Shown here: positions 1-13,805 of the stretch, one piece after another | How positions within the stretch are numbered: position 1 is the first letter of the stretch | How the letters are laid out: each line of letters opens with the position of its first letter | Source of the DNA: a virus | Taxonomy: Duplodnaviria; Heunggongvirae; Uroviricota; Caudoviricetes | Strand: one strand, 5' to 3' | Virus record (IMG/VR): IMGVR_UViG_2703718840_000009 | Location: 1 to 13,805 of that record | Length of the DNA: 13,805 nt | The notes under the pieces: generated by a model | Told to the model about the DNA's origin: nothing | The model's input: only the letters and a program-made list of their open reading frames with translations | Databases searched by the model: none | Program-made: the position numbers and the translations under genes

Positions 1-585
1 CTATTCGATAATGGGTCCTGTTGGCCATTCAATATCCGGTGCAGTTGATGTATCAACACGGTTCAGCAACACCCGATACTTCTTCCAGGCTTCCAGCAAC
101 GAGTTTTCTTCCTCCGTTGCGATCTCCAGATCCACAGCATCCTGAAGCGGCGCTATATGCTCACTGGCTACCTGCATCAGGCTGTTTTTTGTTTCTTCCG
201 CCTCCCGGATCCGGAACAGTTTTTCTGCTTCCGTATCCTTCACCCAGGCTGTGCCGTTCCACTTCTGATATTCCCCTCCCGGCGACAACCAGGTAACATT
301 TTCCGGTAACGGACCGAGTTCAGAAATAAATAACGCGTCGCCGGAAGCCACGTCATAAACCGTTTTACCCCGATGGTCTTCAACGAGATGCCACGATGCC
401 TCATCACTGTTGAAAACGGCCACAAAGCCAGCAGGAATATCTGGCGGTGCAATATAGGTACTGTTTGCTGGCAGACCTGTATGAGGCGGAATATATGCAT
501 CACCTTCACCAATAAATTCATTAGTTCCGGCCAGCAGATTATAAATTTTTATGGTCCGTGGTTGTTCACTCATTCTGAATGCCAT
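1..585 (-). CDS. tfa: Tail fibre assembly protein Tfa
   Basis: 194-aa ORF ([24 protein letters not shown]...) matches lambda Tfa from memory. Stop codon is at 1-3; start overlaps the stf stop (ATGA). Confidence 0.9.
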
Positions 586-1481
586 TATGCAAGCCTCACA
601 ATATAGTTAAATGCGATGTTTTTGACGGTGTTTTCCGCGTTACCAGCAGCGTTAACGGTGATGGTGTGTCCATGTGAACCAATCGCAACCGAGTGCGTAT
701 GCGCACCAATACCGACAGTATGTGCGTGTGCACCTGCGCTTGCAGCAGTACCCGATACAGAGTGCGTATGAGCGCCTGCAGAAGAAGTGTTAACACTGTA
801 TTTAGAATAATCAGGTGATCCACTTCCCGGAGCACCACTGGAACCACCTGAAACAAATGTCATCGAATGGGTATGTGCACCGGCTGAAGCAGCCGTACCG
901 CTAACACTATGGGTATGCGCACCAGTGTTATTCGTGGATTTAGTGCCGTAATCAAACGACGATGTGGTTTTCGTCCCCAAATCCGTACTGGATACGCTGG
1001 CGCTGTGGGTGTGTGATTTAATGCCGTCCTGTTCCTGAGACAATACGGCTCGATCACTGGCGGGCTTGCCCTTAATCGTCCAGCCACGCATATCAGGGAT
1101 CACGCCTGACGGATAAGCGGCTGCAAGTTTCGGGTAAGCAGATTTGTCAAAAGTCTGCCCCTGCATCAGGGCATAACCAGACGGAACGGTATCTGATGGC
1201 CACGGGATTGGTGCACCGACTGGATAAAACTCTGCAGGAGGATGAGCCGAGGTGTAAAGCTGCGCCCACGGCGACCAGTTTGCGTCGGTCGTATCCCGTC
1301 GTGAACGAATAAATGCCGGAGCATGAGCACCGCTTGTACCACTCCAGCCGATGAGTAACTCACCTTCGCCAACGGCTGTCATCCCTTTCAGGTGAATGAT
1401 ATTTCCATACGCTGTTGGATATCCGTTGTTATACACCTCGTATAACTCAAGACCTGTTGCCCCCTGCGTATTGTCTGTCAA
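585..1481 (-). pseudogene. stf: Side tail fibre protein Stf, C-terminal fragment (~298 codons) truncated at a deletion junction
   Basis: His-rich GAHTHS repeats typical of the lambda Stf C-terminus. The frame stays open upstream into terminase A sequence with no native start; the ORF track start is a TTG. Confidence 0.8.
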
Positions 1482-1657
1482 CGCGGTTGAAAGGGCAGTG
1501 TTTCCCAGCGCCCTTCCTGGTATGCGGATTCTTTCGGGAGATAGTAATTAGCATCCGCCCATTCAACGGCGGTCTGTGGCTCCGGCCTGAACAGTGAGCG
1601 AAGCCCGGCGCGGACAAAATGCCGCAGCCTGTTAACCTGACTGTTCGATATATTCAC
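1478..1657 (-). pseudogene. A: Terminase large subunit A, N-terminal ~57-codon remnant ending at the deletion junction
   Basis: Reverse complement reads [59 protein letters not shown], then departs from lambda A and hits TGA. Start overlaps the nu1 end as in lambda. Confidence 0.75.
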
Positions 1658-2177
1658 TCAGCAACCCCGGTATCAGTTCATCCAGCGCGGCTGCTTTGTT
1701 CATGGCTTTGATAATATCCCGTTTCAGGAAATCAACATGTCGGTTTTCCAGTTCCGGAAAACGCCGCTGCACCGACAGGGGGAGCCCGTCGAGAATACTG
1801 GCAATTTCACCTGCGATCCGCGACAACACGAAAGTACAGAATGCGGTTTCCACCACTTCAGCGGAGTCTCTGGCATTCTTCAGTTCCTGTGCGTCGGCCT
1901 GCGCACGCGTAAGTCGATGGCGTTCGTACTCAATAGTTCCTGGCTGGAGATCTGCCTCGCTGGCCTGCCGCAGTTCTTCAACCTCCCGGCGCAGCTTTTC
2001 GTTCTCAATTTCAGCATCCCTTTCGGCATACCATTTTATGACGGCGGCAGAGTCATAAAGCACCTCATTACCCTTGCCACCGCCTCGCAGAACGGGCATT
2101 CCCTGTTCCTGCCAGTTCTGAATGGTACGGATACTCGCACCGAAAATGTCAGCCAGCTGCTTTTTGTTGACTTCCAT
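1632..2177 (-). CDS. nu1: Terminase small subunit Nu1
   Basis: 181-aa ORF (MEVNKKQLADIFGASIRTIQNWQEQGMPVLRGGGKGNEVLYDSAAV...) matches lambda Nu1 from memory, with an N-terminal HTH. Confidence 0.92.
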   Translation of the reverse strand: MEVNKKQLADIFGASIRTIQNWQEQGMPVLRGGGKGNEVLYDSAAVIKWYAERDAEIENEKLRREVEELRQASEADLQPGTIEYERHRLTRAQADAQELKNARDSAEVVETAFCTFVLSRIAGEIASILDGLPLSVQRRFPELENRHVDFLKRDIIKAMNKAAALDELIPGLLSEYIEQSG

Positions 2178-2189
2178 TGTTCATTCCAC

Positions 2190-2400
2190 GGACAAAAACA
2201 GAGAAAGGAAACGACAGAGGCCAAAAAGCTCGCTTTCAGCACCTGTCGTTTCCTTTCTTTTCAGAGGGTATTTTAAATAAAAACATTAAGTTATGACGAA
2301 GAAGAACGGAAACGCCTTAAACCGGAAATTTTTCATAAATAGCGAAAACCCGCGAGGTCGCCGCCCCGTAACCTGTCGGATCACCGGAAAGGACCCGTAA
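2190..2400 (-). other. cos: Annealed cos site (cosB-cosN-cosQ); 12-nt cohesive-end sequence at about 2355-2366
   Basis: Plus strand 2341-2366 (agcgaaaacccgcgaggtcgccgccc) is the reverse complement of the lambda left end GGGCGGCGACCTCGCGGGTTTTCGCT. It is followed directly by cgtaacctgtcgg, the reverse complement of the lambda right end. Confidence 0.85.
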
Positions 2401-2565
2401 AGTGATAATGATTATCATCTACATATCACAACGTGCGTGGAGGCCATCAAACCACGTCAAATAATCAATTATGACGCAGGTATCGTATTAATTGATCTGC
2501 ATCAACTTAACGTAAAAACAACTTCAGACAATACAAATCAGCGACACTGAATACGGGGCAACCTC

Positions 2566-2760
2566 ATGTCAACGAAGAACAGAACCCGCAGAACAACAAC
2601 CCGCAACATCCGCTTTCCTAACCAAATGATTGAACAAATTAACATCGCTCTTGAGCAAAAAGGGTCCGGGAATTTCTCAGCCTGGGTCATTGAAGCCTGC
2701 CGTCGGAGACTAACGTCAGAAAAGAGAGCATATACATCAATTAAAAGTGATGAAGAATGA
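2566..2760 (+). CDS. Hypothetical small protein with a possible ribbon-helix-helix (Arc/CopG-like) fold
   Basis: 64-aa ORF starting in right-end lambda sequence (catgaggttgccccg). Basic N-terminus then a strand-helix-helix pattern (RNIRFPNQMIEQINIALEQKGSGNFSAWVIEACRRRL). No convincing RBS seen. Confidence 0.35.
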   Translation: MSTKNRTRRTTTRNIRFPNQMIEQINIALEQKGSGNFSAWVIEACRRRLTSEKRAYTSIKSDEE

Positions 2761-2924
2761 ACATCCCGCGTTCTTCCCTCCGAACAGGACGATATTGTAA
2801 ATTCACTTAATTACGAGGGCATTGCAGTAATTGAGTTGCAGTTTTACCACTTTCCTGACAGTGACAGACTGCGTGTTGGCTCTGTCACAGACTAAATAGT
2901 TTGAATGATTAGCAGTTATGGTGA

Positions 2925-3131
2925 TCAGTCAACCACCAGGGAATAATCCTTCATATTATTATCGTGCTTCACCAACGCTGCCTCAATTGCTCTGAATGCT
3001 TCCAGAGACACCTTATGTTCTATACATGCAATTACAACATCAGGGTAACTCATAGAAATGGTGCTATTAAGCATATTTTTTACACGAATCAGATCCACGG
3101 AGGGATCATCAGCAGATTGTTCTTTATTCAT
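2925..3131 (-). CDS. Hypothetical 68-aa protein of the lambda right arm
   Basis: ORF in a visibly AT-rich block at the position of a small ORF I recall near the lambda right end. Confidence 0.5.
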
Positions 3132-3293
3132 TTTGTCGCTCCATGCGCTTGCTCTTCATCTAGCGGTTAAAATATTACTTCAAATCTTTCTGTATGAAGA
3201 TTTGAGCACGTTGGCCTTACATACATCTGTCGGTTGTATTTCCCTCCAGAATGCCAGCAGGACCGCACTTTGTTAAGCAACCAATACTATTAA

Positions 3294-3827
3294 GTGAAAA
3301 CATTCCTAATATTTGACATAAATCATCAACAAAACACAAGGAGGTCAGACCAGATTGAAACGATAAAAACGATAATGCAAACTACGCGCCCTCGTATCAC
3401 ATGGAAGGTTTTACCAATGGCTCAGGTTGCCATTTTTAAAGAAATATTCGATCAAGTGCGAAAAGATTTAGACTGTGAATTGTTTTATTCTGAACTAAAA
3501 CGTCACAACGTCTCACATTATATTTACTATCTAGCCACAGATAATATTCACATCGTGTTAGAAAACGATAACACCGTGTTAATAAAAGGACTTAAAAAGG
3601 TTGTAAATGTTAAATTCTCAAGAAACACGCATCTTATAGAAACGTCCTATGATAGGTTGAAATCAAGAGAAATCACATTTCAGCAATACAGGGAAAATCT
3701 TGCTAAAGCAGGAGTTTTCCGATGGGTTACAAATATCCATGAACATAAAAGATATTACTATACCTTTGATAATTCATTACTATTTACTGAGAGCATTCAG
3801 AACACTACACAAATCTTTCCACGCTAA
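3294..3827 (+). CDS. Hypothetical 177-aa protein of the lambda right arm (true start may be an internal Met)
   Basis: Long ORF in the AT-rich block between cos and bor; an aggaggt RBS-like motif lies inside the 5' end, suggesting a later start. Confidence 0.5.
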
Positions 3828-4116
3828 ATCATAACGTCCGGTTTCTTCCGTGTCAGCACCGGGGCGTTGGCATAATGCAATACGTGTACGCGCTAAACCC
3901 TGTGTGCATCGTTTTAATTATTCCCGGACACTCCCGCAGAGAAGTTCCCCGTCAGGGCTGTGGACATAGTTAATCCGGGAATACAATGACGATTCATCGC
4001 ACCTGACATACATTAATAAATATTAACAATATGAAATTTCAACTCATTGTTTAGGGTTTGTTTAATTTTCTACACATACGATTCTGCGAACTTCAAAAAG
4101 CATCGGGAATAACACC

Positions 4117-4410
4117 ATGAAAAAAATGCTACTCGCTACTGCGCTGGCCCTGCTTATTACAGGATGTGCTCAACAGACGTTTACTGTTCAAAACAAACCG
4201 GCAGCAGTAGCACCAAAGGAAACCATCACCCATCATTTCTTCGTTTCTGGAATTGGGCAGAAGAAAACTGTCGATGCAGCCAAAATTTGTGGCGGCGCAG
4301 AAAATGTTGTTAAAACAGAAACCCAGCAAACATTCGTAAATGGATTGCTCGGTTTTATTACTTTAGGCATTTATACTCCGCTGGAAGCGCGTGTGTATTG
4401 CTCACAATAA
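4117..4410 (+). CDS. bor: Bor lipoprotein (serum-resistance, Iss-like)
   Basis: 97-aa ORF with signal peptide and lipobox (MKKMLLATALALLITGCAQQ), matching lambda Bor from memory. Opposite orientation to the lysis genes, as in lambda. Confidence 0.9.
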   Translation: MKKMLLATALALLITGCAQQTFTVQNKPAAVAPKETITHHFFVSGIGQKKTVDAAKICGGAENVVKTETQQTFVNGLLGFITLGIYTPLEARVYCSQ

Positions 4411-4441
4411 TTGCATGAGTTGCCCATCGATATGGGCAACT

Positions 4442-4903
4442 CTATCTGCACTGCTCATTAATATACTTCTGGGTTCCTTCCAGTTGTTTTTGCATAGTGA
4501 TCAGCCTCTCTCTGAGGGTGAAATAATCCCGTTCAGCGGTGTCTGCCAGTCGGGGGGAGGCTGCATTATCCACGCCGGAGGCGGTGGTGGCTTCACGCAC
4601 TGACTGACAGACTGCTTTGATGTGCAACCGACGACGACCAGCGGCAACATCATCACGCAGAGCATCATTTTCAGCTTTAGCATCAGCTAACTCCTTCGTG
4701 TATTTTGCATCGAGCGCAGCAACATCACGCTGACGCATCTGCATGTCAGTAATTGCCGCGTTCGCCAGCTTCAGTTCTCTGGCATTTTTGTCGCGCTGGG
4801 CTTTGTAGGTAATGGCGTTATCACGGTAATGATTAACAGCCCATGACAGGCAGACGATGATGCAGATAACCAGAGCGGAGATAATCGCGGTGACTCTGCT
4901 CAT
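4442..4903 (-). CDS. Rz: Spanin inner-membrane subunit Rz
   Basis: 153-aa ORF with N-terminal TM segment and coiled-coil body; matches lambda Rz from memory. Confidence 0.9.
4501..4683 (-). CDS. Rz1: Spanin outer-membrane lipoprotein Rz1, nested in the +1 frame of Rz
   Basis: 60-aa ORF inside Rz with lipobox (VVVGCTS) and a proline-rich stretch ([15 protein letters not shown]). Confidence 0.85.
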
Positions 4904-5376
4904 ACATCAATCTCTCTGACCGTTCCGCCCGCTTCTTTGAATTTTGCAATCAGGCTGTCAGCCTTATGCTCGAACTGACCATAACCAGCGCCCGGCAGTG
5001 AAGCCCAGATATTGCTGCAACGGTCGATTGCCTGACGGATATCACCACGATCAATCATAGGTAAAGCGCCACGCTCCTTAATCTGCTGCAATGCCACAGC
5101 GTCCTGACTTTTCGGAGAGAAGTCTTTCAGGCCAAGCTGCTTGCGGTAGGCATCCCACCAACGGGAAAGAAGCTGGTAGCGTCCGGCGCCTGTTGATTTG
5201 AGTTTTGGGTTTAGCGTGACAAGTTTGCGAGGGTGATCGGAGTAATCAGTGAATAGCTCTCCGCCTACAATGACGTCATAACCATGATTTCTGGTTTTCT
5301 GACGTCCGTTATCAGTTCCCTCCGACCACGCCAGCATATCGAGGAACGCCTTACGTTGATTATTGATTTCTACCAT
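4900..5376 (-). CDS. R: Endolysin R (lytic transglycosylase)
   Basis: 158-aa ORF ([35 protein letters not shown]...) matches lambda R from memory; overlaps the Rz start. Confidence 0.95.
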
Positions 5377-5683
5377 CTTCTACTCCGGCTTTTTTAGCAG
5401 CGAAGCGTTTGATAAGCGAACCAATCGAGTCAGTACCGATGTAGCCGATAAACACGCTCGTTATATAAGCGAGATTGCTACTTAGTCCGGCGAAGTCGAG
5501 AAGGTCACGAATGAACCAGGCGATAATGGCGCACATCGTTGCGTCGATTACTGTTTTTGTAAACGCACCGCCATTATATCTGCCGCGAAGGTACGCCATT
5601 GCAAACGCAAGGATTGCCCCGATGCCTTGTTCCTTTGCCGCGAGAATGGCGGCCAACAGGTCATGTTTTTCTGGCATCTTCAT
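5360..5683 (-). CDS. S: Holin/antiholin S (S107/S105 dual start)
   Basis: 107-aa ORF beginning [32 protein letters not shown] with the Met1-Lys2-Met3 dual-start motif and three TM segments. Confidence 0.95.
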
Positions 5684-6088
5684 GTCTTACCCCCAATAAG
5701 GGGATTTGCTCTATTTAATTAGGAATAAGGTCGATTACTGATAGAACAAATCCAGGCTACTGTGTTTAGTAATCAGATTTGTTCGTGACCGATATGCACG
5801 GGCAAAACGGCAGGAGGTTGTTAGCGCGACCTCCTGCCACCCGCTTTCACGAAGGTCATGTGTAAAAGGCCGCAGCGTAACTATTACTAATGAATTCAGG
5901 ACAGACAGTGGCTACGGCTCAGTTTGGGTTGTGCTGTTGCTGGGCGGCGATGACGCCTGTACGCATTTGGTGATCCGGTTCTGCTTCCGGTATTCGCTTA
6001 ATTCAGCACAACGGAAAGAGCACTGGCTAACCAGGCTCGCCGACTCTTCACGATTATCGACTCAATGCTCTTACCTGTTGTGCAGATA

Positions 6089-6145
6089 TAAAAAATCCCG
6101 AAACCGTTATGCAGGCTCTAACTATTACCTGCGAACTGTTTCGGG
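6089..6145 (-). terminator. tR' intrinsic terminator of the 6S transcript
   Basis: On the minus strand, cccgaaac ... gtttcggg stem followed by a U-run (reverse complement of plus-strand 6089-6145). Confidence 0.7.
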
Positions 6146-6282
6146 ATTGCATTTTGCAGACCTCTCTGCCTGCGATGGTTGGAGTTCCAGACGATACGTC
6201 GAAGTGACCAACTAGGCGGAATCGGTAGTAAGCGCCGCCTCTTTTCATCTCACTACCACAACGAGCGAATTAACCCATCGTT
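6089..6282 (-). ncRNA. Lambda 6S RNA (short pR' transcript terminated at tR')
   Basis: Interval between the inferred pR' start and tR'; the sequence matches the lambda pR'-tR' region from memory. The TSS position is approximate. Confidence 0.55.
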
Positions 6283-6320
6283 GAGTCAAATTTACCCAAT
6301 TTTATTCAATAAGTCAATAT
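6283..6320 (-). promoter_or_regulatory. Late promoter pR' with overlapping qut site
   Basis: Minus strand reads TTGACT (-35), 17-nt spacer, TAAATT (-10), as in lambda (ttgacttattgaataaaattgggtaaatttgactcaacgatgg). Confidence 0.65.
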
Positions 6321-6359
6321 CATGCCGTTAATATGTTACCATCCGTGGCAATCATGCTG

Positions 6360-6752
6360 CTAACGTGTGACCGCATTCAAAATGTTGTCTGCGATTGACT
6401 CTTCTTTGTGGCATTGCACCACCAGAGCGTCATACAGCGGCTTAACAGTGCGTGACCAGGTGGGTTGGGTAAGGTTTGGGATTAGCATCGTCACAGCGCG
6501 ATATGCTGCGCTTGCTGGCATCCTTGAATAGCCGACGCCTTTGCATCTTCCGCACTCTTTCTCGACAACTCTCCCCCACAGCTCTGTTTTGGCAATATCA
6601 ACCGCACGGCCTGTACCATGGCAATCTCTGCATCTTGCCCCCGGCGTCGCGGCACTACGGCAATAATCCGCATAAGCGAATGTTGCGAGCACTTGCAGTA
6701 CCTTTGCCTTAGTATTTCCTTCAAGCTTTGCCACACCACGGTATTTCCCCGA
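6360..6752 (-). pseudogene. Q: Antiterminator Q, C-terminal fragment only (~130 codons)
   Basis: C-terminus (SGKYRGVAKLEGNTKAKVLQ ... HKEESIADNILNAVTR) matches lambda Q. The ORF-track extension to 7019 is antisense to bet/exo, so the Q N-terminus is absent. Confidence 0.8.
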
Positions 6753-6948
6753 TAACGATGAAACCATGCAGGAGATTAACACTCTGCTGATCGCCCTGGA
6801 TAAAACATGGGATGACGACTTATTGCCGCTCTGTTCCCAGATATTTCGCCGCGACATTCGTGCATCGTCAGAACTGACACAGGCCGAAGCAGTGAAAGCT
6901 CTTGGATTCCTGAAACAAAAAGCCACTGAGCAGAAGGTGGCAGCATGA
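6748..6948 (+). pseudogene. bet: Bet single-strand annealing protein, C-terminal ~66-codon remnant
   Basis: Reads (PD)[64 protein letters not shown], the lambda Bet C-terminus; stop overlaps the exo start (ATGA). Confidence 0.8.
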
Positions 6949-7625
6949 CACCGGACATTATCCTGCAGCGTACCGGGATCGACGTGAGAGCTGTCGAACA
7001 GGGGGATGATGCATGGCACAAATTACGGCTCGGCGTCATCACCGCTTCAGAAGTTCACAACGTGATAGCAAAGCCCCGCTCAGGAAAGAAGTGGCCTGAC
7101 ATGAAAATGTCCTACTTCCACACCCTGCTTGCCGAGGTTTGCACCGGTGTGGCTCCGGAAGTTAACGCTAAAGCACTGGCCTGGGGAAAACAGTACGAGA
7201 ACGACGCCAGAACCCTGTTTGAGTTCACTTCCGGCGTGAATGTTATTGAATCCCCGATCATCTATCGCGACGAAAGTATGCGTACCGCCTGCTCTCCCGA
7301 TGGTTTATGCAGTGACGGCAATGGCCTTGAGCTGAAATGCCCGTTTACCTCCCGGGATTTCATGAAGTTCCGGCTCGGTGGTTTCGAGGCCATAAAATCG
7401 GCTTACATGGCCCAGGTGCAGTACAGCATGTGGGTGACACGAAAAGATGCCTGGTACTTTGCCAACTATGACCCACGTATGAAGCGTGAAGGACTGCATT
7501 ATGTCGTGGTTGAGCGGGATGAAAAGTACATGGCGAGTTTTGACGAGATGGTGCCGGAGTTCATCGAAAAAATGGACGAGGCACTGGCTGAAATTGGTTT
7601 TGTATTTGGGGAGCAATGGCGATGA
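6945..7625 (+). CDS. exo: Lambda exonuclease (Red alpha)
   Basis: 226-aa ORF ([40 protein letters not shown]...) matches lambda Exo from memory. Confidence 0.95.
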
Positions 7626-7804
7626 AGCATCCTCACGATAATATCCGGGTAGGTGCGATCACTTTCGTCTACTCCGTTACAAAGCGAGGCTGGGTATTTC
7701 CCGGCCTTTCTGTTATCAGAAATCCCCTGAAAGCACAGCGGCTGGCTGAGGAGATAAATAATAAACGGGGAGCTGTATGCACAAAGCATCTCCCGTTGAG
7801 TTAA
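7616..7804 (+). CDS. Small hypothetical protein (lambda orf60a-like); start may be the ATG at 7622
   Basis: Small ORF immediately after exo, overlapping its stop, as in the lambda pL operon. Confidence 0.6.
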
Positions 7805-7968
7805 GAACGAGTATCGAGATGGCACATAGCCTCGCTCAAATTGGAGTCAGGTTTGTGCCAATACCAGTAGAAACAGACGAAGAATTTCATACGTTAGCCG
7901 CATCCCTTTCACAAAAGCTGGAAATGATGGTGGCGAAAGCAGAAGCAGATGAGAGAGACCAGGTATGA
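7777..7968 (+). CDS. Small hypothetical protein (lambda orf63-like)
   Basis: 63-aa ORF overlapping the neighbouring ORFs, in the same order as lambda. Confidence 0.6.
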   Translation: MHKASPVELRTSIEMAHSLAQIGVRFVPIPVETDEEFHTLAASLSQKLEMMVAKAEADERDQV

Positions 7969-8044
7969 CAACCACTGAATGTATTTTTCTGGCAGCGGGC
8001 TTCATATTCTGTGTGCTTATGCTTGCCGACATGGGGCTTGTTCA

Positions 8045-8260
8045 ATGACACCTCAGCAAGAAAACGCCCTTCGCAGCATTGCCCGTCAGGCTAATTCTGA
8101 AATCAAAAAAGCCAGACAGCAGTTTCCGGATAAAAACGTCGATGACATTTGCCGTAGCGTACTGAAGAAGCACCGCGAAACGGTAACGCTGATGGGATTC
8201 ACACCGACTCATTTAAGCCTGGCAATCGGCATGTTAAACGGCGTCTTTAAGGAACGATGA
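8045..8260 (+). CDS. Small hypothetical protein (lambda orf61-region); ORF track extends it upstream to 7979
   Basis: Internal ATG at 8045 gives MTPQQENALRSIARQANSEIKKARQQFPDKNVDD...; no recognisable domain. Confidence 0.45.
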   Translation: MTPQQENALRSIARQANSEIKKARQQFPDKNVDDICRSVLKKHRETVTLMGFTPTHLSLAIGMLNGVFKER

Positions 8261-8358
8261 ACATGAAAAGCAAAATTATCAGGGAGCTACAGGCTCCTTT
8301 TTTATTGCTCGCATTTACCCCCAAGCGTATTAACCAACAATTCAGGGATTAATGGAAG

Positions 8359-8580
8359 ATGGCAGACATCATTGATTCAGCATCAGAAATTGAAGAATTA
8401 CAGCGCAACACAGCAATAAAAATGCGCCGCCTGAACCACCAGGCTGTATCTGCCACTCATTGTTGTGAGTGTGGCGATCCCATAGATGAGCTAAGACGCC
8501 TGGCCGTTCAGGGTTGTCGGACTTGTGCAAGTTGCCAGGAAGATCTGGAGCTTATCAGTAAACAGAGAGGTTCGAAGTGA
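8359..8580 (+). CDS. TraR/DksA-family C4 zinc-finger protein (lambda Orf73-like)
   Basis: 73-aa ORF with CxxC-(17)-CxxC (HCCECGDPIDELRRLAVQGCRTCASC), resembling F-plasmid TraR. Stop overlaps the next ORF start (GTGA). Confidence 0.8.
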   Translation: MADIIDSASEIEELQRNTAIKMRRLNHQAVSATHCCECGDPIDELRRLAVQGCRTCASCQEDLELISKQRGSK

Positions 8581-8990
8581 GCGTAATTCACTCTCAGGCA
8601 CTGCGTGAAGCGGCAGAGCAGGCAATGCCTGACAACTGGGGATTTGACGCGGACCTTTTCCATGAGCTGGTAACACCATCGATTGTGCTGACACTGCTGG
8701 ATGAACGGGAAAGAAACCAGCAATACATCAAACGCCGCGACCAGGAGAACGAGGATATTGCGCTAACGGTGGGGAAACTGCGTGTTGAGCTGGAGACAGC
8801 AAAAATCAAAACTCAACGAGCAGCGTGAGTAGAAGGTGTTATCTCGGATGGAAGTAAGCGTATTGCTGAACTGGAGGCCTGGGTTGAATACACAAGAGCT
8901 GCATACGTAAGAGCAAAAGACAAGGGAGATTTGATCAGAGTTATTACCCGCCAACCAACGGGATTTTACGCTTACGTACCATGTAATTAG
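8577..8990 (+). pseudogene. ea22: ea22-like ORF interrupted by an in-frame TGA at 8826-8828 (83 codons, stop, then 53 open codons)
   Basis: N-terminus MSVIHSQALREAAEQAMPDNWGFDADLFHELVTPSIVL resembles lambda Ea22 (from memory, uncertain). After the TGA the same frame reads VEGVISDGSKRIAELEAWVEYTRAAYVRAKDKGDLIRVITRQPTGFYAYVPCN to TAG at 8988-8990. Confidence 0.5.
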
Positions 8991-9126
8991 GAATCCTTGA
9001 AGTGGCAGCCTAACTGCGGATACACTGAAATGGCGATTTGGTAACATGTTTCGCACAAGGCTGTTACTACACTTAGAGATAATCAGCCATGATTAAACGC
9101 TTTGTAAAAAGTAAAAGGAAATTACA

Positions 9127-9741
9127 ATGAAAAAATCAATACTAATTTTAGGGCTTACGTTAATTGTCTCATCTCAAATACCATCGGCAATGGCAAAAAA
9201 TGAATCAAAACTATGGGTTGTTGTTGATCGAACGGAAAGACATACCTGCCCTTCAAGTAAATGTGGAGTGGCTGGGAAACTATTTTTCAGGGAAGGCGTA
9301 GATTTTCTAGAAAAAAAAGGTGAATGGGTTCGTATAACTGAGCCATATTCAGCCTCATGTGTTGGAGGGGAAAGCGAATATATTAAAGAAGGTAATAAAT
9401 CCTGCACAAGAAAAAATGGAATCGTTAATGGCAAGTTTTCAGAATGGGTTAAACTTAGTGATCTTAGCAGTGAAAGGCCATCAGATCCTGCTGAAAATGC
9501 GAGCGGAGATGATACTTTAATCAAAGGATCTGATGACTACCGTATATACAAAAAAGAGTTTTCTTCGGCAGCTAGGAAGTTAATAAATGAAGGGGTCTGC
9601 ACGGAAAGCGATTTTAAGGAAATCGGAGGGTGGATGGCATCAAGCAATAAGGGTGAAAACATCTATTTCACATATTGCGGAGGAATGACGTTGTCGAACA
9701 GAATATATCTAGACGTTAAAAGTGGAAAGACTTTTAGATAA
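9127..9741 (+). CDS. Hypothetical secreted protein with a possible bacterial SH3-like N-terminal domain (non-lambda)
   Basis: 204-aa ORF with RBS aagga ~8 nt upstream and a signal peptide (MKKSILILGLTLIVSSQIPSAMA). Visibly AT-rich, several Cys, followed by a terminator hairpin. Confidence 0.8.
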   Translation: MKKSILILGLTLIVSSQIPSAMAKNESKLWVVVDRTERHTCPSSKCGVAGKLFFREGVDFLEKKGEWVRITEPYSASCVGGESEYIKEGNKSCTRKNGIVNGKFSEWVKLSDLSSERPSDPAENASGDDTLIKGSDDYRIYKKEFSSAARKLINEGVCTESDFKEIGGWMASSNKGENIYFTYCGGMTLSNRIYLDVKSGKTFR

Positions 9742-9812
9742 TATGATATTACCAATGACAGCATTAATTTAATGCCTCCATAGAATTATCTCCAGGAAGT
9801 AAGTATAAGAAA

Positions 9813-9850
9813 AGCCCGCACAATGAGCTGCTGCGGGCTTTGTGTTATTC
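9813..9850 (+). terminator. Putative intrinsic terminator after the secreted-protein gene
   Basis: Stem agcccgca / tgcgggct with ~11-nt loop, followed by a T-rich tract (ttgtgttatt). Confidence 0.55.
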
Positions 9851-10034
9851 GCCATATTTTATGAAGCAAATACGACACTATAGATAATTAAGCGTTACTG
9901 GTTGTCGATTCCTCACTCATTCCTGCTGATGGCTGTCTTCTTGTATGTGCCATTGAAGGGTAATATCGCGTAAAAAGATACCGGAAGTATCCGCGCCGCC
10001 ATGATTGTCTTTCTCCTGATGCAGGAAAAGCAGA

Positions 10035-10373
10035 ATGACTAGATCAGCAGCAGAGCGCAAAGCCGATCAGAGAGCCAAGCAAGCATCATCCGGTATGCGT
10101 AAGCTGGAGCTTGTACTTGATGCTCAGGAAATTGAAATGCTGGAGCGTAACTGAGCCACGCGCCGCTTCAGGCGTGCGCCTTACGAGTTTGGTGAGTACA
10201 TAGCATTACTGAGCCGCCAGGATGATGCACGTGTGCGCTGGCGTATAAAATCGATTAGCAGAAAACGTTGCCGTAAGTGCGGCGAGAGAGTTCCTGTTAA
10301 TTCATGCCCGTGTAATGGTGACTCACAATACTGGGTGACCAAAGGCTGGCACGAAACAAAATTAATGATATAA
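10035..10373 (+). pseudogene. Zinc-ribbon small ORF (possible Ea8.5 counterpart) split by an in-frame TGA at 10152-10154
   Basis: ATG at 10035 with RBS aggaaaag gives 39 aa (MTRSAAERKADQRAKQASSGMRKLELVLDAQEIEMLERN). After the TGA the same frame stays open to TAA at 10371-10373 and contains CRKCGERVPVNSCPC; a GTG at 10233 could restart it. Confidence 0.4.
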
Positions 10374-10401
10374 ATCTCTGTGACATGTCACGGAGGCGGC
10401 A

Positions 10402-10830
10402 ATGAAATTAGACCAGCAATATCTAAAAGATCTACTTATCGCATTCGAAAAAACTTATGGCCCTGACACGATGCTTAGTGAACTAGAGGATAATGGCTTT
10501 AATAGATATGACCAAAATTTTATTTTCCATATGCGATTATTATGTGACTACGAATTAATAGTTAGGGTTGATGGAAAACCAGGGTTCGGTCATATAATGT
10601 CCAACGAGTTAGGGGAAGGTGTTGAATATAGTTGGATCGAAGTACCACTGAGGTTGACAGCAAGAGGGCATGATTTTATTGCTGACTTACGTCAAAAGGA
10701 GGTCTGGCAAGCTATAAAAACAAACTTTAAGGATGAGGGAATTAGTACTCTTATGAGTGTTTCAAAATCACTAGCAAAAGTCTTTGCAAGGAAAAAAATA
10801 AAAGATATTACAGGAATAGATATTGAATAA
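10402..10830 (+). CDS. Hypothetical 142-aa protein, no signal peptide (non-lambda)
   Basis: Strong RBS ggagg 5 nt upstream; visibly AT-rich; preceded by a 12-bp palindrome and followed by a terminator hairpin at about 10877-10900. Confidence 0.75.
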   Translation: MKLDQQYLKDLLIAFEKTYGPDTMLSELEDNGFNRYDQNFIFHMRLLCDYELIVRVDGKPGFGHIMSNELGEGVEYSWIEVPLRLTARGHDFIADLRQKEVWQAIKTNFKDEGISTLMSVSKSLAKVFARKKIKDITGIDIE

Positions 10831-10876
10831 TTCTTAGCATCAAGCAACTACTGCCTTTGGTGAAAATTATATCTGA

Positions 10877-10900
10877 ACTCGCTACGGCGAGTTTTGTTTT
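10877..10900 (+). terminator. Putative intrinsic terminator after the 142-aa gene
   Basis: 6-bp stem actcgc / gcgagt with loop tacg, followed by tttgtttt. Confidence 0.55.
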
Positions 10901-10913
10901 ACGGAGATGATAA

Positions 10914-11081
10914 ATGCACTTCAGAGTCACTGGTGAATGGAATGGAGAACCATTCAACAGAGTTATCTAAGCAGAGAACATCAATGACTGCTATGACAAC
11001 TGGATGATATGGGCGCAGATAGCACATGCAGACATAACCAATATTCGAATTGAAGAACTGAAAGAACACCAAGCCGCCTGA
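10914..11081 (+). pseudogene. Small ORF upstream of xis (lambda orf55-position) interrupted by an in-frame TAA at 10968-10970
   Basis: Reads MHFRVTGEWNGEPFNRVI, TAA, then AENINDCYDNWMIWAQIAHADITNIRIEELKEHQAA to TGA at 11079-11081. The 168-nt span fits the 55-codon lambda ORF I recall at this position. Confidence 0.4.
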
Positions 11082-11120
11082 TGGCGGTTTTTTCTTGCGT
11101 GTAATTGCGGAGACTTTGCG

Positions 11121-11339
11121 ATGTACTTGACACTTCAGGAGTGGAACGCTCGCCAGCGACGCCCAAGAAGCCTTGAAACAGTTCGTCGATGGGTGCGCGA
11201 ATGCAGGATATTCCCTCCTCCGGTTAAGGATGGAAGAGAGTATCTGTTCCACGAATCAGCGGTAAAGGTTGACTTAAATCGACCAGTAACAGGTAGCCTT
11301 TTGAAGAGGATCAGAAATGGGAAGAAGGCGAAGTCATGA
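11121..11339 (+). CDS. xis: Excisionase Xis
   Basis: 72-aa ORF (MYLTLQEWNARQRRPRSLETVRRWVRECRIFPPPVKDGREYLFHESAVKVDLN...) matches lambda Xis; 3' end overlaps int. Confidence 0.95.
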   Translation: MYLTLQEWNARQRRPRSLETVRRWVRECRIFPPPVKDGREYLFHESAVKVDLNRPVTGSLLKRIRNGKKAKS

Positions 11340-12387
11340 GCGCCGGGATTTACCCCCTAACCTTTATATAAGAAACAATGGATATTACTGCTACAGGGAC
11401 CCAAGGACGGGTAAAGAGTTTGGATTAGGCAGAGACAGGCGAATCGCAATCACTGAAGCTATACAGGCCAACATTGAGTTATTTTCAGGACACAAACACA
11501 AGCCTCTGACAGCGAGAATCAACAGTGATAATTCCGTTACGTTACATTCATGGCTTGATCGCTACGAAAAAATCCTGGCCAGCAGAGGAATCAAGCAGAA
11601 GACACTCATAAATTACATGAGCAAAATTAAAGCAATAAGGAGGGGTCTGCCTGATGCTCCACTTGAAGACATCACCACAAAAGAAATTGCGGCAATGCTC
11701 AATGGATACATAGACGAGGGCAAGGCGGCGTCAGCCAAGTTAATCAGATCAACACTGAGCGATGCATTCCGAGAGGCAATAGCTGAAGGCCATATAACAA
11801 CAAACCCTGTCGCTGCCACTCGCGCAGCAAAATCAGAGGTAAGGAGATCAAGACTTACGGCTGACGAATACCTGAAAATTTATCAAGCAGCAGAATCATC
11901 ACCATGTTGGCTCAGACTTGCAATGGAACTGGCTGTTGTTACCGGGCAACGAGTTGGTGATTTATGCGAAATGAAGTGGTCTGATATCGTAGATGGATAT
12001 CTTTATGTCGAGCAAAGCAAAACAGGCGTAAAAATTGCCATCCCAACAGCATTGCATGTTGATGCTCTCGGAATATCAATGAAGGAAACACTTGATAAAT
12101 GCAAAGAGATTCTTGGCGGAGAAACCATAATTGCATCTACTCGTCGCGAACCGCTTTCATCCGGCACAGTATCAAGGTATTTTATGCGCGCACGAAAAGC
12201 ATCAGGTCTTTCCTTCGAAGGGGATCCGCCTACCTTTCACGAGTTGCGCAGTTTGTCTGCAAGACTCTATGAGAAGCAGATAAGCGATAAGTTTGCTCAA
12301 CATCTTCTCGGGCATAAGTCGGACACCATGGCATCACAGTATCGTGATGACAGAGGCAGGGAGTGGGACAAAATTGAAATCAAATAA
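11317..12387 (+). CDS. int: Integrase Int (tyrosine recombinase)
   Basis: 356-aa ORF (MGRRRSHERRDLPPNLYIRNNGYYCYRDPRTGKEFGLGRDRRIAITEAIQ...) matches lambda Int over its full length. Confidence 0.97.
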   Translation: MGRRRSHERRDLPPNLYIRNNGYYCYRDPRTGKEFGLGRDRRIAITEAIQANIELFSGHKHKPLTARINSDNSVTLHSWLDRYEKILASRGIKQKTLINYMSKIKAIRRGLPDAPLEDITTKEIAAMLNGYIDEGKAASAKLIRSTLSDAFREAIAEGHITTNPVAATRAAKSEVRRSRLTADEYLKIYQAAESSPCWLRLAMELAVVTGQRVGDLCEMKWSDIVDGYLYVEQSKTGVKIAIPTALHVDALGISMKETLDKCKEILGGETIIASTRREPLSSGTVSRYFMRARKASGLSFEGDPPTFHELRSLSARLYEKQISDKFAQHLLGHKSDTMASQYRDDRGREWDKIEIK

Positions 12388-12483
12388 TGATTTTATTTTG
12401 ACTGATAGTGACCTGTTCGTTGCAACAAATTGATAAGCAATGCTTTTTTATAATGCCAACTTAGTATAAAAAAGCAGGCTTCA
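12388..12483. other. attL: attL junction: phage P' arm with Int arm-type sites, 15-bp core (about 12461-12475), then bacterial arm
   Basis: Reverse complement reads tgaagcct-GCTTTTTTATACTAA-gttggcattataaaaaagcattgcttatcaatttgttgcaacgaacaggtcactatcagtcaaaataaaatca: bacterial-side sequence, lambda core, then lambda P' arm. Confidence 0.88.
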
Positions 12484-12521
12484 ACGGATTCATTTTTCTA
12501 TTTCATAGCCCGGAGCAACCT

Positions 12522-13805
12522 GTGAACACATTTTCAGTTTCCCGTCTGGCGCTGGCATTGGCTTTTGGCGTGACGCTGACCGCCTGTAGCTCAACCCCGC
12601 CCGATCAACGTCCTTCTGATCAAACCGCGCCTGGTACCTCTTCTCGCCCGATTCTGTCGGCAAAAGAAGCGCAGAATTTCGATGCTCAACACTATTTTGC
12701 ATCCCTGACACCAGGTGCTGCAGCGTGGAATCCTTCCCCGATTACCCTGCCTGCGCAACCTGACTTTGTTGTCGGCCCGGCGGGCACTCAAGGTGTAACG
12801 CATACCACGATTCAGGCGGCGGTAGATGCGGCAATTATCAAGCGTACCAACAAGCGCCAGTATATTGCCGTGATGCCTGGTGAGTATCAGGGAACGGTAT
12901 ATGTCCCTGCCGCTCCGGGTGGAATTACTCTGTACGGTACAGGTGAAAAACCGATTGATGTGAAGATTGGGCTTTCCCTTGATGGTGGCATGAGCCCTGC
13001 CGACTGGCGTCACGACGTCAACCCGCGCGGCAAATATATGCCAGGTAAACCAGCGTGGTATATGTACGATAGCTGCCAGAGCAAACGCAGCGACAGTATC
13101 GGTGTTCTCTGCTCTGCGGTCTTCTGGTCACAAAACAATGGCCTGCAACTGCAAAATCTGACCATCGAAAACACGCTGGGCGATAGCGTAGATGCAGGTA
13201 ACCATCCGGCGGTGGCACTGCGTACTGATGGTGACCAGGTACAGATTAACAACGTTAACATTCTCGGTCGTCAGAACACCTTCTTTGTCACCAACAGCGG
13301 TGTGCAGAACCGTCTGGAAACGAATCGTCAGCCGCGTACGCTGGTGACCAACAGCTACATTGAAGGGGATGTGGATATCGTTTCTGGTCGCGGCGCAGTG
13401 GTGTTCGATAACACCGAATTCCGCGTGGTGAACTCACGTACTCAGCAAGAAGCGTATGTGTTTGCACCGGCTACGCTGTCCAACATTTACTACGGTTTCC
13501 TCGCCGTAAACAGCCGTTTCAATGCTTTCGGTGATGGTGTGGCGCAACTGGGCCGCTCGCTGGATGTTGATGCCAATACCAACGGTCAGGTGGTGATCCG
13601 TGATAGCGCCATCAACGAAGGTTTTAACACGGCTAAACCGTGGGCCGATGCGGTGATCTCTAATCGTCCGTTTGCGGGTAATACCGGCAGCGTAGATGAT
13701 AACGACGAAATACAGCGCAATCTGAATGACACTAACTACAACCGCATGTGGGAATACAATAACCGCGGCGTGGGTAGTAAAGTGGTTGCAGAGGCGAAGA
13801 AGTAA
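12522..13805 (+). CDS. ybhC: Host outer-membrane lipoprotein YbhC (pectinesterase-family / acyl-CoA thioesterase)
   Basis: 427-aa ORF with GTG start, signal peptide and lipobox (LTAC); recognised as E. coli YbhC, the gene beside the lambda attachment site. Visibly higher GC than the prophage accessory regions. Confidence 0.88.
   Translation: MNTFSVSRLALALAFGVTLTACSSTPPDQRPSDQTAPGTSSRPILSAKEAQNFDAQHYFASLTPGAAAWNPSPITLPAQPDFVVGPAGTQGVTHTTIQAAVDAAIIKRTNKRQYIAVMPGEYQGTVYVPAAPGGITLYGTGEKPIDVKIGLSLDGGMSPADWRHDVNPRGKYMPGKPAWYMYDSCQSKRSDSIGVLCSAVFWSQNNGLQLQNLTIENTLGDSVDAGNHPAVALRTDGDQVQINNVNILGRQNTFFVTNSGVQNRLETNRQPRTLVTNSYIEGDVDIVSGRGAVVFDNTEFRVVNSRTQQEAYVFAPATLSNIYYGFLAVNSRFNAFGDGVAQLGRSLDVDANTNGQVVIRDSAINEGFNTAKPWADAVISNRPFAGNTGSVDDNDEIQRNLNDTNYNRMWEYNNRGVGSKVVAEAKK

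Follow-up and report, generated by a model that had tools for sequence, protein, structure and literature searches.

A terminase/side-tail-fibre deletion junction in a decayed lambda-family prophage and its recurrent endpoint in stf

In a stretch of 13,805 nucleotides of Caudoviricetes DNA (IMG/VR record IMGVR_UViG_2703718840_000009, positions 1 to 13,805), the beginning of the large terminase gene A of phage lambda runs directly into the distal part of a side-tail-fibre gene, stf. The whole stretch is called the window below. The arrangement raises the question of whether the two genes were joined by an inherited deletion or by an error of assembly and, if a deletion occurred, whether its endpoints reflect ordinary prophage decay or a preferred site.

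The prophage remnant and its A'/stf' junction

Blast comparisons with lambda (J02459) and with complete E. coli genomes identified the window as a decayed lambda-family prophage of about 14 kb, located at att-lambda beside ybhC. It contains the following features:

1..585, minus strand: tfa, tail-fibre assembly gene, intact, 194 codons (Pfam Caudo_TAP, E=9e-44)
585..1487, minus strand: stf', last 300 codons of the side-tail-fibre gene, native start missing (translation, Pfam)
1487..1488, strand not applicable: deletion junction A'/stf', in gene sense ...CCCTTTCA/ACCGCGTTG (break in collinearity with lambda)
1478..1657, minus strand: A', what is left of the large terminase gene, with GTG start, lambda-derived part 1488-1657
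1632..2177, minus strand: nu1, small terminase subunit (nohA/nohD equivalent), intact, 181 codons (Pfam Phage_Nu1)
2355..2366, minus strand: cosN cohesive-end sequence, lambda 12..1 abutting 48502
6360..6754, minus strand: Q', remnant of antiterminator Q, C-terminal 131 codons (lambda 44115-44509)
6753..6754: junction of the second deletion, joining Q' at lambda 44115 to bet' at lambda 32220, TA microhomology
11317..12475, plus strand: int, 356 codons, up to the attP/attL core (lambda 27724) (ORF, Blast)
12522-13805: chromosomal ybhC, 427-codon ORF (annotated as ybhC in matching genomes)

Window 1488-2366 corresponds to lambda 880..1 (99.5% identity). The cos ends are joined at 2366/2367, lambda 1 against 48502, as predicted for the prophage state, and nu1 is located on one side of the joined cos with the lysis cassette on the other, which is the permutation of a prophage. 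Nu1 is 99.5% identical to its lambda counterpart and matches Phage_Nu1 over the full length (E=2.5e-100). Window 2367-6754 corresponds to lambda 48502..44115 (99.9%), the right end of lambda with bor, the genes Rz, R and S (likewise 99.9% identical to lambda) and two-thirds of Q from its 3' side. Window 6753-8875 matches lambda 32220..30094 (96.6%) and contains the 3' end of bet, exo and left-operon genes. About 2 kb of non-lambda genes separate the left-operon genes from xis. Xis, int and the att core (10866-12475) are equivalent to lambda 29333..27724 at 98.7% identity. This lambda-type int/xis region stops at the att core and is adjoined by ybhC, as in a prophage integrated at att-lambda.

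The Q remnant, in which the Antiterm domain is recognised by Pfam, sits within a chimeric 219-codon ORF (6360-7019), the 5' part of which is antisense bet/exo. The Q'/bet' deletion takes out immunity, replication, N and the nin region. Two blocks of lambda are missing, 32221-44114 and 881 to about 20,970, the latter being A through most of stf, as a reading of the sequence alone had already stated. The window is therefore a remnant and not an inducible phage. DNA packaging and particle building are impossible, and immunity and replication functions are also gone through the second deletion.

At the A'/stf' junction, stf' directly follows, on the minus strand, lambda nu1 and the initial 170 nt of A, which extend to lambda nt 880. 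The sequence-only reading had placed the break within 1470-1500 and had proposed an alignment to lambda. This alignment shows no collinearity of the region with an intact phage, and the break falls between window 1488 (lambda nt 880) and 1487, with an ambiguity of 1 nt. In gene sense the junction reads ...CTGCCCTTTCA/ACCGCGTTGACAGAC, also written ...GAAACACTGCCCTTTCA/ACCGCGTTGACAGACAATACG. Native stf reads ...GGTCGGGTA/ACCGCG, and the A at window 1488 fits either parent, a microhomology of 1 nt. The A' ORF (1657-1478) starts with GTG as in lambda, and its first 57 residues are identical to gpA, in agreement with a frame traced before from GTG near 1657 to about codon 57. At codon 57, CAG is changed to CAA with Gln kept; Pro, Arg and TGA follow, so that the three extra codons read before the stop have to be corrected to two sense codons. 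In total, A' comprises 59 codons without a Pfam domain match. Functional gpA is not encoded, 57 native residues being left versus about 641 with the ATPase and nuclease domains.

The sequence following the junction had been assigned to distal stf. Its frame is indeed that of a tail fibre, but the first 270 nt do not belong to lambda's own allele. Window 23-1217 corresponds to lambda tfa and the stf C-terminus (94% and 86%), tfa being 94% identical to lambda 21824-22535 at the nucleotide level; window 1218-1487 has no nucleotide match to lambda and translates in frame as tail-fibre sequence. The C-terminal module of stf' differs from the lambda allele and is present in about 1400 E. coli genomes, and stf' is 98.4% identical to the 3' end of full-length stf genes of about 1024 codons. 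Missing between the two parents is the DNA from lambda nt 881 to codon ~707 of such an stf gene, about 21 kb. Collar (E=1.6e-12) and Phage_fiber are found by Pfam in stf', and the intact Caudo_TAP gene is located downstream, an arrangement matching the C-terminal receptor-binding part of Stf. The N-terminal attachment domain and the shaft, encoded by the ~707 codons upstream of the junction in full-length relatives, are gone, and functional Stf is not encoded by such a fragment.

Translation also agrees with the earlier statement that the stf fragment is out of frame with A and has no native start. The first possible start of stf' is a TTG at 1481-1479, in overlap with the A' stop (TTGA), and the longest stf' ORF extends from 585 to 1481 with this TTG as start. 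In window 1-2600, no promoter-like or terminator-like signal stands out and no Shine-Dalgarno sequence was seen. Since Q is truncated, promoter and Shine-Dalgarno sequences were not seen and the frames differ, expression of stf' and A' appears unlikely. The same features make the earlier judgement, probably not expressed, a reasonable one, which is nevertheless unproven, the A' stop overlapping a TTG in the stf' frame. Both stf' and tfa remain open frames of 300 and 194 codons, respectively.

Collapse during assembly had been named as a finding that would overturn a real deletion. The exact configuration of the window, junction plus the full 900-nt stf', was found in none of 5,426 complete E. 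coli genomes, which would be in line with a collapse or chimeric join. However, PSJ-12, a complete genome, matches window 1-757 and 1442-2400 at 100% identity, on both sides of the junction and with the junction included, and a junction-spanning match at 99.1% identity was obtained in 23CRST024 (genome match only). PSJ-12 has an extra in-frame 684-bp deletion within stf', and it is only by this deletion that PSJ-12 and 23CRST024 differ here from the window. Moreover, overlaps of 1-2 nt are not joined by assemblers, and analogous junctions are present in finished genomes, K-12 MG1655 among them. An artefact is thus extremely improbable.

A comparison with prophages at the same chromosomal site, also proposed from the sequence alone, revealed the same junction in PSJ-12 and other deletions in EC416 and NCTC9087. 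Beyond the junction, PSJ-12 retains lambda 44116-42328 and 35266-32221, both missing in the window, and is without lambda 46024-44117, which the window retains; its locus bears an IS5-family insertion. PSJ-12 and the window are thus one ancestor in two differently eroded forms. EC416, at the same ybhB-ybhC site, has lost the same block by a nu1 700/lom' deletion, and NCTC9087, at this site as well, by an A 1759/stf deletion with TACCG microhomology. A ninF'/N' junction in the same set of prophages shows CAGTTA microhomology. At the Q site, the deletions of the window and of PSJ-12 abut, 1 nt apart. This site (lambda 44115) was considered as a second general hot spot and discarded, as only PSJ-12 deviates there among about 120 viral loci.

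A single event of illegitimate recombination took away the 21 kb, comprising the rest of A, all head and tail genes, lom and the first ~707 codons of stf, and brought lambda A nt 880 next to a fixed stf position. The scar alone is ordinary prophage decay and the product a remnant of the Qin/DLP12 kind. It is of more interest than a routine pseudogene junction because its stf endpoint belongs to a precise recurrent hot spot.

The recurrent endpoint in stf

In the Qin prophages of K-12 MG1655 and S3 and in the window, lambda nt 719, 955 and 880, respectively, are joined to the identical stf nucleotide. That K-12 Qin and many other remnants have this endpoint in common is absent from the sequence-only reading. 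To follow the site further, genome and metagenome contigs were scanned with the 29-mer directly right of it. In a second scan, viral contigs were searched with a 32-mer beginning 15 nt right of the site, so that junctions near the site were also detectable. The genome-contig scan gave two E. coli records and added little.

For the stf type of the window, type 1, at least 16 different left partners are joined at the same nucleotide, directly 3' of GGTCGGGTA. This and the following class counts are minima and not frequencies. The loci are derived from assemblies of uneven quality, and classes in one prophage lineage could be nested successive deletions and not independent events. The type-1 partners, with positions in lambda, are:

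nu1 and A: nu1 697; nu1/A 719 (K-12 Qin); A 880 (this window); A 955
lambda head and tail genes: gpB 3911; gpE 6321; gpE 6988; Z 8064; V-G interval; L 13979; I 15277
19588: three bases beyond the lom stop
non-lambda genes, judged from translations only: portal-like, prohead protease/scaffold-like and tape-measure-like
one further gene without assigned identity

The non-native left flanks of type 1 abut the retained side exactly, as TA followed by (A/G)CCGCGCTGACAGAC, the flank of this window ending in CA. Nine classes were tested individually (L037, L046, L063, L083, L107, L123, L130, L131 and L139). All nine continue directly into stf' and tfa and are collinear deletions wherever upstream lambda homology exists, with neither insertions nor inversions among them.

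A second stf type, represented by EC416 and NCTC9087, has only GGTCGGGTA in common with type 1. Its right side is unrelated and begins CCTTCTGCC..., the sequence after GGTCGGGTA being CCTTCTGCCCGTAAGG. A scan for this right side revealed at least 19 further left-flank classes at the same position. Since type 2 has an unrelated right side and yet the same endpoint position, these sequence comparisons identify the 9-nt motif, and not the retained sequence, as the apparent determinant.

Comparisons of the left flanks showed what the partners have in common. The flank ends in TA in 33 of the 35 classes listed for both types and in CA in two, including this window; TA accounts for 2.9% of the dinucleotides in lambda nt 200-21000. 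Against 597 background TA sites, the 12 nt preceding TA are not random (Mann-Whitney; type 1, p=2e-5; type 2, p=2e-4). Type-2 left flanks resemble the native left flank (p=2e-4), and those of type 1 are closer to the reverse complement of the retained side (p=2e-5) than to the native flank (p=0.07). The consensus common to both types is roughly (G/C)CGG(G/T)TA immediately before the break, and a G-rich tract precedes TA in nearly all flanks.

With an anchor placed 240 nt downstream, and hence unbiased towards the site, at least 13 loci (11 classes by our count) were found to break at the site. Other breakpoints within the same 270 nt occur mostly in single loci, except for one flank present in six loci and one in two; they are read as mosaic boundaries, individually unchecked. 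Close to the site, 15 nt rightward and 30-40 nt leftward, there is one class in total. The events are also polar. Among 136 loci listed with the native left flank as anchor, 135 keep the native right side, and the sole exception joins a TA site inside tfa. The left endpoints cover the whole 20 kb without a decay with distance. Microhomology at the junctions ranges from 1 to 11 nt, with 8 nt at A 955, 11 nt at Z 8064 and 6-7 nt in three type-2 classes. The 8 nt of the S3 junction (A 955) are seen in the comparison with native stf, GTCGGTTA versus GTCGGGTA; in 65COLEC, A 955 is joined 146 nt further upstream in stf. The window, with its CA flank and 1 nt of microhomology, is one of two atypical classes.

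Directly 3' of the 9-nt motif GGTCGGGTA, stf thus contains a deletion hot spot that is exact to the nucleotide. It is the endpoint of dozens of independent deletions in lambdoid prophages of E. coli, all of which extend upstream into the morphogenesis genes. That the junction of the window is a genuine inherited deletion scar and that its stf endpoint is a real hot spot is regarded as very probable. The hot spot is apparently new to the literature: no description of the site was found in searches for stfQ/nohA, the motif and prophage deletion hot spots, in which older phage papers are thinly covered, so that the evidence for novelty is weak.

Possible causes of the recurrence

We infer that breakage and joining at the stf site are sequence-directed and not random. 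The most likely cause would be an activity that nicks the DNA or transfers strands, or else template switching of very high site specificity. Such an activity would recognise ...CGGGTA, with the break directly behind it, as well as weaker look-alike sites, and the 3' end of a look-alike site would be joined to the sequence that directly follows the true site. It is suggested, tentatively, that GGTCGGGTA in lambdoid stf may be the target of an undescribed sequence-directed breakage-and-joining activity provided by phage, host or plasmid; any specific or enzyme-based mechanism is likewise considered less likely than not. If it operates, head and tail genes would be stripped repeatedly and the receptor-binding end of stf together with tfa spared, and remnants of the Qin architecture, this window included, would be products of a specific process and not of random decay. 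No gene for a candidate enzyme recurs near the site; both the tfa alleles and the genes behind them vary between the loci. A host or plasmid enzyme acting in trans may be involved. Significant DNA secondary structure was not detected on either strand of both stf types (z -0.4 to -1.4).

Several specific explanations were considered and abandoned. Guidance by a hairpin or quasi-palindrome was suggested by the reverse-complement likeness in type 1 (p=2e-5), but this likeness is missing in type 2 (p=0.55), and the folding energies do not stand out. A GT(C/A)GGGTAA direct repeat at the tfaQ stop could have marked a mobile cassette with two fixed ends, but a fixed right boundary does not exist, since tfa alleles and downstream DNA vary among loci. 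Nor is there another copy of the site, in direct or inverted orientation, by which recombination could be driven. For cleavage by terminase at a pseudo-cos, AGGTCG and GTAACC are common to the site and cos; by inspection, spacing and nick position do not fit, and type 2 is without a match. Finally, the window-specific T in ACCGCGTTG could have been a relic of gene Z (lambda TTAACCGCGTTG), but no relative of the Z class is close to the window.

A strongly site-preferring, microhomology-mediated template switch is a serious alternative. An enzyme-free process, that is microhomology-mediated recombination or replication slippage with a hot spot created by selection or sampling, would account for the 1-11 nt of microhomology present at every junction, the long cases being expected under microhomology joining too. 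Similar junctions also occur elsewhere in these prophages (TA at Q'/bet', CAGTTA at ninF'/N', TACCG in NCTC9087). However, at least 35 classes at one nucleotide as compared to one class in the adjoining DNA (15 nt rightward, 30-40 nt leftward) are difficult to explain in this way, as are the use of the 2-nt TA alone by most classes and the lack of distance decay over 20 kb. The out-of-frame classes (window, S3) speak against selection for a particular fusion protein. An enzyme-free origin is therefore considered rather unlikely. A different possibility concerns the window alone: a junction of the Qin/S3 type, A nt 955/stf, could have been acquired or formed first and the 75 nt from lambda 881 to 955 lost afterwards. 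In stf the S3 and window types end at an identical nucleotide, only their A sides being different, and the 8-nt microhomology of the S3 type is convincing when compared with the 1 nt of the window. Such a second deletion, however, must have stopped exactly at the old junction without a guiding repeat, and the motif common to both stf types is the native left side, which is lost after the first deletion. The endpoint is also used by at least 14 further left partners located far outside A, so that independent use of the hot spot is simpler, and a secondary junction is unlikely.

Involvement of a tail-fibre invertase (Pin/Gin/Cin/Hin), with the hot spot as crossover site or quasi-site partner, was suggested by pinQ, which adjoins tfaQ in K-12 and S3. 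Cin quasi-sites have a common central dinucleotide, which would suit the invariant TA. In a passage of PMC3945230 citing Sandmeier 1994, stf exchanges among unrelated phages are ascribed to stf-associated invertases. Searches of Qin and native loci for pix, hix or gix sites, allowing up to seven mismatches in 26, gave none, but recovered the control sites of e14. The invertase consensus AAACCNNGGTTT was searched as well and is absent; there is no 26-bp site with the AAACC-NN-GGTTT core of the Din family and no inverted copy of the site nearby. Furthermore, the pix site of e14, when mapped onto this stf, falls about 250 nt downstream, directly ahead of PIPWPSD, and the annotation of PSJ-12, representing the lineage of the window, shows no pin gene in the ybhB-ybhC interval. 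Inversion products were not seen, reciprocal products are nearly absent, and the right half-site is completely different between the two stf types, all of which makes an invertase quite improbable. A former IS element, which promoted adjacent deletions or was excised with the loss of one flank, is considered very unlikely. A fixed endpoint combined with a variable endpoint and short microhomology is the classical signature of IS deletions, excision with loss of one flank has reportedly been observed for IEE with IS629, and a former IS at the Q site could explain the abutting deletions of the window and PSJ-12, 1 nt apart. But none of the ~290 loci listed contains an IS at the stf site, as would be seen with adjacent deletions, and the native right side is kept in 135 of the 136 left-anchored loci listed. 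Contig ends are not in excess at the site, contrary to what would be expected of draft assemblies broken by IS elements.

For the sequence-directed hot spot favoured here, recurrence at one exact stf site would give Qin and the 'noh-stf-tfa' layout of remnants a mechanistic origin. Each junction class would then be a clean, homoplasy-free marker of prophage lineage, and the recombination or nicking activity, or an unusually strong template-switch site, would be directly testable by mutation of the 9-nt motif. The site is also relevant to prophage 'domestication', because that part of the fibre which binds the receptor is always preserved together with its chaperone.

Comparison with known systems

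The gene order of the window, nu1 homologue, truncated stf and tfa, is that of Qin in K-12 (nohA - stfQ - tfaQ - pinQ). Both have their stf endpoint at the identical nucleotide (TA/ACCGCG...), and the C-terminal stf modules are 96-97% identical. The two prophages differ in the left endpoint, which in Qin is lambda nt 719 with three A codons in frame, and in the window nt 880 out of frame. In Qin, the in-frame fusion from the A start codon, VNI-Stf' (Val-Asn-Ile), is the gene annotated as stfQ in K-12. Qin also occupies another chromosomal site and has pinQ, whereas the window is located at att-lambda with lambda int/xis and a late region identical to that of lambda. DLP12 of K-12 (nohD - aaaD - tfaD) likewise contains an intact nu1 homologue and an N-terminal fragment of A fused to DNA of the tail-fibre region, and it shares the right-arm genes ylcI, ybcW, ybcV and bor with the window. 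In DLP12, however, A nt 1018 is joined inside tfa with TAT microhomology, the stf hot spot not being involved.

Deletions anchored at rolling-circle nick sites were reportedly described by Michel and Ehrlich for M13 and pC194, and relaxase/Rep termination at pseudo-sites is said to be akin. Deletions at nick sites have one exact endpoint, the others being located at look-alikes of the bases 5' of the cleavage position, and they are strongly polar. Recognition takes place upstream of the break, so that any retained downstream sequence is possible. The stf site shows the same pattern, one exact endpoint, look-alike partners and polarity, a likeness of pattern only. Unlike in the nick-site systems, no HUH/Rep gene, origin or significant hairpin was seen in association with it, and to our knowledge no HUH/Rep-type enzyme has been described for lambdoid phages. 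Recombination of tail-fibre invertases at quasi-sites (Cin/Gin/Pin; Sandmeier 1994, in the passage of PMC3945230 citing it) also affects tail-fibre genes, combines a fixed site with look-alikes sharing a dinucleotide, and is able to fuse or delete gene segments. It differs in that the crossover consensus is absent from the stf site and that the stf position does not coincide with the boundary between constant and variable parts in e14. Overall, the pattern at stf most closely resembles deletions at rolling-circle nick sites or at recombinase quasi-sites.

The Q'/bet' deletion in the window

In addition to the A'/stf' junction, a second large deletion junction is present in the window, and a chimeric reading frame spans it:

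Window 6753-6754 (context 6725-6785): Q'/bet' deletion junction
Window 6360-7019, minus strand: chimeric ORF of 219 codons

At the junction, which reads ..TTTCCCCGATA/ACGATGAAACC with a microhomology of TA, lambda position 44115 (Q') abuts lambda position 32220 (bet'). Through this deletion N, the immunity region, O, P, the nin region, and the 5' third of Q were lost. The 88 N-terminal codons of the chimeric ORF come from antisense bet/exo sequence and continue in frame into the 131 C-terminal codons of Q; the Pfam Antiterm match covers residues 125-211.

PSJ-12, a complete E. coli genome that represents a sister lineage and has the same A'/stf' junction, carries a separate deletion of lambda 46024-44117 (L005 8353-8357), which is an event independent of the Q'/bet' deletion. 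The Q-side endpoints in PSJ-12 and in the window (6754) are 1 nt apart, with opposite sides kept. Since this site is native in about 120 other viral loci, it is not a general hot spot. One possibility to account for the coincidence is a former insertion at that position.

Variation within stf' and a reciprocal-type join

The stf' fragment differs in length among loci, comprising 300, 301, 304, 316 or 317 codons. Comparison with L003 and L005 shows that PSJ-12 is missing precisely 684 bp, or 228 codons with the reading frame preserved, corresponding to window 758-1441. The internal junction reads ..CCCGATA/ACTCAAG and the parental sequences are CCCGATA and CTCGTATA; the crossover occurred at TA, as in other junctions. 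When the window was aligned with the Qin-type allele of strain S3, the only stf' stretch that did not align was 777-873, which encodes His-rich fibre repeats of the GAHTHS type.

A single reciprocal-type event was found, in the surveyed locus L300 (9145-9200), where the native left flank of the stf hot spot, GGTCGGGTA/, runs into the middle part of tfa (CAACAGGAGCC...). In unrearranged tfa the partner site is ..GCTTCGATA/CAGCAGG, and TA is therefore present in both partners.

In-frame fusions and related prophages

PSJ-12, the closest relative of the element in the window, contains a diguanylate-cyclase gene between tfa and the right att-lambda junction near ybhB (L005 1587-2927), possibly prophage cargo; this observation refers to PSJ-12 alone, and the window extends no further in that direction than the tfa stop codon. 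From the exo-proximal genes to xis (window 8875-10866), about 2 kb of sequence does not match lambda at the nucleotide level; the annotation of this region in relatives lists hypothetical, DUF2513, and ead/Ea22-like genes, some with internal stops.

At the hot spot, Stf' is fused in frame to Nu1 (L046), to a portal protein (L017), and to a tape-measure-like protein (L030). A further fusion is found in K-12:

L008 (K-12 MG1655) 4799-5368 and 3886-4848: Qin nohA/stfQ region

Here, the hot-spot junction lies 9 nt inside A; consequently, nohA reads through for 8 additional codons, and stfQ consists of the first three A codons fused in frame to Stf'. In the second K-12 prophage considered, DLP12, a pix-like sequence, TTGAACCTTGGTTTTAAC, in the ybcY/tfaX region (L009, about 5195) points to the remnant of a tail-fibre segment that was invertible.

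Follow-up and report, generated by a model that had tools for sequence, protein, structure and literature searches.

Introduction

The closest described relative of the locus considered here is DLP12 (qsr'), a defective lambdoid prophage of E. coli K-12 MG1655. In crosses of lambda with DLP12 the phage acquires DLP12 DNA at high frequency, with 10 of 19 junctions lying next to cos, which is a recombination hotspot; the nu1, R and Rz genes of DLP12 are functional in lambda and recombinants that carry them are viable (PMC3945230). The documented outcome for DLP12 is recombination with the infecting phage and not mobilisation (PMC3945230). Mobilisation of a small cos-bearing element is known from the cos-type phage-inducible chromosomal islands (PICIs), which lambda packages from replicated concatemers by skipping cos sites (PMC6092414). 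In the E. coli PICI EcCICFT073 a phage-type cosB was not found by the authors who described it (PMC6092414). A follow-up study on PICIs reports that helper packaging is redirected (PMC6739421). Defective prophages have also been proposed already as 'proto-hitchers' that other phages complement (PMC11389934; PMC2669165).

The locus considered here lies in a virus record of 13,805 nucleotides (IMGVR_UViG_2703718840_000009), the whole of which is referred to as the window. The initial annotation held that cos and the small terminase gene nu1 had been retained in a prophage without TerL, and that such an element might be packaged or transduced by a lambdoid helper. The observation that cos and nu1 are kept whilst TerL is lost is essentially right, apart from what was said of the tail genes, but the element is probably not transferred as the interpretation would have it.

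Genetic structure of the element

Judged from its sequence, the element in the window is a heavily deleted lambda-family prophage of E. coli, sitting at att-lambda and adjoining ybhC. A BLAST comparison with lambda (NC_001416) resolves the window into lambda blocks in prophage order, forming one end of the E. coli att-lambda locus (Table 1). All the absent parts of lambda are accounted for by two simple deletions, the first of which takes out A from codon 58 onwards, through J and lom, to the 5' part of stf, and the second the 5' part of bet, gam, kil, cIII, N, rex, cI, cro, cII, O, P, nin and the 5' part of Q. Together ~32 kb of lambda is absent, ~20 kb from A to stf and ~12 kb from bet to Q, and the element is left without an immunity region, replication genes, a functional Q, or head and tail-shaft genes. 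Its length is ~14.5 kb, or ~30% of lambda, being the sum of 12475 and 2069 bp with attR outside the window and its position taken from sibling elements. The part that is not lambda amounts to only ~2 kb, with ORFs that match DUF2513 or nothing. Across the 5.27 kb from the truncated Q to the truncated A only 7 positions are unlike lambda, thus the lambda identity of the cos-nu1 region is not due to chance. An Rfam scan of the window gave a sole match, to IS009, within tfa.

Table 1. Features of the 13,805-nucleotide window, in order of position.
Feature	Position in window	Strand	Remarks
tfa, tail fibre assembly	1-585	(-)	Intact, 194 aa; 10 aa differences from lambda orf-194
stf 3' part and tfa block	1-1487		86-94% vs lambda
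stf, 3' part	585-1487 (stf 585-1481)	(-)	~0.9 kb; Collar domain and fibre repeats; 5' part deleted
A stub	1478-1657	(-)	First 57 codons of gpA, then PR-stop
A-stf deletion junction	1487/1488		Lambda 880 joined to stf
Lambda 880-1 block	1488-2366		cosN, cosB, nu1, A start; by BLAST
nu1, terminase small subunit	1632-2177	(-)	181 aa; 181/181 aa identical to lambda gpNu1
Complete cos	2186-2423	(-)	Lambda 48446-182
cosB R1 core	2202-2213	(-)	CGTTTCCTTTCT; exact
cosB R2 core	2247-2258	(+)	Inverted relative to R1 and R3; exact
R3-R2 interval with IHF site I1	2259-2302	(-)	Lambda-identical
cosB R3 core	2303-2314	(-)	CGTTTCCGTTCT; exact
I2	2317-2349	(-)	Lambda bp 18-50; one substitution, T38A, at 2329
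cosN cohesive-end 12-nt	2355-2366	(-)	GGGCGGCGACCT; exact; sole copy in window
Lambda right end	2367-6754	(-)	Lambda 48502-44115, 3 substitutions; p79, p78 (DUF1398), bor, lysis genes, pR'-6S-tR' interval, Q 3' part, cosQ
cosQ	2390-2396	(-)	GGGTCCT; lambda 48473-48479, upstream of cosN
Rz/Rz1	4442-4903	(-)	Proteins lambda-identical
R	4900-5376	(-)	Protein lambda-identical
S	5360-5683	(-)	Protein lambda-identical
Q-bet deletion junction	6753/6754		Lambda 44115 joined to 32220; 2-nt microhomology
bet (last 60 codons), exo (6945-7625), orf60a, orf63, orf61-like	6753-8875	(+)	Lambda 32220-30094, 96.6%
Non-PaPa 'ea' segment	8875-10866		204-aa ORF (9127-9741) and DUF2513 ORF; by Pfam
int/xis/attL block	10866-12475		Lambda 29333-27724, 98.7%
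xis	11121-11339	(+)	Full length
int	11317-12387	(+)	Full length
attL	12388-12475	(+)	P' arm and 15-bp core (12461-12475); lambda-identical; then bacterial DNA
ybhC	12522-13805		Bacterial gene beyond attL

The statement that no capsid or tail genes remain holds for the heads and the tail shaft, which are gone, but not for the tail fibre, as the window retains an intact tfa and 0.9 kb of stf; a loss of 'all morphogenesis genes' is for the same reason an overstatement. Amongst the other retained genes, the proteins of bor, p78 and p79 are identical to those of lambda. The description of the element as int- and xis-positive is borne out, with both genes full length and the P' arm and core of attL intact, and since Int, Xis and attL are all intact it is plausible, from sequence, that the element could be excised with the assistance of a helper.

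The cos site

In lambda the fragment 48446-182 contains cosQ, cosN and cosB, with I2 at bp 18-50 (PMC4856287). By every sequence criterion (cosQ, cosN, I2, R3, I1, R2 and R1) the cos of the window is a complete lambda-type cos. When lambda 47900-48502 and 1-880 of the reference NC_001416 are compared with the window there are three substitutions and one 1-bp deletion, and within cos only two positions are unlike the reference, T38A (window 2329, in I2) and delG138 (window 2229/2230, between R2 and R1).

Both variants were followed in an alignment of the window with five isolated phages, the K-12 lambda prophage record and a sibling prophage. The plaque-forming phage mEp332 is identical to the window over the aligned cos (~25 bp left of cosN to lambda bp 215), the base of T38A is found in both mEp332 and Chlobot, and delG138 is found in mEp332, Chlobot, PhiR68_2, 2H10, the K-12 lambda prophage record and DLP12. 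Most of the phages and prophages aligned have delG138, which leaves reference lambda as the outlier. The spacing of R2 and R1 is consequently 1 bp below that of reference lambda and equal to that of mEp332, Chlobot, PhiR68_2, 2H10 and DLP12, whilst the spacing of cosN and cosB is as in lambda. A mutated cos was considered and rejected, as both variants are present in viable phages. The claim of an intact cosN and cosB is confirmed by an exact cosN and exact R1, R2 and R3 cores, and mutations in cosN or the R sites, which had been named as grounds for abandoning the idea of transfer, were looked for and none was present relative to lambda. The cos of the window should, on its sequence, be recognised and cut by the terminase of a lambda-type helper.

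The terminase genes and their expression

As had been noted from the sequence, nu1 is full length and encodes a protein identical to lambda gpNu1; it carries two base changes relative to lambda, both of them synonymous, and the protein matches the Pfam family Phage_Nu1 (PF07471, E=2.5e-100) over profile positions 1-164 of 164. An intact TerL (gpA, 641 aa) is absent beside it. The earlier description of A as a stub is accurate, with 57 codons left before the junction and then PR-stop. An in-frame fusion of the A stub with Stf was ruled out as the stop lies 2 codons past the junction.

Expression of nu1 in lambda depends wholly on pR' and on antitermination by Q, and no promoter of its own is known for it there. 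In the element Q is truncated, with the 3' 131 codons left. The cos-nu1 module would therefore be silent by itself, as nu1 lies in a late operon that needs Q, and the TerL that would cut cos is absent.

Distribution and sibling elements

The cos-nu1 segment (window 1632-2400) is widespread. In a BLAST search of 5426 complete E. coli genomes it was found at >=80% query coverage in 3914 genomes, at 8931 places, whilst the body of gene A was found at 4860 places in the same genomes. As a rough count, this difference suggests that thousands of cos-nu1 copies are without TerL. The whole window is contiguous in no complete E. coli genome, the best being PSJ-12 with 81% coverage in 4 pieces, and the records of BL21 and C41 match it solely by way of the DE3 prophage, with 75% coverage, so that the defective lambda prophage of E. 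coli B was set aside as its source. The exact junction of A and stf defines a small family at att-lambda that consists of PSJ-12, 23CRST024 and 11 contigs (including L018-L026), which are 100% identical to the window in the sequence that they share with it. The junction of Q and bet was found in none of the 5426 complete E. coli genomes and in none of the GTDB representatives.

Internal deletions within this family differ by lineage. Where the window has bet joined to Q, the PSJ-12 type has N joined to ninF and Q joined to Rz together with an IS5, and the L018 type has bet joined to Rz. The three sibling lineages have thus lost immunity, replication and Q function via different deletions, and all of them have kept the stretch of bor, cos, nu1 and tfa, although this common retention is partly a matter of ascertainment, as the A stub served to find the siblings. 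Separate losses combined with a common retention of cos-nu1 fit a process in which dangerous genes are lost and harmless genes are neutrally kept. As an alternative to neutral retention, the persistence of cos-nu1 in several decaying lineages and in DLP12 could reflect selection.

A separate possibility is defence, in which the element would have been domesticated as a decoy, with the chromosomal cos and a lone Nu1 titrating or misdirecting the terminase of an incoming phage, or causing cleavage of the chromosome, and so reducing the burst that lambda-type phages achieve. In its favour, several decaying lineages have kept cos-nu1, and prophage defences that target packaging do exist, as with TerI of Listeria (10.1101/2025.02.27.640495) and, reportedly, Rpp of the PICIs (PMC6739421). 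However, nu1 would be expressed only after the Q of the helper acts, at which time the helper makes far more Nu1 of its own, the hundreds of cos copies of the phage make a single one in the chromosome negligible, and lambda grows well on K-12 despite the cos-nohD of DLP12. It is extremely improbable that cos-nu1 serves as a decoy.

Recurrent deletion endpoints in bet and Q

A separate observation concerns the endpoints of the deletions. The endpoint on the bet side (lambda ~32220, between GGTT and AACGATG) is used by four further, different deletions in other E. coli prophages, where its partners are gam at codon ~17 (lambda 33180), mid-gam (32927), ninG (42580) and ninE. Every one of these junctions keeps exactly ...TTAACGATGAAACC-ATG, with 2-3 nt of microhomology. 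The search could have detected endpoints anywhere in ~150 bp, so the coincidence of five endpoints is not a product of ascertainment. The endpoint on the Q side (between CCCCGAT and ACCTTG, lambda 44115/6) is also recurrent, with the window keeping the 3' side and PSJ-12 keeping the 5' side, joined to Rz.

One end that stays fixed whilst its partner varies, microhomology at the junction and the lack of any residual element agree with the excision of an insertion sequence (IS) with deletion of adjacent DNA, and on the sequence of the junctions it can be hypothesised that the bet and Q endpoints were made in this manner. Deletions adjacent to an IS are known to span 'from a few nucleotides to >40 000' bp, >30% of E. 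coli assemblies carry the iee gene, and IEE is able to join ends by microhomology (PMC9943667; 10.1101/2023.06.07.543989). An IS-bearing progenitor allele was not found in IMG/VR, the GTDB representatives, metagenomes or a BLAST search over Q, where junction types already known, wild-type alleles and single-base variants were all that came up. These endpoints, recurrent to the nucleotide, may be worth more than the finding on cos-nu1.

Transfer by a helper phage

The proposal that a helper could package or transduce the element divides into two parts. That the cos is compatible with a helper is upheld by its sequence, but transfer as a unit is countered by the lack of a replicon, the single cos and the length of ~14.5 kb, and a helper is unlikely to transfer the element whole. 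The limits of lambda packaging are ~38-51 kb between directly oriented cos sites, and an element of ~14.5 kb with a single cosN and no replicon does not make up a cosmid-like cos-to-cos unit.

In its fullest form the proposal would make the element a proto-satellite, for which a helper would supply the activation of Int and Xis, the terminase, the heads and the tails, the element being excised, packaged, transduced and reintegrated at att-lambda; a trimer, for example, at 3 x 14.5 = 43.6 kb would fall within the size limits of lambda. The element does have an intact cos, the same as in a viable phage, as such a route needs, together with intact int, xis and attL, and there is precedent both in the cos-PICI of one third of the size of lambda that lambda moves in full-size heads by skipping cos sites (PMC6092414) and in the defective O157 prophages that are packaged by the terminase of other prophages (PMC2669165). 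Against this, O, P, ori and other replication genes are absent, thus no concatemer or multimer can form, and a monomeric circle has one cos only. For the cos-PICI the deletion of pri-rep cuts transfer ~100-fold and the loss of alpA or int abolishes it (PMC6092414), and in the element both an AlpA-like inducer and a gene for the redirection of packaging are absent. With 7 differences in 5.27 kb it is plainly lambda with deletions and no dedicated satellite, and the chance that it travels in this way is put as very low.

Packaging might instead begin in situ. From the chromosomal cos it would run through nu1 and tfa to attR and bio, so int, xis, bor and the lysis genes would be left behind, and the site would act as a launch site for the transduction of host genes on the bio-uvrB side, a cos analogue of lateral transduction similar to the 'doc' particles of lambda, which are known from the older classical literature. 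The orientation fits, with cosN followed by nu1 and then tfa, attR, ybhB and bioA, and by its sequence the cos should be cleavable. However, a cos terminase needs a second cos to finish, and DNA that is left protruding without terminal cleavage blocks the joining of tails (PMC6687093). A second exact cosN was found neither elsewhere in the window nor in the 57 kb downstream in the sibling genome PSJ-12. The ten matches to cosN with up to 2 mismatches in these 57 kb are near the chance level, as 4.8 were expected and 4 of 100 shuffles reached 10. Any transfer of host genes would be rare and incidental, and a launch site of this kind is considered improbable.

A further variant links transfer to the retention of cos-nu1, with the element as an incipient 'hitcher' that has shed its dangerous genes but keeps int, xis, att and a helper-compatible cos and sometimes rides lambda-type helpers, cos-nu1 having been kept by selection for mobilisability. 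If a helper were lysogenised at attL its cos would lie ~37.8 kb upstream of the cos of the element (27.7 kb of helper left arm and 10.1 kb from attL to cos), which is right at the lower packaging limit of lambda, and the part from int to Rz might then be packaged cos-to-cos in situ. The route is a contrived one, and there is very little likelihood that the element is mobilised in this way.

A probable role in recombination

It is highly likely that the locus is the packaging end of a decaying lambda prophage, which is inert alone, can act as a recombination partner for lambdoid phages and is not a transmissible unit. Two illegitimate deletions, A-stf and bet-Q, would have removed the heads, tail shaft, immunity, replication and Q, whilst cos, nu1 and the 57 codons left of A, located between the breakpoints and harmless, would have been kept.

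When a lambda-type phage infects the cell, or a co-resident one is induced, its Q would read through pR' into S, R, Rz, cos and nu1, and its Nu1/A terminase together with IHF would bind R3, R2 and R1 and nick the chromosomal cosN. It is known that after cleavage of cos the terminase protects the cosB end, with the cosQ end open to nucleases and recombination (PMC4856287). The exposed end on the cosQ side would be recombinogenic, and exchange could take place at the 4.4 kb of homology from Q to cos and the 0.9 kb of homology over nu1 and the A stub, leading to marker rescue and mosaic phages as has been measured for DLP12 of K-12. The end on the cosB side could enter a prohead, drawing in tfa, attR and the bio side, and with no cos downstream packaging could not terminate and the particles would be a dead end. 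Cleavage of the chromosomal cos at this locus and its effect on recombination are what we infer from DLP12 and the sequence identity. By the same analogy, and given that the homology of the window to lambda is better than that of DLP12 (7 differences in 5.27 kb), the element most probably serves incoming lambdoid phages as a partner for recombination and a store of genes.

The element is one more case in which the packaging end of a lambdoid prophage, that is cos and the small terminase gene, outlasts the structural genes, as it often does. Packaging ends retained in this manner can serve incoming phages as substrates for recombination and so add to phage mosaicism, a role that is already documented for DLP12. 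If such remnants proved to be mobilised they would represent a first step from prophage to satellite, but the gene content of this element gives no such pointer.

Comparison with known systems

Its gene content and order place the element amongst the defective lambdoid prophages, of which DLP12 is the type, and it would work as they do; it is an ordinary relic rather than a novel sort of mobile element. It sits at a phage att site, its genes are in lambdoid order, its morphogenesis genes have been deleted, and its cos-nu1 and A stub are joined to tail-fibre genes. The order in DLP12 is essD, rrrD, rzpD, bor, ybcV, ybcW, ylcI, cos, nohD, A stub and a truncated tfa, so that the gene order around cos is as in the window. 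There are 8 differences between the two cos sites over 271 bp, none of which alters cosN, cosQ or an R core motif in DLP12, and nohD encodes a full-length Nu1 homologue of 181 aa, as does nu1 of the window. In both, A is a 5' stub joined straight to tail-fibre remnants and there are no head or tail-shaft genes. The stub is 309 bp and joined to tfa in DLP12, whereas it is 171 bp and joined to stf in the window; as both length and partner differ, the two A deletions are independent. DLP12 also lies at another locus, has other lysis genes (essD, rrrD) and has kept its nin-Q region, whereas the element of the window is at att-lambda and near-identical to lambda.

Compared with intact phages, the cos, nu1, S, R, Rz, Rz1, bor, int/xis and attP arms of lambda (NC_001416), mEp332 and Chlobot are identical or nearly so to those of the window, whilst the ea region between xis and orf61 is unlike that of lambda PaPa.

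Likeness to satellites is limited. EcCICFT073, the E. coli cos-type PICI mobilised by lambda and phi80, is ~1/3 of the size of its helper, has int and a lambda-like cosN, and uses the terminase and capsids of the helper (PMC6092414), but it has alpA, pri-rep and replicated concatemers, none of which the window has, the window carrying lambda lysis and tail-fibre genes instead. An integrase and att site are present in the window as in a PICI, but these are lambda's own. Amongst the ORFs of the window there is no PICI regulator (AlpA, or Stl/Rpr as in Gram-positive ones), no replication module (pri-rep, ori), with O, P and ori of lambda falling inside the bet-Q deletion, and no recognised gene for packaging interference or redirection. 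Phage lysis and structural genes, unlike in a PICI, are present (S, R, Rz, Rz1 and tfa). Membership of the PICIs or other satellites was rejected on this gene content, with the regulator, replication and interference modules absent.

Sp4 of O157 Sakai is a defective prophage without a working terminase of its own, the cos of which is nearly identical to that of a co-resident phage, and it is packaged by the terminase of Sp14 (PMC2669165). It is near full length and is amplified by the regional replication of a neighbouring prophage, whereas the element of the window is 14.5 kb and has no source of replication of its own.

Sibling elements at att-lambda

Prophage remnants at att-lambda, PSJ-12 (L001) and further siblings of the window element (L018-L026), form a small family with an A-stf junction that is 100% identical to that of the window. 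The internal deletions fall into three different sets, each of which does away with immunity, with replication and with the function of Q, and the stretch between bor and tfa, with cos and nu1 inside it, is kept in every member of the family. In PSJ-12, an IS5 has in addition inserted at window position ~2910, and stf' has lost 677 bp internally.

The two sides of a single break or insertion point in Q are split between sibling elements. The window retains the 3' part of the gene, from CCCCGAT/ on (the slash marks the break), and PSJ-12 retains Q as far as the same point (/ACCTTG...), where it is fused to Rz at lambda 46025. As these sides are complementary, it is suggested that the common ancestor of the window element and PSJ-12 carried an insertion at this point in Q.

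In one genome, CP010237.1, the part of such a prophage nearest int is present twice, at distant loci (L015 and L016). Each copy adjoins a gene for a transposase that has rve and DDE_Tnp_IS240 domains, and an IS-mediated inversion or duplication that split a remnant is suggested.

Features of the window element and related prophages
Feature	Location	Lambda position	Strand	Remarks
IS009 (RF02111), Rfam match	window 44-242		minus	inside tfa coding sequence
Q endpoint	window 6745-6754; PSJ-12 (L001) 13340-13370	44115/44116
bet endpoint	window 6753-6766	~32220		also in other E. coli prophage loci L029-L033, L035-L046, L048-L050
Partner ends of the five bet deletions		Q 44115 (window), gam 33180, gam 32927, ninG 42580, ninE
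204-aa ORF	window 9127-9741			N-terminus hydrophobic, signal-peptide-like
DUF2513 ORF	window 10402-10830
MASE4-GGDEF diguanylate cyclase gene	L001 6587-7927			between tfa and attR, just outside window

Deletion endpoint in bet

A position within bet (GGTT/AACGATG) is a recurrent endpoint, exact to the nucleotide, that is common to five different deletions. There is microhomology of 2-3 nt at each of the five junctions and no residual mobile element at any of them; it is possible that an earlier IS was lost through IS excision with adjacent deletion, of the IEE type. The deletions produce a 60-aa bet' ORF, which is listed by 1109 blocks of the protein collection.

Gene content

The segment between orf61 and xis (window 8875-10866) is not that of lambda PaPa; the 204-aa ORF and the DUF2513 ORF both lie in it. 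The 204-aa ORF has no Pfam match, and the exact protein is listed by 6187 blocks of the collection; many lambdoid prophages, integrated at several att sites, carry it. The IS009 match in tfa is full length and scores 219.5 bits against a gathering score of 117.

In the sibling elements the diguanylate cyclase gene stands in place of the lambda b region and is likely to be a cargo ('moron') gene; packaging that starts at this cos would take it in before any other host-side DNA.

Comparison of cos with lambda

The G found at lambda 138 in NC_001416 is missing at window 2229/2230, and is also missing in KT232076 (the K-12 lambda prophage record), mEp332, Chlobot, PhiR68_2, 2H10 and DLP12. NC_001416 is the outlier at bp 138, and its extra base is either an insertion specific to PaPa or an old sequencing error.

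Follow-up and report, generated by a model that had tools for sequence, protein, structure and literature searches.

Organization of the prophage remnant

The DNA analysed here (the window, a whole stretch of 13,805 nucleotides) is a heavily deleted, defective lambda-like prophage located at att-lambda in the E. coli draft assembly GCA_001576305.1. It was compared over its full length with the lambda reference genome (NC_001416) by BLAST and by ungapped comparison, and all lambda coordinates below refer to that record. The window is 100% identical to LOOF01000014.1, a 258-kb contig of the same assembly, in which ybhC borders the remnant at one end and a GGDEF gene, ybhB and bioA lie at the opposite end. 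The att core lies beside int, ybhC follows, and the immunity, replication and morphogenesis modules are absent, as in a defective lambdoid prophage at att-lambda. The features are listed in Table 1.

Most of the retained phage DNA is very close to lambda. Window 2367-6754 corresponds to lambda 48502-44115 with three mismatches in 4388 bp (ungapped comparison), and int and xis match lambda at 98.7%. With near-perfect identity to a known phage extending over 4.4 kb, a chance resemblance need not be considered. The stretch 8876-10865 has no counterpart in lambda according to BLAST, and the only accessory non-lambda ORFs recognised by the Pfam and PADLOC scans encode a DUF2513 protein and a TraR/DksA zinc finger protein. 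Two large segments are missing. One is lambda 32221-44114, which comprises the N-terminal part of bet, gam, kil, cIII, pL, N, the immunity region, O/P, nin and Q codons 1-77. The second deletion, from lambda 881 to about 21244, extends from A through stf; it leaves an A'::'stf fusion at window 1487/1488 and has removed all the head and tail genes.

Other origins of this remnant, namely a defective lambda already known from the laboratory or from E. coli B, or a construct of the DE3 type, were also considered and rejected, since BL21(DE3)-type genomes match the window in pieces only; a literature search on such an origin returned nothing relevant. A separate literature search found no papers on GCA_001576305.1 or on strain PSJ-12 (NZ_AP027622.1). 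PSJ-12 has a prophage remnant at the same insertion site, and it matches the source contig at 100% in all the DNA that the two share, with about 3.5 kb of this DNA being chromosomal flank.

Table 1. Features of the window, with the corresponding positions in lambda (NC_001416)
Feature	Window position	Strand	Lambda position	Remarks
tfa and 3' part of stf	1-1487			
cos, Nu1 and first 56 codons of A	1488-2366	minus	880..1	Nu1 at 1632-2177
Rz, i-spanin, 153 aa, with embedded Rz1, o-spanin (4501-4683)	4903-4442	minus		DNA and protein identical to lambda
R, endolysin, 158 aa	5376-4900	minus		Protein identical to lambda; one synonymous T>C at 5251
S, holin/antiholin, S107 (S105 start at 5677)	5683-5360	minus		DNA and protein identical to lambda
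Second G+C-rich hairpin, GGCAGGAGGU...ACCUCCUGCC, then GUUUUG	5838-5804	minus		Between tR' and S
tR' intrinsic terminator	hairpin 6147-6096, U6 6095-6090	minus	44722-44779	Identical to lambda
6S RNA template, 194 nt	6282-6089	minus	44587-44780	100% identical to lambda
Sigma-dependent pause element (AACGAT), -10-like	6282-6277	minus	44587-44592	Identical to lambda
Predicted +1 of pR'	6282	minus	44587	
pR' -10 (TAAATT)	6294-6289	minus	44575-44580	Identical to lambda
17-bp spacer with the Q-binding element (QBE) of qut	6311-6295	minus	44558-44574	Identical to lambda
pR' -35 (TTGACT)	6317-6312	minus	44552-44557	Identical to lambda; found by promoter scan
Truncated Q, codons 78-207 and stop	6752-6360	minus		130 aa, 130/130 identical to PDB chains
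188-aa ORF, GTG start, antisense through 'bet into the Q frame	6926-6360	minus		'Hypothetical protein' KXQ16729.1 / KXR96876.1
Deletion junction bet::Q	6753/6754			'TA' 2-bp microhomology; last 65 codons of bet joined to Q codon 78
C-terminal 65 codons of bet, without promoter or start	6753-6948	plus		exo next, 6945-7625
Last 65 codons of bet, exo and small ORFs	6753-8875		32220..30094	96.6% identity
xis, int and att core	10866-12475		29333..27724	
att core GCTTTTTTATACTAA (attL)	12461-12475	minus		Beside int (11317-12387)
Host ybhC	12522-13805			Next to the att core

The pR'-6S-tR' unit and the lysis genes

The late-control unit of lambda is present in the window, where 6317-6089 on the minus strand is identical, base for base, to lambda 44552-44780. 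The earlier note on this DNA had placed pR', the qut region and tR' upstream of S-R-Rz within 6085-6320, and this span brackets exactly the pR'-to-tR' unit. The promoter was also recovered independently by a generic sigma-70 consensus scan. Following established lambda knowledge, we take the QBE to lie between the -35 and -10 boxes of pR', and the AACGAT motif is presumably the sigma-dependent pause element (SDPE). Both the location of the QBE at lambda pR' and the role of the SDPE are also described in PMC9388147. The RNA encoded by the roughly 194-nt template has the lambda 6S sequence and a predicted fold of -66.6 kcal/mol (z = -3.4 versus shuffles), while the tR' hairpin reaches -26.9 kcal/mol (z = -6.27), with 0 of 200 shuffles equally stable.

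The late region of lambda (Q-pR'-qut-6S-tR'-S-R-Rz-Rz1, 43886-46427) and the window are identical over 44532-46427, except for one synonymous change in R; this change, at window 5251, is the only mismatch from the -35 box of pR' to the end of Rz. Between the stop codon of Q and the start of S there is also a single difference from lambda, a C>T at window 6338 (lambda 44531), 56 nucleotides upstream of the pR' start (-56), where an UP element could act on the promoter. The proteins encoded by S, R, Rz and Rz1 do not differ from their lambda counterparts, in agreement with the earlier claim of intact lysis genes, and bor is likewise identical to lambda in DNA and protein.

The second G+C-rich hairpin, located between tR' and S, has a predicted stability of -28.9 kcal/mol (z = -3.2). 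It is a possible back-up terminator, and may act as a tandem late terminator. The sigma-70 scan did not detect any other minus-strand promoter-like site between tR' and S. Regarding the components of a lambda-type Q-dependent late cassette, pR' with its QBE, the pause element (by its sequence), tR' and the downstream lysis genes were all found, and the only missing one is an intact Q upstream of pR'.

Truncation of Q

The earlier note described Q as having lost its N-terminal third. The loss is indeed N-terminal, and its extent is slightly larger, since residues 1-77 of 207 (37%) are missing. The retained part corresponds to residues 78-207 of PDB 7UBM and 41-170 of PDB 4MO1, and it still belongs to the Pfam family PF03589 (Antiterm), with 125.7 bits against a cut-off of 26.7. 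On the other hand, the N-terminal nozzle segment that a functional antiterminator places in the RNA-exit channel is not there, because it lies in the deleted residues. Other Q genes called as truncated (110-aa product) belong to lambda vector-like contigs with a split Q and are unrelated to this one.

The structure of Q explains what this loss would mean. The torus, made up of residues 1-44, narrows the RNA-exit channel and is essential for antitermination, residues 45-60 contact the flap-tip helix, and the globular body is composed of residues 61-113 and 153-207 (PMC9388147). The fragment in the window has lost the torus, the flap-tip-helix contacts and helix 1 (61-77) of the four-helix body. 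In lambda, a Q protein without residues 1-38 loses antitermination and keeps QBE binding (PMC9388147). Since the fragment starts at residue 78 and the loss of 1-38 alone abolishes the function, no antitermination would be expected from it even if it were made.

Two other readings of this junction were considered. One of them is that the bet::Q fusion is an artefact of assembly or editing, and the fact that the junction has no match among the 5426 complete RefSeq E. coli genomes, the GTDB species representatives or the JGI metagenome contigs scanned could point in this direction. However, the junction-spanning 188-aa ORF is annotated, as exactly the same fused protein, in two separate E. coli draft assemblies (KXQ16729.1 and KXR96876.1), the window matches a 258-kb contig at 100%, overlaps of 2 bp are not joined by short-read assemblers, and the flanks are 100% identical to those of PSJ-12. 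An artefact is hardly credible with these data, and the bet::Q structure is real. The other reading accepts the junction and proposes that the truncated Q is expressed, for example within the 188-aa fusion or by initiation at ATG 6767, and that it either antiterminates weakly or occupies the QBE in a dominant-negative manner; in the latter case it would blunt the late genes of incoming lambda-type phages and give protection against superinfection. The bet::Q frame is open from 7019/6926 down to 6360 and is annotated in GenBank, the fragment retains both QBE-contacting elements, the helix-turn-helix (H4-H5) and the zinc ribbon, and binding to the QBE and to RNA polymerase, though not antitermination, persists in the Q protein without residues 1-38 (PMC9388147). 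Nevertheless, no convincing Shine-Dalgarno sequence precedes any of the in-frame starts (GTG 7019, GTG 6926, ATG 6857, GTG 6782 and ATG 6767), and the sole minus-strand promoter candidate upstream of the fragment, at 7525-7498, is a 9/12 match that is expected at chance frequency. Moreover, stable folding is doubtful with body helix 1 (residues 61-77) gone, and the loss of the torus excludes antitermination itself. Judging from these signals, expression of the Q fragment is unlikely, and an expressed fragment with any of the proposed activities is extremely improbable.

Expected behaviour of the late cassette

The arrangement at this locus is very probably a stranded late-control unit of lambda inside a defective prophage, which would produce 6S RNA constitutively, keep S-R-Rz silent and respond to Q supplied in trans. 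In lambda, polymerase that starts at PR' in the absence of Q pauses at the sigma-dependent pause element and terminates, so that the downstream genes are not transcribed, and it reads through when Q is present (PMC9388147). PR' is constitutive in lambda and the lysogens produce the short 6S RNA, to which no function has been assigned (PMC7547250). As the unit in the window is identical in sequence to that of lambda, the same behaviour is strongly expected, that is, constitutive 6S RNA and silent S-R-Rz. The earlier proposal that pR' transcripts should end at tR' as 6S RNA, leaving the lysis genes silent, thus agrees with what these two studies describe for lambda.

The events at this locus could be pictured as follows. 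An illegitimate deletion at the 2-bp TA microhomology removed the DNA from the middle of bet to Q codon 77, and a second deletion removed A through stf. The sigma-70 RNA polymerase of the host would initiate constitutively at pR' (window 6282), pause at +16/17 and, as functional Q is absent, stop at tR' (window ~6089), releasing a 194-nt 6S RNA. S, R, Rz and Rz1 would be silent as a consequence of this termination. The resident Q fragment (78-207), which has no evident promoter or ribosome-binding site and lacks the torus, would not be expected to provide antitermination. A lambda-family Q from an infecting phage or from an induced co-resident prophage could load at qut and carry transcription past tR', across the lysis genes and further downstream. 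Transcription, termination and trans-activation at this cassette are all proposed from its identity to lambda.

Q is a diffusible protein whose sole requirement in cis is the qut site. In classical genetics, heteroimmune superinfection is said to trans-activate the late genes of a prophage, and Herskowitz and Signer (1970) reportedly mapped the cis site between Q and S. A laboratory precedent is the pRE 'transactivation' vector, in which plasmid genes driven by pR' are turned on when an induced lambda prophage provides Q (PMC12894885). This vector lends support, by analogy, to the idea in the earlier note that a compatible Q would make the lysis cassette trans-activatable. The logic of the pR' cassette is already known, being textbook lambda biology, and Q transactivation is a routine laboratory tool. 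Plasmids of the pRE and pS105 types follow the same logic, with pR' and a terminator keeping the lysis genes off as long as no lambda Q is provided in trans (PMC12894885). The cassette of the window differs from them in being natural, single-copy and chromosomal, and in having arisen by spontaneous deletion and not by cloning. Compared with the lambda late region itself, Q lacks codons 1-77 and the early region that delivers Q (pR, N and nin) is deleted; with the immunity, replication, head and tail genes also missing, self-activation would never be possible. In this last respect alone would the cassette behave differently from a repressed lambda prophage.

A lambda-type Q segment (at least 95% identity) was found in 1255 of the 5426 complete E. 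coli genomes (~23%), so compatible Q donors are common. Once modified by Q, the polymerase would be expected to continue through cos, Nu1, A'::'stf and tfa, and then, in antisense, into the GGDEF gene, ybhB and bioA. Nevertheless, trans-activation of the cassette is probably of negligible practical effect, because a donor of lambda-type Q brings along many replicating copies of its own S-R-Rz, which are expressed with the same timing.

Related remnants and probable neutral decay

Other defective lambdoid prophages show both similarities and differences with the window. DLP12 of K-12 (quuD-essD-rrrD-rzpD) and the att-lambda remnant of NCTC9087 also have an intact holin-endolysin-spanin set, bor, Nu1 and an A'::'stf deletion. 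The NCTC9087 remnant shares the insertion site and the flanks with the window, but it differs in its late module (quuD, a porin gene with the annotation ompC, and essD-rrrD-rzpD) and has deletions of its own. Both DLP12 and NCTC9087 keep an intact Q of another type (quuD), whereas in the window the module is of the lambda type and its Q is broken.

The deletion in PSJ-12 is complementary to that of the window. This strain lacks lambda 44117-46024 (the C-terminus of Q, pR', 6S, tR', S, R and the start of Rz) and retains Q codons 1-77, NinG-I, an N'::NinF' fusion, cIII, kil, gam and the full bet. The entire pR'-6S-tR' unit is thus deleted in this strain, the closest relative of the one studied here. 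The missing Q-pR'-S-R segment was not among the perfect matches elsewhere in the PSJ-12 genome. These differing att-lambda remnants fit an ongoing and idiosyncratic process of prophage decay and module exchange.

The arrangement described here is most likely a neutral and very recent stage of prophage decay and not a selected device. The bet::Q junction is confined to two assemblies, with 0 occurrences in the 5426 complete genomes, and conservation is uninformative about selection, since the retained DNA is near-identical to lambda because the remnant is recent.

Two forms of selection were weighed against this neutral reading. The pR'-6S-tR' unit could persist because its 6S RNA has been domesticated as a regulatory small RNA that benefits the host, by analogy with StxS of the Shiga-toxin phages. 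StxS is the same kind of transcript, starting constitutively at PR' and ending at tR' in lysogeny; this by-product binds Hfq and activates rpoS, and its authors speculated on a function for lambda 6S (PMC7547250). The fold of 6S, which is more stable than its shuffles (z = -3.4), would also agree with such a role. StxS, however, has Hfq binding, RNase E processing and the targets rpoS and stx1B, while lambda 6S is likened to it by position only and has no assigned function (PMC7547250). Rfam, searched at gathering thresholds over the whole window, showed no family over the 6S/pR' region (its sole match was IS009 within tfa), the identity to lambda reflects recency and not selection, and nothing of the unit is left in the sister strain PSJ-12. 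Hence, a domesticated 6S RNA is very unlikely. The host could instead make use of the orphan lysis cassette, as an abortive-infection trip-wire that responds to the Q of an invader or, through low-level read-through, for autolysis and the release of eDNA or vesicles. This proposal draws on the lysis genes of DLP12 in K-12, which reportedly have roles in biofilms, and here S, R, Rz and Rz1 are all intact and the intact qut should make them responsive to Q in principle. Nonetheless, one chromosomal copy would add little to the many copies of S-R-Rz of the invader and would fire no earlier than these, tR' and the second hairpin separate the promoter from S, and the arrangement is recent and strain-specific, with the cassette deleted in the sister strain. 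A host function of this kind is just as improbable as the one proposed for 6S, and neutral decay is still the preferred interpretation.

The common breakpoint in Q

The comparison with PSJ-12 revealed that Q is broken at the same place, within 2 bp, in both remnants. The junction sequences (the slash marks the junction) are CATCGTTA/TCGGGG in the window and AAGGTAT/GGGCTG in PSJ-12, each of them unique among complete genomes. PSJ-12 has an extra deletion of 677 bp within stf, with the junction GAGTTA/TCGGGT, which recreates the 9-mer GTTATCGGG of the bet::Q junction of the window, and the right-hand partner of this stf deletion shares with the Q site the 8-mer GTATCGGG. In addition, GTTAAC is present at 2 of the 8 partner sites of the four deletions (binomial p ~2e-4, calculated post hoc).

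The truncation of Q could be the outcome of a sequence-directed break at GGTA^TCGGG and not of a random deletion. This is suggested by PSJ-12 being broken at the same 2-bp position with the opposite side lost, and the recurrence of the 8-mer, of the 9-mer and of GTTAAC at other deletions of this prophage lineage leans in that direction too. Overall, such a directed break is considered unlikely. Possible causes of the shared position are an insertion in the Q of a common ancestor that has since been lost, a site-preferring break followed by one-sided resection and microhomology joining, the breakage of both sister chromatids with cross-joining, or coincidence. With respect to the junction motifs, an HpaI-like cut, the scar of a TA-targeting IS and a small hairpin at the breakpoint were considered as further candidates. 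A common mosaic or IS boundary was discarded, since 1231 of the 1255 genomes with this Q segment span the breakpoint fully. Recombination by lambda Int at secondary sites is also unlikely, since the overlap regions of the partners differ.

If a sequence-directed break were true, an unrecognised site-preferring nuclease, a transposon-excision scar or one episode that broke both sister chromatids would be shaping prophage decay.

Biological significance

The locus illustrates cleanly, and in a natural setting, a textbook circuit inside a remnant that lacks its own Q, and as such it is of little importance. The mutational mechanism is the more interesting question, with near-identical strains that carry complementary deletions and a common breakpoint in Q. 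The strain of GCA_001576305.1 could serve as a natural single-copy reporter of the activity of lambda Q. More generally, cryptic prophages can contain lysis genes that are fully functional and Q-responsive, which infection by a lambda-type phage or the induction of a co-resident prophage could switch on or rescue by recombination.

Complementary deletions in Q

A deletion complementary to that of the window is carried by the att-lambda remnant of the near-clonal E. coli strain PSJ-12, with its junction at L006 6857/6858 versus window 6753/6754. In the PSJ-12 remnant the early-left genes are retained together with Q codons 1-77, whereas the C-terminal part of Q is missing along with pR', S, R and the beginning of Rz. 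The Q breakpoints of the two prophages agree within 2 bp, and each junction was unique among the 5426 complete genomes searched.

At window 1487/1488, codon 56 of the terminase gene A is joined to the 3' portion of stf by a second large deletion, after which cos and an intact Nu1 remain but all head and tail genes are gone. A similar A'::'stf fusion, with end points that differ from those of the window, is present in related remnants (E. coli NCTC9087, at the same insertion site).

The deletion junctions of the window/PSJ-12 lineage also have sequence signatures in common. The 9-mer GTTATCGGG is present at two independent deletion junctions, the 8-mer GTATCGGG is present at two right-hand deletion partners, and three left-hand partners end in GTTA. 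Moreover, GTTAAC contains two deletion partner sites (post-hoc p about 2e-4).

PSJ-12 additionally carries an IS5-family element between the ylcI-like and ybcW-like ORFs, flanked by a duplicated target of 4 bp that reads TTAG in L006, and this insertion is missing from the strain of the window.

Late region

From the Q stop to the S start, the sole difference from lambda is a C>T change at window 6338 (-56 of pR'). Elsewhere, the 4.4-kb block departs from lambda at just two positions, window 5251 (in R, synonymous) and 3276 (intergenic). The strong hairpin downstream of tR' has the same sequence as in lambda and may function as a back-up late terminator. The 188-aa ORF that crosses the junction corresponds to GenBank hypothetical proteins KXQ16729.1 and KXR96876.1; its annotation as a gene is probably an artefact that the deletion produced.

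Features of the prophage remnants (L006, PSJ-12 remnant locus; L008, source contig locus of the window)
Feature	Position	Strand	Context
188-aa ORF	window 6360-6926	-	antisense through bet remnant, then Q frame
Hairpin (-28.9 kcal/mol), then GUUUUG	window 5804-5838	-	between tR' and S
TraR/DksA zinc-finger ORF	window 8359-8580		just upstream of accessory block
204-aa ORF	window 9127-9741		accessory block
DUF2513 protein	window 10402-10830		accessory block
MASE4-GGDEF diguanylate cyclase gene	L008 17000-18340		just past window position 1
IS5-family (ISKpn26) insertion	L006 3726-4921		PSJ-12; site = window 2909-2912
Junction-signature sites	window 748-758, 1432-1437, 6748-6756; L006 2250-2258, 8640-8645		

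Accessory genes and neighbours

Between exo and xis, a non-lambda accessory block (window 8876-10865) stands in place of ea22/ea8.5, and its 204-aa ORF had no match in Pfam or PADLOC. At the other end of the window, Rfam IS009, a candidate sRNA family, matched within the tail-fibre assembly gene tfa (219.5 bits, window 44-242, minus strand). Directly after tfa and ahead of ybhB/bioA, within the remnant or at its edge, lies the MASE4-GGDEF diguanylate cyclase gene, which may be prophage-borne cargo.

Follow-up and report, generated by a model that had tools for sequence, protein, structure and literature searches.

A head-to-head Q/bet deletion joint in a decaying lambda-like prophage at att-lambda, and the recurrence of its breakpoints

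Central to the locus described here is the question of how two lambda genes, the late antiterminator gene Q and the Red annealing protein gene bet, came to meet head to head within a few nucleotides of each other, each stripped of its 5' end. The stretch of DNA analysed, hereafter the window, is a viral record of 13,805 nucleotides (IMG/VR IMGVR_UViG_2703718840_000009, positions 1 to 13,805). A preliminary description, made from the sequence alone, had placed a junction of Q and bet within positions 6740-6760 and read it as a deletion that, by lambda gene order, took out everything from most of bet to the first third of Q, adding that it did not look like a restriction-ligation construct. The comparisons reported below bear this out, and it is now most probable (at roughly 0.85) that the junction is the scar of a natural and recent deletion in a lambda-like prophage, made by illegitimate joining at break-prone sites. 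The object itself adds one more to the familiar class of cryptic lambdoid prophages left by illegitimate deletion; the recurrence of its breakpoints, together with a TA/CC signature at them, is the part worth pursuing.

Alignment by blastn against the lambda reference (NC_001416) resolves the locus into two blocks and defines both breakpoints. The left block, window 2367-6754, corresponds to the reverse strand of lambda, 48502 to 44115, and mismatches it at 3 of 4388 nt (99.9%), while the right block, window 6753-8875, corresponds to lambda 32220 to 30094 at 96.6% identity. The two overlap by a single TA dinucleotide at 6753-6754, common to Q (lambda 44116-44115) and to bet (lambda 32220-32219), and a three-way comparison of the sequences shows the same microhomology: the window reads ...GGTATTTCCCCGA-TA-ACGATGAAACC..., lambda Q reads ...CCCCGA-TA-CCTTGTG... 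and lambda bet reads ...CTCCGGT-TA-ACGATG.... Two long, near-perfect reference blocks that meet head to head rule out chance. Lambda 32221-44114, about 11.9 kb in lambda terms, has no counterpart in the window; the equivalent of this segment was lost and the ends were joined at the common TA, fusing a 5'-truncated Q to a 5'-truncated bet. With two reference-collinear flanks, an overlap of a few bases and no filler DNA, the joint has the form of an illegitimate deletion of the microhomology type. No att core or att-like overlap, as would mark a deletion promoted by Int, is present at the joint, the window's sole core match being attL, and no Chi sequence (GCTGGTGG) was seen by eye in the retained end of bet.

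Translation confirms the change of frame across the joint. The minus strand reads ...SGKYRGVAKLEG... down to the Q stop at 6360, and on the plus strand DNDETMQEINTLL... continues as far as the bet stop at 6948, where the start of exo at 6945 is overlapped. The retained Q fragment (6360-6754, minus strand; lambda 44509 to 44115, codons ~78-207) is the 3' 63% of the gene and specifies the C-terminal 130 residues of the protein, and the bet fragment (6753-6948, plus strand; lambda 32220 to 32025) comprises its last 65 codons. Gene callers report a fusion ORF of 188 aa across the joint (6360-6926, minus strand), made up of 57 residues of antisense bet followed by Q residues ~78-207, and the Pfam Antiterm domain is complete inside the Q part. 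A promoter scan detected no promoter-like site upstream of this ORF, the only promoter detected near the joint being pR'.

In lambda terms, the missing DNA comprises most of bet, the genes from gam to N, the immunity region, O/P, the nin region and Q codons 1-77. The window indeed holds no repressor, N, pL/pR, ori, O/P or nin genes, in keeping with the earlier statement that repressor, replication genes and early promoters are gone. The longer list of lost genes given in the preliminary description (rexAB, cI, cro and others) is drawn by analogy with lambda; the right arm is only 96.6% lambda, and the ancestor's own immunity region is deleted in the sister prophages too.

The element that carries the joint is a defective lambdoid prophage at att-lambda, recognised both by its site and by its lost modules, and the window contains almost the whole of it. 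For comparison, use was made throughout of the prophage of PSJ-12 (locus L001; source human faeces, Ecuador), which occupies the same site. The left edge of the remnant is the tail fibre assembly gene tfa (1-585, minus strand, 194 aa; 94% to lambda 22535 to 21824), annotated in PSJ-12 as tail fiber assembly protein WP_001491017.1, followed by the C-terminal part of stf, the side tail fibre gene (585-1481, minus strand; Pfam Collar and Phage_fiber), of which relatives L037-L045 carry intact versions of 1007-1120 aa. Window 1488-2366 matches lambda 880 to 1 at 99.5% by blastn and includes an N-terminal fragment of the terminase large subunit gene A (1488-1657, minus strand; lambda 880 to 711) and an intact terminase small subunit gene Nu1 (1632-2177, minus strand, 181 aa; nohD/DNA-packaging protein in the PSJ-12 annotation). 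It ends at cos (2355-2378), where the blastn blocks meet and the lambda 48502/1 boundary falls at window 2367/2366.

Between cos and the joint lie an intact bor gene for the serum-resistance lipoprotein (4117-4410, plus strand; seen in the ORF list and annotated in PSJ-12 and BL21(DE3)) and the lysis cassette (4442-5683, minus strand; 99.9% to lambda), in which S (5360-5683, 107 aa), R (4900-5376, 158 aa) and Rz (4442-4903, 153 aa) are all intact. The late promoter pR' with its qut region follows (6289-6317, minus strand; TTGACT-17-TAAATT), and TATTGAATAAAATTGGGTAAA, a qut-like sequence of the kind that phage records annotate, can be seen there. On the right of the joint, an intact exo (6945-7625, plus strand, 226 aa), whose exact protein is widespread, is followed by small early-left genes and then by a 2-kb accessory segment without a lambda match (8876-10865, plus strand), which lies between ea22' and xis, the usual position of accessory genes in lambdoid phages, and carries an ORF of 204 aa without a Pfam match (9127-9741) and a DUF2513 ORF (10402-10830). 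Intact xis (11121-11339) and int (11317-12387), on the plus strand and 98.7% to lambda 29333 to 27724, are followed by the attL common core GCTTTTTTATACTAA (12461-12475, minus strand), an exact 15-bp match with 0.01 expected by chance, and by ybhC (12522-13805, plus strand; 100% to PSJ-12 ybhC), the chromosomal gene that flanks att-lambda. It is because the attL core and ybhC adjoin int that the element can be placed at att-lambda; in PSJ-12, bioA and ybhB are found on the opposite side of the prophage.

A second large deletion, which had escaped the preliminary description along with the recurrence of the breakpoints and an HpaI site at the bet breakpoint, joins the stf and A fragments at 1487/1488. 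Here some 20.9 kb carrying the head and tail genes is gone (lambda ~881-21244 has no counterpart in the window), and the ends share 1 nt, CAACGCGGT-T-ACCCGA of stf being joined to GCCCGC-T-GAAAGG of A at lambda ~880; the stf partner reads GCGGT-TA-CCCGACC. The stf/A junction is common to loci L038 and L040, and its terminase A endpoint is re-used by a different deletion, of 2.2 kb, in IMG/VR locus L149.

What is left after these losses would be expected to lack induction, replication, efficient excision and host lysis, the last because S, R and Rz sit behind pR'-tR' without a functional Q. The int and xis genes would likewise be left without pL and cII, and bor and the accessory ORFs could persist. 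One deletion strips away repressor, replication and antitermination and leaves the lysis genes and bor trapped in the chromosome, and the junction documents another route by which a lambda-type prophage turns harmless.

It is the sister prophages that set the direction of the change. Over 1-757, 1442-2912, 2909-4844 and 6753-13805 the PSJ-12 prophage matches the window at 100%, and it keeps Q codons 1-77, ninI/H/G, N', ea10, cIII, kil, gam and the whole of bet. Its own lesions comprise a joint of Rz' to Q codons 1-77, a joint of ninF to N', a 684-bp deletion in stf and an insertion of ISKpn26. A look-up of the tfa protein gave further states: locus L036 resembles PSJ-12 without ISKpn26; L038 (GCA_015203535) has Rz' joined to the end of gam with bet intact; and L041 shows yet another deletion state of the same prophage. 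Because sisters with 100%-identical flanks (PSJ-12, L036 and L038) retain parts of the missing DNA, the polarity is that of a deletion, and a lambdoid organisation in which Q and bet would be collinear without one, the contrary possibility named in the preliminary description, is excluded. Deletion alone could not turn the prophage of the window into that of PSJ-12, nor the reverse, and therefore both descend from a fuller ancestor. Since the 11 kb of DNA that they share contain no substitutions, the losses, the one at Q/bet among them, are recent. As an observation in its own right, the same prophage is met in at least four decay states (L001, L036, L038, L040, L041) with shared DNA 99.9-100% identical, so that near-identical strains preserve deletions, successive or alternative, at unusual density.

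The endpoints of the Q/bet deletion are not peculiar to it. In a set drawn from the returned gene-index loci and from IMG/VR and metagenome scans, the bet endpoint .../TAACGATG (also given as .../TAACGATGAAACC; lambda 32219/20, a slash marking the break) is joined to five classes of partner, the window's Q included. These are gam at codon 15 (L016 and others; wild-type CCCCCTT/TCC, overlap TT, 21 complete genomes); ninG, head to head (L017 and others; wild-type GCTGCTT/TTTCC, overlap TT, 6 complete genomes); the middle of gam (L022 and others; wild-type GCCATTA/CCCGTG, overlap TTA, 7 complete genomes); the P gene in antisense (L033 and L035; wild-type CTGCTGTA/CCTGAGG, overlap TA); and Q, in this window, with overlap TA. 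The 60-aa bet' ORF created by the truncation is present in 1,109 blocks of the gene index, and the endpoint spans several prophage lineages at different att sites. On comparison of these sequences, at least five independent deletions end at one base of bet.

The Q endpoint (lambda 44115/6) is common to three prophages, those of the window, PSJ-12 and E143. In PSJ-12 (L001 9353-9358) it reads CAGCCCA-TA-CCTTG, where Rz' is joined to the N-terminus of Q and the opposite half of the gene is kept, and in E143 (L025 ~6001), a P22-like prophage, a fragment of a capsid gene is joined to Q codons 1-77. Two further sites behave in a similar manner: a lysozyme-gene site, CGATA-TA-CCGGAAAC, is used by two deletions with opposite sides kept, and the P-gene site is re-used with the opposite side kept (further 80 IMG/VR loci). 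A full-text literature search found no paper describing these hotspots. As both the Q and the bet site are re-used in other prophages, the endpoints would be set by the local sequence, or by an activity upon it, and not by chance. That breakpoints coincide to the base across unrelated lineages gives the comparison a value wider than this locus.

A single Q base from which the window deleted rightward and PSJ-12 leftward, the two prophages being otherwise identical, is what would be seen had an ancestral insertion sequence (IS) in Q or bet been excised in a transposase-dependent manner with the aid of the IS-excision enhancer, flanking DNA being lost on one side so that the deletions all start at the former insertion point. 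This enhancer is reported for over 30% of E. coli assemblies, and the deletions it leaves beside the excised IS range from a few nt to more than 40 kb and are joined by microhomology (PMC9943667). In these respects, from a few nt to tens of kb with one endpoint fixed, they resemble the deletions described here (PMC9943667), and the prophages compared show IS activity (ISKpn26 in PSJ-12; IS629, IS2 and IS66 in relatives). However, the fixed endpoint of such deletions is an IS end, and neither an IS nor an IS footprint is present at the window's sites: no IS sequence was found at 6700-6800, the joint shows neither an IS copy nor a target duplication, and no fetched locus has an IS at either breakpoint, the junction census described below showing IS insertions elsewhere only. 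IMG/VR scans for left-flank variants of bet returned SNP alleles only, and scanning for altered flanks of Q gave no hits. The retained halves of Q in the window and PSJ-12 overlap by no more than 3 nt, the same Q endpoint occurs in the unrelated P22-like prophage, and for the bet endpoint, found in several lineages whose att sites differ, ISs would have had to insert repeatedly at one base. Excision of an IS with adjacent deletion is thus an unlikely origin of the joint.

The distribution of the identical joint bears on whether it is real. The survey that had been proposed for it found it only in GCA_001576305.1 (L040), which is 100% identical to window 1-9585, joint included. The exact 188-aa product occurs in two contigs of the gene index, the one shown being GCA_001576305.1, and none of four alternative start codons gave an exact-product match there. 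Of 5,426 complete E. coli genomes, not one has a site that spans the joint, and the identical joint was not found in GTDB species representatives, JGI metagenomes or IMG/VR. The junction is effectively private to essentially one strain. A chimeric contig that fuses two prophage fragments in a draft genome could give such a pattern, the only public source found being a draft assembly and genomes with several lambdoid prophages being hard to assemble. Yet assemblers join sequences that share k-mers tens of bases long, far more than 2 nt; the single-copy flanks are contiguous in a 258-kb contig and 100% identical to the window over 9.6 kb; the joint is recorded in two contigs; and dozens of complete genomes have comparable junctions at that base of bet, which makes an assembly artefact very improbable.

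A laboratory origin, as restriction-religated lambda or a recombineering product, is scarcely credible: laboratory lambda and the left block agree at 99.9%, the bet breakpoint lies inside the lambda HpaI site GTTAAC (32217-32222) and a single HindIII site, AAGCTT, lies at 6723-6728, 25 nt from the joint and, as had been remarked, off it, but the Q breakpoint is at no restriction site, the joint GATAAC is no hybrid of two sites, the right arm is only 96.6% lambda and carries the 2-kb non-lambda insert, no marker, FRT, cassette or vector DNA is present, the closest relatives are natural isolates such as PSJ-12, and engineered joins look otherwise, those made with BamHI in DE3 appearing in the census as GGATCC overlaps.

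For a natural deletion, the course of events may be pictured as follows. A break, or a stall, would have arisen at one of two break-prone sites or at both; the ends would then have been joined at the 2-nt TA, by ligation of cohesive ends or by microhomology-primed joining, and cells rid of the lethal early region would have been favoured. Such selection fits the other head-to-head losses of the immunity region at att-lambda, namely ninG'/bet', P'/bet' and, in NCTC9087, ren'/exo. The mechanism is read from the scar, and a TA is too short to separate the ligation of 2-nt cohesive ends from microhomology-primed end joining or template switching.

What the breakpoints have in common was examined in a census of all-against-all junctions in the fetched loci, from which IS insertions and gene-boundary mosaics were excluded. 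Among 21 junctions, those of the first census together with some analysed by hand, 12 have TA inside the overlap, against about 2 expected, and TACC/GGTA with TA on the break is found at 8 of ~33 partner sites against 0.65 expected, both being post hoc statistics from a few dozen loci in which several junctions share the bet site. The context of the crossover is often TA/CC(N)G on the left partner and TA/AC on the right, most of the junctions without TA carry one-base variants of it (TT, TT, TG/CA), and where a site is used twice with opposite sides retained, TA is present in both products. A staggered break of 2 nt or a crossover of 2 bp would fit this pattern. Imperfect microhomology (TA.C) fits it in part, three independent bet partners reading GGTA and not GTTA. 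The TA/CC signature is accordingly given here as an unexplained observation and not as a result. With respect to secondary structure, the Q site falls within a 41-nt quasi-palindrome whose folding is significant (z = -3.1, with 1 of 200 shuffles folding as well), and the hairpin at the bet site is not significant (z = -0.5).

It is possible, though doubtful, that the decay of lambda-like prophages is non-random in a stronger sense, with a few sites broken repeatedly in independent lineages by a sequence-selective activity. The sites would be bet 32219/20 (five classes of partner), Q 44115/6 (three), and the P-gene, lysozyme-gene and terminase A ~880 sites (two each), with the crossover mostly on TA and often in the context N-TA-CC(N)G, CC opening the deleted side. 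Such an activity would make a 2-nt staggered break or a 2-bp crossover, and the Q/bet joint of the window would be two such sites ligated together. Candidates might include the junction-resolving nuclease of the nin region (RusA), a topoisomerase or an unknown nuclease, perhaps operating during abortive induction, with Gam shielding the ends from RecBCD. RusA cuts 5' of CC. If the coincidence of breakpoints were borne out by a full survey, fragile or enzyme-targeted sites, and not random deletion and selection, would shape prophage domestication, and the named sites would make the responsible activity directly testable.

Several known specificities were compared with the breakpoints and set aside. 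The IS5 target YTAR fits the bet, N and ninF sites and fails at Q, P and gam. No one restriction specificity suits all of them: that of HpaI accommodates bet and the PSJ-12 N endpoint in CGGTTAAC, and Q and the others have no GTTAAC. BsaWI-like WCCGGW, Csp6I G^TAC and KpnI-like sites do not fit all of the sites, and integron, Hin-type, Xer, Cre and lambda-Int cores match over no more than 4-5 bases. The text of a gyrase Topo-Seq paper contains no explicit core motif (PMC6379681).

Viewed against the known systems, the element takes its place with the prophages that Ramisetty and Sudhakari, in 2019, reportedly called 'grounded'. DLP12, Rac and Qin are cryptic or defective lambdoid prophages of E. 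coli. Like these, the element of the window has lost induction, replication and virion genes by deletion and keeps lysis genes, bor, int/xis and accessory genes. Unlike them, it occupies att-lambda itself; it is also very young, with a left half that is 99.9% lambda and shared DNA that shows no differences from the sisters; and near-identical strains show it in several alternative states of decay.

With regard to the joining, short-homology illegitimate recombination in lambda lysogens was reportedly studied by the Ikeda laboratory with Spi-/lambda-bio assays. There, too, a few homologous bases suffice without RecA-type homology, and hotspots are known; those events are phage-host joins in aberrant excision, whereas in the window both ends are intraprophage and the overlap is only TA. 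The nin5 deletion and DE3, of laboratory origin, are likewise internal deletions of lambda early or nin DNA, the nin5 gap in BL21(DE3) appearing in the census as a deletion of 2,806 bp, but their endpoints differ from those of the window, which has no engineering signatures.

A number of further observations were made at neighbouring sites. In the ninF/N deletion of PSJ-12, the N endpoint lies in the same 8-mer as the bet site. In EA2 (L074, 16504-17010), a gene for an HNH endonuclease splits ninF between lambda 42374 and 42379, an insertion that lies 45 nt from the ninF endpoint of PSJ-12 (L001 ~11140). From such sequences, it is conceivable that phage homing nucleases could be a source of site-specific breaks. 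At the ren'/exo joint of NCTC9087 (L004, 14300-14320), ren ends at CCGGTAAT and is followed by ~20 nt of exo 5' sequence with several substitutions and indels relative to other alleles, a patch that could stem from error-prone repair or simply be a divergent allele. A recurrent site at the 5' end of exo (L004 and L032) was considered and set aside, as re-alignment places the L004 joint ~20 nt upstream, beside this diverged patch. Finally, many bet alleles in IMG/VR (L047-L073) are identical up to CCGGTTA and diverge after it (TTAGCGATG... and further substitutions), at about window 6755, and the boundary of this mosaic therefore adjoins the deletion hotspot.

Follow-up and report, generated by a model that had tools for sequence, protein, structure and literature searches.

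Sequence analysis of an intact lambda orf73 allele, most likely silent, in a doubly deleted prophage remnant

Introduction

The TraR protein of the F plasmid (PDB 5W1S, 6N57 and 6PSQ-6PSV) works without ppGpp through the secondary channel of RNA polymerase (RNAP). The helix tip that bears its DxxDxA motif touches RNAP in its active-site region, and residues R48 and R49 make contacts with the rim helices and β'Si3 (PMC9239242). DksA (PDB 1TJL) also uses this site on RNAP; however, it is a protein of 151 aa that displays its DxxDxA motif on the tip of a coiled coil and needs ppGpp.

A close and well-studied relative of the protein considered here is Orf73 of bacteriophage lambda, encoded in the exo-xis region (Gopalkrishnan et al., 2022, mBio, PMC9239242). 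Purified Orf73 binds the DksA site and competes with DksA for RNAP. As with TraR, no ppGpp is needed for it to inhibit rrnB P1 (IC50 about 50 nM), and rpsT P2 is inhibited as well (PMC9239242). Activity in vitro is lost in the D3N or D6N variants, and the D3A+D6A double substitution lowers phage yield (PMC9239242). In vivo, Orf73 induced from pL left pre-rRNA at about 29% and the rpsT mRNA at about 45%; host cells grow more slowly in its presence and the burst size is 3-4 fold higher, while phage yield falls 3-4 fold without it (PMC9239242). TraR comes from a conjugative tra operon and is a strong activator of F tra promoters, whereas Orf73 does not strongly activate lambda promoters (PMC9239242). 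In lambda, orf73 is an early lytic gene, transcribed only from pL by N-modified polymerase and repressed in the lysogen (PMC9239242, PMC8614690), and it therefore acts in phage growth and not in lysogen physiology. A published AlphaFold model of lambda Orf73 (pLDDT 93) resembles TraR (PMC8614690).

The hallmarks of these proteins have been set out as the DxxDxA motif, the C4 zinc site, an ExxRK/L motif with an arginine pair of the TraR R48/R49 type, and an acidic residue towards the C-terminus (PMC9239242, PMC8614690). Here these features were examined in a 13,805-nucleotide stretch of a Caudoviricetes record (IMGVR_UViG_2703718840_000009), referred to below as the window.

Results

An allele of lambda orf73 encodes a TraR-family protein

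The features of the gene, all on the plus strand, are as follows.

8359..8580 (stop codon included), plus strand: orf73 allele encoding a TraR-family C4 zinc-finger protein, from the ORF listing, translation and homology
8365..8382, plus strand: D3-I-I-D6-S-A8, the DxxDxA motif predicted at the tip of the N-terminal helix, beginning at residue 3
8461..8535, plus strand: putative C4 zinc-binding module, C35xxC38-(17)-C56xxC59, from the motif and its invariant cysteines
8488..8502, plus strand: E44-L45-R46-R47-L48, the ExxRK/L motif, from the motif and alignment
8548..8550, plus strand: E64, acidic residue of the C-terminal helix, invariant in the homologue alignments

The ORF listing and translation gave a reading frame of 73 codons with an ATG at 8359 and a TGA ending at 8580, and its product is MADIIDSASEIEELQRNTAIKMRRLNHQAVSATHCCECGDPIDELRRLAVQGCRTCASCQEDLELISKQRGSK (73 aa). 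The earlier note on this DNA had pointed to a CxxC-(17)-CxxC arrangement and a TraR-like size, and exactly this was found: C35-x2-C38 is followed by 17 residues (39-55) and C56-x2-C59 in a 73-aa product. The protein has cysteines at positions 35, 36, 38, 53, 56 and 59, of which 36 and 53 are extras outside the C4 site. The four zinc cysteines align with TraR C37, C40, C58 and C61 and are invariant across 11 homologues, F TraR among them.

The protein matched Pfam PF01258 (zf-dskA_traR) over residues 34-64 (E=1.5e-8) at 35 bits, above the gathering score of 24.9, and PHROG 54 ('DksA-like zinc-finger protein') with E=6e-26. These matches, together with the 96% identity to lambda Orf73, exclude a chance ORF, and on homology the reading frame with its zinc motif is far beyond a chance feature. 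The NCBIfam model TIGR02419 (C4_traR_proteo) aligned over its full length (1-64/64) with 54.3 bits (E=1.5e-14), a near miss under the curated cut-off of 59.7. In Escherichia coli PSJ-12 (NZ_AP027622) the identical gene carries the PGAP label 'TraR/DksA family transcriptional regulator' (WP_000763369.1).

The relationship to TraR extends along the whole protein. A search of the PDB with the single sequence recovered F TraR (5W1S/6N57) over residues 1-64 with E of about 1e-4. A profile was also built from ten phage homologues, ranging from 96% down to 42% identity and drawn from Stx phages, SfI, 75/02 Stx, a Klebsiella phage and a P2-like Yersinia phage; in a profile search of the PDB this TraR-free alignment matched F TraR end to end with E=9.2e-13. 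It replaced a profile with TraR inside the alignment, which was circular for the TraR match. Direct alignment, as proposed in the earlier note, gave 34% identity to F TraR (TraR residues 1-66) and 96% to lambda Orf73 (70/73), and the small size typical of the family (about 70-80 aa) is seen in the end-to-end alignment of the 73-aa product with the 73-aa TraR. A single-sequence AF2 model of low confidence (pLDDT 62) placed a long helix at residues 7-30 and another at 56-70; Foldseek against the PDB with this low-confidence model returned no fold match, the only hit being meaningless (E=8).

The gene occupies the same slot as in lambda, between orf61 and ea22. The lambda match falls in a gap between these two genes that RefSeq leaves unannotated, and the ORF there encodes the 73-aa Orf73. 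The DxxDxA motif, C4 site, ExxRL motif, R46/R47, E64, the upstream hairpin and the GTGA overlap with ea22 are all identical. Across 531 bases around orf73 identity is 94.7% to lambda and 100% to Escherichia phage Chlobot, whose DksA-like protein (PP925838.1, XNS39573.1) is encoded by a gene that is 100% identical along with its flanks. Together, these comparisons indicate that the window protein is, on homology, an intact allele of bacteriophage lambda Orf73 and a member of the TraR family, which bears out the TraR/DksA-like identity first proposed for it.

An Rfam scan of the whole window found no match at or near orf73, the sole match being IS009 elsewhere. The minus-strand ORFs antisense to the gene (8369-8530, 8491-8694 and 8508-8723) are mechanical ORFs, and no genes are annotated at these positions by PGAP or in the Chlobot record.

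Hallmark residues are retained and the three substitutions look benign

All published TraR/Orf73 hallmarks are present in the window protein: D3/D6/A8, C35/C38/C56/C59, E44xxR47L (the ExxRK/ExxRL motif defined in PMC8614690), R46/R47 and E64, the acidic residue of the C-terminal helix that PMC8614690 counts among the hallmarks. Little or no variation is seen at these positions in the homologue alignments. Whether or not TraR is included, D6 and A8 do not vary and D3 hardly does, and R46/R47 correspond to TraR R48/R49. A lack of the acidic N-terminal residues had been named beforehand as a finding that would speak against secondary-channel activity; on inspection, D3 and D6 are present, as is A8.

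The ORF differs from that of lambda by eight nucleotides, five of them synonymous, and the three non-synonymous changes give I30V, R45L and V49A. V30 and A49 are the usual states in other phages, and at position 49 it is lambda that is the exception. L45 is rare: among the 11 aligned sequences it occurs in the window and Chlobot only, most of the others having arginine. It also adjoins the contact residues R46/R47, and R45L might lower or change RNAP binding, leaving an allele that is not equivalent to lambda Orf73. The viability of Chlobot does not prove its allele active, since orf73 is non-essential. However, position 45 is one of the 'x' residues in the ExxRK/L motif (PMC8614690), alanine occupies the equivalent position in F TraR, the most active member of the family, and in the P2-like homologue, and every residue found important by mutagenesis is unchanged. 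A weakened or altered allele is thus unlikely, and I30V, R45L and V49A, all at variable positions, look benign.

The gene lies in a doubly deleted prophage remnant

The window was mapped by BLAST on the whole lambda genome, and every segment was accounted for.

23-1217 (lambda 22535-21245): stf/tfa, in two separate matches of 94% and 86% identity
1488-2366 (lambda 880-1): A', Nu1 and cos
2367-6754 (lambda 48502-44115): bor, Rz, R, S, pR' and the 3' part of Q, all on the minus strand except bor
6753..6754: deletion junction joining lambda 44115 (in Q, minus) to lambda 32220 (3' part of bet, plus) with a 2-bp overlap
6753-8875 (lambda 32220-30094): 3' end of bet, exo, orf60a, orf63, orf61, orf73 and the 5' part of ea22
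8876-10865: non-lambda DNA common to Chlobot, with no lambda counterpart
10866-12475 (lambda 29333-27724): orf55, xis, int and the att core
12476 onward: host ybhC, with no lambda counterpart

The deletion at 6753/6754 corresponds to lambda 32221-44114 and has removed gam, kil, cIII, N, nutL, pL, rex, cI, cro, cII, O, P, nin and the 5' part of Q. The exact Q/bet junction was found in none of 5426 complete E. coli genomes. It yields a chimeric minus-strand ORF of 219 aa (6360-7019). Lambda about 881-21244 is also absent from the window. At this second large deletion (about 1218-1488) the first ~57 codons or so of terminase A, up to lambda 880, are joined to an stf-like gene, and the head and tail genes are gone. 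The immunity region, pL/pR, N, replication genes and structural genes that would make up an intact, inducible lambdoid prophage were not found. Judged from this map, the element is a doubly deleted lambda-like prophage remnant at attB, on the ybhC side. In the related strain PSJ-12 the same prophage carries an ISKpn26 insertion and has undergone other deletions, independent of these.

From exo to int (window 6753-12475) the arm is collinear with Chlobot, gapless and 98.5% identical. Chlobot, however, is a complete phage: its annotated region includes a repressor, an N-like gene and the remaining leftward early genes, all of which are lost in the window element. The perfect identity of orf73 to its Chlobot counterpart was considered as a sign of gene-specific purifying selection, but this was rejected: identity is complete across the 1.25-kb block 7983-9229 and mismatches cluster elsewhere, a mosaic pattern.

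Elsewhere in the remnant, S, R and Rz are intact ORFs (4442-5683); as Q is truncated, these late lysis genes would stay terminated. A promoter-like site (TTGACT-17-TAAATT) at 6289-6317 on the minus strand lies between Q and S, the expected place of the lambda late promoter pR', and points away from orf73; its hexamers are probably those of pR'. The IS009 match (RF02111; 44-242, minus strand, 219.5 bits) lies within the gene for tail-fibre assembly (1-585, minus strand) and is probably conserved prophage sequence that has been catalogued as a candidate sRNA.

Surroundings of orf73 in the former pL operon

The genes and reading frames around orf73 are as follows.

6945-7625, plus strand: exo, former pL operon
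7622-7804, plus strand: orf60a, former pL operon
7777-7968, plus strand: orf63, former pL operon
7979-8260, plus strand: orf61, former pL operon, full-length at 93 aa (PHROG 303)
8263-8352, plus strand: 29-codon ORF between orf61 and orf73, across the terminator-like hairpin; recorded in Chlobot as a hypothetical protein
8577..8828, plus strand: truncated ea22 of 83 aa with a GTG start, flagged as frameshifted by PGAP
8763-9056, minus strand: convergent ORF of 97 aa with promoter-like sites at 9172-9079
9127-9741: ORF of 204 aa in the non-lambda module (PHROG 8310, unknown function)
10402-10830: DUF2513 protein in the non-lambda module

The 93-aa orf61 product is the form seen in Stx phages, and the 61-aa Orf61 of lambda itself has been called a truncated version (PMC8614690). 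PHROG searches gave no match for the 29-codon ORF or for the 97-aa ORF. If transcribed, the 97-aa unit would pass through orf73 in the antisense direction, on the way to a terminator-like site of the minus strand at 8129-8112. As in lambda, the orf73 TGA and the GTG with which ea22 begins overlap (GTGA), which implies translational coupling. A frameshift in an A-run cuts ea22 to 83 aa; the truncated form is also found in the viable phage Chlobot, and the truncation is therefore older than the remnant. The non-lambda module shared with Chlobot (8876-10865) replaces the 3' end of ea22 and ea8.5. Its 204-aa ORF had no Pfam match and no PADLOC match, and PADLOC found no defence system among the neighbouring non-lambda ORFs. 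A UmuD-like ORF, so annotated in Chlobot, lies at 9895-10212 on the plus strand and has three premature stops in the window relative to Chlobot, which indicates that the remnant is decaying.

Expression of orf73 in the remnant

Two terminator-like hairpins lie upstream of orf73.

7686..7718, plus strand: terminator-like hairpin of 9 pairs inside orf60a, between the junction and orf73, at about lambda 31.27 kb
8281..8307, plus strand: terminator-like hairpin with an 8-bp stem, a 3-nt loop and a T-run behind it, 52 nt 5' of the orf73 ATG and identical in lambda

The consensus scan gave their positions as 7686-7708 and 8281-8299. The first may be lambda tL3; the number of terminator-like sites in the region is no higher than the shuffled expectation. 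A consensus scan of 5600-9200 found no plus-strand sigma-70-like sites, a kind of scan that weak promoters, non-sigma-70 promoters and read-through escape. The nearest plus-strand gene upstream is bor, which has its own terminator-like site at 4469-4483. Since pL, nutL and N are lost, no promoter-like site is seen and two terminator-like hairpins lie upstream, the copy would be silent or nearly so, and orf73 in the window is most likely transcriptionally silent cargo. Lambda, by comparison, expresses the gene from pL on induction, whereas the remnant is without pL, N and cI.

It could be supposed instead that read-through or a cryptic promoter gives a low, constitutive level of Orf73 in the remnant, tuning rRNA and amino-acid promoters independently of ppGpp, so that the gene has become a domesticated host regulator. 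The ORF is intact and equal to the allele of a viable phage, while the neighbouring UmuD-like ORF has gained three stops; the remnant has no repressor gene, so that cI repression is gone; and orf73-like genes are very common across E. coli, where they carry TraR/DksA-family annotation and are present in 3316 of 5426 complete genomes (61%), or in 3308 at a coverage of at least 80%, with up to 6 copies per genome. But pL and nutL/N are deleted, and the path from the junction to orf73 has no plus-strand promoter-like site and is crossed by the two hairpins. An intact ORF of 222 bp is expected by chance, moreover, and the block identical to Chlobot is a mosaic with no sign of gene-specific selection. 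Constitutive Orf73 would also be costly, as its expression slows growth (PMC9239242), and the deletion is probably recent, as the exact junction occurs in no other complete genome. Expression of this kind is accordingly most doubtful. That the remnant leaks enough Orf73 for it to regulate ribosome synthesis in this E. coli lineage, as a domesticated factor independent of ppGpp, is very improbable indeed.

Relationship to DksA and YbiI

The PF01258 zinc finger and C-terminal helix are shared with DksA and YbiI. In the single-sequence PDB search YbiI (2KGO) ranked slightly above TraR, with a match covering the zinc finger only (residues 28-65), and in the profile search with TraR in the alignment the DksA match was weak (protein residues 31-71 against DksA 110-150, E=0.004), spanning the zinc finger and C-terminal helix. 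A length of about 150 aa, a coiled coil and full-length homology, which mark DksA proper, were not found; the window protein would have a single N-terminal helix instead. A chromosomal host paralogue of DksA/YbiI type that needs ppGpp, as opposed to a phage TraR-type factor, can therefore be dismissed as having next to no probability: despite the common zinc finger and the high rank of YbiI, the homology to both proteins is confined to the zinc-finger part whereas TraR matches end to end, including the DxxDxA helix, 73 aa is too short for the DksA coiled coil, and the gene lies in the lambda exo-xis block.

Discussion

Taken as a whole, the locus is very probably best explained as an intact lambda Orf73 allele in a deleted prophage, most likely carried as silent cargo. 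From the 96% identity and the intact hallmarks we infer that the allele would, by analogy, be active like lambda Orf73. The secondary-channel mode of action suggested in the earlier note is thus supported at one remove, through the experiments on lambda Orf73 (PMC9239242) and the hallmarks retained here. In the proposed mechanism, the N-terminal helix of the window protein would enter the RNAP secondary channel and bring the D3xxD6xA8 tip close to the active site, the globular zinc-ribbon domain would touch the rim helices and β'Si3 via R46/R47, and the C-terminal helix would contact βSi1. Open-complex kinetics would then be altered without ppGpp and without DNA contact, so that rRNA and ribosomal-protein promoters would be inhibited, while some promoters for amino-acid biosynthesis would be activated. 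An intact phage expresses orf73 from pL, with N antitermination, early in the lytic cycle, and the gene slows host growth and raises phage yield.

The earlier note had added that a prophage-encoded copy could rewire host transcription if expressed. The TraR-type protein that this presupposes is indeed encoded, but its expression is probably lacking in a remnant devoid of pL, nutL, N and cI. A silent copy may still be a reservoir allele, which could enter incoming lambdoid phages by recombination; about 124 phage records encode proteins at least 95% identical to it.

The gene family, its mechanism and its role in the phage are already published, and annotation pipelines already label the exact protein as TraR/DksA family; the genomic context, a doubly deleted remnant, is new. 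The finding has little significance beyond correct annotation, apart from one warning. A TraR-type gene that is intact and lies in a prophage-like region need not affect the host, and claims that such a gene rewires host transcription need expression data, because the promoter that drives it and the antitermination system have been deleted here.

What the first reader, a model, noticed from the sequence alone, without database searches (positions are those of the whole stretch)
8577..8990. ea22-like ORF with a single in-frame TGA and a long open continuation
After 83 codons the frame hits TGA at 8826-8828 and then stays open for 53 more codons of protein-like sequence. That is unlikely by chance and suggests a recent nonsense mutation, with frameshifts relative to lambda also possible nearby. 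The element may encode only the N-terminal Ea22 domain.
Basis: seen in the sequence. Interest (0 to 1): 0.45.

Follow-up and report, generated by a model that had tools for sequence, protein, structure and literature searches.

The report
Frameshifted, truncated phage ea22 gene
This is an ordinary broken copy of the lambda-type phage gene ea22, cut short by a 4-base deletion and a 1-base insertion rather than by a point mutation; it is common in E. coli prophages and RefSeq already marks it as a pseudogene.

Summary
A GTG-started ORF (8577-8828, 83 codons) ends at TGA 8826-8828, and the same frame stays open for 53 more codons to TAG 8988-8990. The ORF is ea22-like (Pfam PF13935, E=1e-20).

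The "recent nonsense mutation" reading is wrong in mechanism. Compared with lambda and with intact relatives, the window has an extra A in an A-run (A5 at 8801-8805) and has lost TTAC after 8831. The net change is -3. The stretch between the two indels is read out of frame and exposes a pre-existing TGA (ancestral CGT GAG).

Alleles with only the 4-bp deletion exist (84 aa, ending at TAG), so the deletion probably came first. Intact 138/141-aa alleles sit in the same prophage context but are rare. The exact 83-aa product occurs on at least 1000 contigs, and 109 complete E. coli genomes match this stretch at 99% or better, so it is not a sequencing error. NCBI's genome annotation pipeline (PGAP) already calls it "frameshifted; missing C-terminus".

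The untranslated tail is identical to the intact allele, which is why it still looks protein-like. I found no sign of read-through or programmed frameshifting. Verdict: an ordinary, already-annotated truncated gene, of low interest.

The parts
8359..8580 (+). Upstream TraR/DksA-type zinc-finger gene (lambda orf73 homologue). Its TGA stop overlaps the GTG start of ea22 (GTGA).
8577..8828 (+). Truncated ea22 ORF of 83 codons plus TGA. Residues 1-76 are native Ea22 (N-terminal segment and most of the coiled coil). Residues 77-83 (IKTQRAA) are read out of frame.
   Evidence: the exact product is on at least 1000 contigs; PGAP calls it a frameshifted pseudogene
8801..8805 (+). A5 run carrying one extra A. 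Lambda, the intact alleles and the alleles with only the 4-bp deletion all have A4. This is the +1 frameshift.
8826..8828 (+). The TGA that ends the ORF. Its bases are ancestral (CGT GAG) and are exposed only by the +1 shift.
8830..8832 (+). Site of the 4-bp deletion: TTAC is lost between 8831 and 8832 (ancestral GAGTATTACGAA). In lambda's frame this creates TAG, which is the stop used by the 84-aa alleles that have only the deletion.
8832..8875 (+). Untranslated relic of the last part of the Ea22 coiled coil (EGVISDGSKRIAELE). It is back in frame 0 because the two indels sum to -3. Nucleotide similarity to lambda ends at about 8875.
8876..8990 (+). Untranslated relic of a short alternative C-terminal module (AWVEYTRAAYVRAKDKGDLIRVITRQPTGFYAYVPCN, then TAG). 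Positions 8880-8958 match, in frame, an internal piece of a 285-aa 'EaA' protein of the phage-plasmids PhiR41_1 and Cyrano.

Best explanation
The feature is a truncated allele of a mosaic ea22 gene in the exo-xis region of a lambdoid prophage.

The ancestral gene encoded 138-141 aa in three parts: the conserved Ea22 N-terminal segment, the coiled coil, and a short 37-aa C-terminal module unlike lambda's.

A 4-bp deletion (TTAC) created TAG at codon 85 and shifted the rest of the gene out of frame. A later 1-bp insertion in an A4 run, 25 nt upstream of the present stop, changed the last eight residues (SKLNEQRE to IKTQRAA) and moved the stop to a pre-existing TGA.

Because -4 and +1 sum to -3, the dead 3' part came back into the ORF's frame. 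Because no substitution has hit it since, it is still open and looks like protein.

Shown: both indels, the intermediate and intact alleles, and how widespread the allele is. Inferred: the order of the two events, and that only an 83-aa N-terminal and coiled-coil fragment can be made, lacking any C-terminal domain. In this window even that fragment is probably poorly expressed, because the prophage has lost pL, N and the whole immunity and replication region.
For: - Alignment to lambda ea22 shows A5 against A4 and the loss of TTAC, with identity continuing to 8875.
- An eight-sequence alignment shows the allelic series in the same prophage context (TraR gene upstream, 204-aa gene downstream):
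  - intact: L014/P0172 (138 aa) and L010/P0003 (141 aa);
  - 4-bp deletion only: L013/P0145, L015 and L016/P0132 (84 aa);
  - both indels: the window.
- The alleles with only the deletion occur on three upstream sequence backgrounds, including the window's own (P0145).
- The relic 8833-8990 has no differences from the intact P0172 allele or from any deletion-only allele.
- All three frames are closed between 8826 and 8858.
- The allele is common. Many complete E. coli genomes are 100% identical over 8577-9130. 109 records match 8790-9060 at 99% or better. The exact 83-aa product is on at least 1000 contigs, against one contig for each intact form.
- PGAP notes it as 'frameshifted; incomplete; missing C-terminus'.
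- Pfam PF13935 covers profile positions 2-110 of 139 in the 83-aa product, and 2-139 in the repaired protein.
- The window's prophage is defective, with a truncated Q gene joined directly to the 3' end of bet at about 6753.
Against: - The order of the two indels is inferred. The 84-aa alleles could instead have arisen from the double-indel allele by loss of one A.
- The 83-aa allele is hundreds of times more abundant than the intact one. A second independent truncation (TAG after ...KRIAEL, 100/103 aa) is also common, on 211 contigs. This could mean the short form is tolerated or even favoured, rather than simply dead.
- There are no expression data.
Confidence: 0.85

Rival explanations
1. The truncation is not a dead end. 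An Ea22 without a C-terminal domain (N-terminal segment plus coiled coil, 83-103 aa) is a functional and possibly favoured short form, for example still oligomerising or acting as a modulator. Under this reading, repeated loss of the C-terminal module is adaptive.
For: - At least three independent lesions all spare the first 76-100 residues: the 4-bp deletion with or without the extra A, GAG to TAG after ...KRIAEL in NS-NP030 and P0094/P0041, and a further frameshift in P0125.
- The truncated forms are on at least 1000 and 211 contigs, against about one contig for each intact form.
- The allele is carried by Chlobot, a phage deposited as an isolate.
- Window and lambda differ in the first 76 codons mostly at synonymous sites (my count from the alignment: about 5 non-synonymous codons and 7 synonymous).
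Against: - The abundance can simply reflect the spread of one successful prophage lineage, whose sequences are nearly identical.
- ea22 is dispensable in lambda: deletion mutants are viable (PMC7093339).
- No experiment shows activity for the N-terminal part alone. PMC10834534 reports only that lambda's C-terminal domain alone is inactive and that the full-length protein is a tetramer.
- The purifying-selection signal predates the truncation.
Confidence: 0.12
2. The TGA is read through, with Trp inserted, or bypassed by programmed frameshifting. The cell would then make both an 83-aa and a 137-aa protein, and the frame restoration by the second indel would have been selected for this.
For: - The downstream frame is restored and intact.
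- One metagenome contig (L008/P0002) has TTA in place of TGA and encodes a full 137-aa protein.
- Background UGA read-through exists in E. coli (established knowledge).
Against: - Given the -4 deletion, any +1 insertion restores the frame, so the coincidence is cheap.
- There is no stimulatory RNA structure (z-score +0.73) and no Rfam match.
- From my own recall, not checked here, UGA followed by G is not a notably leaky context.
- A +1 slip on the A-run runs into TAG at 8830-8832, and the third frame stops at 8856-8858.
- The 'Trp' protein P0061 is a caller artefact, because its DNA has TGA.
- The TTA variant is a single 887-nt contig.
Confidence: 0.02
3. The stop is a sequencing or assembly error, such as a homopolymer miscall, and the real gene is intact.
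For: One of the two lesions lies in a homopolymer (A5).
Against: - Both indels and the TGA are identical in over 100 independently sequenced complete E. coli genomes, in plasmids of Klebsiella, Enterobacter and Citrobacter, and in phage Chlobot.
- The second lesion is a 4-bp deletion outside any homopolymer.
Confidence: 0.005
4. The real gene here is the minus-strand ORF 8763-9056 (97 aa), which the Chlobot record annotates as a hypothetical protein, and the plus-strand open frame is incidental.
For: The Chlobot record annotates a minus-strand CDS at window 8763-9047.
Against: - It has no Pfam match.
- Its frame and length are not kept in relatives that differ by the indels: the longest antisense open stretches jump between frames and range from 94 to 165 codons.
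- The plus strand is demonstrably ea22-derived.
- PGAP does not call it in any of the E. coli genomes examined.
Confidence: 0.01

Closest known systems
Bacteriophage lambda ea22 (NP_040612, 182 aa), Ead/Ea22-like family (Pfam PF13935 / InterPro IPR025153)
   Same: - Same locus, directly after the orf73/TraR gene, with the same overlapping GTG start.
- Window 8300-8875, which runs from the TraR gene into ea22, is 94% identical to lambda at nucleotide level.
- Same N-terminal segment and coiled coil.
   Different: - The reading frame is broken at codon 77.
- Lambda's C-terminal domain (residues ~102-182, NMR structure in PMC10834534) is absent.
- The ancestral allele carried a different, 37-aa C-terminal module.
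Intact 138/141-aa Ea22 variants with the '...AELEAWVEYTRAAYVRAKDKGDLIRVITRQPTGFYAYVPCN' tail (P0172, P0166, P0167, P0001, P0003)
   Same: - Same prophage context.
- Identical 3' sequence.
- P0172, P0166 and P0167 have the same N-terminus.
   Different: They have A4 and retain TTAC, so they are translated to the end. They are rare: one contig each, about a dozen in total, nearly all from metagenome or read-archive assemblies.
RefSeq pseudogene 'ead/Ea22-like family protein; frameshifted; incomplete; missing C-terminus' (e.g. DTO54_RS17820 in NZ_CP030939.1) and the 83-aa protein in NCBI nr/UniRef (A0A1M1VWZ0_ECOLX)
   Same: 100% identical DNA over 8577-9130, and the identical 83-aa product.
   Different: Nothing. 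This is the same allele, already catalogued.
Mosaic Ea22 variants V1-V3 of Stx phages (PMC10834534, PMC7093339)
   Same: A shared N-terminal and coiled-coil block joined to unrelated C-terminal modules. The ancestral form of this allele follows the same pattern.
   Different: Those variants are intact and have larger C-terminal domains (one, V2, carries DUF551). This one has a very short tail, and that tail is no longer translated.

Membership tests
Ead/Ea22-like family (PF13935) | Sequence match to the family profile above the curated cut-off | tested here: met
   83-aa product: E=1.3e-20, 74.8 bits against a cut-off of 27, profile positions 2-110 of 139. Repaired protein: 100.2 bits, positions 2-139.
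Ead/Ea22-like family (PF13935) | Position in the exo-xis region of a lambdoid phage, directly downstream of the orf73/TraR gene | tested here: met
   Gene order is exo, DUF1317, DUF1382, hypothetical, TraR, ea22', then xis and int further on, with the GTGA start/stop overlap as in lambda.
Ead/Ea22-like family (PF13935) | Three-part architecture of N-terminal segment, full coiled coil and C-terminal domain, as described for lambda and Stx-phage Ea22 (PMC10834534) | tested here: not met
   Translation stops at codon 84. The last third of the coiled coil and the whole C-terminal module lie after the TGA.
Ead/Ea22-like family (PF13935) | Tetrameric protein with pro-lysogenic activity | not testable with these tools
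   Needs biochemistry and phage genetics.
Pseudogene / truncated allele | Intact, longer orthologues at the same locus | tested here: met
   L014 (138 aa) and L010 (141 aa) have the same flanking genes.
Pseudogene / truncated allele | An identifiable disabling lesion relative to the intact form | tested here: met
   A 4-bp deletion after 8831 and a +1 A at 8801-8805. The intermediate with only the deletion was also found.
Pseudogene / truncated allele | Loss of function or loss of expression | not testable with these tools
   Indirect evidence only: the window's prophage lacks pL, N and the immunity region.
Programmed recoding (stop-codon read-through or ribosomal frameshift) | A recoding signal (slippery site with a route to the downstream frame, or a stimulatory RNA structure), and conservation beyond identity by descent | tested here: not met
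   All three frames stop within 8826-8858. The fold z-score is +0.73. There is no Rfam match. The copies that carry the TGA are near-identical to one another.

The most novel reading that the evidence does not exclude
Ea22 proteins without a C-terminal domain (83-103 aa, N-terminal segment plus coiled coil) could be a recurrently selected functional short form. This ea22 variant has been truncated independently at least three times, and the truncated alleles outnumber intact ones by roughly 100 to 1 in public data. That would point to the N-terminal and coiled-coil part as the active core of a protein whose mechanism is still unknown.
Probability: 0.12. Interest if true: 0.35.

Novelty: already known. 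Interest (0 to 1): 0.08.

Why it matters
It matters little. The case shows how an in-frame stop followed by a long open continuation can come from two frameshifts that cancel out, rather than from a nonsense mutation or recoding. It also shows that the raw phage annotation here is misleading: the Chlobot record has a 67-aa hypothetical protein plus an antisense hypothetical protein at this spot. For people working on Ea22, the allelic series (intact, deletion only, deletion plus extra A, and the independent TAG alleles) offers natural truncation mutants for testing whether the N-terminal and coiled-coil part has activity of its own.

Tried and rejected
- **Point nonsense mutation.** Rejected. 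The TGA bases are unchanged from lambda and from intact alleles.
- **Sequencing error.** Rejected on population data.
- **Sense-restoring 'Trp' variant (P0061).** Rejected. Its contig has TGA and the tool reports that the gene does not translate to the stored protein, so the caller read TGA as Trp.
- **Window comes from phage Chlobot, and Chlobot carries host ybhC as a transducing phage.** Rejected. Chlobot matches the window only over 6753-12475 (98.5%) and diverges at the att core into phage DNA, whereas the window continues into chromosomal ybhC.
- **Internal restart for the downstream part.** There is no ATG or GTG in frame after the TGA. The only candidate is a TTG about 20 codons before the end (read from the sequence).
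- **Non-coding RNA or stimulatory structure.** No Rfam match and a fold z-score of +0.73.
- **Known domain for the 37-aa tail.** No Pfam match. The only similarity is to an internal segment of 'EaA' proteins of phage-plasmids.
- **Homology of the 204-aa downstream protein to the PhiR41_1 neighbour.** None.
- **Not attempted.** I did not run structure prediction, because it would not change the verdict.

Full report
**Observation**

The ORF list and translation confirm the finding as written.
- GTG at 8577 overlaps the TGA stop of the upstream 73-aa TraR/DksA-type zinc-finger gene (8359-8580).
- 83 sense codons follow, then TGA at 8826-8828.
- The same frame runs for another 53 sense codons to TAG at 8988-8990.

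With the window's own stop-codon frequency (0.044 over all frames), 53 open codons has P about 0.09. Statistics alone are therefore weak, and homology settles the matter.

**What it is**

The 83-aa product matches Pfam Ead_Ea22 (PF13935) at E=1.3e-20, covering profile positions 2-110 of 139. Window 8300-8875 is 94% identical to lambda across orf73 and ea22 and 100% identical to Escherichia phage Chlobot.

The nucleotide alignment to lambda ea22 shows two indels close together:
- an extra A in an A-run (A5 at 8801-8805, against A4 in lambda);
- loss of TTAC after 8831 (ancestral GAGTATTACGAA).

The net change is -3. Lambda reads ...ETAK SKLNEQREYY EGVISDGSKRIAKLE.... The window reads ...ETAK IKTQRAA* V EGVISDGSKRIAELE....

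The TGA is made of unchanged ancestral bases (CGT GAG) that the +1 shift brings into frame, so there was no nonsense substitution. In lambda's frame the 4-bp deletion itself creates TAG at 8830-8832, and the third frame stops at 8856-8858. All three frames are therefore closed within about 30 nt.

**The continuation**

Similarity to lambda ends at about 8875. Positions 8880-8958 match, at 86-90% and in frame, an internal piece (TWVECTRAAYVRAKDKGELTRVV) of a 221-285-aa 'EaA'-type protein of roughly 108-kb phage-plasmids (PhiR41_1, Cyrano, CMS-2020a). This fits the mosaic build of Ea22 proteins described in PMC10834534 and PMC7093339, in which a common N-terminal and coiled-coil block is joined to unrelated C-terminal modules.

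I searched the large protein collection with a repaired protein. It returned intact proteins of 138, 141, 161 and 183 aa that end exactly in ...AELEAWVEYTRAAYVRAKDKGDLIRVITRQPTGFYAYVPCN. Their contigs have the same gene order as the window: bet, exo, DUF1317, DUF1382, hypothetical, TraR, Ea22, a 204-aa protein, a 112-aa protein and DUF2513. The longer of the two contigs (L010) runs on through int to ybhC. The open continuation is thus the genuine 3' end of a once-intact gene.

**Allelic series**

Cluster look-ups and the contigs behind them give a complete series at nucleotide level.

| Allele | Sequence state | Product | Examples |
|---|---|---|---|
| Intact | A4, TATTAC | 138 or 141 aa | P0172/L014, P0003/L010 |
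| Deletion only | A4, TTAC lost | 84 aa, ...NEQRE then TAG | P0145 (two NCBI E. coli draft assemblies), P0132 (three metagenome contigs) |
| Deletion plus extra A | A5, TTAC lost | 83 aa, ...IKTQRAA then TGA | the window |

The deletion-only alleles occur on three upstream sequence backgrounds, including the window's own. The likeliest order is therefore deletion first, then the A insertion. This order is inferred, and the reverse (loss of one A) is possible. Once -4 has happened, any +1 insertion restores the frame, so the striking long in-frame continuation is a cheap coincidence.

The relic 8833-8990 has no differences from the intact P0172 allele or from any deletion-only allele. That explains why it is still open and protein-like. 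It also supports "recent" in the evolutionary sense.

**Not an error, and not rare**
- Many complete E. coli genomes are 100% identical over 8577-9130.
- 109 of the 128 complete genomes that carry this variant match 8790-9060 at 99% or better.
- The same DNA sits on large plasmids of Klebsiella, Enterobacter and Citrobacter.
- The exact 83-aa product is on at least 1000 contigs (the counter's cap), against one contig for each intact form.
- PGAP already annotates the locus as a pseudogene: 'ead/Ea22-like family protein; frameshifted; incomplete; missing C-terminus'.

A second, independent truncation of the same variant is also common. In strain NS-NP030 and in proteins P0094/P0041 (100/103 aa, 211 contigs for P0094), GAG has become TAG straight after ...KRIAEL, with a second TAG two codons later.

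**Recoding**

I looked for a way to reach the downstream frame and found none.
- A +1 slip on the A-run ends at TAG 8830-8832.
- There is no RNA structure (z = +0.73) and no Rfam match.
- The apparent Trp-for-stop protein P0061 is an artefact, because its contig has TGA.
- One 887-nt metagenome contig really has TTA in place of TGA (P0002). As a single observation it could be a revertant or an error.

**Context in this window**

The window is not Chlobot itself. It matches Chlobot only over 6753-12475 (98.5%), and beyond the att core it runs into chromosomal ybhC, which is present in 5417 of 5426 E. coli genomes.

The gene content is, in order: tail fibre assembly gene, tail fibre fragment, Nu1, DUF1398, bor, Rz, a 158-aa ORF in the endolysin position (no Pfam match), S, a truncated Q gene, then the 3' end of bet, exo and so on through xis and int to ybhC. 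This is a defective prophage at the lambda attachment site. It has lost the structural genes and the whole segment from the nin genes through P, O and the immunity region to N, cIII, kil and gam. With pL and N gone, even the 83-aa fragment is probably poorly expressed here (inference).

**Mechanism and function**

Shown: only the first 76 native residues plus seven out-of-frame residues can be translated.

From the literature: full-length lambda Ea22 is a tetramer that favours lysogeny, its C-terminal domain alone is inactive, and ea22 deletion mutants are viable (PMC10834534, PMC7093339).

Inferred: the 83-aa fragment lacks any C-terminal module and about a third of the coiled coil, so it is most likely a loss-of-function or hypomorphic remnant that the phage tolerates. 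Chlobot, which carries the same allele, is deposited as an isolated phage genome. The main rival is that the short form is functional or favoured. The repeated independent truncations and their abundance hint at this, but clonal spread of one prophage lineage explains the numbers equally well.

**Verdict**

The "nonsense mutation" mechanism is wrong, and the "frameshifts nearby" alternative is right. The object is an ordinary, widespread truncated ea22 allele that is already annotated, so I rate it "already known" and of low interest.

Noticed in passing
window 1-6752, junction at about 6753: The window is a defective lambdoid prophage, not a whole phage. A truncated antiterminator Q gene on the minus strand (ORF 6360-7019) abuts the 3' end of bet on the plus strand. 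The nin genes, P, O, cII, cro, cI, N, cIII, kil, gam and the 5' part of bet are missing. Nu1 (1632-2177, minus strand) lies next to tail-fibre fragments (1-1481) with all head and tail genes gone.
   Followed up: partly
window ~12390-13805: This is the prophage-host junction at the lambda attachment site. The att core (...GCTTTTTTATAATGCCAACTTAGTATAAAAAAGC) is followed by the chromosomal gene ybhC (12522-13805), which is present in 5417 of 5426 E. coli genomes. Phage Chlobot diverges from the window exactly after the core.
   Followed up: yes
L007 (E. coli NS-NP030), equivalent to window 8874-8899: Six substitutions fall within 26 nt, two of them creating in-frame TAGs (GAG to TAG and TGG to TAG), in an allele that otherwise has neither indel. 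The density is unusually high for point decay, so a small recombination patch or a mutational cluster is possible. The resulting 100/103-aa products (P0041, P0094) are common.
   Followed up: partly
window 8880-8958 and ~9890-10000: Two short fragments match adjacent genes of the phage-plasmid PhiR41_1: an in-frame internal piece of an 'EaA' protein, and about 105 nt of a umuD-like gene at roughly 90% identity. The segment between ea22 and the DUF2513 gene therefore seems to derive from a phage-plasmid-like module that has since been broken up. PGAP calls the umuD piece an incomplete 'DNA repair protein' pseudogene.
   Followed up: partly
window 9127-9741 (+): A 204-aa protein with a signal-peptide-like N-terminus and only a weak SH3_3 hint has no assigned function. 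It is conserved directly downstream of every allele of this ea22 variant, occupying roughly the place of lambda ea8.5, and looks like a moron-type accessory gene.
   Followed up: no
window 8763-9056 (-) and 8625-8828 (+): The Chlobot GenBank record annotates an antisense 94-aa hypothetical protein and a 67-aa ATG-started hypothetical protein here instead of a frameshifted ea22. The antisense ORF is not conserved in frame among relatives and is probably a spurious call.
   Followed up: yes
L009 (protein P0061) and L008 (protein P0002): P0061 shows Trp at the stop position only because the gene caller translated TGA as Trp. It also places the double-indel segment behind a different, longer N-terminal module. 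P0002's contig genuinely has TTA at the stop position and so encodes an open 137-aa frame, but this rests on a single short metagenome contig.
   Followed up: yes
L004 (plasmid pECO-cbb3) and the plasmid hits: The identical ea22' segment is carried on 119-454-kb plasmids of E. coli, Klebsiella, Enterobacter and Citrobacter. On pECO-cbb3 it lies beside trkG, lysis-gene fragments and an IS5 transposase, which suggests a prophage remnant that was captured and spread between genera.
   Followed up: no
L010 (P0003), P0001 and P0094, equivalent to window ~8686: Some alleles carry a 9-bp tandem duplication (TGCTGGAAC) that gives ...VLELLELLDE... in the N-terminal region. It is an in-frame length polymorphism independent of the truncations.
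   Followed up: no

Follow-up and report, generated by a model that had tools for sequence, protein, structure and literature searches.

The exo-xis region of phage lambda, whose genes influence lysogenisation and induction (PMC3824215, PMC7093339), contains the pro-lysogenic gene ea22, a member of the Ead/Ea22-like family (PF13935) with a mosaic layout and a swappable C-terminal domain (PMC10834534, PMC7093339); viable ea22 deletion mutants of both lambda and Phi24B are in use (PMC7093339). In the same region, just upstream of xis, lies the 55-codon gene orf55 (lambdap35, NP_597778.1, phrog_676). A third relevant family, phrog_536, comprises an enterobacterial prophage protein that is labelled "transcriptional regulator", a putative function, and that is uniformly 112 aa long in Escherichia, Salmonella, Citrobacter, Klebsiella and others, with a CxxC...CxC motif.

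The stretch of DNA analysed here (the window; 13,805 nucleotides of the IMG/VR record IMGVR_UViG_2703718840_000009) contains homologues of all three, each broken by a stop. The window holds a cryptic lambda-type prophage at att-lambda, adjoining ybhC in E. coli. The reading that very probably applies is that these are three ordinary pseudogenes of the non-essential exo-xis/b-region of this prophage, carried by two inherited blocks that have recombined.

Genomic setting

Comparison with lambda by blastn shows that the remnant lacks lambda positions 880 to ~21245 and 32220 to 44115, and with them the head, tail, immunity and replication genes; bet, Q and terminase A, farther out in the window, are truncated by large deletions. 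None of the complete E. coli genomes has more than 82% of the window at one place, and hence the exact architecture combining the bet/Q and A/stf deletions is absent from them; the region of the three broken genes is present in full in 129-135 of them. Lambda homology ends at 8875 (lambda 30094) and restarts at 10866 (lambda 29333), with a non-lambda insert in between (Table 1).

An initial sequence-only reading had described the genes flanking the broken ones as intact. This stands for exo (226 aa), the orf73/TraR-like gene, the 204-aa gene, the DUF2513 gene, xis and int, all of which are open, but not for the truncated bet, Q and terminase A. Further, the orf73/TraR-like gene is open in every compared locus that includes the region, and the 204-aa gene in all 12 loci that make up the sample for the comparison of gene breakage across strains. 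The insert additionally contains what is left of a "DNA repair protein" gene, with A at base 9897 where relatives have G; in strains 13KWH46 and ATCC 8739, PGAP lists a pseudogene at the corresponding place. Pfam searches with the 204-aa, 112-aa and orf55 proteins returned no match; neither did PADLOC return any defence-system match for these three or the DUF2513 protein, and a defence role for the four was accordingly dropped.

Table 1. Positions of the genes, lesions and boundaries discussed, numbered from the first letter of the window
Feature	Coordinates	Strand	Evidence or remark
orf73/TraR-like gene, intact, 73 aa	8359..8580	+	Pfam zf-dskA_traR; upstream neighbour
ea22-like pseudogene, with N-terminal and coiled-coil part of Ead/Ea22 type and variant C-terminal module	8577..8991	+	
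A5 run with one inserted A (+1) compared with lambda (A4) and haplotype B	8801..8805	+	alignments
TGA within a 9-codon out-of-frame stretch of ea22	8826..8828	+	lambda here: ...CGT GAG TAT TAC...
Junction of 4-base deletion (TTAC), original ea22 frame regained	8831..8832	+	alignments
Non-lambda insert	8876..10865		replaces lambda ea22 C-terminal domain through ea8.5; blastn vs lambda
204-aa gene, AT-rich, intact, hydrophobic N-terminal leader	9127..9741	+	phrog_8310
Recombination breakpoint interval, left (A) / right (X) haplotype blocks	9625..9707	.	strain comparison
Remnant of "DNA repair protein" gene	9895..10002	+	TTG start of relatives is TTA here
112-codon zinc-ribbon-like pseudogene	10035..10373	+	phrog_536
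TGA in place of invariant Cys40 codon (TGT in intact allele)	10152..10154	+	alignment
DUF2513 gene, AT-rich, intact, 142 aa	10402..10830	+	Pfam PF10711
lambda orf55 (lambdap35) homologue, pseudogene	10914..11081	+	phrog_676; alignment to lambda, 13KWH46
TAA in place of Glu19 codon (GAA in lambda and intact alleles)	10968..10970	+	
xis, intact, 72 aa	11121-11339	+	downstream neighbour
int, intact, 356 aa	11317-12387	+	downstream neighbour
att core GCTTTTTTATACTAA	12461-12475		3' of int, then ybhC

The three interrupted genes

The sequence-only reading had reported one in-frame stop followed by an open continuation in each of the ea22-like, zinc-ribbon and orf55 frames (TGA, TGA and TAA, respectively), and the positions are as it gave them. 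Alignment with lambda and close relatives, which it had proposed as a check, establishes what the sequence was before each lesion and shows that its description of a single stop per gene fits the point nonsense codons of the 112-codon gene and orf55, but not the ea22-like gene, where the stop lies between indels.

The ea22-like frame opens with GTG at 8577 and, beyond its TGA, runs through 53 open codons to a TAG at 8989-8991. Once repaired, its translation matches PF13935 over profile positions 2-139 of 139 (E=1.9e-28; 100.2 bits, the gathering cut-off being 27 bits), which places it in the Ead/Ea22 family. It occupies the same place after orf73/TraR as lambda ea22, has a closely similar N-terminal and coiled-coil part, with homology to lambda ea22 extending to 8875, and shares the mosaic layout. 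Its C-terminal module (...AELEAWVEYTRAAYVRAKDKGDLIRVITRQPTGFYAYVPCN), in contrast, shows no relationship to lambda's C-terminal domain and does not have the +GE end noted in PMC7093339. Further, unlike in lambda ea22, no unbroken frame leads through the coiled coil into the C-terminal domain, as +1 and -4 indels with the TGA between them intervene. The alignments show that the stop derives from these two indels and not from a substitution: a +1 slip in the run of As shifted the frame straight into the TGA, and a 4-base deletion three bases past the stop returns it, so that the rest appears open. The deletion also creates a TAG at 8830-8832 in the lambda frame.

Among complete E. coli genomes, 860 have the ea22 site and 105 records match the lesion in its exact 89-nt form; the lesion is fixed across its whole haplotype, including the deposited phage Chlobot. 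In haplotype B the ea22-like gene is broken differently, by two nonsense codons. Four intact homologues (P0121 and P0123-P0125) read through the stop position to an identical C-terminus, and intact proteins of 141-183 aa terminate at exactly ...YVPCN; given this shared end, the possibility that the PGAP remark "missing C-terminus" reflects truncation of the gene by the AT-rich insert was rejected. Two metagenome proteins (P0122 and P0181) retain the +1/-4 segment with Leu or Trp where the window has TGA. As the TGG version of the segment is not matched exactly by any of 5426 complete E. coli genomes, these were treated as rare derived variants that reach the databases via ORF-calling ascertainment, and not as restored alleles.

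The frame of the 112-codon gene begins with ATG at 10035, meets TGA at codon 40 and continues open to a TAA at 10371-10373. It is collinear with phrog_536 over its full length, the intact allele matching from residue 1 to 111 (profile 2-114 of 115; E=7.3e-48), and the window differs from that allele by 13 nucleotides. The family extends across the Enterobacteriaceae, with ~390 homologues nearly all of 112 aa. Base 10154 is A in the window and T in the intact allele, a single transversion that turns TGT into TGA at Cys40, a residue retained in 16 of 16 aligned homologues. The stop-bearing allele has further departures from the conserved CxxC...CxC...C motif, namely G80R, which falls in the CGKC knuckle, and C99Y, so that of the conserved phrog_536 cysteines (C40, C79, C82, C91, C93 and C99) one is a stop and another Tyr; however, the intact 112-aa allele itself departs from the family at two sites that are nearly invariant, and the numbers are too low to gauge purifying selection past the UGA.

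Intact versions of the gene are present in Chlobot, in strain 13KWH46 and in ~100 genomes overall, whereas PSJ-12 and others have the internal stop, its exact 89-nt context recurring in 28 complete-genome records; 410 complete E. coli genomes have the site. The codon-40 TGA is seen in at least three backgrounds, those of the window, of E7476/SZQ1 and of the ATCC 8739 mosaic, so that either recombination has spread it or the polymorphism is old. The SZQ1 record with the TGA allele, circular and 43 kb long, resembles a near-complete lambdoid genome; since annotated cI, cro and N are absent from it and a host gene fragment is present, it was not taken to prove that a phage with the null allele is viable.

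The orf55 homologue starts with ATG at 10914, meets TAA at codon 19 and is open thereafter to TGA at 11079-11081. It matches phrog_676 over 55 of 55 positions (E=3.7e-38), is collinear with lambda 29118-29285 and lies directly upstream of xis, as in lambda, but the 55-codon frame is no longer open. Only 10 of 168 nucleotides differ from lambda orf55, and besides Glu19 only two other residues differ. Base 10968 is T in place of the G of the intact allele, again a single transversion (GAA to TAA). The gene is intact in lambda, Chlobot and 13KWH46, while strain E7476 has a separate nonsense codon, W9*. The exact 89-nt TAA allele is present in 8 of the 1534 complete E. coli genomes that have the gene and missing from the other 1526.

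Authenticity of the stops

The sequence past each of the three stops aligns in frame and over its full length to intact proteins, and it is hence real coding sequence as opposed to a chance open frame. It is very improbable that faulty sequencing or assembly produced the stops, or that they are the natural gene ends of a parental phage lineage. An error could be suspected in the ea22-like gene, where the +1 falls in a run of five As (A5), the kind of homopolymer in which errors are typical; however, the lesion alleles recur in 105, 28 and 8 complete genomes that were sequenced independently, in various laboratories and on various platforms, which means that they are not sequencing errors. As for natural ends, the 83-codon ORF is effectively the end of the ea22-like gene throughout its haplotype, and the PHROGs database even holds a 40-aa family (phrog_34005) equal to the N-terminal fragment that the stop leaves of the 112-codon gene. 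Against this, intact homologues that extend past the stop are known for all three genes, and 112 aa is the nearly universal length in the family of the second. Both outcomes that the sequence-only reading had named as fatal to its proposal, natural ends and errors, are thereby contradicted.

Concordantly, in the identical DNA of strain PSJ-12, precisely these three genes carry the PGAP remark "frameshifted" or "internal stop". Their frames are broken while close relatives have intact orthologues, and the prophage lacks essential phage functions; they do not differ essentially from the PGAP-flagged pseudogenes of other cryptic lambdoid E. coli prophages. The three genes are thus ordinary pseudogenes, already annotated as such by NCBI.

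Absence of recoding signals

Programmed recoding, whereby a TGA is decoded as selenocysteine or read through, is scarcely credible here. It would be most plausible in the 112-codon gene, whose UGA stands against the invariant Cys (C40) of its homologues, the classic signature of a selenoprotein gene, and is carried by at least 28 records in several backgrounds. Additionally, an 8-bp hairpin with a bulged U begins 6 nt past this UGA. This hairpin, with a UCA triloop and its bulge on the 3' side, is presumably unlike the E. coli fdhF SECIS, and in TGT alleles the sequence of this hairpin codes for a conserved stretch, ATRRFRRAP. An Rfam scan of 8500-11200 at a permissive E<=10 gave four chance-level matches, none of them near a stop and none a SECIS, including downstream of the 112-codon UGA. 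Likewise, when the 71 nt surrounding each stop are folded as RNA, they are no stabler than shuffles (z = +0.68, +1.69 and -0.69, the value at the 112-codon UGA being +0.68). The stop-bearing alleles of the 112-codon gene have also lost the conserved G80 and C99, the change from TGT to TGA needs only a single transversion, and the third stop, in orf55, is a TAA. Together with the PGAP flags on the identical PSJ-12 DNA, the data support the earlier view that there is no systematic read-through, and support decay of the genes with no special decoding. Translation would then end at each stop, yielding predicted fragments of 83, 39 and 18 aa.

Two haplotype blocks joined by recombination

Comparison with other strains divides the region in two. 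Relative to 13KWH46, the window has no differences over 8300-9707 and 53 over 9708-11201, whereas the reverse pattern is seen with KS-NP019 and CFIAFB20180540, to which the right side matches and the left does not. The right block diverges by 3.5% from the common allele. The ea22 lesion sits in the left block (8300-9707), which is widespread in E. coli and also found in Chlobot, while both nonsense codons, those of the 112-codon gene and orf55, sit in the right block. The lesions thus did not arise together in the remnant, their adjacency instead being a product of recombination: three consecutive genes are broken because homologous recombination between related prophages joined two blocks. 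This derivation of the three lesions from two recombined blocks is the sole detail that goes beyond routine annotation, and the case offers a small example of how prophage decay and inter-prophage recombination can yield a pattern-like run of broken genes.

Decay and selected loss

Roughly 5% of the substitutions that strike these ORFs at random make stops, and with 36 substitutions between the two haplotypes in the three ORFs, ~1.8 stops are expected if they are unconstrained. Two are observed, and hence their number needs no special cause. The lesions may persist since the genes are dispensable to both lysogen and phage, and drift under relaxed selection would suffice.

The comparison of dN/dS between interrupted and intact genes, which had been suggested as a check on relaxed selection, gives the following values. 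Among the broken genes, the C-terminal module of ea22 has a ratio of 0.91 between two haplotypes that were broken independently, but the values between haplotypes are 0.38 for the 112-codon gene and only 0.06-0.10 for orf55; among the open genes, the values are 0.11 for the 204-aa gene and 0.56 for the DUF2513 gene. The low value of orf55 and the moderate one of the 112-codon gene imply that most of their divergence accumulated under constraint, with function until recently. This fits a recent loss of these two genes, and "neutral" is accordingly not demonstrated for them. Further, the sequence-only reading had envisaged that old lambda accessory genes decay while newer cargo is maintained. 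This division is not borne out: the zinc-ribbon-like gene lies within the non-lambda insert and so is itself cargo, and the DUF2513 gene has been independently frameshifted in strains NS-NP030 and E7476, besides having the highest dN/dS among the open genes.

The inactivation of ea22 and orf55 by two routes each could instead reflect selection for loss, the genes being costly or harmful to the lysogen, as those of the exo-xis region act on the choice between lysis and lysogeny and on host physiology, and repeated independent knock-outs being selected during domestication of the att-lambda prophage. The +1/-4 lesion of haplotype A and the two nonsense codons of haplotype B in the ea22-like gene, E19* in 8 records and W9* in E7476 for orf55, the spread of the 112-codon TGA allele over several backgrounds, and the strong earlier constraint on orf55 followed by sudden loss would all be in keeping with this, as would the effects of exo-xis genes on lysogenisation and induction (PMC3824215, PMC7093339). 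However, such adaptive loss is unlikely, given that intact alleles are in the majority, with the ~100 genomes that have an intact 112-aa allele and the 1526 of 1534 without the orf55 TAA allele; that damage is not confined to these genes, the DUF2513 gene having been broken twice too; and that the number of stops agrees with the neutral expectation.

Under the preferred reading of ordinary decay, annotations should list the three ORFs as pseudogenes and describe the ea22 lesion as a double indel, not as a nonsense mutation; the significance beyond correct annotation is small. For functional studies of ea22, orf55 and the 112-aa phrog_536 gene, the locus nonetheless supplies naturally occurring null alleles, which could be set against the intact ones of prophages that are nearly identical elsewhere.

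The three interrupted genes

Reading the sequence in all frames confirms that the ea22-like gene, the 112-codon zinc-ribbon-like gene and the orf55 homologue (lambda gene lambdap35) each contain a single in-frame stop, as the sequence-only reading had proposed, and that all the neighbours it named as intact have open frames. The three genes are pseudogenes in a decaying prophage, which is ordinary biology, and public annotation of identical DNA already flags them so: in E. coli PSJ-12, which is identical to the window, PGAP labels them 'frameshifted; incomplete', 'internal stop' and 'internal stop'. The sequence beyond each stop is genuinely coding. Once its frame is repaired, ea22 spans the entire Pfam Ead_Ea22 profile (E=1.9e-28); the 112-codon gene aligns with phrog_536 over its full length, and orf55 covers 55/55 positions of phrog_676.

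Ea22 is a pro-lysogenic mosaic protein in which a short N-terminal part and a coiled coil are joined to a C-terminal domain that can be exchanged (PMC10834534, PMC7093339), and ea22 deletion mutants are viable in lambda and Phi24B (PMC7093339). The window's gene belongs to this family by its N-terminal domain, but differs from lambda ea22 in having another C-terminal module and a broken frame. Alignment with lambda reveals an additional A in an A-run and the loss of TTAC; the nine codons between these indels are out of frame and include the TGA, while in the original frame a TAG is created by the four-base deletion itself. Hence, the supposed single stop with an open continuation is a double indel, -3 overall. 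What follows it is a natural C-terminal module: intact proteins of 141, 161 and 183 aa, in which the junction is lambda-like (KSKLNEQREYYEG), share the end ...YVPCN. Two Ea22-like proteins from metagenome contigs (P0122 and P0181) share this +1/-4 shifted segment (IKTQRAA-x-VEG) but have Leu or Trp where the window has TGA, so that their ORFs, 137 and 182 aa long, are uninterrupted; such an allele, searched for with TGG in place of the TGA, has no exact match in 5426 complete E. coli genomes.

The family of the 112-codon gene, phrog_536, labelled as a putative 'transcriptional regulator', is nearly always 112 aa long across Escherichia, Salmonella, Citrobacter, Klebsiella and others, and Cys40 is kept in every aligned homologue. 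The intact allele has TGT at this codon (base 10154 is T) where the window has TGA. A UGA at an invariant cysteine is suggestive of selenocysteine decoding, but this is highly improbable given that a SECIS-like element is absent, conserved residues downstream of the UGA have been lost, and one transversion suffices to turn TGT into TGA. The window allele additionally carries G80R and C99Y within the CxxC...CxC...C motif. In orf55, codon 19 is GAA in lambda and the intact alleles versus TAA in the window. Around each of the three stops, Rfam searches return no family match, even at E<=10, and RNA folding is no better than for shuffled sequence, in agreement with the earlier view that no recoding signal is evident.

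Searches of the 5426 genomes with 89-nt queries centred on each lesion recovered the ea22 +1/-4 allele exactly in 105 records (site present in 860 genomes), the 112-codon gene TGA allele in 28 (410 genomes) and the orf55 TAA allele in eight (1534 genomes). These counts rule out sequencing error. Further, the ATCC 8739-type allele, which mixes private sites with X-like and Y-like ones (X and Y being the right-hand haplotypes discussed below), also has the codon-40 TGA. One record with the TGA allele of the 112-codon gene, the circular 43,337-bp 'plasmid' pOHT76-1_1 of E. coli SZQ1 (NZ_CP174001.1), is the genome of a lambdoid phage, with genes for terminase, capsid, tail and lysis as well as O/P and Q, in which a truncated host diguanylate cyclase gene adjoins int; the record may stem from aberrant excision of a prophage or from misassembly.

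Recombination between damaged haplotypes

At least 80% of 8300-11400 is present in 129 complete E. coli genomes, most of which, like the deposited phage Chlobot, are 98.3% identical to the window. All 53 differences between 13KWH46 and the window fall in 9708-11201, with none in 8300-9707; relatives of this type, including Chlobot, have an intact 112-aa gene and orf55 but the same +1/-4 in ea22. Conversely, KS-NP019, NS-NP030 and CFIAFB20180540 match the window in its right-hand part, both stops included, and differ from it at ~45 sites on the left, where they lack the ea22 indels and instead carry a pair of nonsense codons within the ea22 C-terminal module. There are thus two blocks, A or B on the left and X or Y on the right, and the window is A+X. 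A single tree cannot yield zero divergence in one block together with ~3% in the other, as is seen in both directions; recombination brought the ea22 lesion beside the two nonsense codons. Three broken genes stand in a row because two independently damaged haplotype blocks recombined side by side. In ea22 haplotype B (loci L005-L008, L010 and L012), the stops TAG and TGA occupy a Glu and a Trp position just past the lambda-homology boundary.

Selection and decay

The dN/dS values, which rest on small counts, are 0.06-0.10 for orf55, 0.08 for exo, 0.11 for the 204-aa gene, 0.21 for the ea22 N-terminal part, 0.38 for the 112-codon gene, 0.56 for DUF2513 and 0.91 for the ea22 C-terminal module compared between the two broken haplotypes. 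The divergence of orf55 and the 112-codon gene thus accumulated mostly under constraint, indicating that their stops are late events. A random substitution in these ORFs produces a stop about 5% of the time, and X and Y differ by 36 substitutions across the three ORFs; two stops is the number that unconstrained change would give.

The proposed contrast between decaying old lambda genes and maintained newer cargo is not supported: the 112-codon gene itself lies within the non-lambda insert, and DUF2513 is independently frameshifted at the same A-run (~10791) in NS-NP030 (+1) and E7476 (-1). E7476 also has a different orf55 stop, W9* at codon 9, an independent second lesion. The only mild interest lies in the fact that sister lineages have lost ea22 and orf55 repeatedly and independently, which could reflect selection for loss, although with 12 loci this cannot be told from drift.

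A fourth decayed gene of the stretch is a 'DNA repair protein' remnant, which Chlobot's annotation calls UmuD-like and which is marked as a pseudogene in both 13KWH46 and ATCC 8739; the window has TTA in place of its TTG start. Of the genes in the insert, the best maintained is the AT-rich (~38% GC) 204-aa gene, which encodes a hydrophobic N-terminal leader, is open in 12/12 loci and is under purifying selection; it matches phrog_8310 only, with no match in Pfam and PADLOC searches. None of the PADLOC defence models was matched by the proteins.

The prophage remnant

The window is what remains of a lambda-type prophage at att-lambda, with the att core GCTTTTTTATACTAA followed by ybhC. Deletions have removed the head, tail, immunity and replication genes, and the prophage is therefore cryptic. 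The bet/Q junction removes gam through Q-N, immunity and replication genes among them, and the exact deletion architecture, with both junctions, occurs in no complete E. coli genome of the collection. Identity to laboratory lambda is 99.93% across cos-bor-Rz-R-S-Q', versus 96.6% for exo-ea22 and 98.7% for orf55-int, a strongly mosaic relationship.

Features of the window and their lambda counterparts (segments from blastn against lambda)
Feature	Window	Lambda
Tail-fibre genes, two pieces	23-1217	22535-21245
Deletion junction, terminase A abutting tail-fibre DNA	1487-1488	880 (A side)
nu1 and start of A	1488-2366	880-1
cos, bor, Rz, R, S, C-terminal part of Q	2367-6754	48502-44115
Deletion junction, bet end fused to Q C-terminal part	6753-6754	32220/44115
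End of bet, exo, orf60a, orf63, orf61, orf73/TraR, ea22 N-terminal and coiled-coil part	6753-8875	32220-30094
ea22-like gene	8577-8991	
A-run with +1 A	8801-5	
ea22 TGA	8826-8828	
TTAC missing	after 8831	
Non-lambda insert	8876-10865	no counterpart
204-aa gene	9127-9741	
'DNA repair protein' remnant	9895-10002	
112-codon gene	10035-10373	
112-codon gene TGA	10152-10154	
orf55, xis, int, att core	10866-12475	29333-27724
Hairpin 1 (+)	10875-10894	
orf55	10914-11081	
orf55 TAA	10968-10970	
Hairpin 2 (+)	11071-11090	
att core	12461-12475	

Terminator-like hairpins, consensus-level matches only, lie on both sides of orf55, the first of them right where lambda homology restarts.

Follow-up and report, generated by a model that had tools for sequence, protein, structure and literature searches.

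A single-gene AT-rich block in a lambda-type prophage remnant, probably a moron, encodes a two-domain protein predicted to be periplasmic

The AT-rich block studied here, at positions 8949-9891 of the window (the whole 13,805-nt stretch of DNA that was analyzed), carries a stand-alone, selected and mobile gene with its own ribosome binding site (RBS) and a terminator-like hairpin, and this gene encodes a protein of two domains that is predicted to be exported. We consider it likely that the block is a phage moron, that is, one accessory gene with a foreign base composition, situated in the accessory region near int of a lambda-type prophage. The sequence family already has catalogue entries as a hypothetical protein (RefSeq WP_000748282.1, PHROG 8310), and a moron that encodes an envelope protein is of a familiar kind; the one new element is the C-terminal domain of the protein, which has neither a Pfam family nor a structural relative in the PDB.

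The block lies in a decayed lambda-type prophage

The window holds a decayed lambda-type prophage adjoining ybhC (12522-13805, + strand). Its sequence runs colinear with that of the isolated Escherichia phage Chlobot (98.5% identity) between 6753, a position within bet, and 12475, and this colinearity begins exactly at 6753; a truncated Q antiterminator gene (6360-7019, - strand) abuts the end of bet at about the same position. The bet remnant (6753-6948, + strand) amounts to the last ~60 codons of the gene and is followed by exo (6945-7625, + strand), by a series of small ORFs and, beyond the block, by xis (11121-11339, + strand) and int (11317-12387, + strand). The immunity and replication region is deleted from this prophage (gam to N, cI, cro, O, P and nin), and pL is gone. 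Except for a terminase fragment and the tail fiber, the head and tail genes are also lost: an N-terminal fragment of the large terminase subunit gene (1478-1657, - strand) directly adjoins the C-terminal part of the tail-fiber gene (585-1481, - strand), and the prophage is therefore a remnant of ~12 kb from which the head and tail genes have been deleted. The same prophage carries bor (4117-4410). A full-length match to the IS009 RNA family of Rfam (219.5 bits) lies at 44-242 (- strand), inside the tail-fiber-assembly gene.

Much of the immediate neighborhood of the block has decayed as well. Upstream lies a truncated Ead/Ea22-like gene (8577-8828, + strand; Pfam Ead_Ea22, E 1.3e-20), the copies of which in sister genomes are marked by RefSeq as frameshifted or partial. 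On the 3' side there are two decayed genes (9892-10374, + strand), a humD/umuD-like fragment and then an ORF at about 10036-10374 that RefSeq labels 'internal stop'. These are followed by an intact gene (DUF2513, PHROG 585; 10402-10830, + strand), which forms a second AT-rich block with a GC content of 0.36. The sister strain E. coli LZHX12 (L001) has lost a further 4.1 kb, from Rz to the Ea22 region, relative to window positions 4753-8853, and is 99.98% identical over what it retains, namely the moron, DUF2513, xis and int.

The block replaced DNA and truncated both neighbors

The GC content is 0.37-0.39 over positions 8850-9900 versus 0.47-0.53 on either side, and the 943-bp block itself has a GC content of 0.381 compared with 0.463 for the rest of the prophage (6753-12475). 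The earlier note, made from the sequence of the window, had described the gene as more AT-rich than its neighbors, and these values bear that out; third codon positions within the ORF (9127-9741) have a GC3 of 0.30.

We set the edges of the block by comparison with a P1-like E. coli plasmid, where homology to the window ends at 8948 and restarts at 9892. The left flank (8880-8948, + strand) is a remnant of a lambdoid hypothetical gene and is 90% identical to L012 positions 2501-2569, inside a 222-aa hypothetical CDS. The right flank (9892-9995, + strand) derives from the interior of a humD/umuD-like S24 peptidase gene, corresponding to codons ~46-80 of an intact 130-aa HumD (UmuD-like) gene; its frame begins abruptly at LLVVDSS and contains stop codons. 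Since both remnants match the interiors of genes on the P1-like plasmid, the block evidently took the place of ~1.1 kb of DNA that is found between the flanking remnants in related elements. The earlier note had called the gene an insertion: it is indeed AT-rich and missing from close relatives, but the sequence comparison indicates a replacement that truncated both neighbors, the humD-like gene among them, rather than a clean insertion. A transposon-type insertion was considered and rejected, as the block has neither flanking direct repeats nor terminal inverted repeats. A search of the block region with Rfam returned no RNA families.

The ORF is a real gene with its own translation signal and a probable terminator

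The sole long ORF of the block is a 204-aa CDS at 9127-9741 on the + strand. A Shine-Dalgarno sequence, AAGGA (9115-9119, + strand), lies 7 nt before the ATG and is conserved in the copy on an E. fergusonii P1-like phage-plasmid. DNA similarity to that phage-plasmid (85%) spans from 8985 to the stop codon and no further; because it begins 142 bp upstream of the ATG, the upstream non-coding region (8985-9126, + strand) travels with the ORF and is a candidate regulatory or promoter region. A weak conserved TTGAAG-18-TACACT within it (8997-9026) was spotted by eye, but the promoter scan called no promoter there, nor any sigma-70-type promoter on the + strand of the region. Downstream of the gene, a G+C-rich hairpin with a T-rich tail (9811-9849, + strand) is a probable bidirectional intrinsic terminator, judged from its sequence, its folding and a scanner call on the minus strand. 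The hairpin (9811-9841) begins 70 nt past the stop codon and consists of a perfect 10-bp inverted repeat, AAAGCCCGCA/TGCGGGCTTT, followed by GTGTTATT, with a centroid energy of -18 kcal/mol. A simple terminator scanner reports it on the minus strand only, because its loop exceeds the limit of the scanner. The E. fergusonii copy has a different, canonical terminator at the same position. An RBS and a terminator of the gene's own had both been claimed in the earlier note and were found in the form just described; its broader claim of an autonomous unit stands for the RBS, the predicted signal peptide (see below) and the plausible terminator, but not for a promoter, as none was called on the + strand.

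Compared with the E. fergusonii phage-plasmid copy (86% nucleotide and 89% amino acid identity), the gene has a dN/dS of 0.075. The relatives from Pseudomonas and Aeromonas share 60-69% identity with it and are likewise 204 aa long, with silent sites saturated in these comparisons. An identical 204-aa ORF is retained in a cluster of 406 member sequences. Because dN/dS is low, the length is kept in relatives and the fold is predicted with confidence, these comparisons confirm the ORF as a real gene under selection and not a product of chance. The antisense ORF at 9174-9524 (- strand, 116 aa), equivalents of which recur in relatives, and the short ORFs in alternative frames were rejected as second genes and are regarded as shadow ORFs, since selection and fold both favor the + strand frame. 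IS1 interrupts the gene in 3 of the best 25 E. coli matches; in E. coli 2017-19-1CC (L148 1628-3019), otherwise 100% identical to the window, it splits the ORF into two annotated pieces. The gene is dispensable, then, since IS1 disrupts it in some E. coli.

The product is a predicted periplasmic protein of two domains

The N-terminus of the protein, MKKSILILGLTLIVSSQIPSAMA/KNESK, has the features of a Sec-type signal peptide (aa 1-23; 9127-9195, + strand): two lysines (MKK), a hydrophobic core with a Kyte-Doolittle mean of 2.8 over an 11-residue window, and then SAMA/K, an A-x-A site with predicted cleavage at AMA/KN. There is no lipobox. The AlphaFold2 model has a mean pLDDT of 90.3, with about 97 for the mature part; residues 1-23, at <50, are its only low-confidence part. 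A signal peptide had been proposed in the earlier note, and the charge, the core, the A-x-A site and the disorder in the model all agree with it. At this position relatives carry a signal peptide, a lipobox or a transmembrane anchor. Of the 221 family members with an initial Met, 126 look signal-like at the N-terminus and 39 have a lipobox, that is, one or the other in 165 of the 221; 15 more have a more distal transmembrane segment, and most others are fragments. Taken together, these features strongly support a product that is predicted to be exported by Sec, to lose a 23-residue signal peptide and to fold in the periplasm.

The six cysteines of the protein (41, 46, 78, 93, 158 and 184), which the earlier note had pointed to in general terms, are all present in 39 of 41 aligned relatives. 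In the remaining two, the first four are absent together while C158 and C184 are kept, such that cysteines are found only in even, co-varying sets. Because the cysteines are conserved and are lost as sets, they probably form three disulfides in an oxidizing compartment.

The first domain (aa ~27-115; 9205-9471, + strand) has the beta-barrel fold of an SH3b domain in the predicted structure and contains the conserved C41, C46, C78 and C93, probably as two disulfides. The match of the window protein to Pfam SH3_3 (PF08239) is below the gathering threshold (16.2 bits, with the cut-off at 27; E 0.012). The loose SH3-type resemblance of the N-terminal region reported in the earlier note is thus upheld by the fold but not by the sequence model. 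The structural model strongly supports assigning this domain to the SH3b fold, through which other proteins of bacteria and phages bind peptidoglycan, and by the same model we infer that it would bind peptidoglycan in the periplasm.

The C-terminal alpha/beta domain (aa 124-204; 9496-9738, + strand) has three helices and, C-terminal to them, three strands. It can be placed in no described family and carries the conserved C158 and C184 along with the motifs SDD[YF], GGW, YFTYCGG and NRIYL. It is still predicted confidently when modeled alone (pLDDT 90). A profile of this domain matched 530 representative clusters at E<=1e-3, 403 of them at E<=1e-10, in a search of 1.84 billion proteins; in nearly all of the listed matches the domain is C-terminal, in proteins with total lengths of about 66 to 514 aa. 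The C-terminal domain therefore defines a widespread but undescribed family. The dominant architecture among the 71 longer proteins from this search pairs it with SH3_3, found in 42 of them at E<=0.001. As other anchors, a few of the 71 have an N-terminal zinc ribbon with a transmembrane segment, and a single member has an Imm_superinfect-type membrane domain. IalB and ankyrin repeats likewise occur in single members. None of the 71 has an enzyme domain fused to the C-terminal domain.

Searches of the whole protein gave little that bears on function. It matches PHROG 8310 over its full length (E 1.8e-136, 204 of 204 profile positions), a PHROG without functional annotation, and gave no matches in NCBIfam or PADLOC. 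Described defense and exclusion families showed no sequence match either (0 PADLOC families, nothing relevant in Pfam or NCBIfam), and no sequence or fold similarity was found to known superinfection-exclusion proteins or to the lysozyme inhibitors Ivy, MliC/PliC and PliG. Homology to a characterized housekeeping protein, which the earlier note had weighed as the opposite outcome, was not found. Its suggestion of a lysogenic-conversion or superinfection-exclusion factor stays a hypothesis that no result here contradicts and that PADLOC, Pfam and NCBIfam do not directly support. When the PDB was searched with the family profile, matches to designed TIM barrels were dismissed as spurious, repeat-summed hits, and those to SH3b domains were marginal.

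The gene is found in many unrelated mobile elements

Some part of positions 8300-10900 is matched in 4,103 of 5,426 complete E. coli genomes, but most of the span is covered in only 126. The block itself, searched as a 901-bp region, occurs in 133 of the 5,426 genomes (2.5%), in 128 chromosomal and 11 plasmid places. Among 50,697 phage records only one has the gene, by DNA or by protein: Escherichia phage Chlobot, which was isolated in culture. The absence from lambda stated in the earlier note is implied by this result, provided that lambda is in the collection of 50,697 records. In lambda-type E. coli prophages and in Chlobot, the block sits at the same site, between the Ea22 region and DUF2513/xis/int. 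As for the distribution among lambdoid prophages, which the earlier note had also raised, the same block occurs on a second lambdoid backbone at sbcB, a prophage with an ERF/Abc-type early region (P22-like early) and a different integrase.

The plasmid copies are of several kinds. One on an IncA plasmid lies within a fragment of this prophage module that the plasmid has captured, and an independent plasmid cassette was therefore rejected for that copy; near-identical copies on other large plasmids may be similar. The E. fergusonii P1-like phage-plasmid carries a 90% relative 3' of an intact humD-like S24 peptidase gene, and a relative with 64% identity is found on a 5.3-kb ColE1-type plasmid from Citrobacter. 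S24 peptidase genes of the humD/umuD type lie nearby in three unrelated elements (the window, the E. fergusonii element at L067 2359-3524, and L059 2408-5597), which may mean only that both genes are found in accessory regions.

Viral contigs place relatives at quite different positions. In L050 the gene lies just after lysis genes (lysozyme, Rz), between a DUF2280 protein, possibly a small terminase subunit, and a probable large terminase subunit with no Pfam hit. In L059, a Pseudomonas prophage, it lies beside a GH19 endolysin gene and umuD. In two further contigs (L056 and L054) it is flanked by the capsid and cement genes and is encoded on the opposite strand, and in another (L064) it lies between tail-tube and capsid genes. 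The relatives in viral contigs are often lower in GC than their own contigs.

In Pseudomonas, the gene lies directly 3' of a tyrosine integrase gene in islands of ~6 kb, situated between sdhE/cptA and nadB or beside pyocin (pyocin S) genes. The order in these islands (L003 6402-12411; also L006, L007 and L016) is tyrosine integrase, the gene for the SH3b and C-terminal domains, a 208-236-aa protein, a ~105-aa protein, a DUF6971 protein of ~130 aa, a 337-aa protein without a family, and a KilA-N protein of ~174 aa; the neighbors, being KilA-N, DUF6971 and unknowns, belong to no informative families. The islands may be satellite-like or minimal integrative elements.

The family is thinly spread over species genomes, where 77 loci were found, in diderm lineages (Gamma-, Alpha- and Betaproteobacteria, Campylobacterota, Acidobacteriota and Vampirovibrionales). 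One relative is in a non-mobile context beside pheST, and distant homologues in Vibrio are syntenic chromosomal genes. Neighbor clustering over the 77 loci gave no conserved partner gene, apart from the Vibrio synteny. A toxin-immunity or effector-immunity pair was rejected, as there is no conserved adjacent gene. Even relatives at 30-50% identity keep both domains and the six cysteines, and many unrelated mobile elements have acquired the gene independently.

With regard to the moron assignment, three of the four marks of a moron fit what is seen in the sequence. Presence is patchy, with the coverage counts given above and gene remnants at the edges of the block, the base composition differs from that of the neighboring phage genes, and a probable terminator lies downstream. 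The fourth, an own promoter, is at the level of a candidate.

Proposed role and alternative explanations

In the mechanism that we propose, the protein would be exported by Sec, its 23-residue signal peptide would be removed, and it would take up its two-domain fold in the periplasm, probably with three disulfides. The SH3b domain would tether it to the sacculus. The C-terminal domain would then be the effector, which may bind or mask something at the wall. The target would be incoming wall-degrading or wall-crossing machinery, such as the lysozyme on the tail of a superinfecting phage, a hydrolase that is secreted or delivered by a T6SS, or lysozyme. The mobile element would thereby protect its own host cell, with the gene acting without a partner. 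We favor a protective role because the gene appears to act alone, carries no enzyme signature and has been acquired repeatedly by elements that gain from the survival of the host. A specific protective mechanism at the level of the envelope is offered tentatively, as a proposal more apt to be wrong than right. We think it distinctly unlikely, in turn, that the C-terminal domain of 80 residues is an undescribed inhibitor or masking module that, tethered by SH3b, blocks wall-degrading or wall-penetrating attack from outside, be it by the tail lysins of phages, by hydrolases of T6SS or bacteriocin origin, or by lysozyme. Against both the moron assignment and the protective role stand the absence of a called + strand promoter and the deletion of pL and N from this remnant, and because of these two observations expression in the lysogen is only putative. 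The sub-threshold SH3_3 score, the lack of a match to any defense model or of similarity to known superinfection-exclusion proteins and lysozyme inhibitors, the existence of copies disrupted by IS1 and the chromosomal homologues in Vibrio also count against this reading.

Rather than blocking an attacker, the protein could alter the envelope of the host itself and benefit the lysogen in its habitat, as a lysogenic-conversion or host-fitness factor acting, for example, by tethering the sacculus to the outer membrane, or through tolerance of stress, vesicle formation, adhesion or resistance to serum (compare lambda Bor and Lom). A predicted periplasmic, peptidoglycan-associated protein on mobile elements would suit such a factor. 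So would the wide diderm spread with its chromosomal-looking, syntenic Vibrio versions and the pheST context, and so would the presence of bor in the same prophage. The chromosomal homologues in Vibrio hint, from their synteny, at a general cellular role in the envelope rather than a phage-specific one. Yet the protein has no similarity to any characterized envelope factor, and it occurs sparsely, in 2.5% of E. coli genomes. We regard conversion as somewhat unlikely in itself, and the evidence in hand does not tell conversion and protection apart.

Another explanation is an accessory protein of the lytic cycle, translated from a late transcript or from the early-left one (pL). It would work on the wall to the advantage of the phage itself, for example by tuning the action of endolysin or spanin or the timing of lysis, or by shielding cells already infected against lysis from without. 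The gene does lie, in genomes of the lambda type, in the delayed-early region transcribed from pL, in the same orientation, with no promoter of its own detected, and the relatives in L050 and L059 adjoin lysis genes (lysozyme and Rz; GH19 endolysin). However, because only 1 of 50,697 sequenced phages has the gene, it is not part of any core program. Other relatives lie among head and tail genes on the opposite strand, in non-phage islands and on plasmids, and the gene is intact in remnants that have no genes for lytic growth; we judge a lytic-cycle role improbable. Lastly, the block could be a decaying passenger, AT-rich foreign DNA silenced by H-NS that hitch-hikes with the neighboring module and has no current function in E. 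coli. Its pseudogene neighbors (the Ea22 fragment, the humD fragment and the ORF with an internal stop), the interruption by IS1 in some strains and the location in a remnant without a called promoter or pL would all be expected of a passenger. The dN/dS of 0.075, the identical 204-aa ORF in the cluster of 406 sequences, the conservation of the cysteines and of both domains at 30-50% identity, and the independent acquisition by many unrelated elements argue the other way, making a passenger very improbable.

If the protective reading is true, the gene would be a one-gene defense acting in the periplasm that is absent from current defense catalogues, and a family of domains that numbers at least 530 clusters, with no Pfam entry or solved structure, would gain its first function. 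If the C-terminal domain is in fact a masking module, this would be a new single-gene form of envelope protection that is traded among phages, phage-plasmids, small islands and plasmids across diderms. Regardless of protection, the block is a clean and well-bounded case of moron traffic, with copies of the gene in prophages of the lambda and P22-like-early types, on a P1-like phage-plasmid and a ColE1-type plasmid, in the integrase-linked islands of Pseudomonas, and within the head, tail and lysis regions of unrelated phages.

Relation to known systems

The concept of the moron comes from Hendrix and colleagues, and the lambda-type morons bor and lom encode envelope proteins. Like the window gene, these are single extra genes of different base composition that lie between conserved phage genes, have their own terminator and encode a product exported to the envelope. 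Bor and Lom have no sequence or fold relation to the window protein, which is predicted to be soluble and periplasmic, unlike a lipoprotein or an outer-membrane barrel. SH3b domains that bind the cell wall are known from lysostaphin, from the binding domains of phage endolysins and from the accessory domains of NlpC/P60 proteins. The domain of the window protein differs from these (Pfam SH3_3, PF08239) in that it is not joined to a hydrolase, is predicted to be periplasmic and occurs in diderm bacteria; it also has a 35-residue loop with the conserved C78 and C93, and a second pair, C41 and C46. Extracellular subdomain 2 of MapZ (PDB 2nda) and small alpha+beta folds of the cystatin/BLIP-like kind were counted among the closest known systems. 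A literature search on WP_000748282.1, on phage Chlobot and on SH3 with superinfection exclusion returned nothing relevant.

T4 Spackle (Sp), T4 Imm, T5 Llp and Cor of phi80 and HK022 are superinfection-exclusion proteins that act at the level of the envelope. No homology to the window protein was detected for any of them, and the Imm_superinfect-type fusion, present in only 1 of the 71 longer relatives, may be only a membrane anchor. They are likewise small and phage-encoded, are exported to the periplasm or envelope and act alone, and it is with them that we draw the favored functional analogy.

Follow-up and report, generated by a model that had tools for sequence, protein, structure and literature searches.

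The segment at 10035-10373 (plus strand) of the window, i.e. the whole stretch of 13,805 nucleotides analysed here, very probably (at about 93%) represents a nonsense pseudogene derived from one accessory gene, 112 codons long, of temperate enterobacterial phages; this gene belongs to PHROG 536, likely encodes a DNA-binding regulator and lies here in a decaying prophage. The pseudogene status of the locus is already known, the identical sequence being flagged in RefSeq as a "hypothetical protein" with an "internal stop" and as a pseudogene. It is an ordinary, already annotated pseudogene of a known, uncharacterised phage family, and carries little weight as a discovery.

A PHROG 536 gene with an internal stop codon

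Translation of 10035-10373 gives MTRSAAERKADQRAKQASSGMRKLELVLDAQEIEMLERN (39 codons, opening with the ATG at 10035), the TGA at 10152-10154, ATRRFRRAPYEFGEYIALLSRQDDARVRWRIKSISRKRCRKCGERVPVNSCPCNGDSQYWVTKGWHETKLMI (72 open codons) and a final TAA. A Shine-Dalgarno-like AGGA can be read on the plus strand at 10023-10026, 8 nt 5' of the ATG. Translation therefore confirms what the sequence-only reading had described, a well-initiated 39-codon ORF ending at TGA and followed by 72 more in-frame codons. The CxxC...CxC motif that it reported is also present, as CRKC (codons 79-82) and CPC (codons 91-93) at 10269-10313 (plus strand). The open run after the TGA is rare by chance: it was obtained in 2% of tail shuffles, and, over the six frames of the whole window, 5% of stops are followed by a run as long as 72 codons. 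For the existence of one gene, we regard homology across the stop as the decisive evidence.

When the internal stop is read as Cys, residues 1-111 match positions 2-114 of the 115 in the PHROG 536 ("transcriptional regulator") profile with an E-value of 5e-47. The product thus belongs to this family over its full length, and the concern that the continuous frame might be similar to no known protein is removed. A homologue search of 5.8 billion proteins gave 422 clusters, and the conservation figures for close homologues come from the 120 that were listed. The protein is uninterrupted and exactly 112 aa long in 104 of these 120, and all 120 have Cys at codon 40. DNA alignment showed that phiV10 gp55 and the corresponding frame of phage Chlobot are uninterrupted 112-codon ORFs with TGT where the window has TGA. 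The phiV10 protein is 86% identical to the window product, with equal length and equal Cys pattern, and an E. coli prophage protein (P0001) is 94% identical. Compared with intact PHROG 536 members, the window copy combines a nonsense codon at Cys40 with K3R, G80R and C99Y; it keeps the family cysteines C79, C82, C91 and C93 and has Tyr in place of C99. Since most listed homologues are intact while the frame of about 112 codons expected of PHROG 536 is broken here by TGA at codon 40, we consider the window copy to be a pseudogene. Of the alternatives offered by the sequence-only reading, these comparisons favour the interrupted gene, and the alignments indicate that both halves are parts of one gene.

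The other alternative was that of two small genes that happen to share a frame. They would be independent, one encoding an N-terminal peptide of 39 residues and the other, from GTG 10233, a Cys-rich peptide of 46 residues. Both ORFs are in the ORF listing, and an AGGA lies 10 nt upstream of GTG 10233. However, the AGGA-N10-GTG stretch encodes the near-invariant QDDARV and is found in intact genes too. Proteins of both lengths have been called in public data, namely P0201 (39 aa), whose last residue is the same, and P0154 (46 aa), and the Chlobot record labels its 46-aa ORF "transcriptional regulator". Chlobot's own frame, in contrast, is uninterrupted over 112 codons, which makes its 46-aa call an annotation artefact. 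PHROG 34005, a 40-position profile, covers residues 1-40 of the window product, as could be expected of a separate N-terminal gene, but most listed homologues are single 112-aa proteins and no homologue set with two conserved genes having their own starts was found. The break is also located within a helix that is predicted with confidence, in a domain predicted to be compact. Finally, other truncated relatives in public data end elsewhere, through different, independent lesions, as is typical of a dispensable accessory gene. The two-gene reading is largely refuted already, and we consider it very unlikely.

Origin of the stop codon and decay of the copy

As Cys40 is found in all listed homologues and is encoded by TGT in the closest intact copies, the TGA at 10152-10154 (plus strand) is, from the DNA alignment with Chlobot and phiV10, a nonsense mutation of TGT through a T-to-A change at 10154. 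Alleles were counted with exact 31-mers ending just past the variable base. Among 5426 complete E. coli genomes, 29 had the TGA allele and 341 the TGT allele. One more TGA carrier, the thirtieth, is strain PSS-13, which the 31-mer overlooked because of a synonymous SNP inside it. In IMG/VR, there are 7 TGA contigs and at least 120 TGT contigs, and 107 of the 115 readable TGT copies are intact. All TGA copies carry one haplotype (Arg80, Tyr99) and are syntenic with the window, at 97-99.96% identity. The shared haplotype and synteny establish a single origin of the TGA and rule out a sequencing error. An error of sequencing or assembly in an intact gene would require a single base only, but at least 30 complete genomes, assembled independently, share this base with the 7 IMG/VR contigs, so that this explanation is hardly credible.

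The haplotype carries other substitutions. Codon 80 encodes Arg in the window and Gly in 94% of homologues. TAC (Tyr99) at 10329-10331 (plus strand), due to a G-to-A change at 10330 relative to Chlobot, stands in place of a near-invariant Cys that is found in 98% of close homologues and in at least 90% of a more diverse set; C99Y has probably cost the protein a zinc ligand. Arg80 and Tyr99 are also found together in intact TGT form (protein P0004 and one IMG/VR locus), which suggests that G80R and C99Y are probably older than the stop. K3R (AGA at 10041-10043, plus strand; Lys in 96% of homologues) is found in the window and in copy L014, and would have arisen after the TGA since Lys is retained in other TGA copies. 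Decay after the stop is also visible elsewhere, with R85K in copy L018 and a 1-bp deletion in codon 31 of copy L019. Altogether, the window product deviates at 8 positions that are conserved in at least 90% of homologues. The locus provides a clean example of stepwise decay, with a missense change at a likely ligand, a nonsense mutation, and further missense and frameshift changes, documented in about 37 public sequences.

UGA aligned with Cys is a hallmark of selenoprotein genes, and E. coli possesses the Sec machinery. Such an in-frame UGA opposite a Cys codon invariant in the 120 listed close homologues is what we have here. Either the UGA might be decoded as selenocysteine, in a Sec/Cys pairing with the homologues, or it might be bypassed by read-through; a full-length protein would result in both cases. 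However, Cys40 is not conserved in distant family members, where R, A, T or M is found, which also argues against a catalytic or metal-binding role for this residue. The TGA haplotype has lost Cys99 as well, and one TGA copy is frameshifted. More generally, the pattern is not that of purifying selection downstream of the UGA, as C99Y and G80R are on the haplotype, a frameshift has occurred once and the window has K3R. Given the variability of Cys40 and these further lesions, recoding appears highly improbable.

A SECIS-like element was considered but rejected for reasons of geometry and stability, and because the structures are not specific to the TGA allele. Counting from the U of UGA, a mini-hairpin of 4 bp (AGGC-GUGC-GCCU) spans nt 19-30 and has G and U at loop positions 23/24, and in this is like the SECIS of E. 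coli fdhF, whose loop lies near nt 22 with G/U at positions 23/24. But this hairpin has 4 pairs only and competes with a stronger one; moreover, its sequence is identical in the TGT homologue of Chlobot and pairs equally in phiV10, and it is common to TGT alleles because it encodes a conserved Arg-Ala-Pro. The dominant hairpin (CGCGCC/GGCGUG, loop GCUUCA) has a loop starting at nt 14, not at about 22, and no bulged U. Folding of the 60 nt starting at the UGA is no more stable than that of shuffled sequence (z = -0.20), and an Rfam scan of 9700-11200 at E <= 10 gave chance-level matches only, far below gathering scores. The TGA is followed by G, which is not known as a notably leaky context. 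Decoding at low efficiency, as selenocysteine via the weak fdhF-like mini-hairpin or by near-cognate read-through, is to our mind more improbable still. If true, the prophage would still make a little of the full-length regulator, and would contain the first phage-borne Sec/Cys pair in E. coli.

The intact protein and its family

A profile search of 1.84 billion cluster representatives returned only 178 clusters, indicating that the PHROG 536-type family is small. AlphaFold prediction of the intact relative P0001 on an alignment of 57 diverse members gave a model with pLDDT 91.0 and pTM 0.68. It supersedes an earlier run with 34 close homologues (pLDDT 64.8), from which Foldseek matches were meaningless. 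The model consists of a helix (5-19), an extended segment (22-28), two further helices (30-43 and 52-74), a Cys-rich loop region and a last helix (100-108). The 39 codons before the stop (10035-10151, plus strand) correspond to the first helix, which is basic, the extended segment and two thirds of helix 30-43, within which codon 40 lies. The 72 codons after the stop and the TAA (10155-10373, plus strand) correspond to the rest of that helix, helix 52-74, the Cys-rich module and the C-terminal helix, and are no longer translated from the gene's own start.

We propose with moderate confidence, on the basis of this model, that the intact protein would associate a ribbon-helix-helix-like DNA-binding unit (residues about 20-74) with a C-terminal Cys-rich zinc module. 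The N-terminal basic helix and a role as small DNA-binding regulator are likewise predicted. Ribbon-helix-helix (CopG/Arc/MetJ) DNA-binding proteins include the antitoxins TacA, KacA and ParD, as well as NikR and the Arc repressor. None of the curated ribbon-helix-helix models in Pfam and NCBIfam was matched: Pfam had no match for any of the 57 members, and NCBIfam gave nothing above cut-off, with YbfE as sole signal (16.5 bits versus a cut-off of 62). A PDB sequence search of the family gave no significant match. The zinc ribbon announced by the sequence-only reading holds in part. Its Cys motif is real, C79 and C82 being invariant among the 57 members, but the strict label is only putative. 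Features that might belong to a Cys4 module are found in this set, namely the invariant CxxC, a second Cys pair region, and C99, conserved like P87 and G95 in at least 90%; the window lacks C99.

The loss of the gene may be pictured as follows. G80R and C99Y would have been acquired first in the prophage lineage, the latter at the expense of a near-invariant cysteine, probably one of the zinc ligands, and a later T-to-A change would have turned the TGT of Cys40 into TGA. Translation from the native start would then stop at 39 residues, midway through the first helix of the predicted ribbon-helix-helix unit. Lacking both the second helix, which the dimer core requires, and the whole zinc module, the 39-residue product would almost certainly be inactive. 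As the gene is located in the dispensable exo-xis region, its loss would be tolerated and the copy left to drift.

Homologues are found in the hosts Escherichia, Salmonella, Citrobacter, Klebsiella, Raoultella, Enterobacter and Edwardsiella, and phage relatives reach Yersinia, Pectobacterium, Pantoea and Aeromonas phages. Listed PHROG 536 relatives include phiV10 gp55 (YP_512310), the epsilon15 homologue, TL-2011b, Pectobacterium phage ZF40 and the Yersinia vB_YenM phages. PHROG 536-type genes sit variously in the exo-xis region, in the nin region and upstream of terminase. We found no experimental work on any PHROG 536 member, for which "transcriptional regulator" is a database label only, and no description of this family in the exo-xis literature. 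In the vB_EcoP_ZX5 paper, other ORFs are concerned, and phi24B gp05 is a different, winged-helix protein according to the relevant passage of PMC8614690. Members of the parent family occur widely among temperate enterobacterial phages; Pfam offers no model for them, and some phage annotations, such as that of Chlobot, split or mis-call the gene. PHROG 34005 appears to be built from N-terminal fragments of PHROG 536-type genes. In phage Chlobot (PP925838), the intact 112-codon ORF at 3136-3474 is left unannotated, and 2996-3474 is instead called as an out-of-frame 105-codon "UmuD-like protein" and a 46-codon "transcriptional regulator", which is probably a mis-annotation.

The prophage and the neighbouring genes

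The window covers the right end of a lambdoid prophage that sits at the lambda attachment site of E. coli, with xis (11121-11339), int (11317-12387) and the host gene ybhC beyond. It is collinear with lambda at 6753-8875 (bet/exo to ea22) and 10866-12475 (orf55-xis-int), and the segment 8875-10866 stands in for the 3' end of lambda ea22, encoding its C-terminus, and for ea8.5. The minus-strand lysis genes (4442-5683) are located about 1 kb from bet/exo (6753 onward), and no immunity, replication or nin region is found between them (about 4400-6950 of the window). This points to a large internal deletion and hence to a cryptic, defective prophage. A different, even larger deletion exists in the same prophage in strain LZHX12. 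Another TGA carrier, the circular 43,337-bp record NZ_CP174001.1 (E. coli SZQ1 "plasmid pOHT76-1_1"), although deposited as a plasmid, resembles a near-complete lambdoid phage, with tail, lysis, Q, replication O/P, gam-bet-exo and int-xis genes, and may be an excised or circularised prophage.

Upstream of the pseudogene, a truncated Ead/Ea22-like ORF of 83 aa (8577-8828, plus strand; PF13935 positions 2-110 of 139) marks the left boundary of the replacing segment, and its equivalents in related genomes are annotated in RefSeq as "incomplete, missing C-terminus". It is followed by a 204-residue ORF (9127-9741, plus strand) with a signal-peptide-like N-terminus, MKKSILILGLTLIVSSQIPSAMA, for which Pfam and PADLOC gave no match. 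After this ORF come a GC-rich inverted repeat, GCCCGCA...TGCGGGC, and TTTGTGTT (9815-9845), and the arrangement resembles a self-contained moron in the exo-xis region. Directly 5' of the ribosome-binding site of the pseudogene lies a start-less umuD-like remnant (9895-10030, plus strand), read as LLVVDSSLIPADGCLLVCAIEG, a stop and YRVKRY..., whose DNA shares 82-89% identity with the umuD-like genes found in P1/D6-like phages and which reads TAA opposite a GAA in Chlobot.

On the other side, an intact DUF2513 gene (10402-10830) separates the pseudogene from a homologue of orf55 (lambdap35) at 10914-11081 (plus strand). The latter has TAA for the GAA of Glu19 and is flagged "internal stop" in RefSeq; the rest agrees with the lambda protein at about 96% identity. 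As orf55 is intact beside the TGA allele on the SZQ1 record, the two nonsense mutations differ in age. The locus had been presented as the second of three consecutive interrupted ORFs, a description that holds only in part. RefSeq does report internal stops here and in orf55, but these two are not consecutive, having the DUF2513 gene between them, and the upstream frame is the start-less umuD-like remnant. A toxin-antitoxin or defence module formed with DUF2513 was also considered and rejected, given that intact homologues have other genes around them, being found in the nin region of Salmonella prophages and directly upstream of terminase in Klebsiella, and that PADLOC gave no hits. Of the 84 differences between the window and Chlobot over 5.6 kb, 43 fall in 9897-11034, and the neighbouring lesions fit a decaying region. 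Two terminator-like hairpins with T-runs (10875-10894 and 11071-11090, plus strand) flank the orf55 pseudogene upstream of xis, and 8900-11200 contains 6 terminator-like sites versus 1.9 expected from shuffles.

The sequence-only reading had called the gene "Ea8.5-type". Ea8.5 and the window gene do share their place in the exo-xis region, with ea22 on one side and orf55/xis on the other, and Ea8.5 is likewise a small, Cys-containing, putative zinc and DNA-binding protein. It has a hybrid homeodomain/zinc-finger fold in lambda (PDB 2M7A/2M7B), in the terms of a passage of PMC8614690 citing Kwan et al. 2013. Yet BLASTP against lambda Ea8.5 gave no alignment at E <= 100, hhalign returned a probability of 0.16%, and the solved Ea8.5-family structures 2m7a and 2m7b were not among the fold matches. 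Kinship with Ea8.5 is absent in sequence and in fold, and the genome slot alone is common to both. Set beside other genes that nonsense mutations have inactivated in the cryptic lambdoid prophages of E. coli, the window locus has nothing distinctive: the deleted prophage, the inactivated neighbours and the RefSeq "internal stop" are all alike.

Follow-up and report, generated by a model that had tools for sequence, protein, structure and literature searches.

A DUF2513 gene in the variable exo-xis region of a deleted lambda-like prophage encodes a predicted winged-helix protein whose relatives are fused to effector-type domains

The window, as the whole stretch of 13,805 nucleotides of viral DNA analysed here is called, contains at positions 10402 to 10830 (+ strand) a gene for a 142-aa protein which, judged by its sequence, is a member of the known, uncharacterised family DUF2513 (PHROG 585) and is new neither as a sequence nor as a kind. 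With good confidence the gene is regarded as an autonomous accessory gene ('moron', in the sense of Hendrix and colleagues) of temperate phages, and its product, again with good confidence, as a winged-helix protein of about 16 kDa that acts by binding and not as an enzyme. Because DUF2513 relatives are fused to TIR, NIR (DUF4062) and AbiTi-like modules, a role in phage-host or phage-phage conflict, exerted by occupancy and outside lambda development, is proposed; we consider the chances that this holds to be evenly balanced.

Membership in a Pfam family was assigned when the score exceeded the gathering threshold and the whole model was covered. DUF2513 (PF10711) was matched with 42.7 bits against a cutoff of 29.6, residues 2 to 115 corresponding to model positions 1 to 100 of 100, and PHROG 585 with an E value of 3.1e-33 (residues 1 to 135, positions 1 to 127 of 128). 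The identical protein in RefSeq, WP_000762735.1, is named 'DUF2513 domain-containing protein'. The length class of about 135 to 142 aa and the motifs FxFH..L.D and PLRLT..GH.F are shared with DUF2513 / PHROG 585, and nothing sets the 142-aa protein apart from the other members. Beyond DUF2513, the Pfam search returned just a sub-threshold match to wHTH-PRTase_assc; the Pfam MarR, PadR and HxlR profiles and the NCBIfam profiles gave no match, and none of the PADLOC-DB 2.0 defence models was matched at E values up to 1 (0 families). No catalytic domain was indicated by these Pfam, NCBIfam and PADLOC searches. The family has no assigned function and no solved structure, and a literature search for DUF2513, PF10711, the WP accessions, phrog_585 and the PDC names found no functional account. 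The gene had been introduced in a preliminary description as one of unknown function, which is accurate for the function and not for the family, already named in RefSeq; the searches led to a family without known function and not to one with a known, unrelated function.

The evidence that bears most directly on function comes from longer members of the family. Among the 150 best family representatives about ten were longer than the rest, and six of these carried the DUF2513 module at the N-terminus. Their C-terminal parts comprised a CAP12/Pycsar-type TIR domain in P0141 (Pfam E 7.7e-21; PADLOC PDC-S35), a ThsB-like TIR_2 domain in P0239 (PDC-S66, E 1.8e-57), DUF4062 (NIR) in P0208 (PDC-S60, E 2e-28) and an AbiTi-like domain in P0126, P0218 and P0206, matched over nearly the full profile with E values of 2.6e-4 to 5e-7. 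The PADLOC matches of the fused relatives fall in these C-terminal parts. The fused N-domains are 32-42% identical to the 142-aa protein and retain Y7, FxF, D49, W78 and PLRLT. In P0141 the profile positions 2 to 134 were matched and the TIR domain lies at 144 to 255, so that the stand-alone protein equals the P0141 N-domain, helices included, minus the effector. DUF4062 has been reported as a defence NADase and renamed NIR (bioRxiv 10.64898/2026.09.04.749371). The combination of one head with four effector-type tails suggests, at the level of domain architecture, the pattern that sensing or regulatory modules of abortive-infection proteins usually show. The effector of retron Ec86, whose structure has been solved, likewise consists of a winged helix and a nucleosidase-like toxin; its likeness to the DUF2513 fusions is an analogy in general design and no claim of homology. 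The 142-aa protein differs from the PDC-S35, PDC-S66, PDC-S60 and AbiTi-like candidates in having neither an effector domain nor an adjacent effector gene. The earlier view of the gene as defence or anti-defence cargo gains evidence other than position from the fusions to TIR, NIR/DUF4062 and AbiTi-like domains; no PADLOC family matched the protein itself. That the stand-alone protein lacks a PADLOC match and that fusions are a minority (about 10 of 150) are observations that run counter to a role in conflict.

In the mechanism that we propose, the 142-aa protein would be the free-standing form of the N-terminal module of abortive-infection-type proteins, and this module would be the sensing or regulatory part of the fused TIR, NIR NADase and AbiTi-like proteins. 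Binding is most likely the product's only activity, with DNA or possibly a protein cue as the target. Its role may be superinfection exclusion or regulation by occupancy, with expression from the prophage, or the blocking of fused effectors.

The structure of the protein was predicted with AlphaFold2 on the basis of a 38-sequence alignment (pLDDT 93.4, pTM 0.84). The model shows a MarR/PadR-like winged helix-turn-helix, with H1 at residues 5 to 16, H2 at residues 25 to 30, H3 at residues 38 to 49 and an extended, four-stranded wing at residues 53 to 85, followed by three helices (87 to 97, 99 to 108 and 114 to 137) that probably mediate dimerisation. The fold is nearest to that of MarR/PadR-type DNA-binding regulators, and the MarR-like signature 'LI.R.DG ... 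RLT..G' is present in the sequence. While the winged helix-turn-helix fold appears from the model to be shared with regulators of the MarR, PadR and HxlR types, the 142-aa protein differs from these in the lack of membership at the sequence level, in its extended, four-stranded wing, which contains a variable insert, and in the acidity of the protein and of helix 2. A PDB profile search returned nothing at E values up to 10, a Foldseek search against the PDB returned nothing significant (no match below E 0.09), and the matches in the viral structure library BFVD were uncharacterised proteins alone; on the strength of the model, no solved structure would count as a close relative. Conservation is found in H1, H3, the RLT turn, H4 and H5, and the most variable parts are the wing (58 to 81), H2 and the adjacent loops, a pattern expected for a conserved scaffold bearing a variable recognition surface. 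Both the protein as a whole (pI 5.4, net charge -4; homologues -8 to +1) and H2 are acidic, which is unusual for a DNA binder and compatible with DNA binding, and a protein or a small molecule is a possible ligand as well. The N-terminus MKLDQQYLKDLLIAFEK is charged and was modelled as helix 1 of the globular domain, and there is no sign of a signal peptide in the sequence.

The ORF is intact, starts with ATG and is preceded at a distance of 5 nt by the Shine-Dalgarno sequence GGAGG (10392 to 10396, + strand, read from the sequence), which is kept as GGAG or GGGG in Chlobot, Enterobacter, Serratia and Cronobacter. The GC content of the gene is 0.352 (GC3 0.289) against 0.467 for the flanks; along the window it amounts to 0.36-0.37 over 10351 to 10950, compared with 0.50-0.52 at 9901 to 10350 and 0.48 at 10951 to 11400, and in 7 of 7 homologous contexts measured the gene was likewise lower in GC than its flanks. 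With the intact ORF, the GGAGG motif and the conserved homologues, the preliminary description was right in treating the ORF as a real gene with a strong RBS; it was right also about the AT-rich composition and, as far as can be predicted from the charged N-terminus and the modelled helix 1, about a cytoplasmic product without signal peptide.

The gene belongs to a lambda-like prophage that occupies the lambda attachment site and has undergone heavy deletion. The + strand carries exo (6945 to 7625), a homologue of orf73 with TraR/DksA-like product (8359 to 8580), xis (11121 to 11339) and int (11317 to 12387) as well as homologues of orf60a, orf63 and orf61; past int the chromosomal gene ybhC begins at 12522, and on the - strand tail-fibre, terminase, lysis and Q genes survive as fragments. 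The prophage is devoid of pL, N and cI, and Q is truncated. A near-identical gene arrangement is annotated in E. coli LZHX12. [quoted passage not shown] Lambda-like phages may simply read the DUF2513 gene from pL, which is deleted in this remnant, and the retention of the gene in decayed prophages may only reflect its position beside int and xis; both points detract from a role in conflict.

Comparison with lambda delimits a non-lambda cassette of about 2 kb (8863 to 10865, + strand, left limit approximate), which contains the gene for a 204-aa secreted protein, a UmuD-like remnant, a 112-aa pseudogene and the DUF2513 gene, and which stands in place of lambda ea8.5 and the 3' part of ea22. When positions 8300 to 11120 of the window were aligned to lambda, both ends alone matched (29% coverage; lambda 29079 to 30672), and at the right junction lambda homology starts again at window position 10866, equivalent to lambda 29333. 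The orf55 homologue 3' of the DUF2513 gene is a pseudogene. The slot in lambda holds ea8.5, orf55 and part of ea22, and not only short intergenic sequence as had been stated; the classification as an accessory gene, in turn, agrees with the position in the variable part of the exo-xis region.

The insertion sites of the gene differ among phage types. In the window and in Chlobot, an isolated lambda-like phage, it occupies the exo-xis region. In Serratia it is found both where the early-left operon ends, with an exonuclease gene and int as neighbours, and in the nin region, which is also its site in Enterobacter. In Cronobacter and in a Klebsiella phage it precedes terS, following the last early gene in the former and the lysis cassette in the latter. 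Elements that adjoin each other elsewhere are separated by it: the order in phage phiv142-3 is palindrome, terminator, terS, and that in Cronobacter is palindrome, DUF2513, terminator, terS. The assignment as a moron is made because of the GC content below that of the flanks, the varied insertion sites, the insertion between elements that are adjacent elsewhere and the conserved leader. Deviant base composition, insertion between otherwise adjacent elements, a downstream terminator and a putative promoter-like leader are features shared with phage morons, with the differences that the terminator is here supplied by the lambda backbone and that promoter activity is only inferred. The unit would run from a weak promoter-like box through an operator-like palindrome and a strong RBS to the ORF and a terminator 3' of it.

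Downstream of the gene a terminator-like hairpin, GAACTCGCTACGGCGAGTTT (10875 to 10894), is followed by TGTTTT (whole element 10875 to 10900, + strand). It is part of the backbone homologous to lambda and immediately precedes the orf55 homologue, and the same hairpin is found in lambda itself downstream of ea8.5. A terminator was described correctly for this place, but because of its position in the lambda-homologous backbone and its presence in lambda it is not the gene's own here. A terminator-like hairpin was seen in every DUF2513 context checked.

The leader upstream of the gene contains a putative promoter-like element read from the sequence, with CTGGCA (10346 to 10351), a 17-nt spacer and TATAAA (10369 to 10374; whole element 10346 to 10374, + strand), which falls in the 3' end of the upstream 112-codon pseudogene. 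The -35 box matches at 4 of 6 positions and the -10 box is TATAAA. A promoter scan over 9000 to 11400 called no promoter on the + strand, and the box was missed because the last base of its -10 box is A; the equivalent in Serratia (L003), CTGGCA-17-TATAGT, was called. The acidity of the protein, the 4/6 match of the -35 box and the absence of a + strand promoter call in the scan are further observations unfavourable to a role in conflict. In Serratia (L003) and Enterobacter (L014) the upstream gene has been lost and homology starts at the -35-like box, and phiv142-3, which has no DUF2513 gene, lacks exactly the 10 nt that bear the -10-like box. The promoter-like box would accordingly mark the 5' edge of the mobile unit, its promoter activity being deduced from sequence. 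A second clade of homologues (46-50% identity, including that of the Klebsiella phage) has a different conserved leader with TGTGATAATG, which in two cases directly follows a terminator-like hairpin.

Between the stop codon of the upstream gene and the RBS lies a perfect, operator-like palindrome of 12 bp, GTGACATGTCAC (10380 to 10391). The TATAAA box ends 5 nt before the palindrome, which would cover the predicted transcription start, and with at most one mismatch the palindrome occurs upstream of DUF2513 genes in five genera. The DUF2513 protein was considered as its binder, but this is not supported: the Uetakevirus phiv142-3 possesses three palindrome sites where 0.10 would be expected, all of them immediately 3' of a gene, and no DUF2513 homologue. 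Because the palindrome is also present in phages without the gene, its binder is probably not DUF2513, and it belongs more probably to the circuitry of the 112-aa regulator encoded upstream. That the palindrome is not assignable to the 142-aa protein is an observation at odds with a role in conflict.

The upstream neighbour (10035 to 10373, + strand), the only one that recurs across contexts, has 112 codons, belongs to PHROG 536 ('transcriptional regulator') and specifies a cluster of Cys residues at the C-terminus. It is a pseudogene here: TGA at 10152 to 10154 replaces a Cys codon, and a second Cys is changed to Tyr. The gene is intact in Chlobot and in strain 0H25, and RefSeq marks it 'internal stop' in L001. 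Recoding of the TGA as selenocysteine was considered; with the Cys-to-Tyr change and the RefSeq flag a pseudogene is the simpler explanation. The 112-aa gene adjoins DUF2513, with a gap of 28 nt, in some E. coli, Cronobacter and Yersinia contexts only, and in Uetakeviruses such as phiv142-3, where DUF2513 is missing, it is the last early gene before terS.

The most probable alternative is that the protein is an ordinary transcription factor of the phage, which as a dimeric winged-helix repressor or activator would tune lysis-lysogeny or host physiology, as other exo-xis genes do, and would have no part in defence. We regard it as possible, if on the unlikely side. It accords with the fold, nearest to MarR/PadR-type DNA-binding regulators, with the operator-like palindrome directly upstream of the gene and with the fact that most members of the DUF2513 family stand alone; moreover, the exo-xis region is known for small regulators, among them Orf73, Ea8.5 and phi24B gp05 (PMC8614690; PMC9239242). 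However, the gene is inserted at unrelated positions in the various phage types, one of them between the lysis genes and terS, which speaks against its being bound to a single regulatory circuit. The palindrome is found in phages without the gene and, with 12 bp, would be short for the recognition helices of two winged-helix subunits, the protein and its H2 are acidic, and the fusions to four effector types are left unexplained.

A more specific form of the proposed role in conflict takes account of these fusions: DUF2513 may be an unrecognised phage-sensing or trigger-binding module that is mounted on at least four kinds of effector (two TIR, NIR NADase, AbiTi-like), and the effector-less phage forms may be superinfection-exclusion factors or anti-defence decoys. 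This is put forward as a tentative and rather improbable proposition. Anti-defence in itself, with the protein as a decoy or orphan 'antitoxin' that titrates the trigger, or that poisons or neutralises DUF2513-TIR, -NIR and -AbiTi proteins of the host in trans, is unlikely in our judgement. It is in keeping with a stand-alone protein that equals the N-domain of P0141 minus the effector, with a wing that is hypervariable on a conserved scaffold and with a location of the gene, in lambda-like phages, in the earliest transcript from pL (PMC8614690). On the other hand, only 3 of 50,697 phage genomes gave a tblastn match and none of these is obviously virulent, no fused homologue was shown in E. 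coli, and the promoter-like leaders and the persistence in dead prophages without pL fit expression in the lysogen better than use as a weapon during infection. Antitoxin mimics encoded by phages, such as T4 Dmd and pseudo-ToxI, provide a precedent in general terms.

The 113 homologues of the 142-aa protein, at 46-98% identity, are distributed across the Enterobacterales, and the DUF2513 family as a whole comprises 1,504 clusters in a 50%-identity library. Complete E. coli genomes carry the gene in 183 of 5,426 cases, always at an identity of at least 95%; in 168 E. coli genomes at least 80% of the gene is present, with an intact CDS in every record listed among these. The gene is mainly a prophage gene, since tblastn matches were obtained in 3 of 50,697 sequenced phage genomes, none of them obviously virulent. 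Between genera, pN was 0.11-0.37 and pS 0.65-0.90, with synonymous sites essentially saturated; non-synonymous change is limited, and purifying selection across genera is strong. A decaying or neutral passenger, that is a hitch-hiking ORF without current function in a prophage remnant, is very improbable. In favour of it are the extensive deletions of the prophage (pL, N and cI absent, Q truncated), the decay of both neighbours (the 112-aa gene and orf55) to pseudogenes and a dN/dS against the Chlobot copy of 0.56, obtained at very low divergence. Against it stand the unbroken ORF, found here as well as in the E. coli records listed, the strong purifying selection across genera and the conservation of RBS and leader.

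If the proposed role in conflict is true, DUF2513, with about 1,500 clusters at 50% identity and a presence in about 3% of complete E. coli genomes, gains a role as the head that senses or regulates in several abortive-infection proteins of the NADase and AbiT types, and the stand-alone phage copies provide a handle on what those systems sense. If the protein is a regulator only, the gain is an annotation for a further gene in the variable, poorly understood stretch of the lambdoid exo-xis region. Useful leads come from the connection to four effector families and from the delimited mobile unit.

A conserved partner gene, as in a toxin-antitoxin or sensor-effector pair, was sought among the neighbours and rejected. 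All-against-all clustering of the ORFs within 3 kb at 74 loci revealed no recurrent neighbour family, the 93 flanking ORFs that were scanned with Pfam and PADLOC yielded scattered phage and housekeeping matches alone, and BLAST among 22 large neighbours showed none to be related except two PheS orthologues. The 204-aa secreted protein co-occurs in 131 of the 168 E. coli genomes with at least 80% of the DUF2513 gene, but no copy accompanies that gene in the contexts examined from Serratia, Cronobacter, Yersinia, Enterobacter and Klebsiella, and it was dismissed as a partner; the co-occurrence proposed earlier as a check turned out to be linkage within one E. coli cassette only. A 305-aa neighbour in Serratia, considered as a split TIR effector, was dismissed as well, having a weak PADLOC TIR match (E 1e-4) with no match in Pfam or the PDB; its family (2,931 matches) is found alone, without DUF2513, in the nin regions of three other prophage types.

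The products of the exo-xis region offer a final comparison. Lambda Ea8.5 showed no similarity to the 142-aa protein (BLASTP E 13), and homology to Ea8.5 was rejected for this protein and for its 112-aa neighbour; the fold of Ea8.5 is a homeodomain/zinc-finger hybrid (PMC8614690), unlike that of the 142-aa protein. Orf73, from the same region, is TraR/DksA-like (PMC8614690). The protein gp05 of phi24B, which occupies the same variable slot, is predicted to be a winged helix (PMC8614690; PMC9239242). The genes for Ea8.5 and gp05 share with the DUF2513 gene the slot between ea22 and xis, and all three products are small putative nucleic-acid-binding proteins of unknown role.

The prophage is a deletion mosaic across window positions 1-7020. 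A C-terminal fragment of the tail fibre (585-1481) abuts a 59-aa ORF (1478-1657), judged by eye to be a piece of the large terminase subunit, followed by the gene of the small terminase subunit Nu1 (1632-2177). At the other end of this region, a chimeric Q-like ORF on the minus strand (6360-7019) overlaps the start of exo (6945, plus strand); therefore, the prophage in the window lacks pL, N, cI and the replication genes.

Closer to the DUF2513 gene, the 204-aa protein gene (9127-9741, plus strand), part of what was described preliminarily as the first AT-rich insertion, encodes a product whose N-terminus resembles a signal peptide and which matches PHROG 8310, a family of unknown function, with an E value of 2e-136 and gave only a weak SH3_3 hint. 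Its linkage to the DUF2513 gene holds for 131 E. coli genomes and for the isolated lambda-like phage Chlobot, but was not found in the other genera examined. At about 9890-10030 the 204-aa gene is followed by the short remnant left by an S24 peptidase or UmuD-HumD-like gene. This remnant is annotated as 'UmuD-like' in Chlobot and, for strain 0H25, as 'DNA repair protein, incomplete', and has about 83% identity to plasmid humD genes.

Between this remnant and the DUF2513 gene lies a gene of 112 codons (10035-10373, plus strand) that belongs to PHROG 536 ('transcriptional regulator') and whose product has a basic N-terminus and a Cys cluster at the C-terminus. The copy in the window is a pseudogene, in which a TGA at 10152-10154 replaces the Cys found in Chlobot, Cronobacter and Yersinia, and it carries an additional Cys-to-Tyr change close to the C-terminus. 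On the other side of the intact DUF2513 gene, between the terminator and xis, a homologue of lambda orf55 (10914-11081, plus strand) is a second flanking pseudogene, for which the corresponding RefSeq entry notes an 'internal stop'. Since parts of segment 10035-10373 are matched by 1,184 of 5,426 E. coli genomes, the PHROG 536 gene appears to be widespread among prophages of E. coli, where DUF2513 mostly does not accompany it. Uetakeviruses carry it as their final early gene, ahead of terS; its product could regulate the late genes or the cassette.

A perfect 12-bp palindrome, GTGACATGTCAC, is located at 10380-10391. It recurs in other loci (L009/L010, 9252-9263; L007, 446-457) and is repeated inside single phage genomes: the Uetakevirus phiv142-3 has three sites (7086-7097, 24300-24311 and 26565-26576) versus 0.10 expected, each directly 3′ of a gene (Orf12, terL and Orf31). 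The palindrome has the appearance of a regulatory site that is repeated in phages of the Uetakevirus type.

Genes of the second DUF2513 clade have a conserved leader of their own, about 70 nt long (GCATTACAG...GGCATTCACTGAGTGCCTGTGATAATGCTAAATTA; L083, 3440-3500; L020, L021, L023, L025 and L027, about 3930-4000). This leader contains an extended -10-like element, TGTGATAAT, and in two loci is positioned directly 3′ of a terminator-like hairpin.

The Serratia neighbour in L011 (5064-5981), with relatives in loci L085-L092, belongs to a family of about 300 aa with 2,931 database hits, some wrongly labelled 'RNA helicase'. Many enterobacterial prophages have a member of this family in the nin region as a stand-alone accessory gene. 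The proteins combine a conserved N-terminal domain (about 190 aa) with a variable C-terminus and have no Pfam domain; the sole functional hint was one weak PADLOC TIR match (E 1e-4).

The fused DUF2513 relatives P0126, P0218 and P0206 have in common a conserved C-terminal module of about 110 aa, comprising a coiled-coil and then a hydrophobic helix ('...LRNITEGAIGSLIATAxQPTVWxW...'). The module matched no Pfam family, matches the PADLOC AbiTi profile and PDC-M14B, and may be a membrane-active effector.

Follow-up and report, generated by a model that had tools for sequence, protein, structure and literature searches.

A single-base nonsense change interrupts the lambda orf55 homologue of a decaying prophage remnant at att-lambda

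The lambda orf55 homologue in the analyzed DNA, a stretch of 13,805 nt from IMG/VR record IMGVR_UViG_2703718840_000009 (hereafter the window), has very probably been knocked out by one G-to-T nonsense change within a decaying att-lambda prophage remnant. The copy consists of 55 codons plus stop and is interrupted at codon 19. It opens with ATG at 10914, reaches TAA at 10968-10970 after 18 sense codons, and continues in frame for another 36 codons to TGA at 11079-11081; its translation is MHFRVTGEWNGEPFNRVI, stop, AENINDCYDNWMIWAQIAHADITNIRIEELKEHQAA, stop. A transversion of the single base at 10968 turns GAA (Glu19) into TAA (E19*). The features of the region are listed below in the order of their positions.

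10875..10901, plus strand: upstream terminator-like hairpin, GAACTCGC-TACG-GCGAGTTT with T-rich tail (stem-loop 10875-10894; terminator scan and fold)
10903..10906, plus strand: Shine-Dalgarno-like GGAG, 7 nt 5' of the orf55 ATG (sequence)
10914..11081, plus strand: orf55 pseudogene, homologue of lambda lambdap35 and 434 ORF55 (alignment, translations and PGAP)
10968..10970, plus strand: premature TAA at codon 19; lambda, 434 and E. coli ATCC 8739 have GAA (Glu19) there
10998..11000, plus strand: AAC (Asn29), where other alleles have CAC (His29) (allele comparison)
11071..11093, plus strand: intrinsic terminator-like hairpin, AAGCCGCC-TGAT-GGCGGTTT (stem-loop 11071-11090; scan, fold and alignment)
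11095..11108, plus strand: TTGC-N6-TTGC, putative CII-binding repeat together with the -35 region of pI, the int promoter (motif search and alignment)
11121..11339, plus strand: xis, intact excisionase gene, 72 aa (Pfam Exc, E = 3.9e-41; RefSeq WP_001303849.1 in identical genomes)
11317..12387, plus strand: int, intact lambda-type tyrosine integrase gene, 356 aa, overlapping xis as in lambda (ORF list and annotations)
12461..12475, minus strand: 15-bp lambda att core GCTTTTTTATACTAA, the prophage/chromosome junction beside ybhC (exact match, 0 expected)
12522-13805: ybhC, chromosomal gene

The region 10860-11130 of the window matches lambda with 95.1% identity over 265 nt (megablast, E = 6e-115). 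Homology covers the entire ORF, and the protein equals that of lambda except for E19*, H29N and V41I, with the same residue at 52 of the 54 sense codons. The lambda gene (lambdap35, NP_597778.1) is annotated on the complementary strand as a CDS of 168 nt and shares with the window copy its span, the 39-nt gap to the xis ATG, the Shine-Dalgarno sequence and the place between the upstream hairpin and the pre-pI terminator, whereas the gene upstream is ea8.5 in lambda and a DUF2513 ORF in the window. The same ORF55 cassette is found in phage 434 (AAA67903.1) together with the upstream hairpin, the pI/CII site, xis and int; 434 carries an extra ORF114 between ORF55 and xis, and the window is arranged as in lambda. 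Where the window has GGAG, the 434 record OL657226 shows an annotated ribosome-binding site. The window copy also holds the position of the family as the last ORF of the exo-xis region, directly before the terminator, pI and xis, but its 55-codon frame is broken by the TAA. Judged by its sequence, it is a pseudogene member of the orf55 family rather than a functional one. A search against Rfam returned no RNA family in or beside the feature.

A preliminary description of this DNA had noted 18 codons up to the TAA at 10968-10970, 36 in-frame codons from there to a TGA, and the location of this TGA within a gccgcc/ggcgg hairpin with T-run. All of this is right to the base in the sequence and its translation, and the TGA lies in the loop TGAT. 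The span had further been equated with a 55-codon lambda ORF, and the TAA interpreted as a nonsense mutation. The lambda gene fits exactly, both in its coordinates (CDS 29118-29285) and in its size and distance to xis. The nucleotide alignment proposed there, against lambda around the xis-proximal ORF, places GAA at lambda codon 19, with no shared stop. Since GAA is also present in 434 and ATCC 8739, and the frame is intact in 90 of 92 sampled alleles, the TAA is a derived nonsense mutation, as had been suspected.

Identical copies are already annotated in E. coli genomes. The pseudogene FFJ14_RS06875 of strain NS-NP030 is 100% identical over 271 nt, and AABJ53_RS07665 of strain PSJ-12 belongs to a segment 100% identical across window positions 6753-13805; PGAP calls both copies 'hypothetical protein; internal stop' at exactly the orf55 interval. 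The PSJ-12 remnant differs from the window in keeping N'-cIII-kil-gam-bet and in having an ISKpn26 copy, while the feature itself shows no differences. The pseudogene call is thus already in RefSeq for the identical sequence, and the pre-pI terminator, the CII site with pI, and xis-int are all described elements. Apart from the nonsense change and one missense change, the anatomy of the feature follows lambda.

Four alternatives to a knocked-out gene were weighed, three of which concern the stop and the gene themselves. An error of sequencing or assembly in the source contig, with the gene truly intact, would require only a single-base difference. However, the same 271 nt are present with 100% identity in eight complete RefSeq E. 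coli genomes, isolated in several countries from an environmental surface, food, cattle and humans. Targeted queries further recovered TAA at codon 19 (TAA19) on other haplotypes in three porcine ETEC genomes and one additional genome, and an exact-pattern scan found it in six IMG/VR contigs. At least 12 of 5,426 complete genomes, about 2,180 of which carry the region, therefore possess this stop, which is heritable. Because at least 12 complete genomes, assembled independently, and six IMG/VR contigs share the TAA, a read or assembly error is ruled out, its remaining probability being negligible. That orf55 is no real gene, so that the tL4 to t'I interval is a non-coding spacer and the TAA neutral and without consequence, is very unlikely. 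This reading draws on the lack of a Pfam match for Orf55, on the annotation of the lambda CDS merely as 'predicted by GeneMark', and on the fact that no experimental function of orf55 has been reported. Against it, we gathered alleles from IMG/VR by a pattern from the conserved 3' end, independent of codon 19, and the frame was open in the above 90 of 92 full-length alleles (60 haplotypes). Among the 60 haplotypes, synonymous sites carry about 0.90 segregating changes each and nonsynonymous sites about 0.31, a roughly threefold higher synonymous density, and a properly spaced Shine-Dalgarno-like motif precedes the ATG. A high-confidence alpha/beta model, with three strands and one helix spanning the protein, has been reported for Orf55, the last and uncharacterised gene of the exo-xis region (PMC8614690). 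Taken at the sequence level, orf55 behaves as a real, constrained gene.

The stop would end translation after 18 residues, with most of the predicted three-strand, one-helix fold lost. The proposed contact residues R45 and E47 of the model are both downstream of codon 19 (PMC8614690) and would be absent from the truncated product. Since the stop removes most of the predicted fold, we infer that the allele is a loss-of-function pseudogene, and E19* would be a null allele. The third alternative, that the interrupted ORF still functions through an 18-aa N-terminal peptide, a 25-aa C-terminal peptide re-initiated at ATG 11004, or both, is most improbable. An in-frame ATG (Met31) at 11004 does open a 25-aa ORF, but it is preceded by no Shine-Dalgarno-like sequence (...gacaactggATG), the predicted fold needs three strands and a helix across the whole protein, and the native promoter pL is missing from the remnant. 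T7 Gp2, an RNA polymerase inhibitor, was suggested as a structural analogue of Orf55 at about 2.1 A RMSD and about 20% similarity, which the paper itself calls speculative (PMC8614690). The small alpha/beta fold would be shared with Gp2 by model only, with no Pfam hit in support, and the comparison bears on the truncated allele only by indicating the residues it lacks.

Other disrupted or partial copies of orf55 were also seen. The nonsense alleles E8* and W9* were found in the IMG/VR contigs L017 and L034, respectively, one contig each. About 30 further contigs retain no more of orf55 than its last ~15 codons, joined to unrelated sequence, and these match the 'portion of orf55' reported for 933W-type phages.

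The remnant around orf55 is degraded, as is evident from its gene content. The left part of the window contains a tail-fibre assembly gene, a tail-fibre fragment, a terminase fragment, Nu1/nohD, ylcI, ybcW, ybcV and bor, followed by a DLP12-type Rz/R/S/Q block on the minus strand, which is 100% identical to K-12 over 4700-6754. After the bet remainder (bet') come exo, DUF1317, DUF1382, an unnamed ORF, a TraR-like ORF and a truncated ea22, and then a 204-aa ORF, the ORF 10035-10373, the DUF2513 ORF, the interrupted orf55, xis and int. Homology to lambda stops at 12475, the end of the att core. No pL, N, cI, cro, cII, cIII, O/P or head/tail module is present in the mapped window. With int-xis and the att core by ybhC, several pseudogenes, and the replication, immunity and morphogenesis genes missing, the element is a defective lambdoid prophage at att-lambda, and its relatives have truncated terminase, ea22 and bet genes and internal stops as well as further deletions and IS insertions. 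Because pL, the usual promoter of the early leftward operon with orf55, has been lost together with N, immunity and the cII/cIII genes, native expression of orf55 has probably ceased, and the gene is free to decay like its neighbours; the mutation would presumably be neutral here. Such a decaying element is expected to acquire nonsense mutations in small accessory genes, and this one represents ordinary prophage decay.

Several further marks of rearrangement were observed along the window. The Q/S/R/Rz block (minus strand) meets the last ~65 codons of bet (plus strand) head to head at an abrupt junction at ~6745-6760 (about 6753), and the nin/immunity/N/cIII/kil/gam segment, still in PSJ-12, is missing from the window. 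The ORF 10035-10373 (plus strand) has an in-frame TAG at codon 40, and its counterparts in PSJ-12, NS-NP030 and ATCC 8739 are annotated by PGAP with 'internal stop'. The Ea22-like ORF 8577-8828 (plus strand) is cut to 83 aa (Pfam Ead_Ea22, residues 3-76), and its RefSeq relatives are partial or frameshifted. An Rfam match to IS009 (RF02111) lies at 44-242 on the minus strand within the tail-fibre assembly gene, scoring 219.5 bits against a gathering score of 117. About 680 nt (window 757-1435) of the tail-fibre ORF (585-1481, minus strand) are kept in the window and absent from PSJ-12, and at window 2909-2912 PSJ-12 has an ISKpn26 insertion that is not in the window. The same remnant is eroding differently in sister lineages.

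The sequence downstream of the stop remains well conserved. Between 10999 and the start of xis it matches lambda base for base, apart from a G-to-A change at 11034 (V41I), and the regulatory architecture is for this reason regarded as conserved and known. The hairpin at 11071-11090 combines an 8-bp stem, five of whose pairs are G-C, with a loop of 4 nt, and a T6 tract follows as far as 11093; the hairpin folds with -13.0 kcal/mol (z = -2.75), and the lambda hairpin is the same base for base. The scan detected four terminator-like sites in 1.2 kb where 0.8 were expected. As a G+C-rich stem-loop with T-run just 5' of the pI -35 region and CII site, this hairpin is a candidate t'-I by its sequence and position. 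The integrase promoter and the T'I terminator of lambda and 434 were reportedly described by Benedik, Mascarenhas and Campbell in 1983. In phage 434, record M60848 labels the terminator at the matching position before pI as t'-I, and in record OL657226 an annotated terminator, for which PMID 6305007 is cited, abuts the CII-dependent pI and its TTGC-N6-TTGC site at the equivalent place. The corresponding sequence at 11095-11108, TTGCGTGTAATTGC, is the same as in lambda and fits the pI motif. The hairpin and T-run holding the normal TGA would thus be a conserved intrinsic terminator before the CII-activated pI and xis, unchanged here. No CII activator is encoded in cis, the window having been mapped end to end without an immunity/cII segment.

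The upstream hairpin folds with -11.9 kcal/mol (z = -3.03) and corresponds to a site labelled t-L4 in M60848. The name lambda tL3 was considered for the hairpin that holds the TGA and dropped, because the 434 records M60848 and OL657226, alone among annotated records in labelling these sites, give t-L4 (upstream) and t'-I (before xis); a literature search on tL3 returned cloning-vector mentions only. The upstream hairpin marks the 5' edge of the orf55 cassette, with homology to lambda, 434 and the L011 copy beginning at 10866-10870. Copies of the cassette in the lambda, 434, ETEC and TorI-type contexts share homology over only about 224-227 nt, which begin with the upstream hairpin and end with the T-run of the downstream one (window 10866-11093; L011 1518-1741; 434 1498-1724). 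Since homology ends at both hairpins, the terminators appear as mosaic module boundaries of a small terminator-bracketed cassette. The hairpin after ORF55 in 434 contains a mismatch (-7.4 kcal/mol, z = -0.78), attributed to the ORF114 that follows, and a different hairpin before pI serves as t'-I there. In ETEC4075 (45551-46090), the hairpin after the interrupted orf55 keeps a perfect GCCGCC/GGCGG stem despite ORF114 downstream, unlike its mismatched 434 counterpart. No tRNA is present beside the L011 orf55 copy, despite a TΨC-like string there.

The distribution of the stop extends beyond the remnant in the window. Among the 105 full-length alleles collected, 96 carry GAA and 9 carry TAA at codon 19, and all nine TAA alleles came from the window, targeted searches or matched genomes. 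The TAA is found on four haplotypes: the window type with H29N, L010, an ETEC type with D22/N28 and an L011 type with D22/L32. In the sample only TAA alleles carry H29N, and L010, in which the TAA occurs with His29 retained, is a plausible intermediate to the window type. Three contexts were recognized, with lambda xis, with 434-type ORF114 and xis, and with a TorI-type excisionase; the second is another small, IS-ridden att-lambda remnant and the third a prophage with many intact early genes. As several haplotypes share the TAA and one of the prophages with it is less degraded, E19* is not purely a by-product of the decay of the remnant. The changes N22D, D28N and I32L downstream of the stop were considered as post-inactivation decay and rejected, being common in intact alleles. 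A single clade of TAA alleles is likewise unsupported at the haplotype level.

This scatter speaks for the fourth alternative, in which Orf55 is costly to lysogens and the stop, as a recurrent or positively selected knock-out, has arisen or spread repeatedly. Each TAA haplotype is 2-4 differences away from an intact haplotype but 5-9 from the other TAA groups. In addition, free phages gave no match to the TAA-containing query, a 51-mer, in a collection of 50,697 phage records, within the limits of the 28-nt megablast seed. Nevertheless, we consider this alternative unlikely. The TAA allele is rare in the genomes counted above, and the other orf55 stops (E8* and W9*) are singletons. Shuffling among backgrounds is the norm in orf55: when common polymorphic sites are paired, 172 of the 325 pairs have at least four gametes, a count slightly inflated by multi-allelic sites. 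No special mechanism is needed for the scattered E19*, because this four-gamete test indicates that orf55 is generally reshuffled, either by recombination or by homoplasy. Two of the three TAA contexts are degraded remnants that share the att-lambda site and an identical Xis protein, so one origin followed by recombination fits. Transfer of an old TAA allele by recombination is enough to account for this scatter. Two other searches gave no hit: an exact 23-mer with the TAA is absent from the GTDB species-representative genomes, and a synthetic query with TAA on the lambda haplotype had no exact match in E. coli genomes. That the occurrence of E19* on four haplotypes and three unrelated prophage backbones reflects repeated origin or selective spread of a null allele is quite unlikely; if true, it would mean that Orf55, the proposed Gp2-like RNA-polymerase binder, is costly to the lysogen and preferentially silenced in prophage domestication.

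With the knock-out of orf55 by a single nonsense change as the preferred reading, the result confirms the window as a lambda-type prophage remnant in decay, and otherwise matters little. It is of value for annotation, as the interval is to be named a lambda orf55 pseudogene and the hairpin a pre-pI terminator (t'-I in the 434 record). Tests of whether Orf55 modulates RNA polymerase, a speculative role, could take the E19* allele as a natural null. For the remnant itself, orf55 can go without effect on its maintenance.
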